Shown here: positions 1-64,000 of the stretch, piece after piece
Layout: each line of letters begins with the position of its first letter
How positions within the stretch are numbered: the stretch's first letter is position 1
Source of the DNA: Ophelia neglecta
Taxonomy: Eukaryota
Length of the DNA: 64,000 nucleotides
Direction: 5' to 3'
Assembly: GCA_965285935.1 (NCBI GenBank)
Contig: OZ260663.1
Coordinates: forward strand, 78,926,001 to 78,990,000
Notes under the pieces: generated by a model
Told to the model about the DNA's origin: nothing
The model's input: the letters and a program-made list of their open reading frames with translations, nothing else
Database searches by the model: none
Translations under genes and position numbers: made by a program

Positions 1-1549
1 ATTTTTTAGCCAAATCTTACGGACAGTTATAATTTAATTTAACGACTGACAAGTGAAATGACCACTGAAGTCGGATTCTAGGAGAAAATTATATATATTT
101 ATGGCTTATCGATTTCCTAACTCAACACTCGCGAAAATTCTTCACGCATGAAGATTCAGGAGACACATACATGTGTAAATGTAATGTTATACTTCCGAGT
201 GCGTTTGCTTTAAACAATAATAATATAGTGGGCTAAATGTAAAACCAATTCTGGTACCATGGCCATTTCTATAGCTCCAACAGCTAGAACACTTCCGGTA
301 TATGTCGGTCCATGTTAACTATTTGTCGAGTACCAACGATCTCAAACAAAAGAAGAGTTTCAAAGATCAGATCCTGTTGATCGACGCGTTGCTTAACAAT
401 AATGAAATGTATCGGAGTTGTTTCTTCATCTCTGAACGGCTCGAACTGATACTGCAATTACCCGGTTGTTGGAATGTAGAGATGACTCTTTCTTCCAGGA
501 ATCGGGCAAATACCTGGAGCGTAGCAAGGACCTCTTAAATAGTGCGCCAAAATAAAATTATCTGTGATTCATAACAAAAACTGGCAGTTCGATACATGAG
601 AAAAAAGGTTAAAAGTAATATTTTAGTACATCGCAGATCAGCGGGTTACAAGAATTATTAAAAAGTAAAATAGCACAGAGGATTTACGAAAGAAATATAT
701 CAAACATTGACGAGAATAAACAGACTTTGAAATTAGCTAACAAATTACAACGACTAGATTACTCTTGATTGACTAGCGAATATATGACGAAGTCCTTTCT
801 ATATCTTTTGTTTTTTATATTTTGGAAGGGTATAGTTCACTGCGTGTCTCAGATTAAATCTCATGATCTTTTGTTTTGGGATAAAATAGTTTTATTTGGG
901 ACCATGCTCATATAGAGTCAATTTTTTACACATAATAATAAGGCGATCTGAAAATTGTTTGAGTTAACAATTGTGCACAGCATCATCTTAGGAGTCATGC
1001 GTAAAGTTAGTATAGGAAGTGTACCCCTGATGAATCTATCCAGCGAGTCTGACTCTTTTTTTGGCTAGGACCGAGATGGCGCACGGGACACGTATTCCAT
1101 CAGAGGGCGGATGCTTGTGGTGTTAGTAAGGTCATCAGCATGTCTGATTTTTGCCAAATTTGCATTAAATGGTGCACAATTTCTTGAGACTATGACAGGT
1201 TCTAAAACCAGACACATTTAAACTCCAAAATAAAGCATTCCAGTTGGAAAAGCCCGTTTGCTTTTGATACACAATTCAGGTTTAATATTGTGTGGCCGTA
1301 GGCCTATCATTATAATTAAATCAGTGTCACAAGCCGCGAGTTACTGTCTAACCTCAAGTGATTTGACCTATCTTTTTCATGTGTGGGAAACAAATACCAA
1401 TAAATTTATTGCGTTCATGTATATCAAAGGAGCATTAAAAGTTTGATTAAGCTATATAATTATAGTCCTTTGTGCTATACCAAAATTGTAGATCAATAAG
1501 GATCTATGTGGTTCTAAACCTGCATAAGTGTGAAAAAAGGTTTATTTAT

Positions 1550-1584
1550 TTATTTAAATCTTTACCCTGGGACACCCTTTCAGC
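1550..1584 (-). repeat. Possible 3' tail fragment of a LINE/SINE
   Basis: Minus strand reads GCTGAAAGGGTGTCCCAGGGTAAAGATT followed by (TAAA)n, resembling non-LTR retroposon 3' ends; short, no coding support. Confidence 0.25.
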
Positions 1585-3291
1585 GCTGCTGTCGATAATT
1601 TAATTGAAAGTTAAAGACTCCCATTTTTCACATTGAACCAGTATATAATCAGGTTTCGCGTTAAACCCCTAAATATTGTTCGACTCGTGGTCCTTTTGAT
1701 TAAAAATTTGCACTTTCAACTGATATTTACAAACTTGGAGCCATGGCAAACTTGAAACCAAGCAGACATTTCAATTCATGCTTAAACAATTCATGATAAA
1801 TTTCGTTTAATAATTACAAGCCAATTCATTATTTTTTCCTGTACGCATCGAAACAGCGGTTAGAAGGTGCTTTTGCGTGCGACTTCGACTCGTGGTCACT
1901 GTAACATATACCAACAGCTCTCTTTAATAAATTTAATTATTATCTTTAATTTTTGTGTCAAAACAATGCAAAACCATAAGTTGGGACTCACTTGTAGCAA
2001 ATACTAGTGTGTAATATGCCGCTACATGGATGTTATTATTCAGATTAGACAATTTAAGAAAAGTAATTCCCTAAATAAATGCTTGTAGTTTTCGGTAAGA
2101 CATAACATGTTTACTTGCAACTTGAAAAGAATGGCCGCAAGGAACGTGAAACATTTATATTTGTACAATATTTAGTTCTAAACTTTTTTCTCAAAATATT
2201 TAACTGGTTTTGTCAGTGCATTCTTATTAATACATGCATTGACGTCTGAGCTTATGAAGGTATAATTTGACAGGAAACAGCTGTTGGCATAATGGAGTCA
2301 ATTTTTATAGTTACTATTGACATTTTGCCATATGAATCATGTTTCTACTACGCTAAACACGGACGGCAACAAAGATGCGCTCTCTAAGAACACTCCCTAT
2401 ACCGATCTTAAGGCTCTTGAGCAGGGTATGTCTCTAGTGAATAGGCACAACATAATCAGTTTATCCACACAGTGAGGTTAGTATGGCTGTTCGCGTGAAT
2501 AATACCCCCATCAATGTGCTCCATATCATCAGATTTTGCATACAATTATATAATAATCAATACTGCCTTCGAAGCCAGTTTTTAAGAAGAAAATAACCAT
2601 CTGTATTGGTCGGCATCATTCACTAATGCATACGACATTAAAACGCTTAATATTGGTTAGAAAGCCGTATGGGGAGTTGTTTTTAATCTGTTTGGATGGA
2701 GAAAATGGGATTTTGGATGTTTTGTGTGCATGTTCGCAAACGTTGTTTGCACAAGTGTATATCAAGTCGGCACCAGTGTGAAGCAATGTAGTTAATATTA
2801 ACCTTGGTGAAAAGCTCGGCATTTGGGAACTAACAACACTTGTTCCTGTGTGACAAGTCTCTTAACTCCAGTAGTTGGGCCTCATTAGGTGCAGCGGGGA
2901 CAATGTATAACATATAAAACGTATTGAAAAATGGTTTATCACCGCGGCTAACCTTCGTAGATTTTACCATTTTTATACTGGTTCAGGTGTATAAAATTAT
3001 TTGATCCCCCGGATGTTAAGTCCCCCGGAGTCCAAACCCTAGGATAATAAGACCCCGGAGACGTAATATACCAGGGTTTTCTTGGGACCAGCGGACGTAT
3101 CAAACCAAGATTTTGAAACCGGATGGCAATATAATAGAATTTCTTGACCGACGGACTAAAAACACTACAATGTCTCAAGACCGGGAGATTCACGAGTTGT
3201 GATAAGGGATAGTAAATGTAGTTCGGGCCAATTGCAAATAACCTGAAAGTTTGGGGTTATGTATCGAAATGTATTGTCATTGTTCTCTTTG

Positions 3292-3720
3292 CAAGTTCAA
3301 GTTCAAGTTCATTTATTACTCTTCAAACCCCTGGTTTACTAACCTTAAGGTCAACAAAGGTACATTAATTTTATTTTATTCATACAAATACATGCGCGAG
3401 ACAATACTCAATTTTAATAAATTTTTAATATATATTTACCAAATCTAGCCAAATTACACATTTTTTAACATGTTTGATATTGAAAAGCTGAGACATTTTC
3501 ATCATACGGGATTAATAAAATAAAATTGACATAAGAGTTCTTTTCTTTTAAATCAAACAAGACAAACAAACAAAACGTGAAATTCATCTCCTATATCGCC
3601 AAGATTAACGTTACATTTGGTGTAATGTTCAGTCTTAACTTTATATGGTGTGTGAGTCGGCTGTAACACAAGTTGAAACATATTTTAATACATGCCTTCT
3701 GGATATAGGCCTAATCAAAT
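3292..3720 (-). mobile_element. Degenerate LINE 3' end remnant
   Basis: Minus-strand translation near 3565-3625 gives CNVNLGDIGDEFHVLFVC, the C-terminal CCHC-type motif of APE-RT LINE ORF2 proteins. The element ends AATAAA-(TGAACT)3 at ~3292-3316. No intact ORF. Confidence 0.65.
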
Positions 3721-4515
3721 GCCAATTTAGGCTTGGAAATCACTTTTTCATCAATTTTGAAAAAAAGAAACGGTGGGCTATTCAATTTAACGATATAATC
3801 AGACGATAGGGCAATGTTTCTGGTACATATTAACGCTGCACTGACTGATTTAATTTGAGCCTAAGGTAAAATCCCTGTGTCTGGGTCCACCTTGTACCGA
3901 GACTGGACTTTTTTCAATGTATTATAACATGTGGCACTTGTTTGATGCCATCTCTTACACCCATTTTGTGATACATACATATACACCAAGGATGGCTTTT
4001 GCATATGAAAAGGGGCCTTTTTCTAAACCATTGACAAAGTGTAACATATTGTCAGTGCTTAGGGATTACGTTAAACAGAGTCACACATTTTGAAAATTTC
4101 CAAACCCTCCAGTCTTTCGCAATTGGAATATATATACACCACTATATGACAAAATAAGCACAATGACTATATATCTATATGGCACAGCACACAGGCTAGT
4201 CATATCGTGTATATATATAATTTATATCATACAGCTATAAATGAGCCACAAGGATGCTATATTTATCTTAATACAAGGAACTTTATATATAATACCAAAT
4301 ATAATTTTCACTGATAAATAAAGTAAAACGATGCCGGACATGCTTCGTTTGCCACAAGGGATTTGTTTTACAAAGCGGGAGTTTTATTTATCAATATAGA
4401 TAGTGAAAATAAGTAAGCAACCGATTGAGAATACTGTCGTCAGTTCTATTTGAGTTCCTATCACACCCTTCCTAAACCTCGCATTCGTACATAAAAATAG
4501 TCTTACATTATTCTA

Positions 4516-4686
4516 CAGTGAAACCTGCCATAAAGACCTCCTCTATAATCAGAAAACCTGTCAATTCAGACCACCAATAGGAGGCTGTTACTGTATACTT
4601 TCAATGTTTAATAACCTGTCAAACAGACCATCTCCAACATCAGACCAGTATTCTCCAGTCCCTTTGGTGGTCTACAGGTTTCACTG
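4516..4686. mobile_element. MITE, Tc1/mariner(pogo)-like, family A
   Basis: TIR CAGTGAAACCTG...CAGGTTTCACTG, TA on both flanks, internal AGACCA(C) repeats shared with other copies in the window. Confidence 0.8.
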
Positions 4687-6060
4687 TATAGTTAGTAAAG
4701 TAGAGTTAAACGGCTTAGTTATATCTAAGCCTATCTATAACTATAGTCTGGAAGTCTTCCACTCTCGTAGATACACTAGGGCTATCTCATTAAGTCCCTC
4801 ATATAAACAGGTTTTTCAGAAACGTTGTTTTTAATGACACAATTTAACATATTTACGGAGAAATTGAGGTCAAAATTTCGAAATTAAGCTATTTCCGCCA
4901 ATATATTCAAATAAGTTTTTTCGGTCTTTAGTAATATAAAAAGTGAATTAAAACCAATTAATTGTACTCGAATACAACGTGAACAAATCAAATAAATCAC
5001 ACAAAATGAGGTTCCTTTCTTAATACATCCAAAAGTTTGATAGCAGATGGCCAAAAGGCAGTAATACTTGGAGCAAAAATGGCCAACTAGAGACATCTGA
5101 GAATTTCACAAAGAGTGGCATGGAGATCCACATTTTTAAGATTCCTCTGTTCAGTATGTCTTCAGTTATAACACGTTTTTTGTATAACTAGGGGACCAAA
5201 AAATACTTAGTGAAAATAATGGTTGAAACGCTAGATTTCACAGTTTTTAACCTCACACTTGCTAAGTTATGCCATTCCAACTGAACCCCACCCCCCTCCC
5301 CCGGAGGTTCCTAACAGTCTGGAGGCTCCTAAAGTTGCTTCCTGGTCATAGTTTCTATAGCTTCCCTTAAGGAGCAAGCGGCACACCATCTACGAACAAA
5401 ATTCCTCTACCCATGTCCTATTAACCAGGCAGGTAAAAGCTTCCTTTAATAATAAAAAAAAACTGTTCTTCATAAGATCAACAGTTTAAGCCATTTCGAG
5501 AAGAACCTTTTATGTACACCAAAGTTCCTCAGCCTGCCCCCGGAGCCTGCCCGGCTGCAGCCCCCGCGATGTGTACCCCGCTTAACTGAGAAGGTCTGGA
5601 GATTTTTTGGCTCCTGTCTTCACACACGCCATACAACTGCTTCATACTGACTTCTTACCGTTGCAATCCATGGATAAATTTTTCTTCATACCTGTGAAGG
5701 TGAAAGTTAAAATATGTTATTATTTTTAATGTATCAACGTTTTCTTCACCGTCACGCCGAAAATAACAACCCTTCATAATAAATGGGCTATGGACTTTTT
5801 TTTATCTCGAAACTTCTATTAGACAAAGAATGATATTGAGGATTTGAGGGCCATCCCTTATTGTTGTTGTTATCTTTTATTCCTCCACATTAACGGAGAG
5901 TACATATATCAAAACATATCAAACAATGGTGTTTATAAAAGAATATACATAGTGGATATATAAGTGAGTTAACGCATGGCAACTATATTTGGTAACTATA
6001 AGTTTCTATGGTATTTGACCAATGTATTGGGAGAGCTCTCGTCATAAATACTATACATAT

Positions 6061-9000
6061 CTAGGTCTTGTTGTAATTGTATAGAATGTCATTCGTAACA
6101 TAGTTCCTAAGTGCATACCAACACTTTGCACCAACTTTAAAGAATTCATGCCTGTCAATTTCAGAAAGACTAATACCACTGAAAAACTCACAAATAAAAT
6201 CCTCATCGTTCATCATAAAGAGTTTAGTTGAGATCAATGGATGGAGTTTGTCGATTAGCTCCTCCCAGTAGACATCTCTCCTTGTAGAGAAATGCTGGCA
6301 TTCACATACGAGATGGAGAGCACAATCGCGGTAAGAGGAGACACAGTAAGGGCAACTGCGGACAATACCGGTATTTCTCGTGGCCAGTTTCACGAGGAAA
6401 GCAAAGTGTGGCTGGAGTCCACAAGACGTTTTTGCTACCTTCCAAATTTCACACGGCTCGAGGATAAACGGATGGAAAGCACGGAAGGCTATGTAGTCCG
6501 GGTTACCGAGCATTGTGCGAAGTGTCTCTGCCTGGACATAGTCAGCTAGGTGCTCTCTAACCGCGATTTTCCATGTAGAACGGCCGCACCAAACCCCTTG
6601 TTCAAGATAAACAACCAACTTGTCCATTAGGTTTATTCTGTCTAGAAGTGGCAGCAGCTCAGAGCAGTAACCTCTGTGACTTCCAGTAACCTTGAGTGCA
6701 AAATGATGAATACGTAGCCTGAGCAGACGCGAAGGGAGAGCAAGCGGGGGTAGTCGTAATATGGTGGCCAGAAACTGAAGGCGTCTCCTGTCAACCTCGA
6801 CTGCTATGTTACTCATGCCCACAAGTGAAGTTACCTTAGCAGAGTGGCAACGAACTGGCAAATTTTGAATGACTTTTAGACAAAATCGATGAGCAGTTTC
6901 GAGAATGACCGATTCTTTCTTTGAAACACACGTCCAGAGTTCACTGCCGTAGAGAGCCTTGGGAAGGACGACGGATCGGTATAACTTTATAGAGGTTAAT
7001 GGAGTGAGTCCTTCCGGGTGGGTACCTATTCCCACCAGACCAGCCACTTGAGAGCGAAGGGCGTTAGCGGCAGTGTTAGCGCGGTCGTCGGACGTACGCG
7101 AACACATCTTTATCCCGACGTGCGTCGCCTCCCTTACAGGTCGGATAAAGGAATCTCCCATTTTCCAGACTAGGTTATGAGGGTGGTCTGATCGACGAGG
7201 CTTCGGTTCGAACACTAGTATTTTAGTTTTGGAAGCATTGAATTTGAATCGCCAGAGTTTACTATAGTCATAACACATATCCAGCATCCTCTGTAGAGCG
7301 CGAGGAGTAAGGGAGATCAACGCGATGTCGTCCGCCTGTAGGATTGCGCCGCAGAACAAGCCGTTGATAAAGACGCCATTTCCAGTTTCCCTTATTGATT
7401 TTGGTAGCTCGTCGATAAACGCACTGTATAACTGGGGTCCTAGAACACTACCCTGCCTCACGGACTGGCGTATTGCGAATTGTTCTGAAAATGAGCCATC
7501 GTACAACACTACTGCCCACATGTCTGTGTAGGCATTGAGGAGTAACAGCCACAGTCGTCCGCAAATCCCGATGCCGTGGAGTTTCACCAGCAGGCCGTTG
7601 GACCAGACGCAGTCAAAAGCCGTGGCGCTGTCCAAAAGGCACAAATAAATTGTCGAGCCCCGCTCGTTAGCCCAGTGAATGGATTCTTGGACGATGAATG
7701 AAGACATAAGGGAACTCCTCCCTTTTCTGAAGCCGTTTTGGACTTCATCGGGAAAGTTCAGGCTGCGGCCTACTGGGGTAAGCAGCCAGTTGTCCCATCG
7801 TCGAAGCAGTATGCGTTCCCACACCTTATAAAGGACGGGAAGTAGGGAAATCCCCCTGTAATTTTTGCGGTCGTCATTATATTTATTTGCACCCTTATGA
7901 AGGGGTATAATAACTCCCTGCTTCATGTCCTTTGGCACATGACAAATATCGTACATTGCGTTGTAAAGCTTTGCCAATTTTGCCAGTAGAAAGCGGCCGC
8001 CGAATTTTACATGTTCATATACAATTGAGTCTGCTCCTCCACTTTTACCGTATTTTGTTCCGTCAATCGCATTTTGAACTTCTGAGCCGGTAATGGGAGT
8101 ATCCATTATCGGGTCCTCCTCAATAGCTGCCCTGACCTTAATTTCCGCCAACTTTTGTTCAACGTCTGCCCTCTGCTGAACGTCGAATTCGGGATCTATA
8201 AGAAAGTCAAACAGCTTGCTAAAGTGTTCCGCCCATACCATCCTTACGGCCTCGGGGTCTCTCACAATACGATTTTCTATACAGAGTTCGTGGACTTTAA
8301 GCTTGTTTTTGTTGCGCCTGCAGTTAATAAGTCTCCATAGTTGTTCCTGATCATGCTCGGCCGCTTCGTCCACCTCGTGATAAAAGTCGGCTTCCATGGC
8401 AGCGATAAGTCGTCTCTGTACGGCTCGAAAACTCCTTTTGGCTTCTTTATAGTCACAGAATGACTTGTGCTGACGACCCCTGGGCCGACCTTGATGTAGC
8501 CACGTCAGCCGCAGGTTTTTCATGTTGTCATGGAGATGATTTAGGTCCTGCTTTTTCCAGTATGGTTTTATATGAGGAAAAAATTGCTTCACTGGGATGT
8601 GTTTTACCGCACAACTCTGGAGGCAGTCGACCATGGCGGAGTACTCACGGTCGATGGCTCTCTTGCTATCCATGACGGACTCAGGTAAGCTGTTCAGGGT
8701 CTGAGTCAGTTCGTTCTCATACGCCAGCGTGAGTTGAGAACGCACAGCTTTCCGCCAGTTGAGTGACTTCGTGATATTTTTGGGTTTCTTGGTGGACTTC
8801 ACCAAGGGTTTCACGGCCAGGGTCACACAAACTGGCAGGTGATCGGACACGTTGAGATGGTGATCATCAATAATACAAGATTCTGTAATAGTGTCTGATA
8901 AGCGTTGCCGACTGATAATGTGATCGATAAGTGTACGGGGTCCATCCTGATAGGGTTCCCTTGTGTATGGTGGACCAATACATCCGCACTGTACCATCCA

Positions 9001-9693
9001 CGAAACAAGATCCCGTGACCGTAACAGGTAGTCAGCGGCCTCCCGTCTTTTCCGCAATATATATGACTCTATATGACAGGCGAAGCGGTCACCGCTTATG
9101 TTCGAGTTGAAGTCGCCCATTAAGATTACCTCGTGGTTTGAGGAGTAGTAATCATAGAGAGCCTCTACTTCGTTGAGAACACACAAGAAAGGTTCGACGC
9201 CTTGATCCGAGGAGGGGAGATATACACCAATCAGGACTAAGTCCAGTGGATAGGTAAGTTTTATTATTTGTATTCTGTCATGGTCGTGAGGAATGTCTCT
9301 GAGGTGCGCTGTGAGATGGTTTCTCCACAAAAAGGCTGTTCCTCCCATGTATCGTTTACCTGGGCGGCTGGGATCTAAACCTTCGTTACGCCGGTCAAAT
9401 TTGCCCTTGCTGTCGTAGTCATTGTGAATTTGATTCAGAACTTCGCTCATACTTTCGCGTAGCCAGTGTTCTGAGAGAAACAGAATGTCCGGTTTTAAAA
9501 CTTTCAGTAGGTGGTTCGTATAAGTCATGCTGCGGAGGAGACCCTGGCAGTTATAGGCTGCCAAAATTAGCTTATTGTTTAAAGCCATCGTAAGTCCATT
9601 GACCGCTCGCATTGTCATTACGTCGTTGGTGGTTCCTCGCTGTTCCGCGCTCAATCCAAAGTCTGCAATAAGCACTACCAGGCCAAAAGTCAT
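6061..9693 (-). CDS. LINE ORF2: AP endonuclease + reverse transcriptase + C-terminal CCHC zinc finger
   Basis: 1210-aa uninterrupted ORF. APE motifs YNCQG, LSEHW, GDFNS, IDHI, SDHLPV; RT motifs NYRGISLL, QNGFRKGRS, AFDCV, VRQGSVLGP, QADD; C-terminal CPYC...HLVCEC. The true start may be the ATG at 9588 (MALNNKLILAAYN). Confidence 0.95.
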   Translation of the reverse strand: MTFGLVVLIADFGLSAEQRGTTNDVMTMRAVNGLTMALNNKLILAAYNCQGLLRSMTYTNHLLKVLKPDILFLSEHWLRESMSEVLNQIHNDYDSKGKFDRRNEGLDPSRPGKRYMGGTAFLWRNHLTAHLRDIPHDHDRIQIIKLTYPLDLVLIGVYLPSSDQGVEPFLCVLNEVEALYDYYSSNHEVILMGDFNSNISGDRFACHIESYILRKRREAADYLLRSRDLVSWMVQCGCIGPPYTREPYQDGPRTLIDHIISRQRLSDTITESCIIDDHHLNVSDHLPVCVTLAVKPLVKSTKKPKNITKSLNWRKAVRSQLTLAYENELTQTLNSLPESVMDSKRAIDREYSAMVDCLQSCAVKHIPVKQFFPHIKPYWKKQDLNHLHDNMKNLRLTWLHQGRPRGRQHKSFCDYKEAKRSFRAVQRRLIAAMEADFYHEVDEAAEHDQEQLWRLINCRRNKNKLKVHELCIENRIVRDPEAVRMVWAEHFSKLFDFLIDPEFDVQQRADVEQKLAEIKVRAAIEEDPIMDTPITGSEVQNAIDGTKYGKSGGADSIVYEHVKFGGRFLLAKLAKLYNAMYDICHVPKDMKQGVIIPLHKGANKYNDDRKNYRGISLLPVLYKVWERILLRRWDNWLLTPVGRSLNFPDEVQNGFRKGRSSLMSSFIVQESIHWANERGSTIYLCLLDSATAFDCVWSNGLLVKLHGIGICGRLWLLLLNAYTDMWAVVLYDGSFSEQFAIRQSVRQGSVLGPQLYSAFIDELPKSIRETGNGVFINGLFCGAILQADDIALISLTPRALQRMLDMCYDYSKLWRFKFNASKTKILVFEPKPRRSDHPHNLVWKMGDSFIRPVREATHVGIKMCSRTSDDRANTAANALRSQVAGLVGIGTHPEGLTPLTSIKLYRSVVLPKALYGSELWTCVSKKESVILETAHRFCLKVIQNLPVRCHSAKVTSLVGMSNIAVEVDRRRLQFLATILRLPPLALPSRLLRLRIHHFALKVTGSHRGYCSELLPLLDRINLMDKLVVYLEQGVWCGRSTWKIAVREHLADYVQAETLRTMLGNPDYIAFRAFHPFILEPCEIWKVAKTSCGLQPHFAFLVKLATRNTGIVRSCPYCVSSYRDCALHLVCECQHFSTRRDVYWEELIDKLHPLISTKLFMMNDEDFICEFFSGISLSEIDRHEFFKVGAKCWYALRNYVTNDILYNYNKT

Positions 9694-9873
9694 CTCTGGT
9701 CATCTCCTCAACAGCTTCAGGTAGAGCCTCAATAATGGCCGCATAGCCACTTGAACACTTACTTTTTATAACTCTTACTTCTCCGACTGTTCCTATGTTT
9801 TTCCTTCGTATATGATCGCTGATGACTGTTGGATTTGCTTTATCAGTCAAGTTGCCTAGGAACAATTTCACTA
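9572..9873 (-). CDS. LINE ORF1 C-terminal fragment (truncated at the insertion junction)
   Basis: Open frame KLFLGNL...DDFWPGSAYCRLW with an RRM-like start and an FWP..C..W motif; overlaps the ORF2 start and ends at the TSD. Confidence 0.7.
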
Positions 9874-12315
9874 ATCCCTTATTAGTCGCAGTCCTTTAGC
9901 TGATCGGCGTAATTACTATATGAGAGGTAGCCGGTGATATGTTGAAGTAGACTGCTCGGCATTGTGGCTATTGATATTTTGTTTGCTTGTATAATTAGGG
10001 GAAAACGGACATAAATCTAATTCTGACTGCGTGTTTGACTGCTGATTCGACCAATTAAAAATCATCATAATGAATGTGTCATTTTTTAAGCAAGCAAACA
10101 GTTGTTAACAGGCTGTAGGCCTATGAGGGAAAAGGGAAGAATTCTTATTAATCCAGCACCTTTGCAAATGTACTATATAACTCATGCATGCATACACTCT
10201 CGAGACCCTCATCTCATCAAACATATATTACGCGTCTTAATCATTGGAGGCGTTCACTGCATGTGTGTTCTTTACGTGTTCCACATACCGTGTAGTGTTC
10301 TAGAAGTGTTCTATATTAGTGTTCGAATCTTCTACTAATAACACTTAGACACACACAGCACTAAGAGTGTTCCAAATATGTTTAGTGTGTGTTTAATATG
10401 TGTTCTATTTGTCTAAATAACGTTTAACATGAGTTCAAATTCAGGCCCACAACATTATTATTGCTAAACCGAACACTTATGTCATGATGCTCTTCGTGCT
10501 ATGCACATCATATTAAACTGTTTAACTTGAAGTACGCCAATTAAATGAATTCAATTATTTAATAATACTCTACGACAAGAACAAAACCACCGAATAGATA
10601 ATTTTCAGACTGCAAACGGACATAACTTAAATTTAGATCTTACCAATATGAGCTTTCTCACTTGTTTGACTGTTTATTTAACTTGCCATTGATATTTTAT
10701 GCCGTTATTGTATCTTATAAATACGAGTTTTGGTCACTTGTTTGTCACTTGAAAATCAGCACCACTCTTCAATTTCGTTTGACTTTATTTCGTGTTTCTA
10801 TAATAAAAAGAAGCGAAATGCTGGTGATAAAGTCTATAGAGTTGAACATAAACTCGGTTCCATTGGGCCTGTCCGGATACAGTAAAACTTGTCTAAATAG
10901 GTCAACTGACTGGAATAAAACTGTGTCTCGCATCATCAACCAAACTGCTGCTCCTGGGATCAGAGCCTTTTATCGTATCTATTATAATAGAATTTTTCTA
11001 ATTTGTTTATGAGATAAAACCCATGCTCATGCAATAAAACAACAAGACAAAGCAATTAACCCCCCCCCCCCGCCTCCTCCCCTCCGGGAAAAAAGTCAGA
11101 TGCACAATGTTCGATATACTTGATGCATTTCACAGCAGGTCACTTTTCCACCAAAAGTATAATATGAGGGCGGGACTGTTCCCATTCAAGCTTACGAAGA
11201 GCAAAAGGTGGAGCGAGATATGGCGAGAATACCAGGCTGTGCTTATTCTCCTATGTAAAAATAAAAACCGGATGTATTCCCACACCGCCAATTCACTAAG
11301 CTTTGCCGTATTTTTCAACAAAATATCCCGATTCCAAGTTATTTTGTATGCTTATAGAATAGCATGCATATCAAATTTGCATTGCGATAATTATTTTGAT
11401 TATTTTAGATATCAAGCACAGAAGACGTTGCAAAGGCTCTCCTTAGAATTGAGCCAGAGGATGCTCTCACGAGGCTAACACAAGCCTAACACAAGCCATA
11501 GCCGGCCAGTTTCTGGTCGGGGAGTGTCGATTTAATTTATCACGGAAGTGACCCATGGATATCTTGGGGGGGGGGGGGTCGCGCGAAGGTTAGCTTCGGA
11601 GTTTCGCGTGTCATCGTCGGAGGAAACGTGTAAACAACACTGCTGTTGCTCTGATAATTCCTCATTTTGACAAAACTTCCAAATGACCATGAAGCTCTGA
11701 AAAGTTCTTAAGATCGACATAGTAATTCAAGATGTTAAAATGCGTAAAACCGTGGTGTAAAATCGAGGGTATGACCGGTTATGTTTGAAAAGAATGCCAA
11801 GCTATTCAGCTCCACACATGAGGGCCCTTCTTCCACATTCAACTACGAAGACCACAGTAAAGAGATTGTGTATATCGACTTCCAATGACTAATAAACAGT
11901 GTGTATAGTACCTGCGCCAGTGACCCACTTTTATTCAAAGCTGGATATAAAGAAAAGTACCAATCTGTGCAGATTTTCTTTTCGAGGGTGATGCGCTGGG
12001 GGTTGGCGTCAGTGGTGTGATTATGGCTGATCTGTTATTGAATTCACTTGGTTCGATTCTCGAGTAAAAATAACCAACTGTTTGACCAAATATAAGTTAT
12101 CAATCTGTTGACCGCAGACAGGTCACAATTTGAATTGTCAACTACATGCAGTAGTACATATATGTCGGTGATATTTTTCTTAACCTCAGTCAGGCCGCTT
12201 TCATTTTGTCTATATATTATATATGCTTTTGACTTAAAGTGTGGAAGTGCGGAGGCTATGCGGAGGCGAAGGTCATGGGTATTACTGAGTGTCACGAAGC
12301 AAAAAAATGTCAGCA

Positions 12316-12365
12316 AGGTTAGGGCTAGCGTTGGGCTTAATTTTAGGGTTAGAGAAAAAGTTAGG
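12316..12365 (+). repeat. Degenerate TTAGGG-like tract
   Basis: GGTTAGGGCTAGCGTTGGG...TTAGGGTTAG...GTTAGG; short and decayed, probably internal to a repeat element. Confidence 0.35.
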
Positions 12366-12799
12366 AAAATGATGATATAGCTTTGGTGTTGTATCATGAT
12401 CTCGGACTTTACCTCCGAAAGGCTCCGCCGCGCTTTCTCAAAAACCTATATCATATGAATGATTTTGAAGAGTTTTTGATTAAGAAGCACCTTTATTGCT
12501 TTATAAGTGTTAAGAAAATAACGCGAAAATAATCTTCATTGAAATACTAAAACAATTCTAACGGTTACTGTTTGGGAAAGAAGCCGGCTAACTATAGCCA
12601 TGATTTTGCACGTATATATAGATGCATGAAAGACGGCCCCAACAGATATAACTTATCAGGCGTTAGGTAGGAGGCTCTTAGGGGACATTCATAGTTAATT
12701 CATGAGTCGGGTTGGGGTCTTAGTGATTTTTCAACATAAACTGTACAAATAAGATGTCTCACCTCAAATTTCTGGGGTAAATGTTTTTTTTTTTTACAT

Positions 12800-13520
12800 T
12801 ATTAACTGATTCCTCAAAGACCATTCAAAACGTTCCAAAGCAGCCACCTCAAACTTTGGGCACACACTTGGTTGCCCCTCTACCTCTCTACCCCTGATTG
12901 GCTAGTTTTAATAAACTGAGGTGATTATTTGGATAACAAGGCATTTAGAATCTGATCAAACGGCCTGCTGGCTAACATAATATTAGGCCTAAGGTACATA
13001 ATATAATGAAAAAAATCATTTGTCACAATGAGTAACATGATTGTTCAATGACTCACCAATATAGCCGCTCTCTTAACATGAGATTTGCAATTCAAATAGG
13101 CCTATATTGAATGCTATTGAGTCCTACATGTACATTACCGTGTACTAGCCTATATAGTAAGGTAGCTACTGGTGAGTTTGAATTGGGCATTGATTTGATT
13201 TTAACACCACTTTGTGATTCAAGAAGACTATCAAGAATATCAAATCCACGAAATTCTATCACTTTCCTCGAAATTCTGCCAATTTCCTCAGAAAAAGGAG
13301 ACATTATATCAATTTCCTAGAAATAACGCAAGTTTCCACGAAAAACTAGGAAGTAAAACTGCCGATATCTGCTAAAATTCGTCATTGAGTATCAAATATG
13401 TTTTATTTTATTCGCGGAAAATGTTCTACATCCCCCCCCCACAAATTATGAACCTTCTCTTAGATTTATATTAACTTATTCCTCAAAGACCATTCAATAT
13501 GTTCCAAAGCAGCCTCCTCA
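12800..13520 (+). repeat. Dispersed ~52-bp direct repeat pair
   Basis: TATTAACT.ATTCCTCAAAGACCATTCAA.A.GTTCCAAAGCAGCC.CCTCA at 12800-12851 and 13469-13520. Confidence 0.7.
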
Positions 13521-14367
13521 TATAACGTTCCATAACACACAAACCTCCAGCGCACCACAGACGACGGGCGGGAATAATTGCACAAGTTGCCATTTTTCTT
13601 TTTTTTTTCATCCCAGTTTAGTCGAGGTACATTCTGTGTATTGTCATTTAATCAATGGAAGTATTTTAACGATATATACATACAATTTACTGTAGTTTTT
13701 ATTTACTGACGATGGCATATAATGGCGCTGTAAAGGTTGACAATTAAAAAAAACGAAAAACAAATTCCCAGCGTGTTAACATCGCGGTTTCGCGCATTTT
13801 AAATTCCTAGATTATTATTAGGACGACATTTAGTATTCCTACGCCCGGGATTTAATCCAGTATTTATCTTCGCGCTCGCCATCCGTGTGCATACCACTTA
13901 TCGCAGCTTATTACTTATTTGACATGGAATATCCTATTAAATTTAGGAAGGTTTTGGGTATGATTCAACATGATTCAGGATGTATAATCAATTAACAACT
14001 GAACTTATTATATTCCTATAAGCCTCGATCCTATTAATGTTCTGGTGTTTTGAATCGTGGAACAGCACAGTCAGCTGGTAATAAGCATTAGGCTAAGGAT
14101 TGGTAAACACGCCATCTTATTTTAAACCGCTGAATGCACTGCGTGGGAATAGGCGACCAAGAAGATTACGGTGTTCCGGTGATTAACTCGACCAATTCAT
14201 ATCATTGCCGACCTCCTAGAATGAGGTATTGTTTAGATTCTCAAGCTATGAGGTTTCAATTTCCGAGAAAGTCGTCCAGCGACCCCGCCAATCAATGAGG
14301 ATAAAGGAGTTGTTGAAAGTAACCGATCTCCGAATGGAGCATCACATAAACCTATAAAAGATAACTA

Positions 14368-14563
14368 CAGTGAAACCTGTGAATTAAGACCACCCAAGGG
14401 ACTGGCACATACTGGTCAGATTACAGAGGTGTTCTGTTTACACAGGTTATTTTACATGGAAAGAGTGCACTGTGGTATCTTTATTAATGGTCTGAATTTG
14501 CGGATGGTCTGAATATATACAGATAAATATATATAGATGTGGTCTTTAAGGCAGGTTTCACTG
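14368..14563. mobile_element. MITE family A
   Basis: TA-CAGTGAAACCTG...CAGGTTTCACTG-TA; internal GACCACCCAAGGGACTGG is the reverse complement of sequence in the copy at 23813. Confidence 0.85.
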
Positions 14564-17298
14564 TATGTCTGATATTAACAAATCGCGCTGTAAGACAATG
14601 GAAAACTGCTCGTCGAATGCGAATTTGTTGGCTAAAACGTGTGCTAGCCAATCAGTTGAACATTTCACTTTAAACGATAATCTCCCGTCTTAAGTAACTT
14701 TATTTAACGCCCACGTCAGTCGGTTACGTAGGCCTCATGTGCATGGATTGTCACTGTTATTATGTCTTCGTATTGCTGTTAGATGTAACTGTATTTGAGC
14801 TGCCTGTGCTTGCAGCCATTTCGTGTCAAAAGCAGGTCAGCCGGTGACTTCAGGTCATGGCGAGTTCACGTTCTTCAATCCATCTATAATCCTATGTGTT
14901 TCTCACTAATAATTGATATCAAATTAAAACATAATTTACAGCTTCTTGCATGGTTACTACCGTGGTACTACAGAATACCGTTGCACAAAACAACGTATAG
15001 AATATCGTACAAGTTGCGCTTATAACATATTTCACATACGTTTTTTATGGTTTCCCGGTTCAGGTTTATTCCAAACTTTTATACGCGTGCGTCATTCCTG
15101 CTTTCGTCACACATGTGTGAGTGTGCCTTATTACGAACGAATATAACCTTTATCTGAAGAAAAACTCGATCCGAACAAAAATGTCTTACTGCCGAATAAC
15201 AAGTGAAGTAGCAAATAATAGAGCATGGATTCAAAAACATCATCATGCGCATGTCAAAACAACGTATCTAGAATGGAATGCAGGCTACATAAACGTATTG
15301 TACATTTTAATGTGAAGATTATGTGGACCTAGTAACATAATATAGGTCCAGAACCAACACGTGCAATAACCCCGTTAACGTATATATACTGTCCTCGGAA
15401 CAGACGGTAGTCCCCGGATATTTATCCGTAGGTGACAATTTCTTCGGGACAAATAATACCGCTGAAAATTATGCCAGCGTAAACTTGTCCCCCGGTCGAT
15501 CAACCGCTAAGCGGGTATTTATTTCTGACTTAAATTAAACTGTCAACCAGACAACTCATATAGGCACCGGACTTGGTTATTTACGAGGGATAAGTTGTAC
15601 CAGCCTGATTTATAGCCATGTAGGCCCACTTCGGGTTATTATGTCCAGAATTTATGCCTTATAAACTTCCGACAGACAATTTGACCGTGAACGTTTTGTC
15701 CCTCCGACACCCTTACCCCGGTCCATTCGCTCCTCCAACTACTGTGCTATATAGCTCACAAAATTTCCATCCGTGTTTACAGCAGACTGGAGCAGCAGAC
15801 TTTCGAGCAGTCGCCGCTTTCCTCGACTAGCCGTAATATTCTTTGCGAGCGGCTTCCGCTCTCTCAAATCGATTCGGAGGTTAAAATGAGATTATTACCC
15901 CAGCCGAATCAAGACCGACAAGTTAAACGGCAAGGGAAGAACGAGACTGATACGGAGATCACGACCGTGTACGCTGGCTGTACATATGCAGTCCACGGCC
16001 ATCTCGGCTCCCTACAGTTCATTGTGTTTGTATGATACACGCTCAATGTACACAGTAAACCTATAGTGTAATATGTATCGGCATTCAATACACGGCATTT
16101 AATTTGGAGTCGGAAACGTGGCAGCTGTAAATGGTTGGACTACACAAAGCAGCCTAAGTCATTACGAAAAACCAAATTTTGCTTCCGTTGACGAAAGAAG
16201 ACTCACAAAACGACGAAGAGCTTCTTTAATATTTAACCTTCGACTTTCATATAATTGGAAAGGGTATAGAACAGCATGAGGACTCATGGTATAAAACAAT
16301 CATTAAAAATCAAAAAATGCCGCAGGGATATGTCTAGGTGCTTTAGAACCAATTCTTTTTATGCCCTTTGTGTTTAGTTTGCAAACAATATCGACCGCAT
16401 TCTGGACGTATAATCATAATCTACGGCGTAAAATAATAAGTCACGAAATAATTAATGAGTGTCATCAATGAGTGCCCGCAATGCGTAACAAAAACAGCTA
16501 TATAACGGTCGTATTCCGGACGCGGGTATGGATTCATTCGCCATACTGAAACACTTTACACTAATATGTGACACAAACTGTTTGCATTGAATGGATTTTA
16601 ACAATATTTTTTGAGATTCTTGTTAGTCGGTTATTCATGCTATTATAAGCAGTTCTTTAATTGGTAGAAAACATTCCCATATTTCAGCACATGTGCCAAG
16701 TTAGGATCTTCCCTATCAAAATACTGGGGAAATTAATGTGAATTTAAAAGTGATTGAATGAAATACTACCGGTGAAAAGAGTAAAATTCCATTCGAATCT
16801 AATCATTTTGAACCCAAATGGACGTTAACTGCCCATGCAAAAACTCTCCCAGTAATAAAGTGTTTAATATTGCTATTAATTGCATTTTGGACTTAAATTT
16901 CGGACTCAAGGACAAAACATGGCTAAATCAAAGTATAACATGCAGGGACTCGATTCCAAAATAAATAGGTGACAATACGCGTTATTTTTTATTGTCAGAT
17001 TGAGCTGAAGTACAATGTCGTCCAAGCAATTATCACACTCTTATTTAATCGTCTATTTTGAAAAATTATACGCTTTAATTAATTAAAAACAGAGGCATAC
17101 CAGGTCCATCCAAAGCATAGCATGTTCTATGTAATTGCCAATTCAAGCGTCTATATAATATGTTCATTACATTATATAAAATTAATCAACATTTCACTCC
17201 GTCCTCAAGGATTAAGGTCGCCCAGAGACCTCGAGTCGTCCCTAGATAGGCGTTGGCCAAAGGCCATGACATAAGAGTTCTTTTCAAATAAAGACATG

Positions 17299-17431
17299 CA
17301 GTGGCGGATTAAGGGGGGGGGGGGGCGCAGGGGCCCGGCCCCCTTTTGCCAAAAAGTGGGCCGCATTTTTGCCTTGTCAGCCTTGGACAATTTGCCCCCC
17401 CCCCCTTCCTGGAATTCTAGGTCCGCCACTG
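17299..17431. mobile_element. Short non-autonomous DNA transposon (MITE)
   Basis: TIR CAGTGGCGGA / TCCGCCACTG with G- and C-runs inside; ACATG repeated directly on both flanks (17294-17298, 17432-17436). Confidence 0.75.
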
Positions 17432-17481
17432 ACATGTTTTCATTTTCTAAAGAGATCAGCTGTTTACCAAATATAATTACA

Positions 17482-18520
17482 CTAGCAGTGACCCGTGGGC
17501 AACCACGGTGAAAAGGGCAGCAGTGGATTGAATGGTGGTCTATTCGAAGAGGGCAGTTTTCATTTGTTACTATTATAATGCTGGGTTGAGACAAACAAAT
17601 AGAAAAGTAAGATGGTATAAAGGAATCCATCATAAATGATAGTGCCTATATATTGCCAATGTTGGGAGAGACAAAACAATAAAAGTGCAAACAGATTTGA
17701 ATGAAACATACATAGCAAAGGTAGTCTTAAGTTTTATTCCAGTCATCCAGCGAACACCTCTCGAGCAGTTCATTGAAGAATTTCAGGATACACCACAGTT
17801 TTGGTGACTGTTGTCATGGTGTCTGATGCATAACCCTGCTTTGTGGTGTTCTCGATTTTTACTTTAATGCGTTGAAATGATTTTGTCTGTGAGAAGGCTA
17901 TGTATAGTTGTCCATGTGTGAAAACAGGGTCAGGAAAGTAAATGCCTATTTCTTTGAATGTTTACCCTTGCGCCTTGTTGATCGTCATTAAATAGGCTAT
18001 CCGAGCAGGGAATTGGATGCGTTCTAGGACGATAGTCAAATTCACATCAGATGGGGCGAGTTTAATGCGGGGTATGAGAATCCTCTTCCCTGCCTGTGTG
18101 TTCGCCACAACCACTGTGCCAATTGTGTCGGCATGAAGGTGACGAACAATCTGGCGGGTCCCATTACAAAAGCCATTTTTAATGTCAAGGCTACGAAGGA
18201 GCATTATCAATGCACCCTTCTTCAGGATCACTTTGTGCTCTGGCATTCCTGACGGAGTGAGACTGTTGAGGAATTCAACTGGGAAATTGTTCTCGTCAGG
18301 GTTGTGGGACACAATACAGTCAATGCTCAGGTTTTTTTTTTTTTGCTCCCTGGAGGTTGTTTGAGGATTTCTCTGTTGATGGCCAAGATGGTGTCATTTT
18401 TGGGGGTTAGTATTATTTGTTTGGAAACATCACCCTCTAATGTTGGGTATACTGCTTGTACCAGGTTCCCGTCGCACAGGCACTCATTAGGAATGTGAAT
18501 TGAGCAGTCCCCAAACGTAG
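17482..18520 (-). mobile_element. Helitron remnant (3' end and PIF1 helicase C-terminus)
   Basis: Minus-strand 3' end CCGTGG-TTGC-CCACGG hairpin, then GTCACTG-CTAG|T at 17482, the canonical Helitron terminus. Helicase coding remnant lies upstream. Confidence 0.85.
17770..18520 (-). pseudogene. Helitron PIF1-type helicase pseudogene fragment
   Basis: IILTPKND..., FPVEFLNSLTPSGMPEHKVILKKGALIMLLR, GFCNGTR, RILIPRI, RIQFP..MTINKAQG*TF..IGIY..VFTHGQLYIAFS...VVYPEIL. Premature TAA at 17962 and a frameshift at the poly-T near 18332-18344. Confidence 0.9.
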
Positions 18521-18787
18521 CCCTACAATAATTATATATAAATAGTAACGGTAATGTCCTTATTCCCTCACAATTGAGATAATTTTATTCACACATTTAG
18601 TTTTGAATTCCTACATTAAATTTCTAATCATATCCCAACCGGTACAATTAAATTTCCGTACACTTTAATTTGAATCACTGCAAACAGTTTTCCTACATTT
18701 TAATATCAATAACAATTTCTCTGCATTTTTCTATCTCTCCAAATAAATCCCCGGATGGCAGCTTTGTCTAAGGTTCAGTAATGAGTC

Positions 18788-19200
18788 CAGAGGCGTATGA
18801 AGGAAAATCAAAGTGAGGGGGCCAACTTTACATCAGCAGCATAAAAAGTGTGGGGGGGGGGGGCAAAACATATGATGGCCCCCCACTTTTTTAAGTCGGG
18901 GGGGGGGCATGCCCCCCTGACTTAAAAAAGTGGGTGGGGGGTGCATGCCACTGTACATTGATCTTTACGTGCCAAAAAAACATTGAATAAATTCAATTAT
19001 CGGGTGTGTATTGGTTTGTAAATAACCTGCCTACAGGTAACTGTTTGATGATGGTCTAGCCAACTGAGGACAGACGCTCCTAACCACTGCTGCATTACAC
19101 TGTGACCATTTTGAGAGGGGAAAAAGTAAGAGGGTCATCATTAAAAAGTGGGTGGGCCAAAACATTTGATGCCCCCCCCCCCCCATTTTTTAAGTGCCCC
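18788..19200. repeat. Degenerate G/C-run-rich non-autonomous transposon remnants
   Basis: Repeated AAAAAGTGGG(G)n and (C)nACTTTTT/CATTTTT motifs in direct and inverted orientation. Confidence 0.45.
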
Positions 19201-19213
19201 CGTTTTATTGTCG

Positions 19214-19381
19214 TTTTCCCTCAAGAAGGACTCACTCATTAAAAAAATATTGACAGCCCTTTGATCCCCTGGCCATATATATTTAACCTTGCAAGGGTTT
19301 CTACAAATGGCTTAGTATTGAGCACTTTTCCCAAGAGGAGAACTCATTCATTAATCAAAAAATGACAGCCCTTTGATCACC
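19214..19381 (+). repeat. Imperfect ~55-bp direct repeat pair
   Basis: TTTTCCC..AAGA.G.A.ACTCA.TCATTAA...TGACAGCCCTTTGATC at ~19214-19268 and ~19326-19381. Confidence 0.6.
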
Positions 19382-22300
19382 AGTAGGCTTTGTTCTGAGG
19401 TGTTGAATATCACATTTCGAATTGGGTCATAGCTAAGACGACTGAATGATTAACTGGCACCAACCTCCCATGTTGTTTATTACTTGCCGTGTTAAAATGA
19501 AAGTAACAATGTAGCATATGAATTTTATTTGACAGGTGTCAACACTTGTAAAGGAACCTGTCATAATAGTTTAGTATGTCACAGCTAATTCATGACGTTT
19601 CCCGTACTTGTTGCTGTCAATGATATCCCAAAACATCAGGCGTTTGCAATAGTTTGTTACCAGAACATTACTCTGCCAATAATACCTCAATTTTTGCATA
19701 TATTCTGCCAGTGCAAGGTGTCCACTGGGCATATGTACATATAGCCATCGCTGTCCTTATATATATATAAACAATAACACGCGTGGGAATGAAAATAGGT
19801 CGGGTCAAGCTATAAAGGAATCCAGCGCATTGATACGAATTCAGTGAGCCGTAGACTGGTAAAAAGTAGTACAAACTGTCTATTTTGTCAGAGGGTTTTG
19901 GTGATGTCGAAAACATTCTAATAAACAAACAAATCGAATCGACTCATGCAGCAAGTATCCGACAATATATTACTCATCAAATCGGCCTCCTTTCCCAAGA
20001 AATACACAGCTGACTGTGGCGTACGAATATTCAAAGCTGCGAGTCGTTCGTATCGAGACTGCATGGTCGGGTGTCCACCTTCCCTTCGTAGCAGTGCACA
20101 CAGCTCTGTTCTCTTCGCCTGTAGCGGTGATGCGGAGAAGCTAGATGCGATAAGCATTGGCACCTGCTGCGAAGGGTAGTGTCCAACCCAACCGGATAAA
20201 ATGGCGGCGATCGGCAGACGACAGAGGCGAGCGAAAAGGCCAACGCGCACGGTTCGAAGGTTTACATCGCACCGAACTGGTCCGAAATAAAAAATTCCAC
20301 GATTGGAGCGGACAGAAAGGCGTCGCCAAAAGTTGGAGGCGTACCGTCCGCCAGCGGCCGAGAAAAATCGTAAACAATTGGGTAATATATAATAGATAAC
20401 TCATCTTTATCCAAAATGGCTATTTAAAAATCATTTTGGCCGTCCCTCTCGGCAAGGAGGACGATACTGACAGCTAGCAGCAAACTCTGTTAATAGAAGG
20501 CCACTAGCGGACACGAATGTCTTCATCCGCGCTGGCGAGAGCGTAATATAGGTCTGTCATTACAACACAGAATAGGATCGGCGAGAGTATGCATCCCTGT
20601 ATCACACCACTGGGGGTTTCATACCAGTCTGACTCAAACGGGCCGAACACAACCTTATTACAGATTTTTATATAAAGGCCGCTTAACAGACGCTAGTCTT
20701 GCCCTTGAACTCCCCTCAGCCAACGGTGTCGAACGCTTTGCTTATATATTAAGAAGCTAAGGCATTTTTACAGAGACTTTTCTAGTACGGCATGACCTAA
20801 AGGGAAAACATGTGGTCCTCGAGATTTCAAGCCTGGTAGCGAGATTTTAAACGGTTTTTGTTCAGTCCACTGGTAAACTGCGGAATTGCACGCTTCATGT
20901 TTGCCATTTGATTTATATTTAACAACATGATACAATTCCATCCGAGCTATTAGTAAAATAGAAAATCAGTCAAGATTGATGAGCGTAGCTCAGAAAGCCG
21001 ATGTTTGTTTAATCGCACTAACTGCATTATTGCGGTCGTCTTTTTTTTTTAATTTCGCTGAAATACAATATCGTCTGAGATGTTTGTACCCTGGAGCGTC
21101 ACACCAAGTAATAATATCTTTTGTTTTTGTGTATTTCATCAGACAAAATGCGGGAAAGCGAGATTGCAATGTAGCTTTGAGCAGCGGAAAGTGCTGATAG
21201 TATGAGTTGTTATTAGGCATATACATGATATAAAACGCTCTATAATCTTGACTGTTGACTCGGTGATCAACAGTTTACACTGGTTACCCACATTCTTCTT
21301 CAGTCAGCCTCAGCAGGAAACCGGCAAAGGGAAATATTTTTTTTTTAGTTAGAGCAACCAACAGTAACAAAATAAATAATAAAACTAAGTATTTGTGCTT
21401 ATCACCGTATAAGACTCATCCACGTGATGATCACCAAAATGGCTGATGAACAAGTTTGACCCCTGGCTCATGGCGTCAGTGGACAAGGTTGTATAATAAC
21501 GAACCTCTAAGCCAAGCGGCAATCTAACGAATCGTGACAGCTTCTCAGGTTTGCCAGATGATGTATGATTCTGAGCCAGTTTATACGGCGCACTATGTAA
21601 CTGGGTCATTGGTGGCAACCTGACAAGCCTGCTCACGTCGACACAGGAGAAGAAACGGCTCGCCCGGGCAAAGAATTTGCATCAGCAGCACAAAGCGACA
21701 GCTCCATTGCCTGTCGTTTATATTAATTTTGCCAAAGGGTCATATATGCATGCTAAATTAATTTGCCGACAGACCTATATAGGCATACCTATTGCAATTT
21801 TGCAGCTACCGCGCATCCGAGCAACATATTCATCGCTAACCTGTAAAAATGCAAAGCTTTCTAAGGGCGAAACATAAAAGGCTTTCGGCAGCAAGCTAGT
21901 GTGTGTAATTTCACCAAATTAAACAGCTTTAGATAATCTACTTTTATCATGGTCAAGCCGTCACTTGCGGTTGTCATTTTCACGAAAGCCTTTAACCATG
22001 CATAGCCCCAACAGTCACCGCCCGAATTATTCTGGTTTTCCGGATTATGACGCTCAAGCTGATGCATCGTTCGGCCTTGGTTCCATAGCTGCGAATCTCT
22101 CGGACGGAGCCCGGCAATGATCGATAAACGAGGCAATACTGATTGGACTGGACCAACTTGAATTGGCGCAAACGTCGATTTGCTTCCATCTGGGCGTGTC
22201 GATCGATCGCTCGGTGTTGTAAGTCAATCAGTTTAATTCTGGATAGTACGAAATCTTCTTGCCGATATAAATGCCTTACGTTGTCTAACCTTAGTTTAAC

Positions 22301-23812
22301 ATTCGCTTAGTTTTGTGCCTGATGAGGACCGCAAGACAGCCGCGAAACAACTAATGTGAAACTTATATATATAGGCATATATATATATATATATACATAT
22401 TATATAGCCTCTTTATGGTGACATATCCTTAATCAATATACGTTAAACTTAATACAGGCTTATAGATATTTCGATATATAGGTGTGCACGCGGACAATCA
22501 CAGCACAGTATATACACAATATGAGTTATCTTTGATTATTTAGTCTATATACGCCAGTCTTATAGGTATTAAGTCAGTTCTCTTTTATTACAAGAACATT
22601 TGGGCCTACATTATAGTGTATTTTCGCCATGAAACCAGGCGGTATTGTAAATTTCTGTGGGCATGCCATATTTTGTAACAACACTAGGGCCTATCTTACA
22701 ATTTCTATTGTATCCACCCATCTAAAATGTTATGTTTAAGTCGCACACTTTAAACGTTTTTCTTATGCTCTCCGGAATGCGGAGGTCACATAAATAAATA
22801 ATATACATAGACCCCTTTTTTAGACGTGGGATTGAACCTACACTGTTTACAAGGCCTACAGTGGAATGCCTGTTAATTTATCGCACCCTTGCGCAAAATT
22901 TGACAGTGACGCCTCTAATTTTGTTCCACGACACTTTGTCGAGATCAGTTTGAAGTAGAATATGCATTATTTAATTGTTACGCAACTAAAAAAAATGCAA
23001 TGCATACTGTATTTTAAATGTGATCAGGGTCGTTCACAGGAAATAATAAGTTACATACGCTACGACCTAGTATTCTCTCGAAATAGAGATAAAGTGCCAC
23101 ACGCATAGAGGGATTAAGACAGAGTTGAATTTATAGGCAAATAAAAGTGAATTGCGCGCAAAAGTTCAATATAATAGTGCGCAAAAAACATAACTAATTT
23201 AAGTTAAGTGATTTTTGGTCGTTAAAACTCAAATTGCAATTTAAAACATAAATTCTTATTCCGAAAAAATTAGCTTAACTACCATCATGTGTGCTATACC
23301 TATTAAAACACCAGACAACTTTACACTAATGTAACTACATGTATTTACAAAAACGAAGATTCCACACGTCATAACATTTCAGTTCTCGCCTCTGACAGTA
23401 CGAATCTTGTCTGAAAGTGTGGCTATATTCTGTGCCTAAACGACTGCAGGCGGCACATAATACTTCACTCCCAATACAAAGCGGACAATATACTAACATA
23501 AAATTTATATACCCACATAGATATTAATATATATAGACGCTGTGTTTTGTCCCATTAAAATTAGATAGTGCGCCAAAATCAATCGGCGTTCCCTATAATG
23601 AACTGGTACATTGTGCATATAAGGTGTCCCAGTTTTCCTGAAATCATAATTGTAAGATGGTATTCTAATGGCGGCCGCCTATCTGAATGCTTTAAGAATC
23701 ATGGTCGATATCAAAAAACAAAACCTCTGTATAAAGCCAGAAAGGCGTACAGAGAGTCAGACATAGCCATATAATTGTGCACTGTGTATATACGGTACAA
23801 TGTATAGAAATA

Positions 23813-23991
23813 CAGTAAAACCTGTCTTAAAGACCACCTCTGTATTCACACCACCTGGCGATTCAGACCACCTTTTTGAAAACCATTCTGCATACTTTCA
23901 ATGTAAAGATAACCTGTCTAAACAGACCACCTCCATAATCAGACCAGTGTTTTCCAGTCCCTTGGGTGGTCTTAATTCACAGGTTTCACTG
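23813..23991. mobile_element. MITE family A
   Basis: TA-CAGTAAAACCTG...CAGGTTTCACTG-TA; internal CAGTCCCTTGGGTGGTCTTAATTCACAGG. Confidence 0.85.
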
Positions 23992-25208
23992 TACTATAGT
24001 ATTATATAGGCCTATATAGGCCCAGATACCAACTATGGCGCAGTCTTGTCTAAGAGCCGAGGGAGGGGTTATGATATGATTTTCATGTATATCATATAGT
24101 TATTTTAAAATGCGTTATTCGAGCCCCTAATCGGAGAAAGAGCTCCTCGCTCACTTAGTTCTGTTCTGTGCTGCCTTATATTGAATGAAACAGGAGATTT
24201 GTGAAGAGCGTGTTAATAGACTACCTAATAACTTATAAAAATAAACATAATCTATTATCAGGAGCACTGAAATACACTTTTTTTTCTGCAGGCTGACATC
24301 AGTTGAGCTTGGTACAATGAGGCTCAATAGACCTTTATTTGGAGCGCTTTCATAGACAATCATAATATCTCCTATTAAAATATATGTCTACGGCAATTTT
24401 CATCCTGGTTCTATACGTTGACCACTAACTCATTTGTTTTGTGCTCTAAATCGCCTCATGGAAAATTGATGATTTCTTCTTATTGCAAGTATATCGATTT
24501 TAATTTTTTCAATTTTTCATTTTGCATTACAGTTATAACTAGTGTTTGGATGCTTGGGATTGATGTGTATGTGCCTATATGACTGGGGGTTTCTAATGAT
24601 ATCCAAACGATTTAATGGGCTGATTAGTTATTTTACTTTGTCTGTCGGGTATCCATTCTCGTTTGTCTTCTTAAAAGGAGCTCAGTGTGAGCTTGGCCAC
24701 AGAATCCAGAATCGTGTAGCTCACAACGTGAGTGAGCGGACGCCTCTTGTATACGGAGCTCTATACATGTAGCGGGGCCTAAGTTGGTTCCGAAAGGCAG
24801 GGTGTTATTTTAGACAAGTTATTTTACACTGAATTAGTGTATAATTTGGTTTCCATATTAGTGGTCTGAACTGACAGGTGTACTGCATACAAAGGTGGTA
24901 TTTCAGCCTATTATGTATATATATAGTTAATTATTGTCAGCCAATCAGCGGTCAGATCTTAGAGCAACCGACCATGTAATTCCGATTGCCAAGCTCCACA
25001 CACGATGAGTCCCGCGTGAACAGTTAGGAACCAAAAGGAGTCCCGTGCGACTTTCGGGTTTCGAGCAGGAGTCATTTTTGTCCACAGTCCGCCCAGGTTC
25101 AGAAACGGTTTCACCAAATATTTTGTCAAATTTACGGTTTTAAACCGAAGTCATACGTTTCCTATTTTTAAGCCACAGGCATATGTTGCTAACTATATAG
25201 GCTACATA

Positions 25209-25290
25209 CTGTGAATCCTGTCCTAGAGACCACCTCCTTCAGGCATTCAGACCACCTGTCAATTCAGACCACTAATCTGAAGACCATACT
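25209..25290 (+). mobile_element. MITE family A, partial copy
   Basis: Degenerate left TIR and AGACCACCT..TTCAGACCACCTGTCAATTCAGACCAC matching the 4516 copy; right end missing. Confidence 0.55.
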
Positions 25291-28240
25291 ATACAATTAA
25301 AATGTAAACCTGCCTTTGTAGCGGCTTGGACTGTACGTTATATTTATGATTCAGCAAGGATACAAAGTTACAAACCATACATGCCGAGCTCAAACATGGT
25401 GTTATCATTATACTGATTCAAATAGACAACTTTCAATTATAGACACGTTTAAAAGCCACGGCGCAACGGAGATACGCCATGTGCAAGAATCTTTTGAAGG
25501 GAGGCCGCTATGCTTAAAATATTATGTACATTCGTTATTTCGAACATAGGCCTACTGCATGAACACTGGTTTAACGTCAACAATTATTAAATCTACACAT
25601 ACAACACCATTTTTTTTTAGAATCAATCGTAACAATATAATATTAAAATTAAACAAAGAACCAGGTTGATAAAAAGTCCAGACATTCATAAGGAAAGAAG
25701 TTGAATAATATATGGTGTCGCCGAGTCTTGACGTCACAATTTAGCATGTGGAAAACCGAAGAGGTGGACTTTCACTAAATAGTAGGTTTAAAAATTATAT
25801 TAGGCCTATAATCTGTGTTATTGTGCGGCAAGACGCAAAATAACACAGAATGACTCACTGACCCCTGAACAACATTTTATACGCGAGCCCTTTATTTGTG
25901 GGTTTCGCGTTAATGTATGTAGAGTCTGAACATCAAGGACAGAACTGATTTAAACAGTGCCATGTGTCAGTCGATCCTATTTTAGTCCAGTTCACAATAT
26001 TTTTTTTATGAATTTCCTGTTACAACACACTCATAAGCCATTCTGATACTCGTGTACGGACCCGTAATCCGTATACGTGCCTTTTTATTGCACGCCCCAT
26101 TTCCTAACGTCCACGCGCCCAGTTATTGGTGTAATTGTTGCTTTTATAAAACACATACGAAGTCTGAGCAGTTAACACATCTCCGAATGGCCATTGGGTC
26201 TAGTTGCCACGACGCCTCAGTACCATGCACACTGTTCCTGTTTTTAGAACATATCTGATATAAAGTTCCAGTGGTAGAAGGTAGCATTTACTCCAGATCA
26301 GCTGACTTAAATCGATGTTTGCGCCTAACAAATTTAACGCAATTAAAAATATTTCAAGCTCTCCTAGTTTTCATTGACTGATTCAGCCAATAGCTGTATG
26401 CGATATACATGTATATACTAATCAAATTAAGGACGCCCATGCACGTTTTATACCCCTAGCCCAAAGCTGACAGGCAAGCAGCTGCAAGAAGCATGTTGTA
26501 TTTCAATGTAGATTTTATTAAATTAAAGAACCTTGCATAGAACGTAATGGTAAAATATATATACCAGGGTCAAGGAGTATACGCTGCCCGGAATAAGCAC
26601 AGTGCTTTCACTCCGATAAGATTTATTCAGCCAATGCTAACAATATATAATTCATACGAATATGCATTCGAATTTACATGCCCTCCGATTGGCTTGTGTA
26701 AATACTAGTACTATGGACAGAAGTGCAAACGATTTGAATTTTTTTATCTAAAAAGGAGGAAACGGAAGTATTATATCAGTGTAACAGACAACATGGCGCA
26801 TGCTATGAGAAGTGGCACAAGCGCTCGCTCCGTAAACCCTGACATGGAGATCTCAGAAGGGGTAACATTCCAATGAGTGCAATCAAAATGCGCTCGCATA
26901 TATCTTATCAGAAAAATGGCTCAGAGCAGCAAGGATCATGGCTGGCCTAATCGTACGCCGCTTAGATATATGTAAAGCAACCATAGGTAAGTAGCAAAAA
27001 ATTGACTCCTTCCAACATGCCACCGTCAATGTACGCACGCGACGTGCAGGTAAATCCACTGACTCTCCAATAAGCATCACAGAGCACATACGCCGGCCAG
27101 TGTCCCAGAGTTTTATCGTATCTAATCAGAGTTTTGGGTTCGTTTCTAGGAGCGTAAAAATATATTGCGGGCTGCCTGCTTTCTTGAGAACAGAACAAGG
27201 AAATTAATCAAGTCATAACTTGGTTTATAATTCGACTTATCAGCAATTTGAGTGTCGATTCCGGTTGTCTTTGTGTAATGCAGCTCAGACTTTTTCAGAT
27301 AGGAAAACAATGAGCATTTACGATTTAGTACATGTTTGCTGGAGGCTTGCGTATGGTAGACGGAAAAACCATTTTGCCAGATAATTACTTTTCCAAAATA
27401 AGTCCAAACTCCATTCACTGGGGCATGTGGGCATTATGTTCCATCTCTACATTTATACATTTTATTTTTAAATATATAATCATCCAAATGAAAACGAAAA
27501 TGCGCTGTACAACATACAACGGTTGATTCAGCGGCAATGAAAACCCATGGAGAGCAAATCAAAGATGACGTTTCAAATTTAATGGACAATAACGCTGAAC
27601 CCGGTCAGTAGGACTTTGTAATATTTGCCTAAAATGTGGTGTTCCTAATCCGTTAATGAGGGAGCGCTACAGTTCCTTTGCGCATGCTCTTTATGTCATT
27701 ACTGCATGGTAGTGATCGTCTGCTGATTGTAGCTCTTTGTACAAAGCAGCGCACGCGCGCACTTTGTATTGTTTATATTTTCGAGAAGTCCCAGCTGGGC
27801 CCAGTCTGCTGAAGAGTGGTAGTCGACTTCATGCCCCTGGGCCGGCCCTTTCTTTAATTAATTGATATAAATAAATAAAAAAATGATAATACGCATGGTC
27901 GTATCAATTTCGCGAAAAAATAAGTATCATTTTCACTACTTTGCATGTCCGCGAGAACCTGAATAAATGGTGTTTTTATTTCAATAAGACTTGGCGAAAT
28001 TTGAAAAAAAAGAGGATTATTTCGGCCTGATTCTAACAGGTATAATTGGTGTTCAGAAGTAGTAAATGGTTGTTTTCATAATGTTCTCTTCTCTGTTTAA
28101 GGCACCTTGTCAAAGGAACCATAAAGTAATTACTTTCCTTAGGCCGTTCCTAAAAACAGGACTTTAAAGAAGTCAGTTTTTTTTAAAAATGGTGATTAGT
28201 ACTAAAGTATGCTATGTTAAGATTAGGCTCAAAATGCGTG

Positions 28241-28953
28241 GTGACTGTTGTGCGGTGACTGCTGTGCGATGACTGCTGTGCGGTGGCTGCTGTACGATGA
28301 TTGCTGTGCGGTGACTGCTGTGCGGTGACTGCTGTGCGATGACTGCTGTGCGATGACTGCTGTGCAATTACTGCTGTGCGATGATTGCTGTGCGATGATT
28401 GCTGTGCGGTGACTGCTGTGCGATTATTGCTGTGTGATGACCGCTGTGCGATGACTGCTGTGCGGTGACTGCTGTACGGTGACTGCTGTGCGGTGGCTGC
28501 TGTACGGTGACATCGGTGCGGTGGCTGCTGTGCGGTGACTGCTGTGCGGTGACTGCTGTGCGGTGGCTGCTGTACGGTGACATCGGTGCGGTGGCTGCTG
28601 TGCGGTGACTGCTGTGCGGTGACTGCTGTACGGTGACTACTGTGCGATGACTGCTGTGCGATGATTGCTGTGCGGTGACTGCTGTGCGGTGACTGCTGTG
28701 CGATGACTGCTGTGCGGTGACAGCGGTGCGGTGGCTGCTGTGCGGTGGCTGCTGTGCGGTGACTGCTGTACGGTGGCTGCTGTACGGTGGCTGATGTGCG
28801 GTGACTGCTGTACGGTGGCTGCTGTGCGGTGGTTGCTGTGCGGTGACTGCTGTGCGGTGACTGCGGTGCGGTGACTGCTGTGCGGACGCTGCTGTGGGGT
28901 GAATGCTGTGCGGTGGCTGCTGTGCGGGGGCTTCTGTGCGGTGGCTGCTGTAC
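28241..28953. repeat. 14-bp minisatellite, ~51 copies (consensus GTGACTGCTGTGCG)
   Basis: Directly visible tandem array with variant units GTGGCT/ATGACT/ATGATT/GTGACATCG; it generates the spurious ORFs at 28183, 28368 and 28637. Confidence 0.95.
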
Positions 28954-31381
28954 TACCCCTAGAAATTGGTGGGTGTGCTCCACCCAAGGGCCAGAAAAAG
29001 AGCTGAACCCGTAGACAAAAAGCGACCAAGAGAGATTTTCGTTTGCCTAAAATAGCAGTTTGCTCGAAAATAAGGCTTAAAAAGAGTCCTTTGCTCGAAA
29101 ACAAGGTTAAAAGAGAGCGGGTTTCTCAAGGCCCGGGTCTAAAAGAACAAACCTATAGCTTCAAAAACGGGGCACAAAAGGGCGGAGCCTATATCTATAT
29201 GGCAGTGCATGTGGAGTACCCCCCCCCCTTGGGAGTGACGGGTTAACTATTCCCTCGAACTTTAGTTGGCCTAGTTCCGTAGGACAATGTCCGTACATTT
29301 GTTAACTATTTGGTATTTAATCTGTATAGTACTGTAGATCTAGGCCTAACAGTAAAAATGTTGGCGTGAGATTAAATGCGCCAGTTTCGCAAAAAAAAAA
29401 CCCGGTCGCAAAATTTAAACTAGCGAATATCTCATTCGCCAGTTAATATAGAGGCTACACATCTCTATAGCCATGAAATTAAAAAAACATAGGGTATCTT
29501 TTTTCTTTCAAAGCGCGAATAGATCTACCATTCATGCATGGAGCTTTCTGTTTATAAATCTGAAGTTGCCTCATCAGCTAGCCCGGAACCTCATGTTTGA
29601 GATAAAATACTTCGGTTGATTACTCTCAAGTTTGGCCATAATTCGGCCAGGGGATTTCGCAAGCAATTTATTCTTCTTTGATCATGGTCAATGGTCAGCG
29701 ATGAATATTGGGATTCCATATAGGCCTAGCCGGATGCTATAGTGAATGTGCCTCGCAATATGGATTATTACGGCAAGCAAGCGCTGAGGGAATCGCCTAA
29801 GATAACTTAAATGTGTCTTATGATGTCGTCTGCCGTAAACCGGTAAAGAATCAACCCGGTCGTCGAGCCTCTTGAAGCGTTTCCCACCGTTTCCAAAGAT
29901 CGGCGTACAGAGATTACCGCGGGAAAACTCGGATGTATTATTTACGAGACAAACGGCGGATACCTAGGCTCTTTATGTCGGCGGCGGCAGGCGCTAGATC
30001 GCCTATAATGATTAATCGTCTTTCCCGGCGCGCGCTTTCACCAGCAAGCATTGATTTCTGCCCAGTCCAGGTCCTGGGCTCAGTCCACGCATACTGCGGA
30101 TGGATCTAACAGCACGCCGGTGTAACATAACAAAGTATACACATGACCGTTCAGTAATATGATCGTCGGCGCAAAGAAACATTAAGCCGTTAGCTTTAAG
30201 CGAGCGTAAATATAGGGCGGGAAACTCGATGCGGGAAGTATTTATATAATAGAGCTATATATATATAGACACATATATTGAGTCCTAGTATTAAAAATTG
30301 TAAACGCGAAAAGGGTCTTCATTTGTTCATGCCTGATATGTTTACAGTTGGTGTAAATGCCTTCAAGGCCTATTAGATCTTAATATCCGGAGGAGGGGGG
30401 GGGGGGGGCTGTAGTCTGCGGTCTGCGGTGTACGCCTGCTTTGTAATTAGAACCGGGAGGTTTTATCTTTAAAAATGAACTTCCGTTATTATTGTCAATC
30501 TATAGCTTTAAGATCTAGGCCTAAAGTGTGTTTCATTGGTAATAAAAACAGGCTGGCGCAACAATAAAAAACCTTTATCAACACAATTGTGGATTATAAA
30601 CATGTTATATAGGTATTAAGATCTAGTAGGCCTATAGGGCATTTAGACCAATATGATATAATTGGCCTCCACTTCCAGTAAATGTTCCCTAGTGGTTAAT
30701 TTCCATTTTACTGCTCGCATCTGGTGGATATACAAGACAAGAGGGCAGGGACCATGGATTAGTCTTCTATACTACTGACATTGTGCTCAAGCGATTTCGA
30801 GTGTCTTTTCCAGACTGGTCCCAATACAAAAAACTAGACAAAAATGAATGAATAGTTTCAAAGCTTTTTACACGGCCTTTTGTAGTGTAGGGCCACAGGT
30901 CAACAGAAGTCATCAGGAAACGGTATTTTAATGGCAGAATTATTCTAACAAAAGGCAAAAACTAATAAATCGTCAGGATTCAACTGAACCATGTCTGTTA
31001 GATCACAGTGTAGTAAAAAGTATACTGAGCATATGTTATATAACTTATTAAAAGCTTCAATTGGGATGAGTGTTGCAATATACAAATAACACTATGTCAT
31101 ATTATCAAGGCAGTCAAACTTAATGATGCAATAAAATATAAACCAAATGGCATTGAATTTTTACATTTATTGGTAACTGCAAAATAAGCAATGAATAAGA
31201 CATGTACAACTAAAATATCTTAATTATATCATGAGCATGGAAATAGTACAAAGGGGAATGTTATTCAAATTACAAGCAGAATAAATAATATGACAATAAC
31301 AAATATGTAGACAATAGTTTCTAAGATGGCAGATTGAAAATCTACCAAAATTTTAAGCTTTGTCTCTTGCCAGTAGAAAAT

Positions 31382-34300
31382 CTACCAAAATTTTAATGTA
31401 ATGTTCTTAATATGTAATACACTGGCTATGACTGATAAGGTTAACATGTAAAGAGTCATCACCAAAAAAGCCCACATGTCTTTTACATACAATGTATCAA
31501 TAGTAAAATTGACTAAACCAGTAAGTATATTAGCCAGTAGAAAATAGAAAAGTCCATTTTGGTTGACAGCTTCCAGCAGACAAAATGTGGGATGTGGTTT
31601 TCTAGGTATAAGATCTGGAAAATAGAGAAAGCATATGTATGTATAAAAATTGGTGCTTCAAACAATTGCAGAAAATTTACTCAGTCATATTGGTTAACTA
31701 ATTAGAACAGGATGCAAGTCTTAAAGATTTTAAACAATTATATCTATTGACCTTTACATAATAACCCCACATGCTTGGCCAGTGTACAGAACAAGTCCAC
31801 AGCCAAAAACATAGGAATCAACTGTAAGTTGTAAGCCATCTGAAAGTATACGAAGAACTGTGTCAGATTATAACTGTATCATAGTTTCCCAGTTAAATAT
31901 AATTTAAATTAAGTCAAGCTTGAGTAGTTTATAATAAATTTTAGACTGGATAAAAAAAAGGATTTATAGTTTAATTTAAAACAATTGTTCAAGAAAAGGA
32001 AAGAAAGAAACTTTTAACATGCAAAAAAGGAGTCCTTATAATGTATTGTCCTTTTGGAATTTTAATATTACACCCTTTCTCTCATTCAAAATCAAAGCCA
32101 ATCAAATAAACACAGTTTTTCATAGGTCAGTAAAAATTACTTGGCAGGTTTTAATATATAAATACATACCATCCACAAAACAAAAGGTAAATTGGCCAAT
32201 CGCCTGGAGACTTGCTCAATGTGCAGCTCGCTATAGTAGAGTAATATCCAAAATACAACGTCTAACACAGTCAATATCCCCAAGGTTTTGAGCCATTCAG
32301 AATATCTGGATCTAAATAAGTCGAAGAAATAATTTGTATTATAATGCTTTGAACCAATTTGAATAAATTCATAGAAAAGTATCATTTTGATTAGCTAATA
32401 GAGGGGTGGTAAGGGCTTTCTTTTTCCACTGAGATTAGCCTTTTATATAGAACAAGACATGGGATTTATATCCTGAATACACTGGGGCTCTGGGATAGAC
32501 CTTTGTCGATTTTTGGATTTTTTGTTGTATTTGCTGGGAACCACAGGGATTTTTTCTTACATTTTCTGTCATGAGGGATTCTTTGTTTTAATCTTTTGGG
32601 ATGCTGGGGCAAGAAATAGCTTCTTCACTATTAAATGAAAATCAAGAATTCAAACGCTGTGATTCAGGATTTGGCTAGTTGTTAAAAAGTGATTTGGGAA
32701 TTGGGACTGCCCAACCCAGCCACATAAAAGTAATGGAATTCTCCTATCCTCACCTTGGTTTTAGAATGAACTGTCCAAGTTGTACTCCAGCAAAGTAGAT
32801 AGACAAATAGCCCAGGCATGAGAATATTCCCTCCCTGTTTGCTTCCCACAAACCATTTCTGGATCCCTCGCCATCACTGCCAAACAACACATACTCCTCG
32901 TAGTTCAGGTTGCTAAGCATATACTGATAACCTGCTCCGATGACAAAGCTTAACAGCCAAGACCATTTGGGATCTGCAAGGCAGAGGACTATTGTGGAGA
33001 GAATCTGCAAAAAATGGGAAAACAGACATATAGGTGAGGAGCAAGGAATTGAACCCTGACGAATCTTGGTAAACCCCAAATGCATTTTTTTTATGAAATG
33101 CCCTTAATTTTGACATTATGACAGAATACTTTGCTGGCTTTTATGATGATTTGTCAATTAACAATTAACTCCTATTATGCCTTTTTTTATTTTGTCTAAT
33201 AATATAACATTATTCCTCTAATTATTCATACAGTTCTATTAATTCACACACTCCAGTTTGCCATAATCTTAATTTAACCTTAAATTATTAATACACCAAC
33301 ATGGTAACCTATTATGGAGACTCTGAAATGCTAGTAAACATAATAATAAATTTAGTTTTGCCTCTAATTATTCATACTTCTCAAATTTGAAACAGTTGTA
33401 GGTGTCTTAAATATTAGAGGAATTACAGCCTACAGTGGAACCCCTCATGAATGACCACCATACAAGTGGTCTTATAAGGGGGGTGGTCTCTCATCAGGGG
33501 TTCAACTACATGGCAGGTATAGCAAACTGTTGTGCAATAAAGGTTATTTTGGCCATTTTTAGGCGGTCTTTCATCAGGGGTTCCACTGTATTTTCTTTCA
33601 CTGGTTTGCCCAATGGTTGTCAGGCATTAATCAGCATTAATTAAAAATTAGTAATCAATGTTAATTCAGTGCACTACTAGATACTCTAGGAAGAGTCTCT
33701 TTATGAACACCATTCTTCTAAATCTACATATGCAATTGTATAAGATGACACAGCCAACAAATGTTAGTTATGATTTTTACATGTTTGAAGTAGGCTAGAG
33801 TTCGTAACTGGTCAGTGGCGAACAGTCTTGTTGCAAACGTGCTGCATGGCGAAATGTTCTACACCCCTAACAGGGCTTCCCCTTCACTATCTTCAGCAAG
33901 CAATTTTGCAGACAGCACCGCGAGAAAAGACCGTTCTGATTACGAGAAGCATGTAATAGTTATTTATGCCAGGAACAGTACATATTTTGTAATTACAACT
34001 CTGGCTGCATCCTGCAGCACCTGGAGATTCTTTATGTATGAATGAGCCCAGCACAGCTGAGGTGATAGGGGCCGCATACATGTAATTATTATATTTTTTT
34101 CCCGGTGGTAGTGTTTCATACTTTGTCCACTGGGTATTTAATAGATACAATCACCCCTCGCCCTACTATGGAATAAATGTGTTTTATTTTTTTCGATATT
34201 TTCTGAGTAGTCAGCGATTTAAACAAAATTTTCTACATATATCTTTGACAAGTCAGTGCATCCAAGTCCACTAGTAACTGAAGTTTTTCATGTTCATTTA

Positions 34301-36478
34301 CTGCACTCTGTGGCAAATATGCAAAAAGCCACAATGACAATGTACTGTGGTTTGAAAAACCTAGTTATATTTTAATCTTTAATCTCTGGCTCCAAAGAAA
34401 CACAAATCTTAGCTGCTATATATAGTAGCTATCTAGTTGCTAGCACTTTCAATTGTCATCATTAGAGAGTTTTGGGCCAAATCTCAGTCTTGTATGACCT
34501 AAATGCGAAAAGCACAGATACTTTAGATGGCTATCATGTTATATACTACCCATCCTAGGGACTGATGATAAAATAAAAGGGTTTAATCGTCCAGCACTAT
34601 GTTATATAAGAAAAGCTGCTACCAATGCTTACCCTTACAACTGCCAAAGTGAAGAAAAAATTCCAGTGGACACCATACTCGGAAACATGCTCTTGATAAT
34701 CTGTGCTTTTGACAGCTGCCATTCTAGCAAATCCCAGAATCCACAAAGGCATTGTCGATGAAATCGACTTAAACACTGCTATCATTTTGGAGCTAAAACA
34801 TCTGGAGGTGAAAGACTGCAGTAAAATATCACCATAAGCCTTGGGAAATTACATTTTTACCAAATACCTGTTGTTTTTAGTTTAGATTGAGCTACATATC
34901 TAAAAAAAAATTACATTTATATGACCTTGTATACCTGTAGTGACAAATTCTTTACTGTCACAAGATATGAATTCTGCATTTCAGAAATGGCACAAAATCC
35001 TTTTATTTAGATAATCTATGATAATTAAAAGCACAAAATTTATGCCAAACAAATGATGTAAATATTGCAGTCATTGTGAACAATTTTGATGACCAAAAAT
35101 CATACTCTGTTTACTGTAAAAGTTTCCTCAATTTTTCTTTGAACAATTTCACAAATTAAAGTGTCCTTAACAACATGTACAGTGAATCATTTTTGTTCAG
35201 TATCTTAGTTTTAACTCATTTCATTCTTCTGGGATTCTCTCATAGCTGTCCCTTATCAAGAGATGTCCCCAATGTAAACTATAAAACTGATTTTACAAAC
35301 TAAAAATTCCCATGGGACTGTATAGTTAAGTTCATGAATATGTACCTTGTCTGTTCATGTTTTCCTCTGGCTTCAGGGGACACAATGGCATTGGAAATAA
35401 CAAATGCACCAACACCCACATCCATCAAACCAGTGCCAAATGTCTCGGCTTTAGCATATCTTCTCGGGAATATCACAAAATCTACAGCTAAAATTGATAT
35501 GGCAGTGGCAATGTTCACATATGCTCTAAATGCAGAAATGAATGGTTGCTTTCCAGAGACTTCAATATTTTTTATACTTTTCCATGTTACTGGCTGGTCA
35601 TTTTGAAGTATTAGACTGGAGACCTTTTCACTAAAGAGCATCACAGCAAAAATAGTAAACCCAAGGGCTGAGTAAACTCCTTCTAAATGGGAAGACATCA
35701 CAGTGAAGCCACACAATACTGGCATGATGAGGAATAGAAAGTCAATAATAAATTTGTACCTGAAAAGAAATTAACAAACTTCTCAATCATGTTTTGGAGT
35801 CTTAAATAGTGGAATAAAGACAAATAATTGTTAAGCAGATTACCTATTGCCATTAGGCAAGTCTGCCATATATACTGGGTTCCAAATTACCCCCCCCCCC
35901 CCCCCCAACATTGACTTGTCCACCCGCAACATATTATCATATCCTTATGAGCCACTCCACTTCTGCTCGTTTCTTTCTAAACAAATGTCTTCCCCCCACT
36001 ATGGTCCAAAATGAAAGCTATGGGAAAAAACTCAGTTGTTCCTGGATGACCAATGAGAAAACAGCCTGCATGAGTATTCAAATTGCAAAAGTTTTCTTTG
36101 AAAACATACGTTTACACAATCTTATATTTAAATGAAGGGGGCACATAATATCGCTAGGGAGTGTGATCCATGCAAACATTGGTGCATGTACCCATGTAGG
36201 ACCCTGTAGGCTTACAGCCAGGCTGTAGTTTTATAACAGTTTAATAACAGCTCCCATTGAAATATTTACAGAACCTCTATTATCGCTTGAATATGTGTAA
36301 ACTAAATAACTTACCTCGGCGCCGGATGACGGCCTTTGTAAACCCATGACATAAAAACATTCTTCAGTAGTACACAGGCCGGTGCAATAGACACAACCAG
36401 TGCTATTTCCAACACTGAAGTGCCTTGATGGTTGCTCACAAATTTCTCTTTTAGATCTTTGTAGCTGTCAGACGACAT
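31382..36478 (-). CDS. PIGW: Phosphatidylinositol-glycan biosynthesis class W protein (GPI inositol acyltransferase, GWT1 family), ~486 aa
   Basis: Exons 36478-36315, 35759-35346, 34801-34633, 33004-32754, 32311-32170, 31839-31752, 31614-31382; all GT-AG and phase-compatible (1461 nt). Motifs [97 protein letters not shown]. Confidence 0.95.
33433..33588. mobile_element. MITE (TA TSD), family B, in PIGW intron 3
   Basis: TA-CAGTGGAACCCCT.ATGAA.GACC...GGTCTTTCATCAGGGGTTCCACTG-TA. Confidence 0.8.
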
Positions 36479-36780
36479 TTTCCCTTACCGATGTTGACAA
36501 ACCGAAAAAAGACAGCTTAACCGGAATTATTAAAGCCTGCAGGATTATCCTAAGTCTTTTTCGGGCACGTGTTACTTATACTGCCAGCATTAAACCAGAA
36601 AATGACAATGATTTCAGACCTAAATTCAATCAATTTCCCTGTTTCCTAGGACGCGTTCCTTCCTTATGGGCGCTGACATCTTGGTAATGAAAACACTACA
36701 ACGCATGCGCGCCGGCTGGAAAGTTCCTCTGGGAGACAGGTGCTCTGATTTGGGGTGAATTCACTCGAATTCTGCTAAAC
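36479..36780. promoter_or_regulatory. Bidirectional promoter region PIGW / REX1BD
   Basis: Only ~300 bp between divergent start codons; CpG-containing; NRF1-like CGCATGCGC at ~36702-36710. Confidence 0.6.
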
Positions 36781-39700
36781 ATGAGAATGGTATGAGTTTT
36801 ATTTTTACCTAGGCATTATTTACTTTATTCGTTCATGTATGCCAGATACTTATGGCCCCTGAATTATGTATACTTTAAGCGCCACAGGCAAAAATCTGTG
36901 CTCATCCCCGTACTGTTTGATGACAGCTGAAAGGATAAGAGATGATAAATGATCTTGATCTCGACCCTTGATCCAGGCATTGATCCACCAACGTCAGGCT
37001 TTATATTGAAAATGACAAGTCTGGCCAAATTTCAAATAACGATCACCCTTTTGCACCATTTCTAAACAATAATGTTTGAGCTGTTGTTTGAGTAGGGTAT
37101 GCGACTAGCGAATTTACATCTTGCATTGGATGGATAAGGGGGTGGGGGGTGGGGTTGGGGGCTTTTAACAGAGTGGTGTGATCCTGGTGTAAGTGGTAAG
37201 GTAATGAGCGAAACGGGGTATCTTAATGCTAAGAAAGGAAATTAAACCAAATTTCTCTAGGTTGTAAGGTTGAAACATAAAAAAAATCTTGTGTAAAGGC
37301 AAAGGATCTAAAAAAGGGTCTCTATAGAGAGACCAAGTCTGGGATATATGACTATCCTATTATAAATATAAAATCCTTAAGGAACTTGCTACAAAAGCTA
37401 TGTTCCACATCTACACTGGCATCACAGGACACATCTTCTACTAATGATTCAACTGCTGACAACCTGGCTAAAAATGATTCGAAATGAAGGGCTGAGGTCC
37501 GAGGTGGTGCTGTAAAAAAAGTTAAACGTCAATATTGGCCCTTAATGCCCAAGCTTTACCCAAATTTTATTTCTTGTTTTATGTTGCTATCACAACCAAC
37601 TTTAGGAGGATTTCAACCAAGAGTTCATCCCTTCATGTTTAATAAGACTGGCTGGTGGACAGTGCCACCCAGAAATTTTCAGCTGACCTTCAACTAGTAC
37701 AGACAACATAAGAATTCAAAGATAAGGGGCGTAAATATGTTGTGCTCCCAAACTGCAAACATTAAAGAAAGGCCATGAAATTTTTATTAAATTGGCTATT
37801 CAATATTAATGTTTGGGCATGTTCAATGTATACATACGTCTTTATATCAAAATTCCTATATGTAAGGGATTGTGGAGTGTGATTACATGTAAGTTTAATT
37901 TTCGAGAAAACTCCCTTTGCTATTTTCATAATGTATCTATTTTAAATATTGGATAACCATTTTTGCTTTCAGGCTTCAGATGAAGCTGTGTCATTATTAA
38001 AAAGGTTTTACTTTCTCCAGCAGGAGAGGGTGCAGACCTACAATCTTTTTGAAGAGTAAGTATGTGATAAACAGCAATTTTACAACTAATTTTATGCATG
38101 TACATATTCATGTACAAGTATGTACCCTACATTGACCTCATTGGAAGGGACACTAACTAGACTTTTGGAGTATTATTCTCCTAAACATGTATCATATGAG
38201 AATGTAAATGAAAAGCCATTAGAAAATGCCAAAATTTTGGTTAACATTTTGTGAATATTCCATTACTTACAATATACGTCGTATAGATGGGTCGCCGAAT
38301 TTATCGCTTTTCATGAGTTTGCATTTGCCGTTTGCAGTAGAATGTGTACGTCACTGCATTGGATACTGTTGTTAGGGAGATTCCGTTCGGATGTCACTCC
38401 GCGCGTCGGCAATTGGCTGGATTGCCGTTATGACGTCTTAGACTAGATTTATAGGGGAATCCCTTCTCCTGATCAACAACTGGTTTACGGACTGGAGAGT
38501 TTGCTGATTGTTTGTGATTATCACGTCCTGAACAGAGGGACATCTAGGCCTGTCTACTGATTCAGCAATCTGAGTGGATTTTACCAATAGTTACTGGTGT
38601 ATGAGTACGAGTACATTCCATGATGAAAGCACTGTGTACCGATTTACGGTGGCGAGTAGTCTACCATAGACACATGAACGGATACACTCATCGAGAAATC
38701 TCCGAAGCCCTATTCATTTCAATTTCAACTGTTGAGAGAGTGTTGCGGAGATGGCGAACTGCCAAATCCCCAGTCCATGAATAGAAGGGATTCTAGTCTA
38801 GTCTAAGATGTCATAACGGCAGTCCAGCCAATTGGCGACGCGCGGAGTGGCATCCGAACGGAATCTCCCTAACAACAGTATCCAATGCAGTGACATAAGC
38901 GTCCCACTGCAAGCGGCAAATGCAAACTCATGAAAAGTGATAAATTCGGCAACCCATCTTTACGACGTATATTGTAAGTAACTACAGGCTGAAAGGGGTT
39001 ACACATATTGTCATTGCTTGAGCAACAGGCAGATGGAATTGGTAGAGGCCTTGTCGAATGTACATATTTGTTAACAACTATTTCCAGCAGGCCTACCTTG
39101 ATTTCAAGTTACAAGTATGGTACATGTATTAGGTGCTAGTGCACTGCGCCATTATTTTGGCTCTATGACTTTGACCTTGAATTTGTAATCTTGACCATTG
39201 AAATCGTGACACAGACATATCCCAAAGAGTCTATGCAGGTATATAATTTTTCTCTCACCAAGTGAATCTGCATGCGACTTAATAGTGTCCAGGTGAACTT
39301 GCATAACATTGCGTACTAACTCTTTATTTAAACAGCAGATTTTGGTGACATTGTGGTATTGCAGCAAACACTTTCCATTAATCAATCCCCCCTTCCCTTC
39401 ACCAATTTATGTTGTGTTCTAAACACTTTGAATTGCTGGAAACGGTGTCAACTAGTCTATTTGATGACTTTTTTTCAGTGTGTTTCAAAGTATTATTGCT
39501 ATAGTAAATTGTTTATATTTCAGAGGACATCAAGCGTACCTTTTGGGAGCTCCTAATTATAATTTTCCCATGTATCGCCAGCTTGTTCATGAAATCACAC
39601 AGTCTTTTAAGAAGATATCAGATGAAATCATGGATATTGAATGCAAATTACGAAATGAGCACCACTGGCCAGAGATTGCCAATTTTGTCTTGAAAGTGCA

Positions 39701-40410
39701 AGAAGTTGAAAAAACCAAGCTTGAACTCGTGAGTTCCTAAATCCTATAAAGTCAAAGCATGCAAACATTATGTTAACTGTTTGTTTGCAATTCTGTAACA
39801 AATAGATTTTCATTGTTTGAAGACTAAGTTCATCAACAAATTATAATATTTAATTTGTTTATCATAACTGGGTGGTACCAAAAATTGTTTGTTCCAAGCC
39901 TTGGCTACAATTTTTTGGATCAAACTGAATATTTATTTTGTCAATTAGCCTTAAACTAAAAGTGTCCTAAAATATTAATGTTTTGATATCTTTGTTCATT
40001 TCAGACTGCCAAATTACAGATTGCCAAACAAAATTCCATTGACCACACGGAGGACGTTACGTATCAGGAGGAGGCAGAAGATCTGAAACAAGAGTAAGTT
40101 TAATCAGGACTAACTTGATGATCATCGAATTTTCCAGAAGATAAAGCGATCTTAGCCTGTTACCACTGATGAGTGGTTATGAACCAGGATTTGGGGACTT
40201 ACATGTAGCTCTGTATTATCAAGGTTTGCCTTATGACAAATACAAGTGGGGATTATTTCTGATTGGTGCTAGGTCACCCTTCATGGTATTATTCACATTA
40301 TTTATTAATAGTTAGTCAATTTTGTTAACAGATTACGAAGTGTGATAGAACGGATAGCAGAACATCTGGAAGAGCTCAAGTATGAATCTGAAGACTTGAT
40401 GAGTTTATGA
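36781..40410 (+). CDS. REX1BD: Required for excision 1-B domain-containing protein (C19orf60 homolog), ~154 aa
   Basis: Exons 36781-36789 (least certain), 37973-38055, 39524-39728, 40005-40093, 40332-40410; phase-compatible (465 nt). LLKRFYFLQQERVQTYNLFEEGHQAYLLGAPNYNFPMYRQLVHEITQSF...VQEVEKTKLELTAKLQIAKQ...LEELKYE resembles REX1-B proteins. Confidence 0.85.
38266..38978. mobile_element. Long-TIR (foldback-like) non-autonomous DNA transposon in REX1BD intron 2
   Basis: ~200-bp imperfect inverted repeats (38266-~38467 vs ~38783-38978) starting CTTACAATATACGTCGTA / TACGACGTATATTGTAAG; TA on both flanks. Confidence 0.88.
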
Positions 40411-41614
40411 GATAGTGCTAGAATCTATGTGATGGGAATTAATTGTGTAAGTTTGTGTATACAAGAAAGAGATTGGACTATTGCGTTTGCCAACATGTTT
40501 GCCAGTGTGAAAAAAAACAGTGATTTTAAAGGAAGCAATGTACTCCCTGAAAGGAATGAAAAACAAAATATTCACCATTCGCTTGAGAGGGCTGCACTTA
40601 AGGATTGTATTTTGTTGGGTTCACTCTGTGAAATGGAGAGATTCGATGTACAAGTGCATATTTGAAGTGTACTTTTTAAGTTTTCTTGTTGCAGCTGGGT
40701 AGAACTGCTAATACATAAGCAACACATTTTACATCTTGGCCCCTTATCATTAAATTCTTCTAAGCTTTAATACCTTTGAAGTAGTGGTTGCATTGTAGAC
40801 CAAGCTCTGCTGGAAGCCAGGAACAGGCTGAACACTATCTTACATCACAATAGGCTAATGGCAAAGATAAGAGTCTATATATGCAATACAGGAAAGAGAG
40901 GGTGGACAATCCAGTAATAGTCCAATCAGATTTCTGCTTACTGCCTATGGGAGTACAGAGTTAGTGAGAGTACTGGTTATGCCTTTCCTGAATTATTATT
41001 TCTGTTGCTTTCAATGTGATTTGTTTTGTATTAAGATACTGTAACGCACCAATGTTGCAAAAGGTTAGCTCGAAAAACATGCATTTATCTTGAGGCTGAG
41101 TATTTTTGTCCGTTCCAACTGGGTAATTTACAATGGTTAACCGAATGCACCTGACACATCTGTCAGGTAGTAAAGCATCCTCCAATACAGTGGCTGGGCA
41201 GATTGAAGTATTCAAATTATTAGAGTGCACATGAAAGTTTCATGTTTTGCAGTATTAGTTTATATCGAAATTGTCGTTGCTGTATGCGTTCGGAGTTCTG
41301 TTAGCAAATTTATGTTTGAATGTGTTTTTAGCTATAGCTGAGGGAATAACGCTGTGGACCAATTTGAAAAAACAAATAGCAAATTATGTCATTATTGAAA
41401 GAATTATGTTAGATATTGGAAAAGGCTTCTGCTTCACAGATTGAGAATATTAATATGTTGATAAACATGCTTATAAGTATGAATATTTAAAAGCATTCTG
41501 TGGAACATGATGTAAGTAAACTGTGTGTCTTTCAAGATGCAGTTACAAGATTTCAGCTATAAATGTTTGATGGAAAATTTAGCTTTCAGTGATGACATAA
41601 AAGATGTAGTTGAT

Positions 41615-41686
41615 TGTGGGCTGTAGCTATATTTGAGACAATTTAGAATATGTGGGCTGTAGGTATATTTGAGACAATTTAGAATA
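41615..41686 (+). repeat. 36-bp tandem duplication
   Basis: TGTGGGCTGTAG(C/G)TATATTTGAGACAATTTAGAATA twice. Confidence 0.85.
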
Positions 41687-44637
41687 TAGATATATGATGT
41701 TTTTATGTAAGGCCAGTTACAATTTGTGTTCTGTTCTCACTGTCTCAGACAACCAAAATCCACAAATATAAAACTTTTGGCTCAGGAACACAATTCTCTG
41801 CATGACTATCACATGAGTCACAAAGCAGACACAACTAATGGTAGCATTTAATGTATTTTTGTTGGTGCTTTGTAACAAAGTCTGTTATGTTACAGAATTC
41901 TTGGTGTTTACTATGACCACATCCTTGTTTTTAAATATGGCAAATTTGCACTTGTAATTGTTTAGAAAATATAACTATTGGCCAATTTGTACATGCATAC
42001 CACATGCATACTAATGGTATGATCATGAACTGTTAGACATTGCTCAAAGTCTTTGCACAAAATTACGTTTGAAGGTGACACATATTAAGACTAAACACAG
42101 TACTTGCAGTATAATACTGGTTCATAAGACTATAGAAACTTTAGACTATAGACTGTTTTAAGACTATAGAAACTGTATTACTTCTTGTCTTCCTCGGCAT
42201 CTAACTCTAAACCCGTCTTCTTGAACAAACTGTGTACTTTTTGTACACCATATTCGTATGTTTTTCTGCCAGTGGTAACTGGGTAAGTATTACTGTTTTT
42301 GACAGTATTATTATAGACTTTCAGGTGGAAAGAAAAAATAAATGCCCCTCTATCAGTGAATCTCTACTACTATACCAGTATAGAAATTGTTGCCGTCATA
42401 ACCATACTGTACAGCAAATAAAGATGTTTTTTTTTATTTAAACCAGTTGAGTTGTGTTCTATTCTATCAGCTGGCTGAAATACTAGCAGCTCACTACTAG
42501 CCTGTCAAGCTTTCAAGGTCAGTTAAACTAAAATACAGATTTGAATATCCCTTGCCTTGGGTTACCAGTCACAGCTGACTATTGACCAATCACAACCAGG
42601 TAATAACACATCTAGACAGGTTGCAAGAATAAGGACAAGTGATTCCCAAGACAAGCTTGGTCAGGTTTCAGACCCTGTCTAGTGTGTGTTTGATAGGACC
42701 AGTTGGATATAAGATCAGTAAGCCTGGCTCAGCTTCTAATCTACCAGTAGGGGGCAGCACTACTATACATGTATAGTTGAAACCATTATTAGGGCTCATT
42801 GTAATCCATATAGGCATCAGACAAAAATTACACAGTAATGGAGACTTGATTTTGGTAATGTAGACTTTCAAGTCATCACTGCCAGAAATATGTTTTGAGA
42901 GTTCAGAAATTGGGCTTCAATACAAAACTACGAGAGAGCAAATGTGCACAACTGTTGCATAACATGGTATGTCGGACCACAAAAGACACAACAATGAAAA
43001 TGTGAGCATCGGAGAGCTATAATGCATATATTTTATGCAAACAATAATATGGTAGACAATTGGGACAATCATTGACTTCAATGTACACTTAGGCAGTTGC
43101 ATTTTAATATTTCCTATATAAAGGCTGTGGTAAGATCATTAAATTACTGAACTATAACTGTCAAATAGCGATATAGCCCAACAGTATCTTTACATTACAA
43201 TTCAGATACATGTTTCTATATATTTAATTAACTTTATTTCATACATTTAAATACAACAGATCTGATAAATGCTGTTTATGGAGAGAAATTAGGCGGAGTC
43301 TGGACGGACTTATAGTGACACAATTAAGTATAGGCCTACATTCAAATCATTCCATGGTCAATTGAGGTCTTGTGATTCTAAATATTTCAATGGAGCCTTC
43401 TGAGGTCCTTAACTAAATTGGAATCCCTAAAAATTTGTTATTTCACCTTAACGTCTAGGAAGAAAAGGCCACTTAAATTCCTAGTGTTAAATTCCCATGC
43501 CCAGCTGAAAGTGTACAACTAGCCACCTGCTTGCCACTCTTTCTTTAACAACAAACAGGTTTCTATGTGAGAATTGTGGCCGATGGTTAGCAGTTTGCAA
43601 TATCTTCAGATGGCCATATTTGATTGCCCTGTTAGCGCCACAAGTGCACGTTTGAATTACATTCAACCTTAGGATAGCAAGTTACTCAATTTTATATACT
43701 GGGTAACAATTTGTCTTAAAAATTAGTTTACTGGCTACTTTTAAATAACTGTGTTCATGGTAATATTATCCATTTCTATTCACTTTCCTAATAGCTTAAC
43801 CCCAAATCTATCAACCTGTATCCCGACATTACTTACACTCAAGCCAGATTAGTTACCATACTACTTACAGGCCACGAAATTGAAGGCATTTACTTAGGTT
43901 ATTTTAATTCAGCAACAGGACTTACTTTAAATCCAATTGTTTTCACTCAACACAAAAGGCAGCAATAGACCGGCATATAGGGTCAGGTTTATTCTAATTT
44001 TCAATATGCAGGGTTCAGATTGGCCCCATGGCCATCGAATTAGGAGGAGCCACTTCTAGTCTAGTATTTGAAATGTTCATTTTTAAGGTGCTTCAAACCA
44101 AAGATCCCTGGTTAAGTGCATTAAAATTTGGCACTATCTCAGTATATGATCAGCCAATTTGCCTTCAAATCACACTGTCAATATAGTACTTAACTGAAAG
44201 GAAGTATTCTGCAGGTAGAATAAGTACCTAAATGAGGACAGACAAATACAAGTTCCTTAAAAAAGTTGACCCCTTTATTGATAGTTTGGTGCTCCATTTG
44301 ACCTTTCACCTAAAATGGCCTTGAATATTTTGTTAATCCAGTCAAATTAAATAATAAACTAGGTTATAAGATACAAACATGAATCCTGTAAATATTATAT
44401 ATTTTTAATCAAGTAATATACAAATGTTTTTGTTCCACACAATAAATTGGCCACTCAGAAAACTATCCACTCGCTTGTTCAGAAACTTTTCAAGCCAGAT
44501 GATGTCAAGTTAACAGCAAAGCACACAAGACTTCTAACAATCCCTTTCCTCCTAGCACTGGGCAAGTGTAACCCTCTGCCAGCTTGGTGGACACCGTTCA
44601 TATATAGGATAGGACCAGAGGTAAACAGGAGCACTCC

Positions 44638-46990
44638 CTATTTCACTTCAGCCTTTGATGCCTCATCAAAATTTTCAACTAAGTCTGAAAGTAGAAAAAA
44701 TTATAATAGCCACAATTCTTATATGAATATGCTCTGGAGTAGTTTCCTTTCAAACAAGGTTACCATAAACAAGGACATTTTTCATATACAGGAACATCCA
44801 AAAGTACTTTCAAACTTAACATACTGGTCACAGGACATTTCCTAGCAGAGAAATGCTAGAAACTGATTTTCCATGGAAAGTATGGTAATGTAGGGAACCT
44901 CATACAGACAAGTTTTGCAACTTTGTCATTTTCATGCTTGTGAACATTCCTGATTAACAGAGGCCACCAGAAAAGATCTATCAGCTTTAAAAGTGTAGTT
45001 TAAAGAATCATACCGGGGACCTCGTCATCCTCCTCGTCGATTTCTTCGGTAGCTGGTTTCAGACTCTCGCCGATACCTAAGTGGGAGAAGTTTGTTTTAT
45101 AATAAAGAACACATCCTGAACAATTCTTTGTTTAGATCAGAAAACACAGATGGTTGTTTCCACACAAACTTGCCATTCACTGAAATCTCAGACAAGAACA
45201 TTGGTGAAAACAATTATTTTCAAACTTGTATCTTTGTAAATCTACTCCCAGGCAAATTTGAGTTCCTCTCGGCAACTTTTTGCGACTTTCCTTGAGTGCT
45301 TTAATGGTTATGTTTTCGCACTGGACTAAATTTGTCCTTGGCGGAAAAGACACTCCATGTGTCTTTAAACTTTGTGGCAAGAGATCTGCAGGGCCTACAT
45401 ATACATATGGATACAATATTCGCCCGTTTAATTTCATGGCCACCAGAATTTCTTGAAATTCAGGGATTTAAAACCCACAAACATTTTTACTTGGACAGTA
45501 TGGTTTCTCTCTCTTCTTTCTACACTGGTTTACATTTTTGGCAATGCAATATAAAGAAATGCCTATATCAGATCTGTTGAGCTTTAACTAACAATCATGT
45601 GCTATCAAAGTTATTAACAGTGTCATCACTTAAGGCATTTTATCAGAAATCTAAACAAAAAATTAACATCACCAGCTCCATAAATACATACCACTGCTAG
45701 ATACAGTTGTTGCAAGTTTCTTGAGGTTAGATAAGCTCTCTGCCCCAAGCTGGTTCAGTATACCGGGGAGCATTTCAGTAATTTCTGGAAAAAATTTAAA
45801 TGCCAGAGTTAAAACTTAATGTGTTACTAAAACATCAAAGTAAAATTAACTGCCCCATCCCATTTTCAAAATACCAGTTTATCCTTCAACAGCATGTTTC
45901 ATAGCCCTTACGTTTGTTTTCTGCATGCCCAGTGACTGCAAATGTGTTTGCAGCTAGGGAAGCCTGGACTTTGGGGTTGTTAAAGTGTATCACTTGACCG
46001 TCTTCTTTAATCATATTCACCTGTAAAAAAAGAACACAATCATAGTCGAGAGACAAAGCTGAGCATTTGTGATTTTTCTGCATGACTGAACCTGTTCAAA
46101 TAACTCACCAGCTTTTTGTCACAGGTAGAGGCATTTATGAGAAACTCATGTTCCTCCTGGCAGTATCCCCAAAAGTTTATTTTTAATCTTAATAATTTAT
46201 TATATGGCATGTAGCGTTTTGAGGAGTCATTTCTAATACCACCTAAGATGCCACCTTTTTCCTTCAGATCTGTTGAGCTTTATGTGAAATATCATAATTG
46301 TGTCAATCAAAGAATTGATCATCATGGGAAATTGGCATTATTTATTAACAAAAAGCAAAAATAAATTGGCCACAATATTAACAGCTTTCATGATTTATCC
46401 AGAGTTGCAACCAAGTCTTATCATCAAAAGAAATCAATTGGCTCCACACAGAGTTTTGGTACTAGGGTGCTGCAGCATAATGACACCACCTAGTTGTGAA
46501 GGTTTCATAAAAGCTTCTGAAGTAACATTGCCAAGGGAAATATTTGGAACAGAATGTTTTTTTAAATATCAAAACAACCTACCTCCTCTATGCCAGGGAT
46601 ATTATTGACAGCAAGCTTTTTCAAAGAACTCTGGAGCTTTTTGTCATCTGTGGTGGCAGTTCTATGTACAACCTTCTTTTTTCTCCTTGCAGTACCCTAC
46701 AAAATGCATTTTTGAATCATTGTGTGTATTTGCAGAAAGTTATCCGATATGATACTTCAAACTATTTTAGATGCCACATTTTTTCTTCAGATCTGTTGAG
46801 CTTTATATGAAATATCACAGTTATATCAATCAATGTATAGATCATCACAAGGGCATATCTATAAAAAAGGGCCACAATATATTCCATTAATGTTCCAACA
46901 ATAAAGTTTAGCTGTGCAAAATGAAACATAAATTACCTTTCCACCAATTCGCACTTGAGCCTGAAGCAGTTTTAACTTTTCAGCATTCAT
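44638..46990 (-). CDS. BTF3L4: Transcription factor BTF3 homolog 4 / nascent polypeptide-associated complex beta subunit, 159 aa
   Basis: Exons 46990-46937, 46696-46583, 46020-45912, 45784-45692, 45076-45014, 44684-44638 (480 nt). [90 protein letters not shown]...[13 protein letters not shown]...[15 protein letters not shown]. Confidence 0.97.
45568..45629 (-). ncRNA. Box C/D snoRNA, copy 1 (BTF3L4 coding intron 4)
   Basis: GTGATGA(C)-CACTGTTAATAACT-TTGA(D')-...ATGATTG(C')-...AAAGCTCAACAGAT-CTGA(D); 8-bp flanking stem AAATGCCT/AGGCATTT. Confidence 0.85.
46264..46325 (-). ncRNA. Box C/D snoRNA, copy 2 (BTF3L4 coding intron 2)
   Basis: ATGATGA-TCAATTCTTTGA-TTGA-...ATGATAT-...AAAGCTCAACAGAT-CTGA; flanking ATGCCA/TGGCAT complementarity. 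Confidence 0.87.
46787..46848 (-). ncRNA. Box C/D snoRNA, copy 3 (BTF3L4 coding intron 1)
   Basis: GTGATGA-TCTATACATTGA-TTGA-...GTGATAT-...AAAGCTCAACAGAT-CTGA; the D box is ~90 nt upstream of the 3' splice site, a typical spacing. Confidence 0.87.
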
Positions 46991-47262
46991 GTTTGTATAT
47001 TATTTGAAGCTGAAAACAGAAAGAGATGTAATATTAATATACTAAACAATGTAGTGATTTACTACACTAGTCATAAACAAGTTATTAATGGTATGTTCCA
47101 TTTTCTCAGAGAGGTCTCGCTCATTTATTAAAATGACATTACAATTTCATGCTCGGAGGAGGGAATGCCACTGGAATACCCCTCTTGCAAAGTTAACTTT
47201 CCAGAAAAATGTAAATACAGGTTGGTCTTAAAGTGGGATATGTCTAGTTGCTTGCATTTTCT

Positions 47263-47323
47263 TCAGATCTGTTGAGCTTTATGAGAAATTTCACAGTTTA
47301 TCAATAAAAGAATAGATCATCAT
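47263..47323 (-). ncRNA. Box C/D snoRNA, copy 4 (BTF3L4 5' non-coding region)
   Basis: ATGATGA-TCTATTCTTTTA-TTGA-...GTGAAAT-...AAAGCTCAACAGAT-CTGA; terminal stem TTTCT/AGAAA. Confidence 0.85.
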
Positions 47324-47839
47324 AAGAAATGGGGTACTGACAACAACAAGATCCACATAGTCTATGTTACTAGAGATTTACACAATGTGTTGAGGGTTAT
47401 ACGTTTTCTTTTGTTAAGGTACATGAAAGGTAAATGAATTTCAACAGAATAGTTCACTCTTAAAAGCATTTCTAATATTTAGAACTTAAATAGAAGTAAA
47501 AAGATTCCGCACAAGTGTGAAATAATTGTGGCTCTTAGGTAAACTTGCCAGAGAACCCCAGAGAGTGTCAATGTCCATTTTCCACAGACAGCTCACTGCA
47601 GCTAATGTAAAAACAACATTCTTTGTAGAGACATTTGCGGAGGTATTTCTCAGTACTCAAGATACCTTAAACTAGTATTATGCACATATGACACTAGATG
47701 TTTCAAATTTCCTGAACAACCCCTTGTTCTGCCGTCAATGTGCCACCCTGGTGTCACACTAACCCACAATAACATAAGCCACATTAATTGACCCCCTCAA
47801 TTTGACATTTCTCGACAGGAAAATTTGCATATTGTATCG

Positions 47840-47988
47840 TAATTGTGACTGCCAGCGTTTGGCAGTTCAGCCGTAATCTTTATAAAAAAGATTGCCCCAA
47901 ACAAGTCACTGTCACAAGTAGGCACTGTGGCGATATGACCGATCAGTGTCGAAAGCCACGTAAAAACCCCAAACAACAACAACAACCT
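47840..47988 (+). mobile_element. Probable SINE 3' part
   Basis: Ends ...GTGTCGAAAGCCACGTAAAAACCCCAA(ACA)4, a tail structure typical of invertebrate SINEs; no head region identified. Confidence 0.45.
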
Positions 47989-48222
47989 TGATGTCGGCAC
48001 ATAGGCCTACTACAAACAGGCCAACACAGCATCTCATTGTGGCCGACTCTGGTACCATCAGTGCGGCTGTCAAACAGCCATCAGAGCCTCAAAGCGCCTG
48101 AAAAAGTGCCAACTTGGATACAGAGTATTGGAATATACCTCTGGCAAAGCTTACTTTTAGAAATCTGAATAAATAGGATAGGTTGATCATGTTGCCGGAC
48201 ATGGCTAGTTCTGTGAATTTCT

Positions 48223-48283
48223 TCAGATCTGTTGAGCTTTATGTGAAATTTCACAGTTAATCAATTTAAGAATAGATCATCAT
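48223..48283 (-). ncRNA. Box C/D snoRNA, copy 5 (BTF3L4 5' non-coding region)
   Basis: ATGATGA-TCTATTCTTAAA-TTGA-...GTGAAAT-...AAAGCTCAACAGAT-CTGA; terminal stem ATTTCT/AGAAAT. Confidence 0.85.
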
Positions 48284-49417
48284 TAGAAATAAAGTACAGA
48301 AAAAACAACAAAAGAACAAAAAAGAGAAACTTTCCAAGCAAGAGAGTTGATGGACCTTTACTCCTTTCTATATGGACGTTTCCATGCTTTTATCTTGATT
48401 TTACATACTCTCCAACTGCAACACTGATGCAAGTCAGATCCTATTACACACTACTTGCCTGAAAATTACTACTTATCAACATGTTTTTTAACATAACCAA
48501 AGTGATAATAATAGGTATAACATAAGGGTGTATGCTCTTCCTTAGTGTGTTTCGCAAGGGCGCCAGTGGCAGGCTGCTAATTATTGGTATCGGGCCACTG
48601 AAGAACAGGGTTGGCATTCTTCCGGGAAGATAGGTATTTCTTCCCTTCCCTGGGAACTTTTTGAAAAATCAAATTACGTTTAATTGTTTACAATATCTTA
48701 TACTTATTTCAATTACCAACATACATACAATTTTATATTAGAAGACATATTTCACTAGAGCCAGTTATCACAGTAGTTATCAAAAAGTGGGCTAATTCAA
48801 AATCGTCATTTATAAAGCCATGATCACAAATGGAGCTTGTTTTTTCTTCATTTTTTTTTGCAATCTTGTTTTCTTACTTGACAGATATTAACAGTATTAG
48901 ATCTTCGCTTATTTTGCAAAAAACTGTTTATATAACATAATTATAGCCACTCTTTTAAGTCCAAATAAGGCTTTGTGTCAACTTTGTAATAAATACAAAG
49001 TCATACACTTTTGTTTTCAGTTGGCAGACAGAATGTTATTTTATAAAAGCCCATCTAAATTGTGGGTTAGGCAATTCTGCAGCTTATTAGCAGGTTTGTG
49101 AACAAAGTTATCAAATTGTAAATGTCAAAATTTGACAACTATATATAGGGAAAAAAAAACCCCATAGAAGTTTGAAAAAATTGCGTCTCCTGAGAAAGCT
49201 CTCCAGATAGTAGCACTCTTCCAGGCGGACAGCACTATAGGGGCTCTTGTCTATTCCATTTTCATTACAGATCCGTAAGTACTGCTAATAAAAATTACAT
49301 TTTGATTCACTTGGGAGTTGATTGGAATATGACTTTGGCAAAGTAAACCTTCCAAAATTGGTAAAATTAGGTTGATCAGACATGATGTGACATGCCTATA
49401 AATTGTGTGCATTTTCT

Positions 49418-49478
49418 TCAGATCTGTTGAGCTTTGTTTGAAATTTCACAGTTTATCAATCAAAGAATAGATCATCAT
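49418..49478 (-). ncRNA. Box C/D snoRNA, copy 6 (BTF3L4 5' non-coding region)
   Basis: ATGATGA-TCTATTCTTTGA-TTGA-...GTGAAAT-...AAAGCTCAACAGAT-CTGA; terminal stem TTTCT/AGAAA. Confidence 0.85.
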
Positions 49479-49984
49479 AAGAAAGATATTGTAGCAGAAA
49501 AAAACAGTGGAACCTATTCCATATGTACTGAGGTTGGTGGAACTCATAGGTACTTTGGAAGTAGGTCGAATGTCAAAATTTGACAATTTTTGAAAAAACA
49601 AAGTGAACACACTAAAAAGATCCTATTCATCCAATCATGATAGAGCCATTTGGCCACCATTGAGAACTGGCAAGGACTAGCATCCAAAGCAAGGACACAC
49701 GATAATTCCGTATCTAACAACACGGTCTAATGATAATCCCAAGCTTTGGTTTTGACCACTGAACAAGCCATGCTGACAGACTGACATGCGTTGTCAAAGA
49801 CCAAATATGACAGCACGCGTGAGAAGTGGCTTCGGTCCTTGTTATCAACATATTCAGCGCGCAGTAACATAAGAAATCTTGGGTATTAAAGACCGTAAAA
49901 TGGTTAACTACAATGGGACATAACTCACTGATTTTCACCAGAAACCCGGTGTTATCATTTTTACTAGAAACCGGTAAAACAGAC

Positions 49985-50080
49985 CTGATAAATCAGCTTT
50001 CTTTAACCCACGAGGAGCACAAGATGGCGGGCCGGAAAAGAGGGCATGTGACGTCATGATTTATAGAAGCCGCTTCCGGC
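49985..50080 (-). promoter_or_regulatory. TCT-motif/5'TOP promoter and putative non-coding first exon of BTF3L4
   Basis: Minus strand, in order: ETS-like CCGGAAGC (50072-50079), CTATAAAT (50060-50067), CRE TGACGTCA (50049-50056), polypyrimidine initiator CCCTCTTTTCC (50034-50044), YY1 site CCGCCATCTT (50021-50030). Candidate donor CAG|GTCTGT at 49985/49984. Confidence 0.7.
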
Positions 50081-50269
50081 AAATGGTCCAATACTCTCAA
50101 AAATAAATCAACTAGATTTTATTCAATTGACCACCGAGAATGATAAAACATTGACAACTTTCCAAGTAAAGAATTATATTTATACCAATCTACATCAAAT
50201 TTAGAGGTAAATCACGGTAAATATTTAAAACAGACACTTGTTATTGAGAGTATTTGCAAGTGCCCTTCT

Positions 50270-50310
50270 CCTCAAATCCCGCAGTTTTGAGATTTAAAGG
50301 CGCGAAATTG
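50270..50310 (+). promoter_or_regulatory. E2F/CHR-like elements upstream of NASP
   Basis: GGCGCGAAA (50299-50307), TCCCGC (~50277-50282) and TTTAAA (50293-50298) lie ~60-90 bp upstream of the ATG, consistent with an S-phase histone chaperone. Motif-only evidence. Confidence 0.45.
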
Positions 50311-50366
50311 TCGAGAAGATTAGAAGTGTCCTGTCAATTGTCCAGCAAATCCACACAATATTCACC

Positions 50367-53300
50367 ATGGCCGAGGTTGCTACTACTGTACCTGAAAAGA
50401 TGGAAAGGTAGAGTATTTCGTTGGGATAATCTTACAGCCATTCATTACGCGTCTATTGAACAAAATATGTAAGATATTTGACATTTTAAGTGGGCTCAAC
50501 GAAACTTGGTTGACAAACACAGCCGGCTGAAGGAACAAAGAAGCCATTTGCCATGTTTGACTGCATAGTCCGCACATGGTTTTTTAGCAATGTTGAGCGT
50601 TTTTAGGCACATTGTTGCATGTCTCTTCAGTTAGCGATCACTGGTTATTACAGGATCTAAAAGACAAATGCAACAACACCTGGAAGAATCAAACGTTTTT
50701 ATAGTCGGTGTTCGATTTCCGAGGAGCCGGCTACAAACCGGGGGCTGCAGATTTCGAAACTAGTTGGGAGTTGTCAGCTTAGAACTCCCAGTGATATACA
50801 CAAGTAACATTGAAAAATCCACCATTTATTCAAGTTTATTCAATTTGTTTATGTAAATAGACAAGTTGGGAAGAAATATATTCCATTTTTACGAAACTCT
50901 CGAGCTCTCATGTGTTTTTACATTACACTCAACTATTAGATCACAATTCGATCCCAGTACAGATAAAAATTCTCTCTCAGCGGAATCCAAATAATTGTCC
51001 AGACGATATTGGCATTAATGAAAGGATTTTGGTGACCGCTTAATAGGTTGATAATAAATACAGAATGTCATTTATATTATTTGAGATAGAAACCACGCAT
51101 CAAACTTTATGAAAAATGCAATACAAAAATTGCATCGGGAGTATCAGGCTTTCTCCAATTGCGTCTTAGATATCGGCCTAGGCATCAAACATCGTTATTT
51201 TAAGCACTCTACTCTGTGAGCTAATGTTTCAAATAGCTGTCAATGTTTTTAAACAAGTCACTCTATCTTGAAAACCAGCTTTGCAAACATCTCACTATAA
51301 TAGACCGACACATGCGCAAGAAACAAAAGATCACTATCCTCTAGGCATACATTCTCTTAAGGATCTGGTATATATTGGTGCATTTGGATACACATTGTCA
51401 GGGATCATCTGGAAGGGCGGCCTTGGGCCAATAGACCTTTCATATTTTTAGAAACCCGTACAAAATGGGTATACTGCGCTAATCGCCCATAGCCACATAC
51501 ACATTGATAATTGGTATGCTCCTCTAATTGTCACGCCCATAGCAGCCAACCGTGCTGGCTACCTATAAGTTAATTATATGACATTGGGATCACTTGCCAT
51601 CACAGTCTCAGGCACATAAACAGTTGCGAGTGAGTGATCCGCCAATCATGCTTTATGCACTCCAACGGCTCGACGGTGGCCGCCATCCGATTGGTTTGAT
51701 GTAGGTCAGGTGAAGGTAATTAGAACAATCACATTTATCGGGTCTCCCGCTCTTCGGCATGCTTTTCGTATGAGTGGAATAGATGCCGGTGTTATAAAGT
51801 TGCGCATGAATTATCTTATATTCTGCAAGGCACCGCTGTGCGCAGTCAACTGGCCGATAATGCCACCCAAAAGGAAATTAACACCAATTCAAAAACAAGA
51901 AAGCATCAAGTATATATTCACAGTGAGTTTATGGCACACCATGATTTCTTTGCCCTTTTCTTGTCGGATTTCACATTTTCAGCCTAACTAGTAACTAAAG
52001 TTTGCACTGCACAATTCAATGCTGTAGATCTACATGTACATATTTCACACAAGCTTCAGCTATCAATCAATTTGCGGTATTGTCAAGGGGCAGAAATTCG
52101 AGCATCCAACACAGCCCCGTATTTTAATGTTATAACAATATTTAGTATTAGTTGCCCTATCCAACATTATAAAAATGAGGGTTGTTGTCCAATAAATGAA
52201 AATAAGATTATATGGGTAAAAGTACACTAAAGGAGGCCAGAGGGGGTAGTCCTCTTCATACATGTCTCATTCTGTGTTTAATGTGTGGAGCGTTTCAAAA
52301 CTTGGCAGACAGGGAACACACATAATTATCTTCAAGATGACATAATATTTTTTTGTATCAATGCCATAATTTTATAGTGAATGGATGTTTTATTCCAAAA
52401 ATAGCCTCTTTTTAGGCATGTCAAACGTTACATTTCAGGGGTTGTCCTATTGAGAGTGAATAAATTATGTTGCCGACTTACATTTTGCTATGAGTTTTAT
52501 TTGTTGACTGTTGAGCAAATGAATAGGTAATTATAAAAGAAAAGAGGCATGCTCTACCTTTTCTCTTTACTGAGCTGCGTACTCCGAAAAACGGCGTTAC
52601 ACACGTGTCGGTGTTGTCAATGAAATACCACGTATTTTATTTTTCTATACGCTCCTATCTTTATAATCTTTGTTGTTTTATTCTTTCGTGGTTATATTGT
52701 TCCGCGCATCTGCTACCCACAAAACACAGAAGGCAACTCATTGTGTTACTTGCAGAACAACAAGACGTTAATTTAGGTGGGCTGGTATACGTTTTTTGCT
52801 CCGACACGTGTATAACGGGGCCGATAAATGCGCTGAAGAAATTGGAACTGGGGCGAATTTACTTGTGTCTGCATGTGCCGTTGTGTAGCACGTCATCAGT
52901 TGTCGCGTATCAACCCCAGCGGAAGCGTCATAGACTCATCATGGCGGGTCGTGGAGCAAGTTAGGTTTCGCAATGTCAAAATAAATTGTGCGACACGGTG
53001 TAACGGCGCCCGACACGGGTGTACAAACATCATCATTTCGTGCAATAATATGCATAGATTTACTTGACAACAAAATGAACAAAGTAAAAGGGGCGAAGTT
53101 CGGAATATTCTAATGTATAACCCTGCTTCCGTGGGCGATAAGGTGGCAGGTGGCAGCGTTGTGAAGACGCGCTGTCAAACTTGGTCATACCGCAGCGTAG
53201 CGTTTGACACAATATTCAGCTTCTTGTGTCACGTAGAACGTAGCTTTTGACAATTGTAATTAGTAACACGCTTTGCAGTAGTGACTGTTACTTTAATATT

Positions 53301-56300
53301 TGAATGTTTGAATAAATAACAGTTTTTGAAACAATACTTTTGTTATGTTGTTCAATTAATATGCCCTGTACGGAGAAGTGCTCATGAAGTAATAACTGGG
53401 CAAAGAAATAGAAGGGCAACTGTCAAACAACACTGGGACTACATGCAAGATGTCAAAAGACACGGGCAAAAATAAAACTGCCTTCATTGGGTATTTGAAT
53501 ACAGGTATTTTAAAACTTTTTTGCTTCCTAGTTAGCTTACAGCATGTATAATAATTATATAAAGTTATTTGCTGATGGAACAAATCTTTTCACATTTAGA
53601 GAATTTTGAAATGTCAAAAAGTGCTATACCAAATATCAAAATTATAAAATCCTCCCATTTAAAATCTTATCATTAAATCTGATTAATTTCTTTTACATAA
53701 GGTATATTACAGTGCAAACTATGTTGTTTAAACAAAGTTTGCTAAAAAAATAATGAATGTTTTGGAAATATATCCCGTCAAACGTTTTGCAACACCTGTA
53801 TAACACGCCACACCTGGCCCCTTCTGAACGGGAATAAAAAGTATTTATGGTGATGGAAACGTTTCCATAGTTTGGATTTTGAAAATATAGGTAAAAAGGT
53901 TGTACATTATCATAAAATCTTCTAGATACAGTTCATTTGAAATTTCACACCCATGTAACGCTTTTGGCCTCCTTTAGTGTACTTTTACCCATATGCCATT
54001 ATGCAATGATCGTTTGTTTAAGGCCCACTTGAACAACCTCCCTCCCCCCCCCCCCCCCCCCAACATTATTCATCTGCTGAACCATAGGGCATTAGACTCG
54101 TTCCATGTCTACGCGGGCAACAGTGAACATATAAACATCGTAATACCGCAGACCTGCCTGAAAAACTTGGAACTCATTTACTGTGGGGGGTTTATATGCA
54201 TATTTTAAACCATTTTGATTAAATCTCCTATTAAACTAGAATTAAATTTCATATTTTGCAGTGAAGAGACACCAAAAGCCACAGAGCCGGCAAAAGAAAC
54301 AGTAAAAACTCCTGATGAAAAACCTACCTCAGAGGTACCTGAATCTGTTGCCGTTGAGGCAGTTAACATGCTTGCTCAAGGAAAGAGAAACATGCTAGTG
54401 GGAGAAATACCTCAAGCCTGTAACCAGCTACAAGAAGCATGCAGACTTCTGTGAGTATGTTTACTATGGCTACGTGTCCATCTGAATTATTAATAGAGAT
54501 TCATTTTTATTTTGTGATAATTATAGCATAGAAAAACGAGTAATGATTGCACATGTTGCATAATTCAGGGCTAAAAAATATGGAGAGACCAGTGACGAGT
54601 GTGCAGAGGCCTATCTCACATACGGAAAAGCATTGTTGGAACTGTCTCGAATGGAAAGTGGCGTTTTGGGAAATGCTCTTCAAGGCAGTAAGTATAAAAC
54701 TCCTTTCATTCTTCTAGGACAGAGCAACAAATATTTCTTCAAGATATGTATTAGTCACTTTGGGGGCAAACCAAATATCCATGATACAGATTGGTTTTGA
54801 AATGAAGGCCTGGTGCATAAGGCAGAGGTTACAAAATCACTGAATGTTCCCAGATGAAATATCAGACTTTCAGCATTTCTGTATAATGCAGATCCAATAT
54901 ATAGTGCATTGACTTTCTGTATATCCACAATATTGAATTCCTATGAGATGGTTTGCCTTTTGTCAAGCGCAAGGGTTTACATCCCTTTTGGAATATAGTT
55001 GGTATAATTTTCACCTGTTATACTTTATTATTCAGTTGATGAAGACGAGGACAAAACGTCACAATCATCAGATGATAAGACTGAAGAGTCCGACAAAATG
55101 ACAGGTATGTACTTGTTTTTCGTAAAAACTGTCTAAATAGTTTGATAGTGTTATTAATTTACTTAAATATGCCAAACAAAAATATACTGCGTTTCCTGTT
55201 AATTATTTAATACTTAGCGCTAGGTAGGTGGGATTTTAATTTTGTATTTTTAATAGCATTGATGGTATTAGATAGCTCACAAGCATAGAAATAAACACTT
55301 GTCTTTTTACTTGTAAAACACTGCAAATTATGAGGTTTAGCACCATCAAATTAATAATCTGGACTAGCAAATAAGCTGTTCACACATGTCTCACCTGAAA
55401 GATGTGTGATGAATCTTGCAGTAGTTAATTACATTAAGCAATTTATAAAAATGGACAAGAAATGTTAATTGCAAAAGAAACGTTTTATACATGCTACAAA
55501 AAATTTATTAACCAAGCACATTATATAGGTAGAATTTTCCAACAAGCAACTGCTGCTAGTTACAGTATTTTAACTAGCCAGTATGTTTTACTTACTAGTA
55601 TTTTGTTAGTTTGCTAGCCTAAATTTCAAGCCCTAGGGAGGTTGGGAAACAGAAACCTAGTATATTTTTTGTTTGGCCTTATCCTTTTGTGTGGTGTGTG
55701 ATTGATTTGTAGCGCCTGTTGAAAAGGCAAGGTAACTTAGTCCTTTACCATATTGATGTACTAAATTCAACATTGCAGGCTTTGAAGCTAACCAGAGTCT
55801 AGTAAAAACTAAATCAGTCTAGATAGCATCAAGGTAAAATAGCCCCATAACATATGGGAGGCAGATCTCAATGAAATGTGTCCCAATCTAGTAAAAGAAG
55901 AAGTTAGCTTCAAAGCCTGGTATTGTCCAGCGCAAGGTTGAAATAACCATGCCACAATCAAAATTGGTCAGAGTATTTATTTTAGTACTAAAGGGGAAAA
56001 AATCAAAGGATTCATTTACTTAAATATTGCATCAAGTTGCCAAAAGCAATGATACTGAACAGTGACCTTGACGACGCACGTACCTCAGTAAATAGGTCTC
56101 GTGTGCTTCGCCTTCATGTCAGACAGCAAATTGGACATGTGCTCTGACCTAATGGCAATTAACGAGAGATCATTTTTGTATATGTATGTGCAGAGGAAGA
56201 TAAAGAAAAACTAAGTGAAGATATAATTGACGCAATGACAGAAAGGGAGGGTGAAGGAAAGTTGCTTAATGGCAAGAAAGAGGAAGTCAAAGAAAATGGA

Positions 56301-59300
56301 GTGGCTGCCCAGTCTGGAGATACAAAAACTGAAGAGCCTCCTAAAACTGAAGATAAAAAAGCAGAGGAGCCCACAAAAACTACAGACACAAAGTCTGATG
56401 ATAAAAAAGCAGAAGAGAGTGCAAAAGCTGAAGATAAAAAAGCAGAAGATACCACAAAAGCTGATGATAAAAAAGCTGAAGAGACCACAAAGGCTGAAGA
56501 TAAAAAAGCAGAAGAGACAACAAAACCTGAAGACAAAAAAGCTGAAGAGACCACAAAAGTTGAAGAAAAAACCCCAGAAGAGACCACAACTGTTGAAGGT
56601 AAAAAAGCAGAAGAGACAACAAAAGCTGTAGATAAAAAAGCAGAAGATACCACAAAAGTTGAAGATAAAAAAGAGGAAGATTCCACAAACACAGAAAAGA
56701 CAAAGACTGATGTTAAAGAAACAGTGGAGGAGGCAATGGAAACCGAGGAGACAAAAGAGGAAGTAACAGATACGAAAGAAACTAAAAATAAAGAGGAAAA
56801 GAAAGAGGGTGCTGACAAGAAAGGTTAGGGTTTCAAAACATGTACTAATACAAGTCATGATCCACTCTGCAGTGATCCAGTCACTGTATATACCCGAATT
56901 TGCAATCACTTATTTTTCTGCTATTATGGGGTCCGTTGGAATGAGTATAAATACTTGTAGCTTTAAAATAATATTCTTATGGTGATTGAGATATTGCCTG
57001 GACCCTGTAGGAGCTCAAAGGCAAGTGCTTTGAGCTGGAGGAGGCATCAAAAAGGGTCACTGCACAGTTGGTTTTGTAGCATTTCATGATAGAAAATTGA
57101 TTTGTGTCTAGTAATTCTTTTCTTTCATAAATTATAGACAAAAGTATGGTTAAAAATGGTAATCCCTCCCTTTGTTTATCATTCACGATCACCCTTCTTC
57201 ACATGATATGTGATTGATTTATTTGCTGGATTACCTTTCCTGTCCTCTCTGTATATATTTATTGTAGTCCTCACTTGTTGCAAAAAGTGGTTTCAAATTA
57301 GCGGAATATAAAAGCATTAATTTTATCAAAGAGGCTCAGTAGTGTAAATGTGAATTAATGTTTTTGTGTTGTTTGGATTACATTTCTTCCCCAATAATAG
57401 TTGTGGTGTTTGCCCAATTTGTTAAGAATATTTGAGTTCCCTCTTTATTTCTTTTTTTCGCCAATCTTATGATGATTTTTGGTCACAGAAGATGAGTCGG
57501 AGGACAAAGAAACTGAGGATGACGCCGCTGAGAGTGAGGACATAGGAGAAGAAGAGGGAGAGGGCACAGAAGGGGAAGGAACCGAGGGAGAGGCGTCTGC
57601 TGAGGAGGGCAAGGAGGGAGAGTCCAAAAAAGAGGTGGGTATACACTTCAACATTGGAATGCTGTTCAAATTTCCTTTGTCTTTTTGGTGGGCCACTATT
57701 GAGTAACAAGTTTTGTTACCTAGTTGACACCAGCCAAGACCTGCTAAAGAGAGATTTTGCCGCTTTGAAGTGTTTATACCTATCCCTGGTGCTCTCTCCT
57801 ATCAAGGATATAGCTTCTGGCAATGACTGGTGCCATAATACACTGATAATACCTCATCATTCTTAATGACTTTGTTGGGTTGGGATTTTGTCAGGTCAGT
57901 CCTGGATGGTCAAAAAAGTTTCGACATAGTTTGTGATCAGAGGCATTAATTTTTTTGGAGGGGGGAGGAGGCATTTTTTATGTTTAATGGGGAATCTCCC
58001 TAACTCTAGGGTACATGAATGCATACACAATCACATGGCCGATTTTGTAAGTTGATTCCGTCAAGACGTGAAATGGACTGATATTGTTCTGACTAAAGCT
58101 ATAAAATAAGGGCTACTCAACGGTTGCCGCACAAATTTGTGGACAGATAGCTTGATGGACAATGCTTGTAGAAACAATAGCACTGGAGCTAACAGTAAAC
58201 GGGTCCCAGATTGAGATGATAAGGATTCAGAGATTGGTGGTCAAAACTTTGATATTTATTTAGTAAAATACAGCAACAGATAGTATGCTGACTAAACTAG
58301 TGGATATCAGGAAAACAGGCCAGGCACAAATCCTAAGAATTTTTCTAAAAGCAACCTCCGTATCCTTGTATCATTTAGGGCTCAATTATGTTTCTGCTAG
58401 TGTTTTATAGTTTTTATTCAACAAATATAGTTTGGGAATTTTTGTCTCCATTTCTCTTTGTTTAAAAAATCAATAGGACTAACCCAGGTGTGTAACTTGT
58501 TGTATATTAGAATTCTGTAAGGGGGTTGTTAAACATGTTAACCTAAATGAGACCGATCCTCTTCAAGAAAATTTCAAATCAATTAAAACCTTTTCTTCAT
58601 TAAGGTTGCCATGCTTACTGCAGTTTTAAGATACACTGCTGGCATGGTGGTCATGCATTGTCTATAACTATAAAACCACTAGGAGAGGTTTGACTGGATT
58701 AACCGTCTGTGTATTTACAGGACGAGGATGATGTATCCAACCTACAGCTGTCCTGGGAGATGCTAGAACTTGCCAAAAAAATCTATGCTCGTGCCGAGTC
58801 CAAAGAGATGAAACTCAAAAATGCTGAATGCCACCTCAAACTGGGAGAAGTAGGCTTGGAGACAGGTAAGCAAGAATTTTATATCACATTTAAAACTGAT
58901 GGTATGATAAAAGGGCATAAAAACAGCCGCAAGCCAAGATGCAGGATTTCATTGTGGCCCTGAAGGGGCACTCCTCCCCGTAAAAATAATGGCATGTAAG
59001 AAGGTTTGGGGAGTGGGAACCTCATTGTTCAGTTCATTCGAGGATTGAAAGCTGATGGCACAAATAACCCACTGCCAACCTTTTAATGAGTCAGTTTTAT
59101 AATCAATGGGGACATAATGTTCAAGGATTTTGTAGATTACATAGATGTTGTTGATTGATTCAACCTGCCAGCAGACATTAAATATAGATGTGTATATCAG
59201 TCATACATTTCTTGCCTAACTTTTATGCATTTGCTTGTTTTTTTGGGGGTGCATCCTTTTGGTGCAGTGCCTCCATCCAACATGCCGTTAAGTGTCTAAC

Positions 59301-62300
59301 ATTCTGATAGAGTTCACCATGCCAGAATTTGTCATTCGACTAGCAGCCGTTCTAAATATATGTGGTGATATCAAAAAAAAGTTTAAGCAAACAAATCAGC
59401 TGTTGTGGGAAAATTATTTTATTCCTAAATGGTTGTATACTGCTTATACCTCTTGAGTCCATGGAAAAGAAGTTAAAGACTAGCCGGGCAAAGTTCGTTT
59501 AAAGTGTGTAAAATTTGACCACATGTCTGAAGAGCTTATCTGATGGCTGATATTTTCATGTTGGTTGTTTTTAGAACAATACGAGCAGGCTATCGGGGAC
59601 TTGAAGTCTTGTCTGGCTATCCAGAAGGAGATGCTGGAGCCCGAGGACAGATGCATCGCCGAGACCTACTACCAGCTGGGGCTAGCTTGTACATATAACG
59701 CAGAGTATGACAACGCTGTCGCTAACTACAAGGGTGCTGCCGAAGTCATCAAAGCCAAAATTGGTATGTTAGCAAATTTCTTCAGCTTCTGGTTTCTTTA
59801 GTAAGCCAACTACAGTAAAACCCGCTTTAAAGATCACTTCTATATTCAGACCACAAATGTAAATACCAAACTGCACACTCTCAATGTCAAATAACTTGTC
59901 TAAACAGTACACCTCAAAAATCAGACCAGTACTTTTCAGTCCCTTGGGTGGTCTTAATTCACAGGTTTCAATGTAGATGACGTTCAACTTGTACCTCATT
60001 GGATTCTGAAAATTTGTTCGATGTGAATTTTCACCCAACAAGCTATTTGCATTAAAATGCTTTTAATAGATGACCTCCAAGTCAGTGTGTTTGAAAGTTT
60101 TAGCCTTGATTACAACTTGAAAGTTTTCTTTTGTTCAGCCAAATTAACAAAAGTTGTGGAAGATGCTGAAGCCAGTAGCAAGGGAAAGGAGACTGCCAGC
60201 TTTGATGATCCCGTTGTGATGGCTCAGAAAGAGGTGAAGGAACTGCAGGACATTCTGCCCGACATCATGGGAAAGGTGAGCGCCCATTTCTCTATCTCTG
60301 GGAAACTCAGTGTATTGGAATGTCCACAGAGTTTACAAATCAACAGAGTATCAAGGGCATAGAGCTGGGAAAGCCTCGATCTTTCACAACATGAACCTAT
60401 AGTGCTACCCTTTATATATATGTTGACTTAACCTCCATTTTCTGGAGCACATTTTGTGTAAATGGAAAAACAGCGGTTTCAGGAAATGTTTATCCATTTC
60501 TTAACCTTTCCACTCTATGTCTTCAGACTGCTCTGTTTGTGCCAGTAGTTACTTATGAGTATTTACTACTTAAAACATTGCTGTACGCTTCAATGTAAAG
60601 AAAGTTGAAAGCTTAAGAAACATATTCTAAACTACTGTTAGAAGTTGGATACCCAACAGCTGTGATATCATTAGACATGCATTGATATTAATTAATCATT
60701 CTGGAGAACAGTGTTTTTAATTAATGATCAGTGATTAGGGTTTTAAAACTTGTCACCATAATTTATTTATAAAAATTGCAATGAATTTGCTAAATTTTTA
60801 AATTATATTTAGTGTTATGGGAAATTTTACAAATTGCATGTTTCAGCTGGAGGATGTTGAAGATGAGAGGAAGAGTTCAGACAAGGTCAAACAGATGATG
60901 AAGGAGAGCCTTGCCAGTGAACTGGGCTCCGCCTTCGCTGCAGCAGAAGGCTCCAAGCCTGTAAGTACCCTTTATAGATGTTTTCCTTGTTCTTATAAGG
61001 TTGTTGGTGTTTCAGCATCAAATTTGCAGTTTGGGCTGTTCAAAAAAAGGCACAGTCTTGTGGCCATTGGTTAAAAAAAACTCTTTGTTTCTTACATTTC
61101 AGGAGGCCACAGACAAACCTGTTAGTGATATTACACACCTGGTCAGGAAAAAGGTGAGGCAGAGATGAATAACCAGAGAGATTTCTACACACCAGTTTTT
61201 TTTTCTGGAAAAAATTATCAATCACAAGGGCTAGACAGGTTATTTAAAAAGGGGGAAGGGGGCTGAAACTCTTCGACCCTGAAGAGAAACAAGAAAAACA
61301 AAAATAAATTAAAGACTGCCCATAAATGAGGAGTTAAGTTACTCATAAAATACTTTAAGAATAGTCTAGGTCGTATGAAAAAAAGTTTGATTGGCCAAGG
61401 ATCACCAAACATGAATATTAGTCTAATTGCATTTGATCAGTCTTGTGCTTAAAACTGTTTGCAAGGAGTTGCAAAGAGTGTCATCAAGAATTACATGACA
61501 TGAATACATTAGGTTGTAGTTTACAGTAGGTTTTACAGTTAAAGGTGTTATTAATTACAGAGGAAGCCTGAGGAGGAAGCAGAAGACTCGGCTAAGAAGG
61601 CCAAGGTGGAAAATGGCAGTGGAGACGGTTCTACTAATGGAGCAGCTGTCAATGGAAATGGAACCGCCTCACCAGAGAAAAATCAGGTGAGTTGGTCTCC
61701 ACTGATTTTTCATTGGGAGAAGGGGGGGGGGGGGGGCTGGGCGGGGGGAGCACACTTTGCTTTTCTTTCTGAAAGTCCTCTTACAGTTAGAAGGCTAAAT
61801 ATAGGTGGGTAAACGGTGTGAAATTTTTGTGAATAGTGAATGTGACTTTCATGAATCCCAAGCCTGTACTACGATACAGGCTAGTAGGTGCAGGCAATAA
61901 TCGCAGGCAATAATCGCAGAAATTTAATGTAATTTTCTTTTTGCCAAAAATTTTCCATACCCCACCCTGTTTTTAATTGAATAGCCATTAGCTAGTGAGA
62001 GTATGTATTAGCATGTGTATGTAGGGCCTACATATCTTTTGGCATGAAATTAAAACCCACTAAGTGTCATTTGTTGCAAATATGTGAATTTAAACCTGAA
62101 TGAACATTTTCACAGTTTGAGCATATTGCTTTACTTTTAGAGACCCAACTTTTACCATCAAATAAAGGTATGCTTTTAAATATGCAAGAATTTTTTATTG
62201 CTTTGAACAGAAATATGATTGTAAAAGAAAGTGTCTAGGAATCTTTTTAAAGAAGGTTTACCATTTTTGCAGGAAATCAAACCCAAAACTGTTGATGATG

Positions 62301-62338
62301 TGAAGATGCAAACTGACGCTGCTGAAGCTAGTTCGTAG
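50367..62338 (+). CDS. NASP: Nuclear autoantigenic sperm protein / N1-N2 family histone chaperone (SHNi-TPR), ~673 aa with all exons
   Basis: Exons 50367-50407, 54262-54450, 54569-54687, 55036-55104, 56194-56823, 57489-57634, 58721-58865, 59575-59763, 60139-60275, 60847-60960, 61103-61153, 61561-61686, 62273-62338 (2022 nt, in frame). Motifs [91 protein letters not shown]. Confidence 0.95.
55776..55919. mobile_element. MITE in NASP intron 4
   Basis: 17-bp perfect TIR CAGGCTTTGAAGCTAAC / GTTAGCTTCAAAGCCTG; no clear TSD. Confidence 0.7.
56346..56690 (+). repeat. Coding 33-bp (11-aa) tandem repeat, ~10 copies, consensus [11 protein letters not shown]
   Basis: Visible in the DNA (GAAGATAAAAAAGCAGAAGAGAC.ACAAAAGCT) and in the translated NASP exon 5. 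Confidence 0.9.
59813..59973. mobile_element. MITE family A in NASP intron 8
   Basis: TA-CAGTAAAACCCG...CAGTCCCTTGGGTGGTCTTAATTCACAGGTTTCAATG-TA; near-identical 3' half to the copy at 23813. Confidence 0.8.
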
Positions 62339-63693
62339 ACATTCCTATTGGTTCAACCACACACACACAGCTGTTGACTGCCATAGTCCGAAAACATTGC
62401 ATCAAAGTGGGACAATCAGAGCTTGGGTTATTCTACTTGACAGACATTTTGTGGACCAAATATGGATTAGCAGAATAAAATACATTTCAGGACTAATCAC
62501 CTTATTCTGGATATACCCCTAGTAATGTACACATCCAGCCATCCAGATTAGAATCATGTGTTCGGCCATATTCAGCTTTCACTAGATGTGCTAAGGTAGA
62601 TTCACAGCGCTTTTTCACACTATATATAGAGTTCTTATATTTATGTCATTTATGTCACCATGTATATTTGTTATTTTCTGGGAAGTGATCAACAATGGAA
62701 AATCTGTTAAGACATAATCAGAGTTTATTATTATAAATGTAATTATTAACCCTGATTATGATGCATTAGCTATAGAACTTGTGCTAACATTGTATATTAC
62801 TTAAAAGTGCTTCAATTCAAATGGTCATTTAAAACTGTGCGACTATTTGGTGTGATCGCTACTATTAAGAGGTATAAATGGATAAAAGATTTTTGAATAT
62901 TTTCAGTTCAAATCGTATGACTTTAGTGAGGAAAGAATCTTGTTGTACCCGTAAATAAATCAATTCAAAATTGCTTAAGGTTCTTGTTTATAATTTTATT
63001 CACCTATCAACTGGAAGTCTTTTATGTCGAGACTTCATCCCACAAAGATTTTGCGGTAGTTACTTTGGTAAGACAAACTTTATTGACAGCATATATTCTG
63101 CAGAGCTATGAGGCAGAGTGTAATTTTGCTGAACTTTTATTTAGGGACAACTAGGAGTGGGGTTAGATAAGGATACTTAAGTTTGTGACTTTTTTATGAC
63201 TTATTTCATCAAGTTGAGTCGGGGGTCAGAAGGTGTGCAAAACCCATTGTTATTTACTAACTTAAATCAAAATTTAAGTCTCCATCCTTCCAGAACTCCA
63301 TTTTTAGCACGTTCTTTTGTGACAACAAAATCAAAGTGCAAATTTTGTCTGTCACAAGTTTATTGATAAAATCGCACACCAAGTCTTGTCTTGGACGTGC
63401 ACAGCTGCTGTACCCTTCATGCAGATAGGAACTCTCCCACTGGACAGCTGGAGGCTGAATACAAACCAGTATGTGGCAGGCACTCAGTGATTGGTTACCT
63501 TTTCTGCGAAAACACATCTTTCCCCTCTCAAGTTGTTAATATACAGATTGATTATGGCTGTAGGCAGATGAGGAAATGGTGAAATGAGTTAAATAAATCA
63601 GGGTTGTGTTAGATCTGGTTATGATCTATTGACGAACCAATATTGTCAGCTGGGTAGGGATGTTTGAAAAGAGTTTCTTTGACCAATGTGGAC

Positions 63694-63830
63694 CAGAGAT
63701 GGGGTCAAATACTTTACTAAGTATTTAAATACAAATACAAGTACTTCTTGTAAGGACAATAATTCTTTGTAGAAGTACTTAAATAAAAATACATTAAAAT
63801 ATATTTAAATACAAATGCAAACACTTTCAC
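63694..63830 (+). repeat. AAATAC-rich repeat, probable DNA-transposon end
   Basis: CAGAGATGGGGTCAAATAC followed by repeated AAATAC/AAGTAC units. Confidence 0.4.
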
Positions 63831-64000
63831 AAATTGATTAGTGTTTACAATTTGCTTTGAAATTTCATTCTTGGTTTCTTACTAGCCATTGTTGACACCA
63901 CATCTGATCAGTGATGACTATCACGTGATGGTTCTGAGATAATTCTTTACTTTATACATGTTGTATCTAGGACTGTCATTGACATCCAAATTTTGTCGAT

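What the first reader, a model, noticed from the sequence alone, without database searches (positions are those of the whole stretch)
46787..46804. Invariant guide predicts 2'-O-methylation of a G beside the 28S peptidyl-transferase loop
The guide AAGCUCAACAG (positions 3-13 upstream of box D) is an 11-bp perfect complement to the conserved eukaryotic LSU sequence GAAGACC-CUGUUGAGCUU-GACUCU. By the D+5 rule the fifth nucleotide (C) pairs with the G of CCCU-G-UUGAG. By my hand numbering this is about E. coli 23S G2067 / yeast 25S G2409. I do not recall this as a human or budding-yeast Nm site and recall it from plants and trypanosomatids, which needs verification. If so, it is an ancient modification retained in this animal with six guide copies. 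Caveat: the two bases next to box D do not pair.
Basis: partly seen in the sequence, partly recalled or inferred. Interest (0 to 1): 0.7.

Follow-up and report, generated by a model that had tools for sequence, protein, structure and literature searches.

The report
Animal guide for plant-type rRNA methylation
Six copies of a small nucleolar RNA in the BTF3 gene of this invertebrate (likely an annelid) match its large ribosomal RNA and are predicted to methylate a G that carries a measured methyl mark in plants and trypanosomes but not in the human, frog, fish, fly or yeast maps, and the same guide occurs in water fleas and other invertebrates.

Summary
46787-46804 (minus strand) is box D plus the guide of one of six box C/D snoRNA copies in a BTF3 (NAC-beta) gene. 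The guide pairs 11 of 11 bases with this genome's own 28S rRNA. The D+5 base is G2679, which equals yeast G2409 and human G3913 (28 of 29 anchors). No better target was found in 18S, 5.8S, spacers, U2 or U6. The site is measured in Arabidopsis (Gm2410, lost in a SnoR29 mutant), tomato, tobacco, Leishmania and T. brucei; the trypanosomatid guides use the same box-D register. It is missing from the human, Xenopus, zebrafish, Drosophila, yeast and Dictyostelium lists. A metagenome scan found the same guide in 61 loci, 30 of them sense to BTF3, RPL12 or eIF4G (Daphnia) exons; positions left free in the search mostly pair with the rRNA, which supports target and register. No Rfam family covers it. 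Methylation and expression are unmeasured here. Verdict: an ordinary mechanism and a known site, but apparently the first animal guide family for it; ancient retention with repeated loss is likely, convergence is not excluded.

The parts
46787..46848 (-). Box C/D snoRNA copy 4 (box C 46848-46842, box D 46790-46787), in the intron after the first coding exon of BTF3, 90 nt from the 3' splice site
46793..46803 (-). Guide, positions 3-13 upstream of box D; the C at 46795 (D+5) pairs with G2679 of the own 28S rRNA
49418..49478 (-). snoRNA copy 1, upstream of the first coding exon (likely a 5'-UTR intron)
   Evidence: intron status inferred
48223..48283 (-). snoRNA copy 2, upstream of the first coding exon (likely a 5'-UTR intron)
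   Evidence: intron status inferred
47263..47323 (-). snoRNA copy 3, about 250 nt upstream of the acceptor of the first coding exon
46264..46325 (-). snoRNA copy 5, intron after the second coding exon
45568..45629 (-). snoRNA copy 6, the divergent copy, intron after the fourth coding exon; keeps boxes and guide
44638..46990 (-). Host gene BTF3 / NAC-beta, six coding exons (46990-46937, 46696-46583, 46020-45912, 45784-45692, 45076-45014, 44684-44638), 159 aa, GT-AG introns
   Evidence: Pfam NAC PF01849 on two exons; 78-87% identical to seven named BTF3 proteins

Best explanation
These are six box C/D snoRNA genes inside a BTF3 gene whose box-D guide pairs over 11 bases with this animal's 28S rRNA and is predicted to direct fibrillarin to 2'-O-methylate G2679 (yeast G2409, human G3913). 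By the established pathway they would be cut out of the introns of the host transcript, fold a kink-turn from boxes C and D, load the core proteins and pair with pre-rRNA before the target helix closes; G2679 pairs with C3091 in the helix next to the peptidyl-transferase loop (pairing computed; the name helix 74 is recalled). The two bases beside box D likely pair inside the snoRNA with the end of box C instead. The same modification is measured in plants and trypanosomatids, and the guide is likely an old one kept in several protostome lineages and lost in vertebrates, flies and budding yeast.
For: Shown: canonical boxes in 6 of 6 copies, sense to the host; guide invariant while the rest diverges; best duplex -18.3 kcal/mol against -11.3 for the next site in 18S, 5.8S, 28S, U2 and U6; register 28 of 29 anchors. 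Homologues: 61 metagenome loci, with BTF3 exons in 4, RPL12 in 21, eIF4G in 5, all sense to the snoRNA. Positions left free in the search pair with the rRNA: G at D-2 in 38 of 42 unique box-C-bearing sequences (8 of 11 clusters) against 4 of the 14 other matches; C at D-14 in 33 of 42. Measured elsewhere: Arabidopsis G2410 score 0.96-0.98 in wild type, 0.05-0.08 in the SnoR29.2 mutant (PMC8053127 Table S4); Leishmania LSU 655 by mass spectrometry, cryo-EM and RibOxi-seq and T. brucei 673 by RibOxi-seq, guided by LM27Cs1C3 / TB11Cs4C3 with the same box-D guide, two bases before CUGA (PMC13487219 supplementary file 11). Arabidopsis guides that start pairing only at position 4 are assigned to measured sites.
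Against: No methylation or expression data exist here for this animal. Position 2 is an A-C mismatch; in zebrafish such mismatches are 'rarely tolerated' (PMC7668251). In copies 1-5 the bases after box C can pair with positions 2-3 (2-4 in copies 1-4) and would compete with the target. The homologues are not independent: 18 and 12 of the 42 sequences fall in two clusters, and a few in the set look like chance matches. An 11-nt guide to a conserved rRNA stretch can arise more than once, and the bodies of the animal, plant and trypanosomatid RNAs were not shown to align.
Confidence: 0.85

Rival explanations
1. The guide also, or instead, methylates the neighbouring U2680 (yeast U2410, the D+6 base).
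For: Arabidopsis SnoR29 methylates both G2410 and U2411 (PMC8053127). Neurospora CD20 and S. pombe snR88 are listed for the equivalent U (PMC2780460 Table 1; equivalence inferred from the offsets). No separate guide for that U was found in this genome: 0 of 5 matches to the shifted pattern have a box C upstream.
Against: The validated +5/+6 double cases in that paper all use D' guides; this is a box-D guide. The Leishmania box-D guide is listed for 655 (and 657 by RibOxi-seq only), not 656; T. brucei lists 672 and 673.
Confidence: 0.15
2. The RNAs pair with the 28S but do not methylate it (a folding chaperone or a weakened guide), because of the mismatch at position 2 and the extended internal stem.
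For: A-C mismatch at position 2 in 6 of 6 copies; competing pairing with the box C tail in 5 of 6. Yeast snR190 is listed only as 'predicted' for the G 14 nt upstream; that it acts as a chaperone is recalled.
Against: The exact two-base spacing to box D is kept in all six copies, and homologues with that spacing mostly pair at position 2; a chaperone would not need it. The spacing matches guides whose methylation is measured. The plant Rfam consensus also shows an A at that position if its box D' is read for the G.
Confidence: 0.08
3. The real target is another RNA that pairs with all 14 invariant bases, or U2 snRNA G43 through positions 1-7.
For: Positions 1, 2 and 14 are invariant in the six copies. 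U2 offers 7 contiguous pairs. Eight other exact 14-mer matches exist in the genome.
Against: U2 duplex -8.9 kcal/mol against -18.3. Eight matches in 762 Mb is near the roughly six expected at random (arithmetic); 6 of the 8 were fetched and none has an Rfam hit. Homologues do not keep those three bases and pair with the 28S there. U1, U4, U5, 5S, tRNAs and mRNAs were not scanned as such.
Confidence: 0.03
4. The target is right, but the animal guide arose independently in protostomes (convergence) and is not inherited from the eukaryotic ancestor.
For: Plants use a D' guide on a longer double-guide RNA; animals and trypanosomatids use a D guide. No Rfam family links them at the gathering score. 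Six of the six non-plant, non-trypanosomatid maps consulted lack the site. All animal loci that could be placed look protostome.
Against: The site occurs in land plants and trypanosomatids (measured), a green alga (predicted) and animals (predicted), three distant branches. Loss and host switching of snoRNAs are common (PMC3511168; PMC6984369).
Confidence: 0.25

Closest known systems
Trypanosomatid LM27Cs1C3 / LD27Cs1C3 / TB11Cs4C3 (guide for LSU Gm655 in Leishmania, 673 in T. brucei)
   Same: Box-D guide, same rRNA stretch, same two-base spacing to CUGA, so the same D+5 G (PMC13487219 supplementary file 11; offsets 641/655/667 match yeast 2395/2409/2421).
   Different: One guide base differs (the trypanosomatid rRNA is presumed to differ there), position 2 pairs, the RNAs are 88-101 nt against 61-62 nt box to box here, and no likeness of the bodies is evident by eye. 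Cluster-encoded, not intronic (recalled).
Arabidopsis SnoR29 (older names include SnoR87); Rfam RF00360 snoZ107_R87 is likely this family
   Same: Guides the same G (Gm2410), validated by a T-DNA mutant (PMC8053127). The RF00360 consensus carries the same antisense element.
   Different: Uses a D' guide next to a degenerate box, also guides G2392 and U2411, model 117 nt. Animal homologues score 22-26 bits against a cut-off of 50; the window copies are not hit at E up to 10. The link RF00360 = SnoR29 is inferred from the guides and from the shared names in one table row.
Neurospora CD20 / S. pombe snR88 (26S Um2372)
   Same: Box-D guide (CD20) to the same stretch.
   Different: Aimed one base 3', at the U; target predicted in that paper.
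Vertebrate SNORD12 (Gm3899) and SNORD52 (Um3925)
   Same: Intronic box C/D guides for the flanking sites, 14 nt upstream and 12 nt downstream.
   Different: Different guides and sites; no vertebrate site is listed at 3913.

Membership tests
Box C/D methylation-guide snoRNA | Box C RUGAUGA near the 5' end and box D CUGA near the 3' end | tested here: met
   6 of 6 copies, 61-62 nt box to box
Box C/D methylation-guide snoRNA | Flanking inverted repeats that bring boxes C and D together | tested here: met
   Short complementary flanks read by eye in 6 of 6 copies, some offset from the boxes; not scored against a control
Box C/D methylation-guide snoRNA | At least 9-10 contiguous pairs with the target, covering the fifth base upstream of box D or D' | tested here: met
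   11 Watson-Crick pairs, positions 3-13, own 28S 2677-2687
Box C/D methylation-guide snoRNA | Pairing from position 2 upstream of box D | tested here: not met
   A-C mismatch in 6 of 6 copies; common but not obligatory; met in 38 of 42 homologous sequences
Box C/D methylation-guide snoRNA | Sense position in an intron of a broadly expressed host (animals) | tested here: met
   Copies 4-6 lie between BTF3 coding exons with GT-AG ends; copies 1-3 lie upstream of the first coding exon and their intron status is inferred
Box C/D methylation-guide snoRNA | Internal C'/D' boxes with a second guide | tested here: inconclusive
   Degenerate D'- and C'-like words are visible; no conserved rRNA complement before D'
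Box C/D methylation-guide snoRNA | Expressed as a stable small RNA bound by fibrillarin, and the target is methylated | not testable with these tools
   Needs small-RNA and RiboMeth-seq data
Plant SnoR29 / Rfam RF00360 | Same antisense element and target G | tested here: met
Plant SnoR29 / Rfam RF00360 | Score at or above the gathering cut-off; guide at D' with a second guide at D | tested here: not met
   No hit in the window; homologues 22-26 bits against 50; the guide is at box D. It works like SnoR29 but is not filed as a member.
Trypanosomatid TB11Cs4C3 / LM27Cs1C3 | Box-D guide with the same target and register | tested here: met
Trypanosomatid TB11Cs4C3 / LM27Cs1C3 | Common descent (alignable body outside boxes and guide) | not tested
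   Compared by eye only; the published sequences were not aligned

The most novel reading that the evidence does not exclude
A ribose methylation beside the peptidyl-transferase centre that dates from the last eukaryotic common ancestor survives across protostome animals (annelids, crustaceans) through an undescribed snoRNA family that has moved between BTF3, RPL12, eIF4G and non-coding hosts, and was lost separately in vertebrates, flies, budding yeast and Dictyostelium, the very models used to define the animal set; a site tabulated as plant-only among those models would belong to the ancestral set.
Probability: 0.6. Interest if true: 0.55.

Novelty: new member of a known kind. Interest (0 to 1): 0.42.

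Why it matters
Lists of conserved rRNA methylations are built from a few models, and in them this site counts as plant-only. An animal guide, kept in six copies here and present in Daphnia, would add a site to the ancestral set and show repeated loss at a helix next to the catalytic centre. It gives a cheap test: map it in Daphnia or an annelid, or express the guide in yeast or human cells, whose rRNA is listed as unmethylated there. The mechanism itself is ordinary, so the interest is for rRNA-modification and snoRNA-evolution specialists.

Tried and rejected
Rfam: no family at gathering score in the window; E-value scan gave only generic C/D hits whose guides do not match. Other copies in the genome: the guide-plus-box-D pattern has 8 matches, the six copies and two without box C, rejected; a sequence model found only the six in the window. 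A second guide before D': not conserved. A longer 14-nt target and U2/U6 targets: rejected. A mitochondrial rRNA match: a loose motif scan of the mitochondrial contig found none. Expression: no RNA holder listed; the three runs found are contigs of one sample with no splice joints, they cover all 30 bins of the region and say nothing on expression. Planarian map: its listed 28S sites stop at position 1600, so it is uninformative for this site (PMC11649923 section 10). Trichoplax and Ostreococcus papers: passages gave nothing on the site. Nematodes remain unchecked: the paper sought is not held and a search found no map. Earlier scan notes by sequence and by place: none. The reading that plant Gm2410 is an orphan site (PMC8583080, PMC11542601) was dropped after PMC8053127 showed SnoR29 guides it. 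snOPY, snoDB and MODOMICS could not be consulted.

Full report
What is there. The stretch 46787-46804 read on the minus strand is box D (CUGA) and the 14 bases before it. It is the 3' end of one of six box C/D snoRNA copies at 49478-49418, 48283-48223, 47323-47263, 46848-46787, 46325-46264 and 45629-45568. The 11-mer occurs exactly six times in the window; with one mismatch allowed there are 9 matches against 1.45 expected. All six have RUGAUGA and CUGA 61-62 nt apart. Box D and the 14 bases before it are invariant, while the internal part is 0.73-0.89 alike among copies 1-5 and 0.38-0.46 for copy 6, the level of unrelated flanks. So selection acts on boxes and guide. Genome-wide the guide-plus-box-D pattern has 8 matches: these six and two without box C.

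Host gene. The copies lie sense to a BTF3 / NAC-beta gene: six coding exons with GT-AG ends give 159 residues, two exons hit Pfam NAC. Copies 4, 5 and 6 are in coding introns, one each. Copies 1-3 lie upstream of the first coding exon; that they sit in 5'-UTR introns is inferred. The mitochondrial contig reads best with table 5, its gene blocks resemble the annelid order (signature recalled), and the closest of seven named BTF3 proteins is from Capitella, 87% (the seven were chosen by a search with another locus, so this is a limited panel). The animal is likely an annelid.

Target. The genome holds 267 matches to the rRNA motif, largely in arrays. Three units were fetched and delimited with Rfam; all three have the target at 28S 2677-2687. 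Positions 3-13 of the guide make 11 Watson-Crick pairs; position 5 pairs with G2679. This is the best duplex in 18S, 5.8S, 28S and spacers for 6 of 6 copies. With D+5 enforced, the next best are 8 pairs in 18S (with wobble pairs counted) and 7 in U2. Duplex energy is -18.3 kcal/mol against -11.3 for the runner-up. 13 of 5000 shuffled guides reach 11 pairs. One offset fits 28 of 29 nucleotide identities at sites listed in PMC11014333 Table S4 (next best 17), so G2679 is yeast 2409, human 3913, fly 2788, Arabidopsis 2410. Bases 2675-2680 pair with 3090-3095, G2679 with C3091. That this is helix 74 beside the peptidyl-transferase loop, and E. coli G2067, is recalled.

The caveat of the two unpaired bases. 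Position 1 can pair with the last A of box C in 6 of 6 copies, and position 2 with the next base in 5 of 6. In zebrafish, mismatches at position 2 are rarely tolerated (PMC7668251 section 8), which counts against full activity. In Arabidopsis two guides assigned to measured sites start pairing only at position 4 (PMC8053127). A 14-nt alternative target has 8 matches outside the copies, near chance; 6 of the 8 were fetched and have no Rfam hit.

Homologues. One scan of the metagenome collection with box C, guide and box D, leaving the two bases before box D and everything upstream of the guide free, gave 61 loci with 69 matches; 55 have RTGATGA at the right distance, 42 unique sequences. G at D-2, which pairs with the rRNA, is found in 38 of 42 (8 of 11 sequence clusters) against 4 of the 14 remaining matches; C at D-14, which also pairs, in 33 of 42. 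The sequences are not independent (clusters of 18 and 12) and a few look like chance hits. Host exons lie sense to the snoRNA in 30 of 61 loci: BTF3 in 4, RPL12 in 21, eIF4G in 5, two of which come from one contig. An eIF4G exon of L059 is 100% identical to Daphnia pulex eIF4G. The BTF3 loci are closest to annelid proteins among those named and carry copies in several introns, two of them the introns of copies 4 and 5. L038 has the same A at positions 2 and 14 as the window and sits beside a SNORD12. No control pattern could be run on the collection.

What is known. PMC11014333 (section 19 and Table S4 rows 112-177 read) lists the site for Arabidopsis only among fly, human, yeast, Xenopus, Arabidopsis and Dictyostelium. 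PMC8817022 Table 1 has no Dictyostelium site there. The zebrafish list goes from G3878 to U3904 in the older numbering, without G3892 (PMC7668251 Table S2). PMC11542601 Table 2 (passages) gives Gm2412 in tomato and tobacco from cryo-EM and a predicted Gm2252 in Ostreococcus. PMC8583080 (passages) found no guide, but PMC8053127 (passages and supplement rows) assigns the D' guide of SnoR29 and shows the score fall from 0.96-0.98 to 0.05-0.08 in the mutant; U2411 falls too. PMC13487219 supplementary file 11 (parts 1-2 of 7) lists Leishmania LSU 655 as positive by mass spectrometry, cryo-EM and RibOxi-seq and T. brucei 673 by RibOxi-seq, with box-D guides of the same spacing. PMC2780460 Table 1 (passage) has fungal guides for the next U. 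Rfam has no family for the animal RNA; the plant family RF00360 carries the same antisense element but scores 22-26 bits against 50.

Novelty. Ten searches of the held library (titles and abstract starts seen unless named above) showed no animal guide or animal methylation at this site and no snoRNA in BTF3. The library lacks most subscription papers; nematode catalogues, snOPY, snoDB and MODOMICS were not seen, and unread supplements of PMC6984369, PMC7671301 and PMC3511168 (passages only) may bear on this.

How it likely works. Shown: boxes, guide conservation, pairing, register, host position, homologues. From established box C/D biology: release from spliced introns, kink-turn assembly, fibrillarin methylating the base paired to position 5. 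Inferred: expression, actual methylation of G2679, and descent from an ancestral guide. I put 0.85 on methylation of G2679, 0.15 on an added or shifted methyl at U2680, 0.08 on pairing without methylation, 0.03 on another target, and 0.25 on convergent origin; these are not all exclusive.

Verdict. It is a new member of a known kind: a standard guide for a site known from plants and trypanosomatids, apparently not reported from animals, and spread more widely in invertebrates than this one genome. Interest 0.42.

Noticed in passing
window 42879-42817 (-): Lone C/D-like element with a 4-5 bp terminal stem, 1.8 kb past the BTF3 stop; it has an 11-nt complement to own 28S 2989-2999 that does not abut a D or D' box. 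Probably chance.
   Followed up: partly
window 6061-9699 (-): Open frame of 1212 aa with endonuclease and reverse transcriptase domains, a LINE-type retrotransposon.
   Followed up: partly
window 35300-35770 (-): Exon of a GWT1 / PIG-W gene.
   Followed up: no
window 47906-47986 and about 48604-48683: Short high-copy repeats upstream of the BTF3 coding exons; contig depth in those bins is thousands of times the surroundings for the first and about a hundred times for the second. The first looks like a SINE tail (recalled).
   Followed up: no
window about 50045-50020 (-): Pyrimidine tract followed by GCCATC, like a TOP-type start of the BTF3 transcript; copies 1-3 also share a similar block about 60-130 nt downstream, as from segmental duplication (read by eye).
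   Followed up: no
L031:1113-3521: Three copies of this snoRNA lie between the same two BTF3 coding exons, against the usual one per intron unless small exons were missed.
   Followed up: no
L038:476-1607: Homologue in a cluster with SNORD12 (above cut-off) and SNORA13-like and SNORA48-like elements, no protein host detected; SNORD12 targets the G 14 nt upstream of this site.
   Followed up: partly
L063:2160-2239 (-): Weak match (32 bits, cut-off 43) to Drosophila snoMe28S-Cm3227 with the guide conserved; that site is listed as fly-only, so other arthropods may have it.
   Followed up: no
L087-L088 (G000:C223): Mitochondrial genome with genes on both strands: nad1-nad3-nad2-cox1-nad4L-nad4 on one, cox2-atp8-cox3-nad6-cob-nad5 on the other; atp6 was not recognised among frames of 90 aa or more.
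   Followed up: partly
G000:C2 957804-979933 and 2036287-2038531: Tandem repeat with a 39-nt period that contains the 11-nt target word.
   Followed up: no
literature: A 2021 map and a 2024 review still mark Arabidopsis Gm2410 as lacking a guide, while another 2021 paper validated SnoR29 for it.
   Followed up: yes

What the first reader, a model, noticed from the sequence alone, without database searches (positions are those of the whole stretch)
45568..49478. Six paralogous box C/D snoRNAs hosted by the BTF3L4/NAC-beta gene
Seen: six 61-62-nt units on the BTF3L4 sense strand (45568, 46264, 46787, 47263, 48223, 49418). Each has RTGATGA...TTGA...RTGA...CTGA and a short terminal stem. An 18-nt block AAAGCTCAACAGATCTGA is identical in all six while the rest drifts, which indicates selection on the D-box guide. 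Established: animal C/D snoRNAs are intron-encoded, often in translation-related 5'TOP genes, and spread by cis-duplication into neighbouring introns. I do not know BTF3/BTF3L4 as a multi-copy snoRNA host. This may be an undescribed host-guide system linking the ribosome-associated NAC complex to rRNA modification.
Basis: partly seen in the sequence, partly recalled or inferred. Interest (0 to 1): 0.85.

Follow-up and report, generated by a model that had tools for sequence, protein, structure and literature searches.

The report
Six-copy intronic box C/D snoRNA cluster
Six copies of one small nucleolar guide RNA sit in the introns of an invertebrate's NAC-beta (BTF3-type) gene and are predicted to direct one methyl mark next to the catalytic centre of the large ribosomal RNA; this is an ordinary kind of gene, but the family is absent from Rfam and I found no paper describing this host gene as a snoRNA host.

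Summary
Six 61-62-nt units lie on the minus strand, which is the sense strand of a NAC-beta gene. They share an invariant 18-mer (14-nt guide plus CUGA) and occur nowhere else in the 762-Mb genome.

The units have full box C/D anatomy: C box, UUGA D', UGA-type C', D box and co-varying terminal stems. The guide forms one 11-bp duplex with the animal's own 28S rRNA and selects G2679.

By offset tests this G equals Arabidopsis 25S Gm2410, a mapped methylation guided by SnoR29. It also equals human G3892, which is not in the human list used here. My first idea, SNORD6/Gm2411, failed that test.

The same guide sits in NAC-beta introns in at least five other contig lineages, at different introns and copy numbers. 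In other lineages it lies in eIF4G introns or beside RPL12.

No Rfam family matches. No RNA data were available, so expression and methylation are inferred.

Verdict: genuine snoRNAs, a new member of a known kind. The "NAC-rRNA link" is ordinary co-expression from a housekeeping host. The scan noted similar multi-copy intronic snoRNA clusters in this genome's HUWE1 gene.

The parts
45568..45629 (-). snoRNA copy u1, in the intron between NAC-beta exons D and E. It starts 63 nt after the 5' splice site and ends 491 nt before exon E. Most divergent copy, with an 8-bp terminal stem.
46264..46325 (-). snoRNA copy u2, in the intron between exons B and C, 243 nt upstream of exon C
46787..46848 (-). 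snoRNA copy u3, in the intron between the ATG exon and exon B, 90 nt upstream of exon B
47263..47323 (-). snoRNA copy u4, in the 5'-leader region between non-coding exon 1 and the ATG exon
48223..48283 (-). snoRNA copy u5, in the 5'-leader region
49418..49478 (-). snoRNA copy u6, in the 5'-leader region
49977..50059 (-). Conserved promoter and non-coding first exon of the NAC-beta gene. It holds a TGACGTCA site, a pyrimidine tract CTCTTTTCC and GCCATCTTG. The donor follows ...ATCAG at 49985. The block is 82% identical to the first exon of the relative L021.
   Evidence: The exact transcription start is inferred.
49311..49348 (-). Putative non-coding mini-exon, 69 nt downstream of u6 (AG acceptor, GT donor). 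Predicted only.
48114..48153 (-). Putative non-coding mini-exon, 69 nt downstream of u5. Predicted only.
47143..47196 (-). Putative non-coding mini-exon, 66 nt downstream of u4. Predicted only.
46937..47009 (-). NAC-beta exon carrying the ATG (at 46990). It is preceded by a 3' splice site, so it is not the first exon.
46583..46696 (-). NAC-beta coding exon B (start of the NAC domain)
45912..46020 (-). NAC-beta coding exon C (NAC domain)
45692..45784 (-). NAC-beta coding exon D
45014..45076 (-). NAC-beta coding exon E
44638..44684 (-). Last coding exon (stop at 44640-44638). The 3' UTR continues to about 44390.

Best explanation
The six units are functional paralogues of one box C/D small nucleolar RNA. 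They would be released from introns of the NAC-beta pre-mRNA: three from coding-region introns and three from the 5' leader. Each would be packaged through its C/D and C'/D' motifs with fibrillarin, NOP56, NOP58 and SNU13. The 14-nt element upstream of box D would then pair with 28S rRNA at CUGUUGAGCUU. The nucleotide opposite the fifth guide position, G2679 of this animal's 28S, would receive a 2'-O-methyl group. G2679 is the G right after the GACCCU stretch at the 5' strand of helix 74, beside the peptidyl-transferase ring. Shown here: the anatomy, uniqueness in the genome, selection, conservation in relatives, and a unique rRNA match at a site that is methylated in Arabidopsis. Inferred: expression, processing, snoRNP assembly and the methylation itself. 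The copies arose by duplication within the host gene. The family as a whole has changed host gene between lineages: it lies inside NAC-beta and eIF4G, and beside RPL12.
For: Anatomy:
- RUGAUGA, UUGA, UGA-type C', an 11-nt guide core and CUGA are invariant across 11 copies from four species.
- Terminal stems co-vary. Cognate 5'/3' flanks average -7.5 kcal/mol, against -2.4 for 1854 derangements, none of which reaches the observed value. With 22-nt flanks, five of the six window copies reach -6.4 to -11.4 kcal/mol and u6 only -2.8.

Selection:
- u4-u6 are 93% identical inside the snoRNA but 35-37% identical in the surrounding intron.
- u1 is only 52-65% identical to the other copies in its variable part, yet identical in the 18-mer.
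- A decayed copy in L028 has lost box D and also carries a guide mutation.

Target:
- There is a single 11-bp Watson-Crick duplex, covering guide positions 3-13, with G2679 of the animal's own 28S. No other site of 9 bp or more exists in 18S, 5.8S or 28S.
- G2679 maps to Arabidopsis 25S G2410 (offset +269 fits 13 of 14 mapped sites) and to human G3892 (offset -1213 fits 16 of 17 sites). The two mappings agree at 7 shared sites.
- Gm2410 is an experimentally mapped site guided by SnoR29 (PMC8053127).

Conservation:
- The same guide lies on the sense strand of NAC-beta introns in L021 (3 copies), L027 (2), L028/L043 (1, plus a decayed copy in L028), L085 (1) and L055 (3).
- Third codon positions are only 52% identical between the window and L021, and the introns do not align.
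- Of 85 metagenome matches, 43 pass a box C plus stem filter, against 0 of 20 matches in prokaryote genomes.

Position: most copies lie 66-98 nt upstream of a real or putative 3' splice site.
Against: - There is no expression evidence. No RNA run holds the locus, so discrete 60-75-nt RNAs, snoRNP binding and the methyl group are all unverified.
- No Rfam family reaches its gathering score. The best hit is 26 bits against a cutoff of 50.
- The duplex is only 11 bp and A/U-rich.
- The proximal stems of u3, u4 and u6 are weak (-0.7 to -2.3 kcal/mol with 12-nt flanks). u6 stays weak even with longer flanks.
- u1 and u2 lie 491 and 243 nt from the next exon, outside the usual window.
- The equivalent G is absent from the human list and from the Drosophila table, so methylation in animals has no precedent in the lists I read.
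Confidence: 0.85

Rival explanations
1. The units are genuine C/D snoRNAs, but the 28S match is not their working target. They would be orphan or multi-target guides (snRNA, mRNA or pre-rRNA chaperone role), or the site would stay unmethylated as in human, yeast and fly.
For: The equivalent G is not in the human or Drosophila lists. The duplex is only 11 bp. No methylation data exist for this animal.
Against: I estimate the chance of an 11-nt perfect match in the correct register within about 5.7 kb of rRNA at roughly 0.1-0.5%. The guide core is invariant across lineages with three different host loci, as expected for a universally conserved rRNA target. The same nucleotide is methylated by a C/D guide in Arabidopsis.
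Confidence: 0.08
2. Only some copies are functional. The others, for example u1 and u2 far from a 3' splice site, or the 5'-leader copies, would be unprocessed duplicates kept similar by gene conversion.
For: u1 and u2 lie 491 and 243 nt from the next exon. u6 has a weak terminal stem. Decayed copies exist in relatives. High snoRNA identity inside diverged flanks could partly reflect gene conversion.
Against: All six keep every box and the whole guide intact. u1, the oldest and most divergent copy, has the strongest stem of the window copies with 12-nt flanks (8 bp, -9.9 kcal/mol). This fits compensation for a poor intron position. A truly decayed copy (L028) shows what loss looks like.
Confidence: 0.05
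3. The units are a short interspersed repeat, or another intronic element such as a splicing enhancer or microRNA precursor, that only mimics C/D boxes.
For: They are tandemly duplicated with flanking sequence. There is no Rfam hit.
Against: The genome holds only six copies, all on one strand of one gene. Other near-matches lack the anatomy. Conservation follows the C/D box pattern and the stems co-vary. The 0 of 20 false-positive rate in the prokaryote control argues against chance mimicry.
Confidence: 0.02

Closest known systems
Arabidopsis SnoR29 (box C/D; guides 25S Gm2392, Gm2410 and probably Um2411; PMC8053127)
   Same: It selects the same rRNA nucleotide. Own 28S G2679 maps to At 25S G2410. 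Both are fibrillarin-type antisense guides following the box+5 rule.
   Different: SnoR29 uses its D' guide (next to a degenerate D') and has more than one target. The RNA here uses the D guide, and its D' spacer is not conserved and has no shared target. No sequence similarity surfaced in the Rfam scan. Whether the two are homologous or convergent is open.
Multi-isoform intronic snoRNAs spread over successive introns of one host. Examples are the Drosophila CD2a-d, CD3a-d and CD28a-d sets (PMC11014333, Table 1, for the isoform sets only; that they lie in successive introns of one host is from my own knowledge) and vertebrate U14 in hsc70 (from my own knowledge).
   Same: Several paralogues with one identical guide, produced by duplication within a highly expressed host gene, generally one per intron.
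   Different: The host here is NAC-beta, and I found no paper naming it as a snoRNA host. Three copies sit in the 5' leader with putative non-coding mini-exons. The target site is not used in fly or human.
Non-coding snoRNA host genes with TOP-type promoters (GAS5, UHG/SNHG type; from my own knowledge)
   Same: The 5' leader of this gene looks like a miniature version: a pyrimidine-tract start region and repeated units of snoRNA plus a short exon, with the snoRNA 66-69 nt upstream of each putative acceptor.
   Different: Here the array is fused to a protein-coding mRNA. The mini-exons are predicted only.
SNORD6 / mgh28S-2411 (vertebrate; 28S Gm2411)
   Same: It is a single-target C/D guide for a 28S G, and the target sequences look superficially alike (...AG-UUGA...).
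   Different: The site is different. The Gm2411 block maps about 950 nt upstream in this 28S (offset -686, 8 of 8 sites), not at G2679. The vertebrate RNA uses the 5' guide and sits in the JOSD3/TAF1D host. I had recalled this identity from memory, and the test rejected it.

Membership tests
Box C/D snoRNA (fibrillarin-type methylation guide) | C box RUGAUGA near the 5' end and D box CUGA at the 3' end | tested here: met
   UGAUG and CUGA are invariant in 11 copies from four species. All six window copies have RTGATGA.
Box C/D snoRNA (fibrillarin-type methylation guide) | Terminal 5'/3' stem that brings C and D together | tested here: met
   Cognate flanks pair far better than any of 1854 derangements. 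Compensatory stems differ between copies. u6 is weak.
Box C/D snoRNA (fibrillarin-type methylation guide) | Internal D' and C' boxes | tested here: met
   UUGA (CUGA in L028) and the UGA of a UGAWAU-type C' are conserved, while the spacer between them varies.
Box C/D snoRNA (fibrillarin-type methylation guide) | Antisense element of about 10 nt or more abutting box D, with the target nucleotide opposite position 5 | tested here: met
   A unique 11-bp Watson-Crick duplex (guide positions 3-13) with own 28S. Position 5 pairs with G2679.
Box C/D snoRNA (fibrillarin-type methylation guide) | Sense-strand intronic location in a pol II host gene (animal type) | tested here: met
   u1-u3 lie between mapped coding exons. 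u4-u6 lie between the conserved first exon and the ATG exon, which begins with a 3' splice site. The exon structure inside the leader is predicted only.
Box C/D snoRNA (fibrillarin-type methylation guide) | Accumulates as a discrete RNA of about 60-75 nt bound by fibrillarin, NOP56, NOP58 and SNU13 | not testable with these tools
   No RNA run holds the locus.
Box C/D snoRNA (fibrillarin-type methylation guide) | 2'-O-methyl present at the predicted nucleotide | not testable with these tools
   Only indirect support: the equivalent Arabidopsis G2410 is methylated. It is not listed for human or fly.
Any Rfam 15 C/D family (best: SNORD11B, SNORD102, SNORD20, SNORD36) | Covariance-model score at or above the family's gathering threshold | tested here: not met
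   There are 0 hits at gathering in the window. The best is 26 bits against 50, and the alignments match only the boxes, not the guide. Relatives' copies also give no hit.
SNORD6 / mgh28S-2411 | Guides the nucleotide equivalent to human 28S G2411 | tested here: not met
   The offset test puts the 2338-2411 block elsewhere (8 of 8 at offset -686). G2679 equals human G3892 (16 of 17 at offset -1213).
Plant SnoR29 | Guides the nucleotide equivalent to Arabidopsis 25S G2410 | tested here: met
   Offset +269 fits 13 of 14 Arabidopsis sites and agrees with the human mapping at 7 shared sites.
Plant SnoR29 | Sequence or architectural homology (D' guide for this site, second guide for G2392) | tested here: not met
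   Here the guide precedes box D. The D' spacers are not conserved and have no shared rRNA target. Common descent is not excluded.
Dispersed repeat / SINE | Many copies on both strands, unrelated to gene structure | tested here: not met
   Only six copies, on one strand of one gene.

The most novel reading that the evidence does not exclude
2'-O-methylation of the helix-74 G (Arabidopsis G2410, human G3892 position) may be an old eukaryotic mark. It would be kept in plants and in many protostome invertebrates but lost in vertebrates, yeast and Drosophila. Its animal guide would be an undescribed snoRNA family that has moved repeatedly between translation-machinery host loci (inside NAC-beta and eIF4G, beside RPL12). 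In this lineage it would have expanded into a GAS5-like array of snoRNA plus mini-exon units inside the 5' leader of a protein-coding gene.
Probability: 0.4. Interest if true: 0.45.

Novelty: new member of a known kind. Interest (0 to 1): 0.33.

Why it matters
It adds a well-supported box C/D snoRNA family that Rfam does not recognise, to be used in annotating invertebrate genomes. It predicts a testable methylation next to the peptidyl-transferase ring and tunnel entrance. In the lists I read, that site is documented in a plant but not in human or fly. It also gives a clean example of snoRNA birth, death and host switching: the same guide appears in different introns, in different copy numbers, and at three different translation-related host loci. 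It does not reveal a new mechanism. The link between the NAC complex and rRNA modification is most simply shared high expression from a housekeeping promoter.

Tried and rejected
1. SNORD6/Gm2411 identity. I recalled it from memory, and the offset test against published human site lists rejected it.
2. Transposon or dispersed repeat. Rejected. The near-matches L007-L009, L013 and L020 lack box C or box D anatomy. Eight weak model hits on contig C2 at about 48.22 Mb lie in repeated sequence that contains part of the guide by chance and has no box C.
3. A second guide. The D' spacers vary and share no rRNA target.
4. Expression evidence. The only runs holding the locus (X1-X3) look like DNA contigs from one sample. 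Read laying was therefore not run, because it could not show RNA.
5. Taxon. The ESM Atlas gave no taxa. A LINE ORF gave only weak bivalve hints, at 28-35% identity to Ylistrum and Mytilus proteins. "Probably a bivalve mollusc" is a guess.
6. Literature:
- BTF3 + snoRNA + intron gave nothing relevant.
- G3892, G3913 and G2409 gave nothing relevant.
- Me28S-G2717 and G2788 gave nothing relevant.
- The planarian fibrillarin paper gave no site list in its text.
7. NAC-beta loci of three other lineages (L022, L023-26, L029) lack the guide. L022, L023 and L029 also lack any Rfam snoRNA.
8. Spliced protein model. The exons were searched separately by reference.
Full report
**Observation.** No shuffle produced a single match. 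Read on the minus strand, each unit is 61-62 nt and runs from RTGATGA to CTGA. In the six-copy alignment the invariant columns are the C box, the 18-nt block and scattered single positions. When relatives' copies are added, a UUGA box and the UGA of a UGAWAU box also stand out as invariant. The window has no N.

**Not a repeat family.**
- In the whole 762-Mb assembly the 18-mer, at 0 mismatches, is found only at these six places. The three 1-mismatch hits are at the level of the reversed-pattern control.
- A looser guide-plus-box-D pattern adds two unrelated places.
- None of those extra places has C/D anatomy.
- A sequence model built from 11 copies (R1) scores the six at 51-67 bits. The next hit in the genome scores 23 bits.
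- A set of weak hits on another chromosome is repeated sequence without a box C.

**Host gene.**
- The minus strand encodes a NAC-domain protein of the BTF3/BTF3L4 type (Pfam PF01849).
- Exons, minus strand: ATG exon 47009-46937, B 46696-46583, C 46020-45912, D 45784-45692, E 45076-45014, and the last coding exon from 44684 with the stop at 44640-44638.
- u3, u2 and u1 lie in the introns after the ATG exon, after B and after D.
- The ATG exon begins with a 3' splice site 19 nt before the ATG.
- An 83-nt block at 50059-49977 is 82% identical to the first exon and promoter of a distant relative. There it lies only about 620 nt upstream of the ATG exon. The block holds a TGACGTCA site, the pyrimidine tract CTCTTTTCC, GCCATCTTG and a donor after ATCAG.
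- So u4-u6 lie in the 5' leader between exon 1 and exon 2.
- Each of u4-u6 is followed, 66-69 nt downstream, by an AG and then a conserved stretch of about 40-55 nt ending at a GT.
- Across the three units the snoRNA is 93% identical. The 115 nt downstream are 56-58% identical. Everything else is about 35% identical.
- I read these stretches as three non-coding mini-exons. This is a prediction, and a single long intron carrying three snoRNAs is the alternative.

**Structure and selection.**
- Terminal stems differ in sequence between copies but are kept. u1 has AAAUGCCU/AGGCAUUU, u2 has UUUCC/GGAAA plus an outer UGCCA/UGGCA, and u4-u6 have UUUCU/AGAAA.
- Across seven independent stem types from four species, cognate flanks average -7.5 kcal/mol. 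Derangements average -2.4, and none of 1854 reaches the observed value.
- u6 remains weak.
- In the variable part, u1 is only 52-65% identical to the other window copies, about as far as copies from other species. The 18-mer is identical throughout.

**Target.**
- I took the genome's own rDNA. The guide has one match in 18S, 5.8S or 28S: an 11-bp Watson-Crick duplex, guide positions 3-13, with CUGUUGAGCUU. Position 5 lies opposite G2679.
- I first believed from memory that this was the SNORD6/Gm2411 site. A test rejected that. I slid published lists of human methylated positions along this 28S.
- The 2338-2411 block fits 8 of 8 at a different place. The 3680-3923 block fits 16 of 17 at offset -1213, with the next best offset at 11. 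That makes G2679 the equivalent of human G3892, between Gm3878 and Um3904.
- G3892 is not in that human list.
- By arithmetic from the shared sites, the fly equivalent would be G2788, which is not in the Drosophila table.
- The Arabidopsis list fits 13 of 14 at offset +269. It agrees with the human mapping at seven shared sites and places G2679 on 25S G2410.
- Gm2410 was mapped by RiboMeth-seq, assigned to the D' guide of SnoR29, and dropped when the major SnoR29 variant was blocked (PMC8053127).
- By my own alignment from memory, the position corresponds to E. coli G2067 and yeast G2409. That places it in the 5' strand of helix 74, just after the A2058-C2063 stretch. This numbering was not tested here.

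**Relatives.** I used an ORF fragment spanning exon C and fetched the contigs that encode its closest hits.

| Locus | Copies | Position in the NAC-beta gene |
|---|---|---|
| L021 | 3 | Introns C-D, D-E and E-F, 73-98 nt before the next exon; 18-mer identical |
| L027 (ocean metagenome scaffold) | 2 | One 67 nt before exon D; the second is cut by the contig end |
| L028 | 1 intact, 1 decayed | Intact copy in intron D-E with an 8-bp stem; decayed copy in intron B-C with a guide mutation and GUGA in place of CUGA |

- L021 is distant. Third codon positions are 52% identical, and nothing in the introns aligns except the snoRNAs.
- Synteny is kept, with GWT1 and REX1B genes next door.
- A pattern scan of metagenome contigs gave 86 stretches.
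- Of 85 units, 43 have RTGATGA and a flank stem of -4 kcal/mol or better. The figure is 0 of 20 in a control scan of 596 Gb of prokaryote genomes.
- Three of those contigs carry NAC-beta exons. L085 has one copy 75 nt before exon C. L055 has three copies between exons C and D. L043 matches the L028 type in intron D-E.
- Other groups carry the same guide at other translation-related loci:
  - A 25-contig group lies on the same strand as, and downstream of, RPL12/uL11 exons. Whether those copies are intronic was not settled.
  - Another group, including termite-gut samples, lies in eIF4G introns (MIF4G, MA3 and W2 domains).
- NAC-beta loci of three further lineages lack the guide.
- No copy anywhere reaches an Rfam gathering score.

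**Interpretation.** These are genuine box C/D snoRNAs. They most likely guide a 2'-O-methyl on one conserved G beside the peptidyl-transferase ring. The family is widespread in invertebrate-type sequence, is missing from Rfam, and shares its target with plant SnoR29. Whether that reflects common descent or convergence is open. Copy number and intron position turn over within the host gene, and the host locus differs between lineages. NAC-beta is therefore one convenient housekeeping host rather than part of a dedicated NAC-rRNA circuit. The same genome has other multi-copy intronic snoRNA clusters, according to earlier notes on HUWE1.

**Limits.**
- No RNA data exist for the locus, so expression, processing, the leader's exon structure and the methylation are inferred.
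- The taxon is only guessed as a bivalve mollusc, from weak LINE protein hits.
- Yeast and E. coli numbering come from memory.
- The joined NAC-beta protein was deliberately not assembled or searched. The exons were handled one by one by reference.

Noticed in passing
window 6061-9693 (-): An uninterrupted 1210-aa ORF with an endonuclease/exonuclease/phosphatase domain and a reverse-transcriptase domain: an apparently intact non-LTR (LINE) retrotransposon. The best named protein hits are bivalve (Ylistrum, Mytilus) at about 28-35% identity.
   Followed up: partly
window 35300-35725 (-); L021 10860-14229: A GWT1 (PIG-W) exon lies near the NAC-beta gene in the window. The distant relative L021 also has GWT1, together with a REX1B gene, next to its NAC-beta gene, so local synteny is conserved.
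   Followed up: no
L028 5864-5928 (+): A decayed copy of the snoRNA lies in the intron between NAC-beta exons B and C of a relative. Box C is intact, the guide has one A-to-G change and box D reads GTGA. It is a snapshot of copy loss.
   Followed up: partly
L055 2080-3435 (+): In one relative, three copies of the snoRNA lie between coding exons C and D, about 2.4 kb apart. This implies either several snoRNAs in one intron or unannotated cassette exons.
   Followed up: no
L063 479-537 and 1348-1435 (+): A marine metagenome contig carries a close relative of the window's snoRNA (identical 18-mer). About 800 nt downstream on the same strand there is a SNORD12-family hit above gathering (44.7 bits). 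That points to a multi-snoRNA host in that organism.
   Followed up: no
G000 contig C2, 48222318-48249082 (locus L127) and C2:46628624 (L039): Repeated sequence, with hits spaced about 2.5 kb apart and a shorter internal repeat, contains AGCTCAACAGATCTGA by chance and has no box C. It gives weak hits to the snoRNA model (19 bits) but is not a snoRNA.
   Followed up: yes
window 50244-50413: A block upstream of the NAC-beta promoter is 70% identical to L021 6506-6674, where a gene is called on the opposite strand. It may be the first exon of a divergently transcribed neighbour sharing the promoter region.
   Followed up: no
window 44386-44470 (-): An 85-nt stretch of the NAC-beta 3' UTR is 80% identical to the 3' UTR of the distant relative L021, although the introns are unalignable. 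It may be a conserved regulatory element.
   Followed up: no
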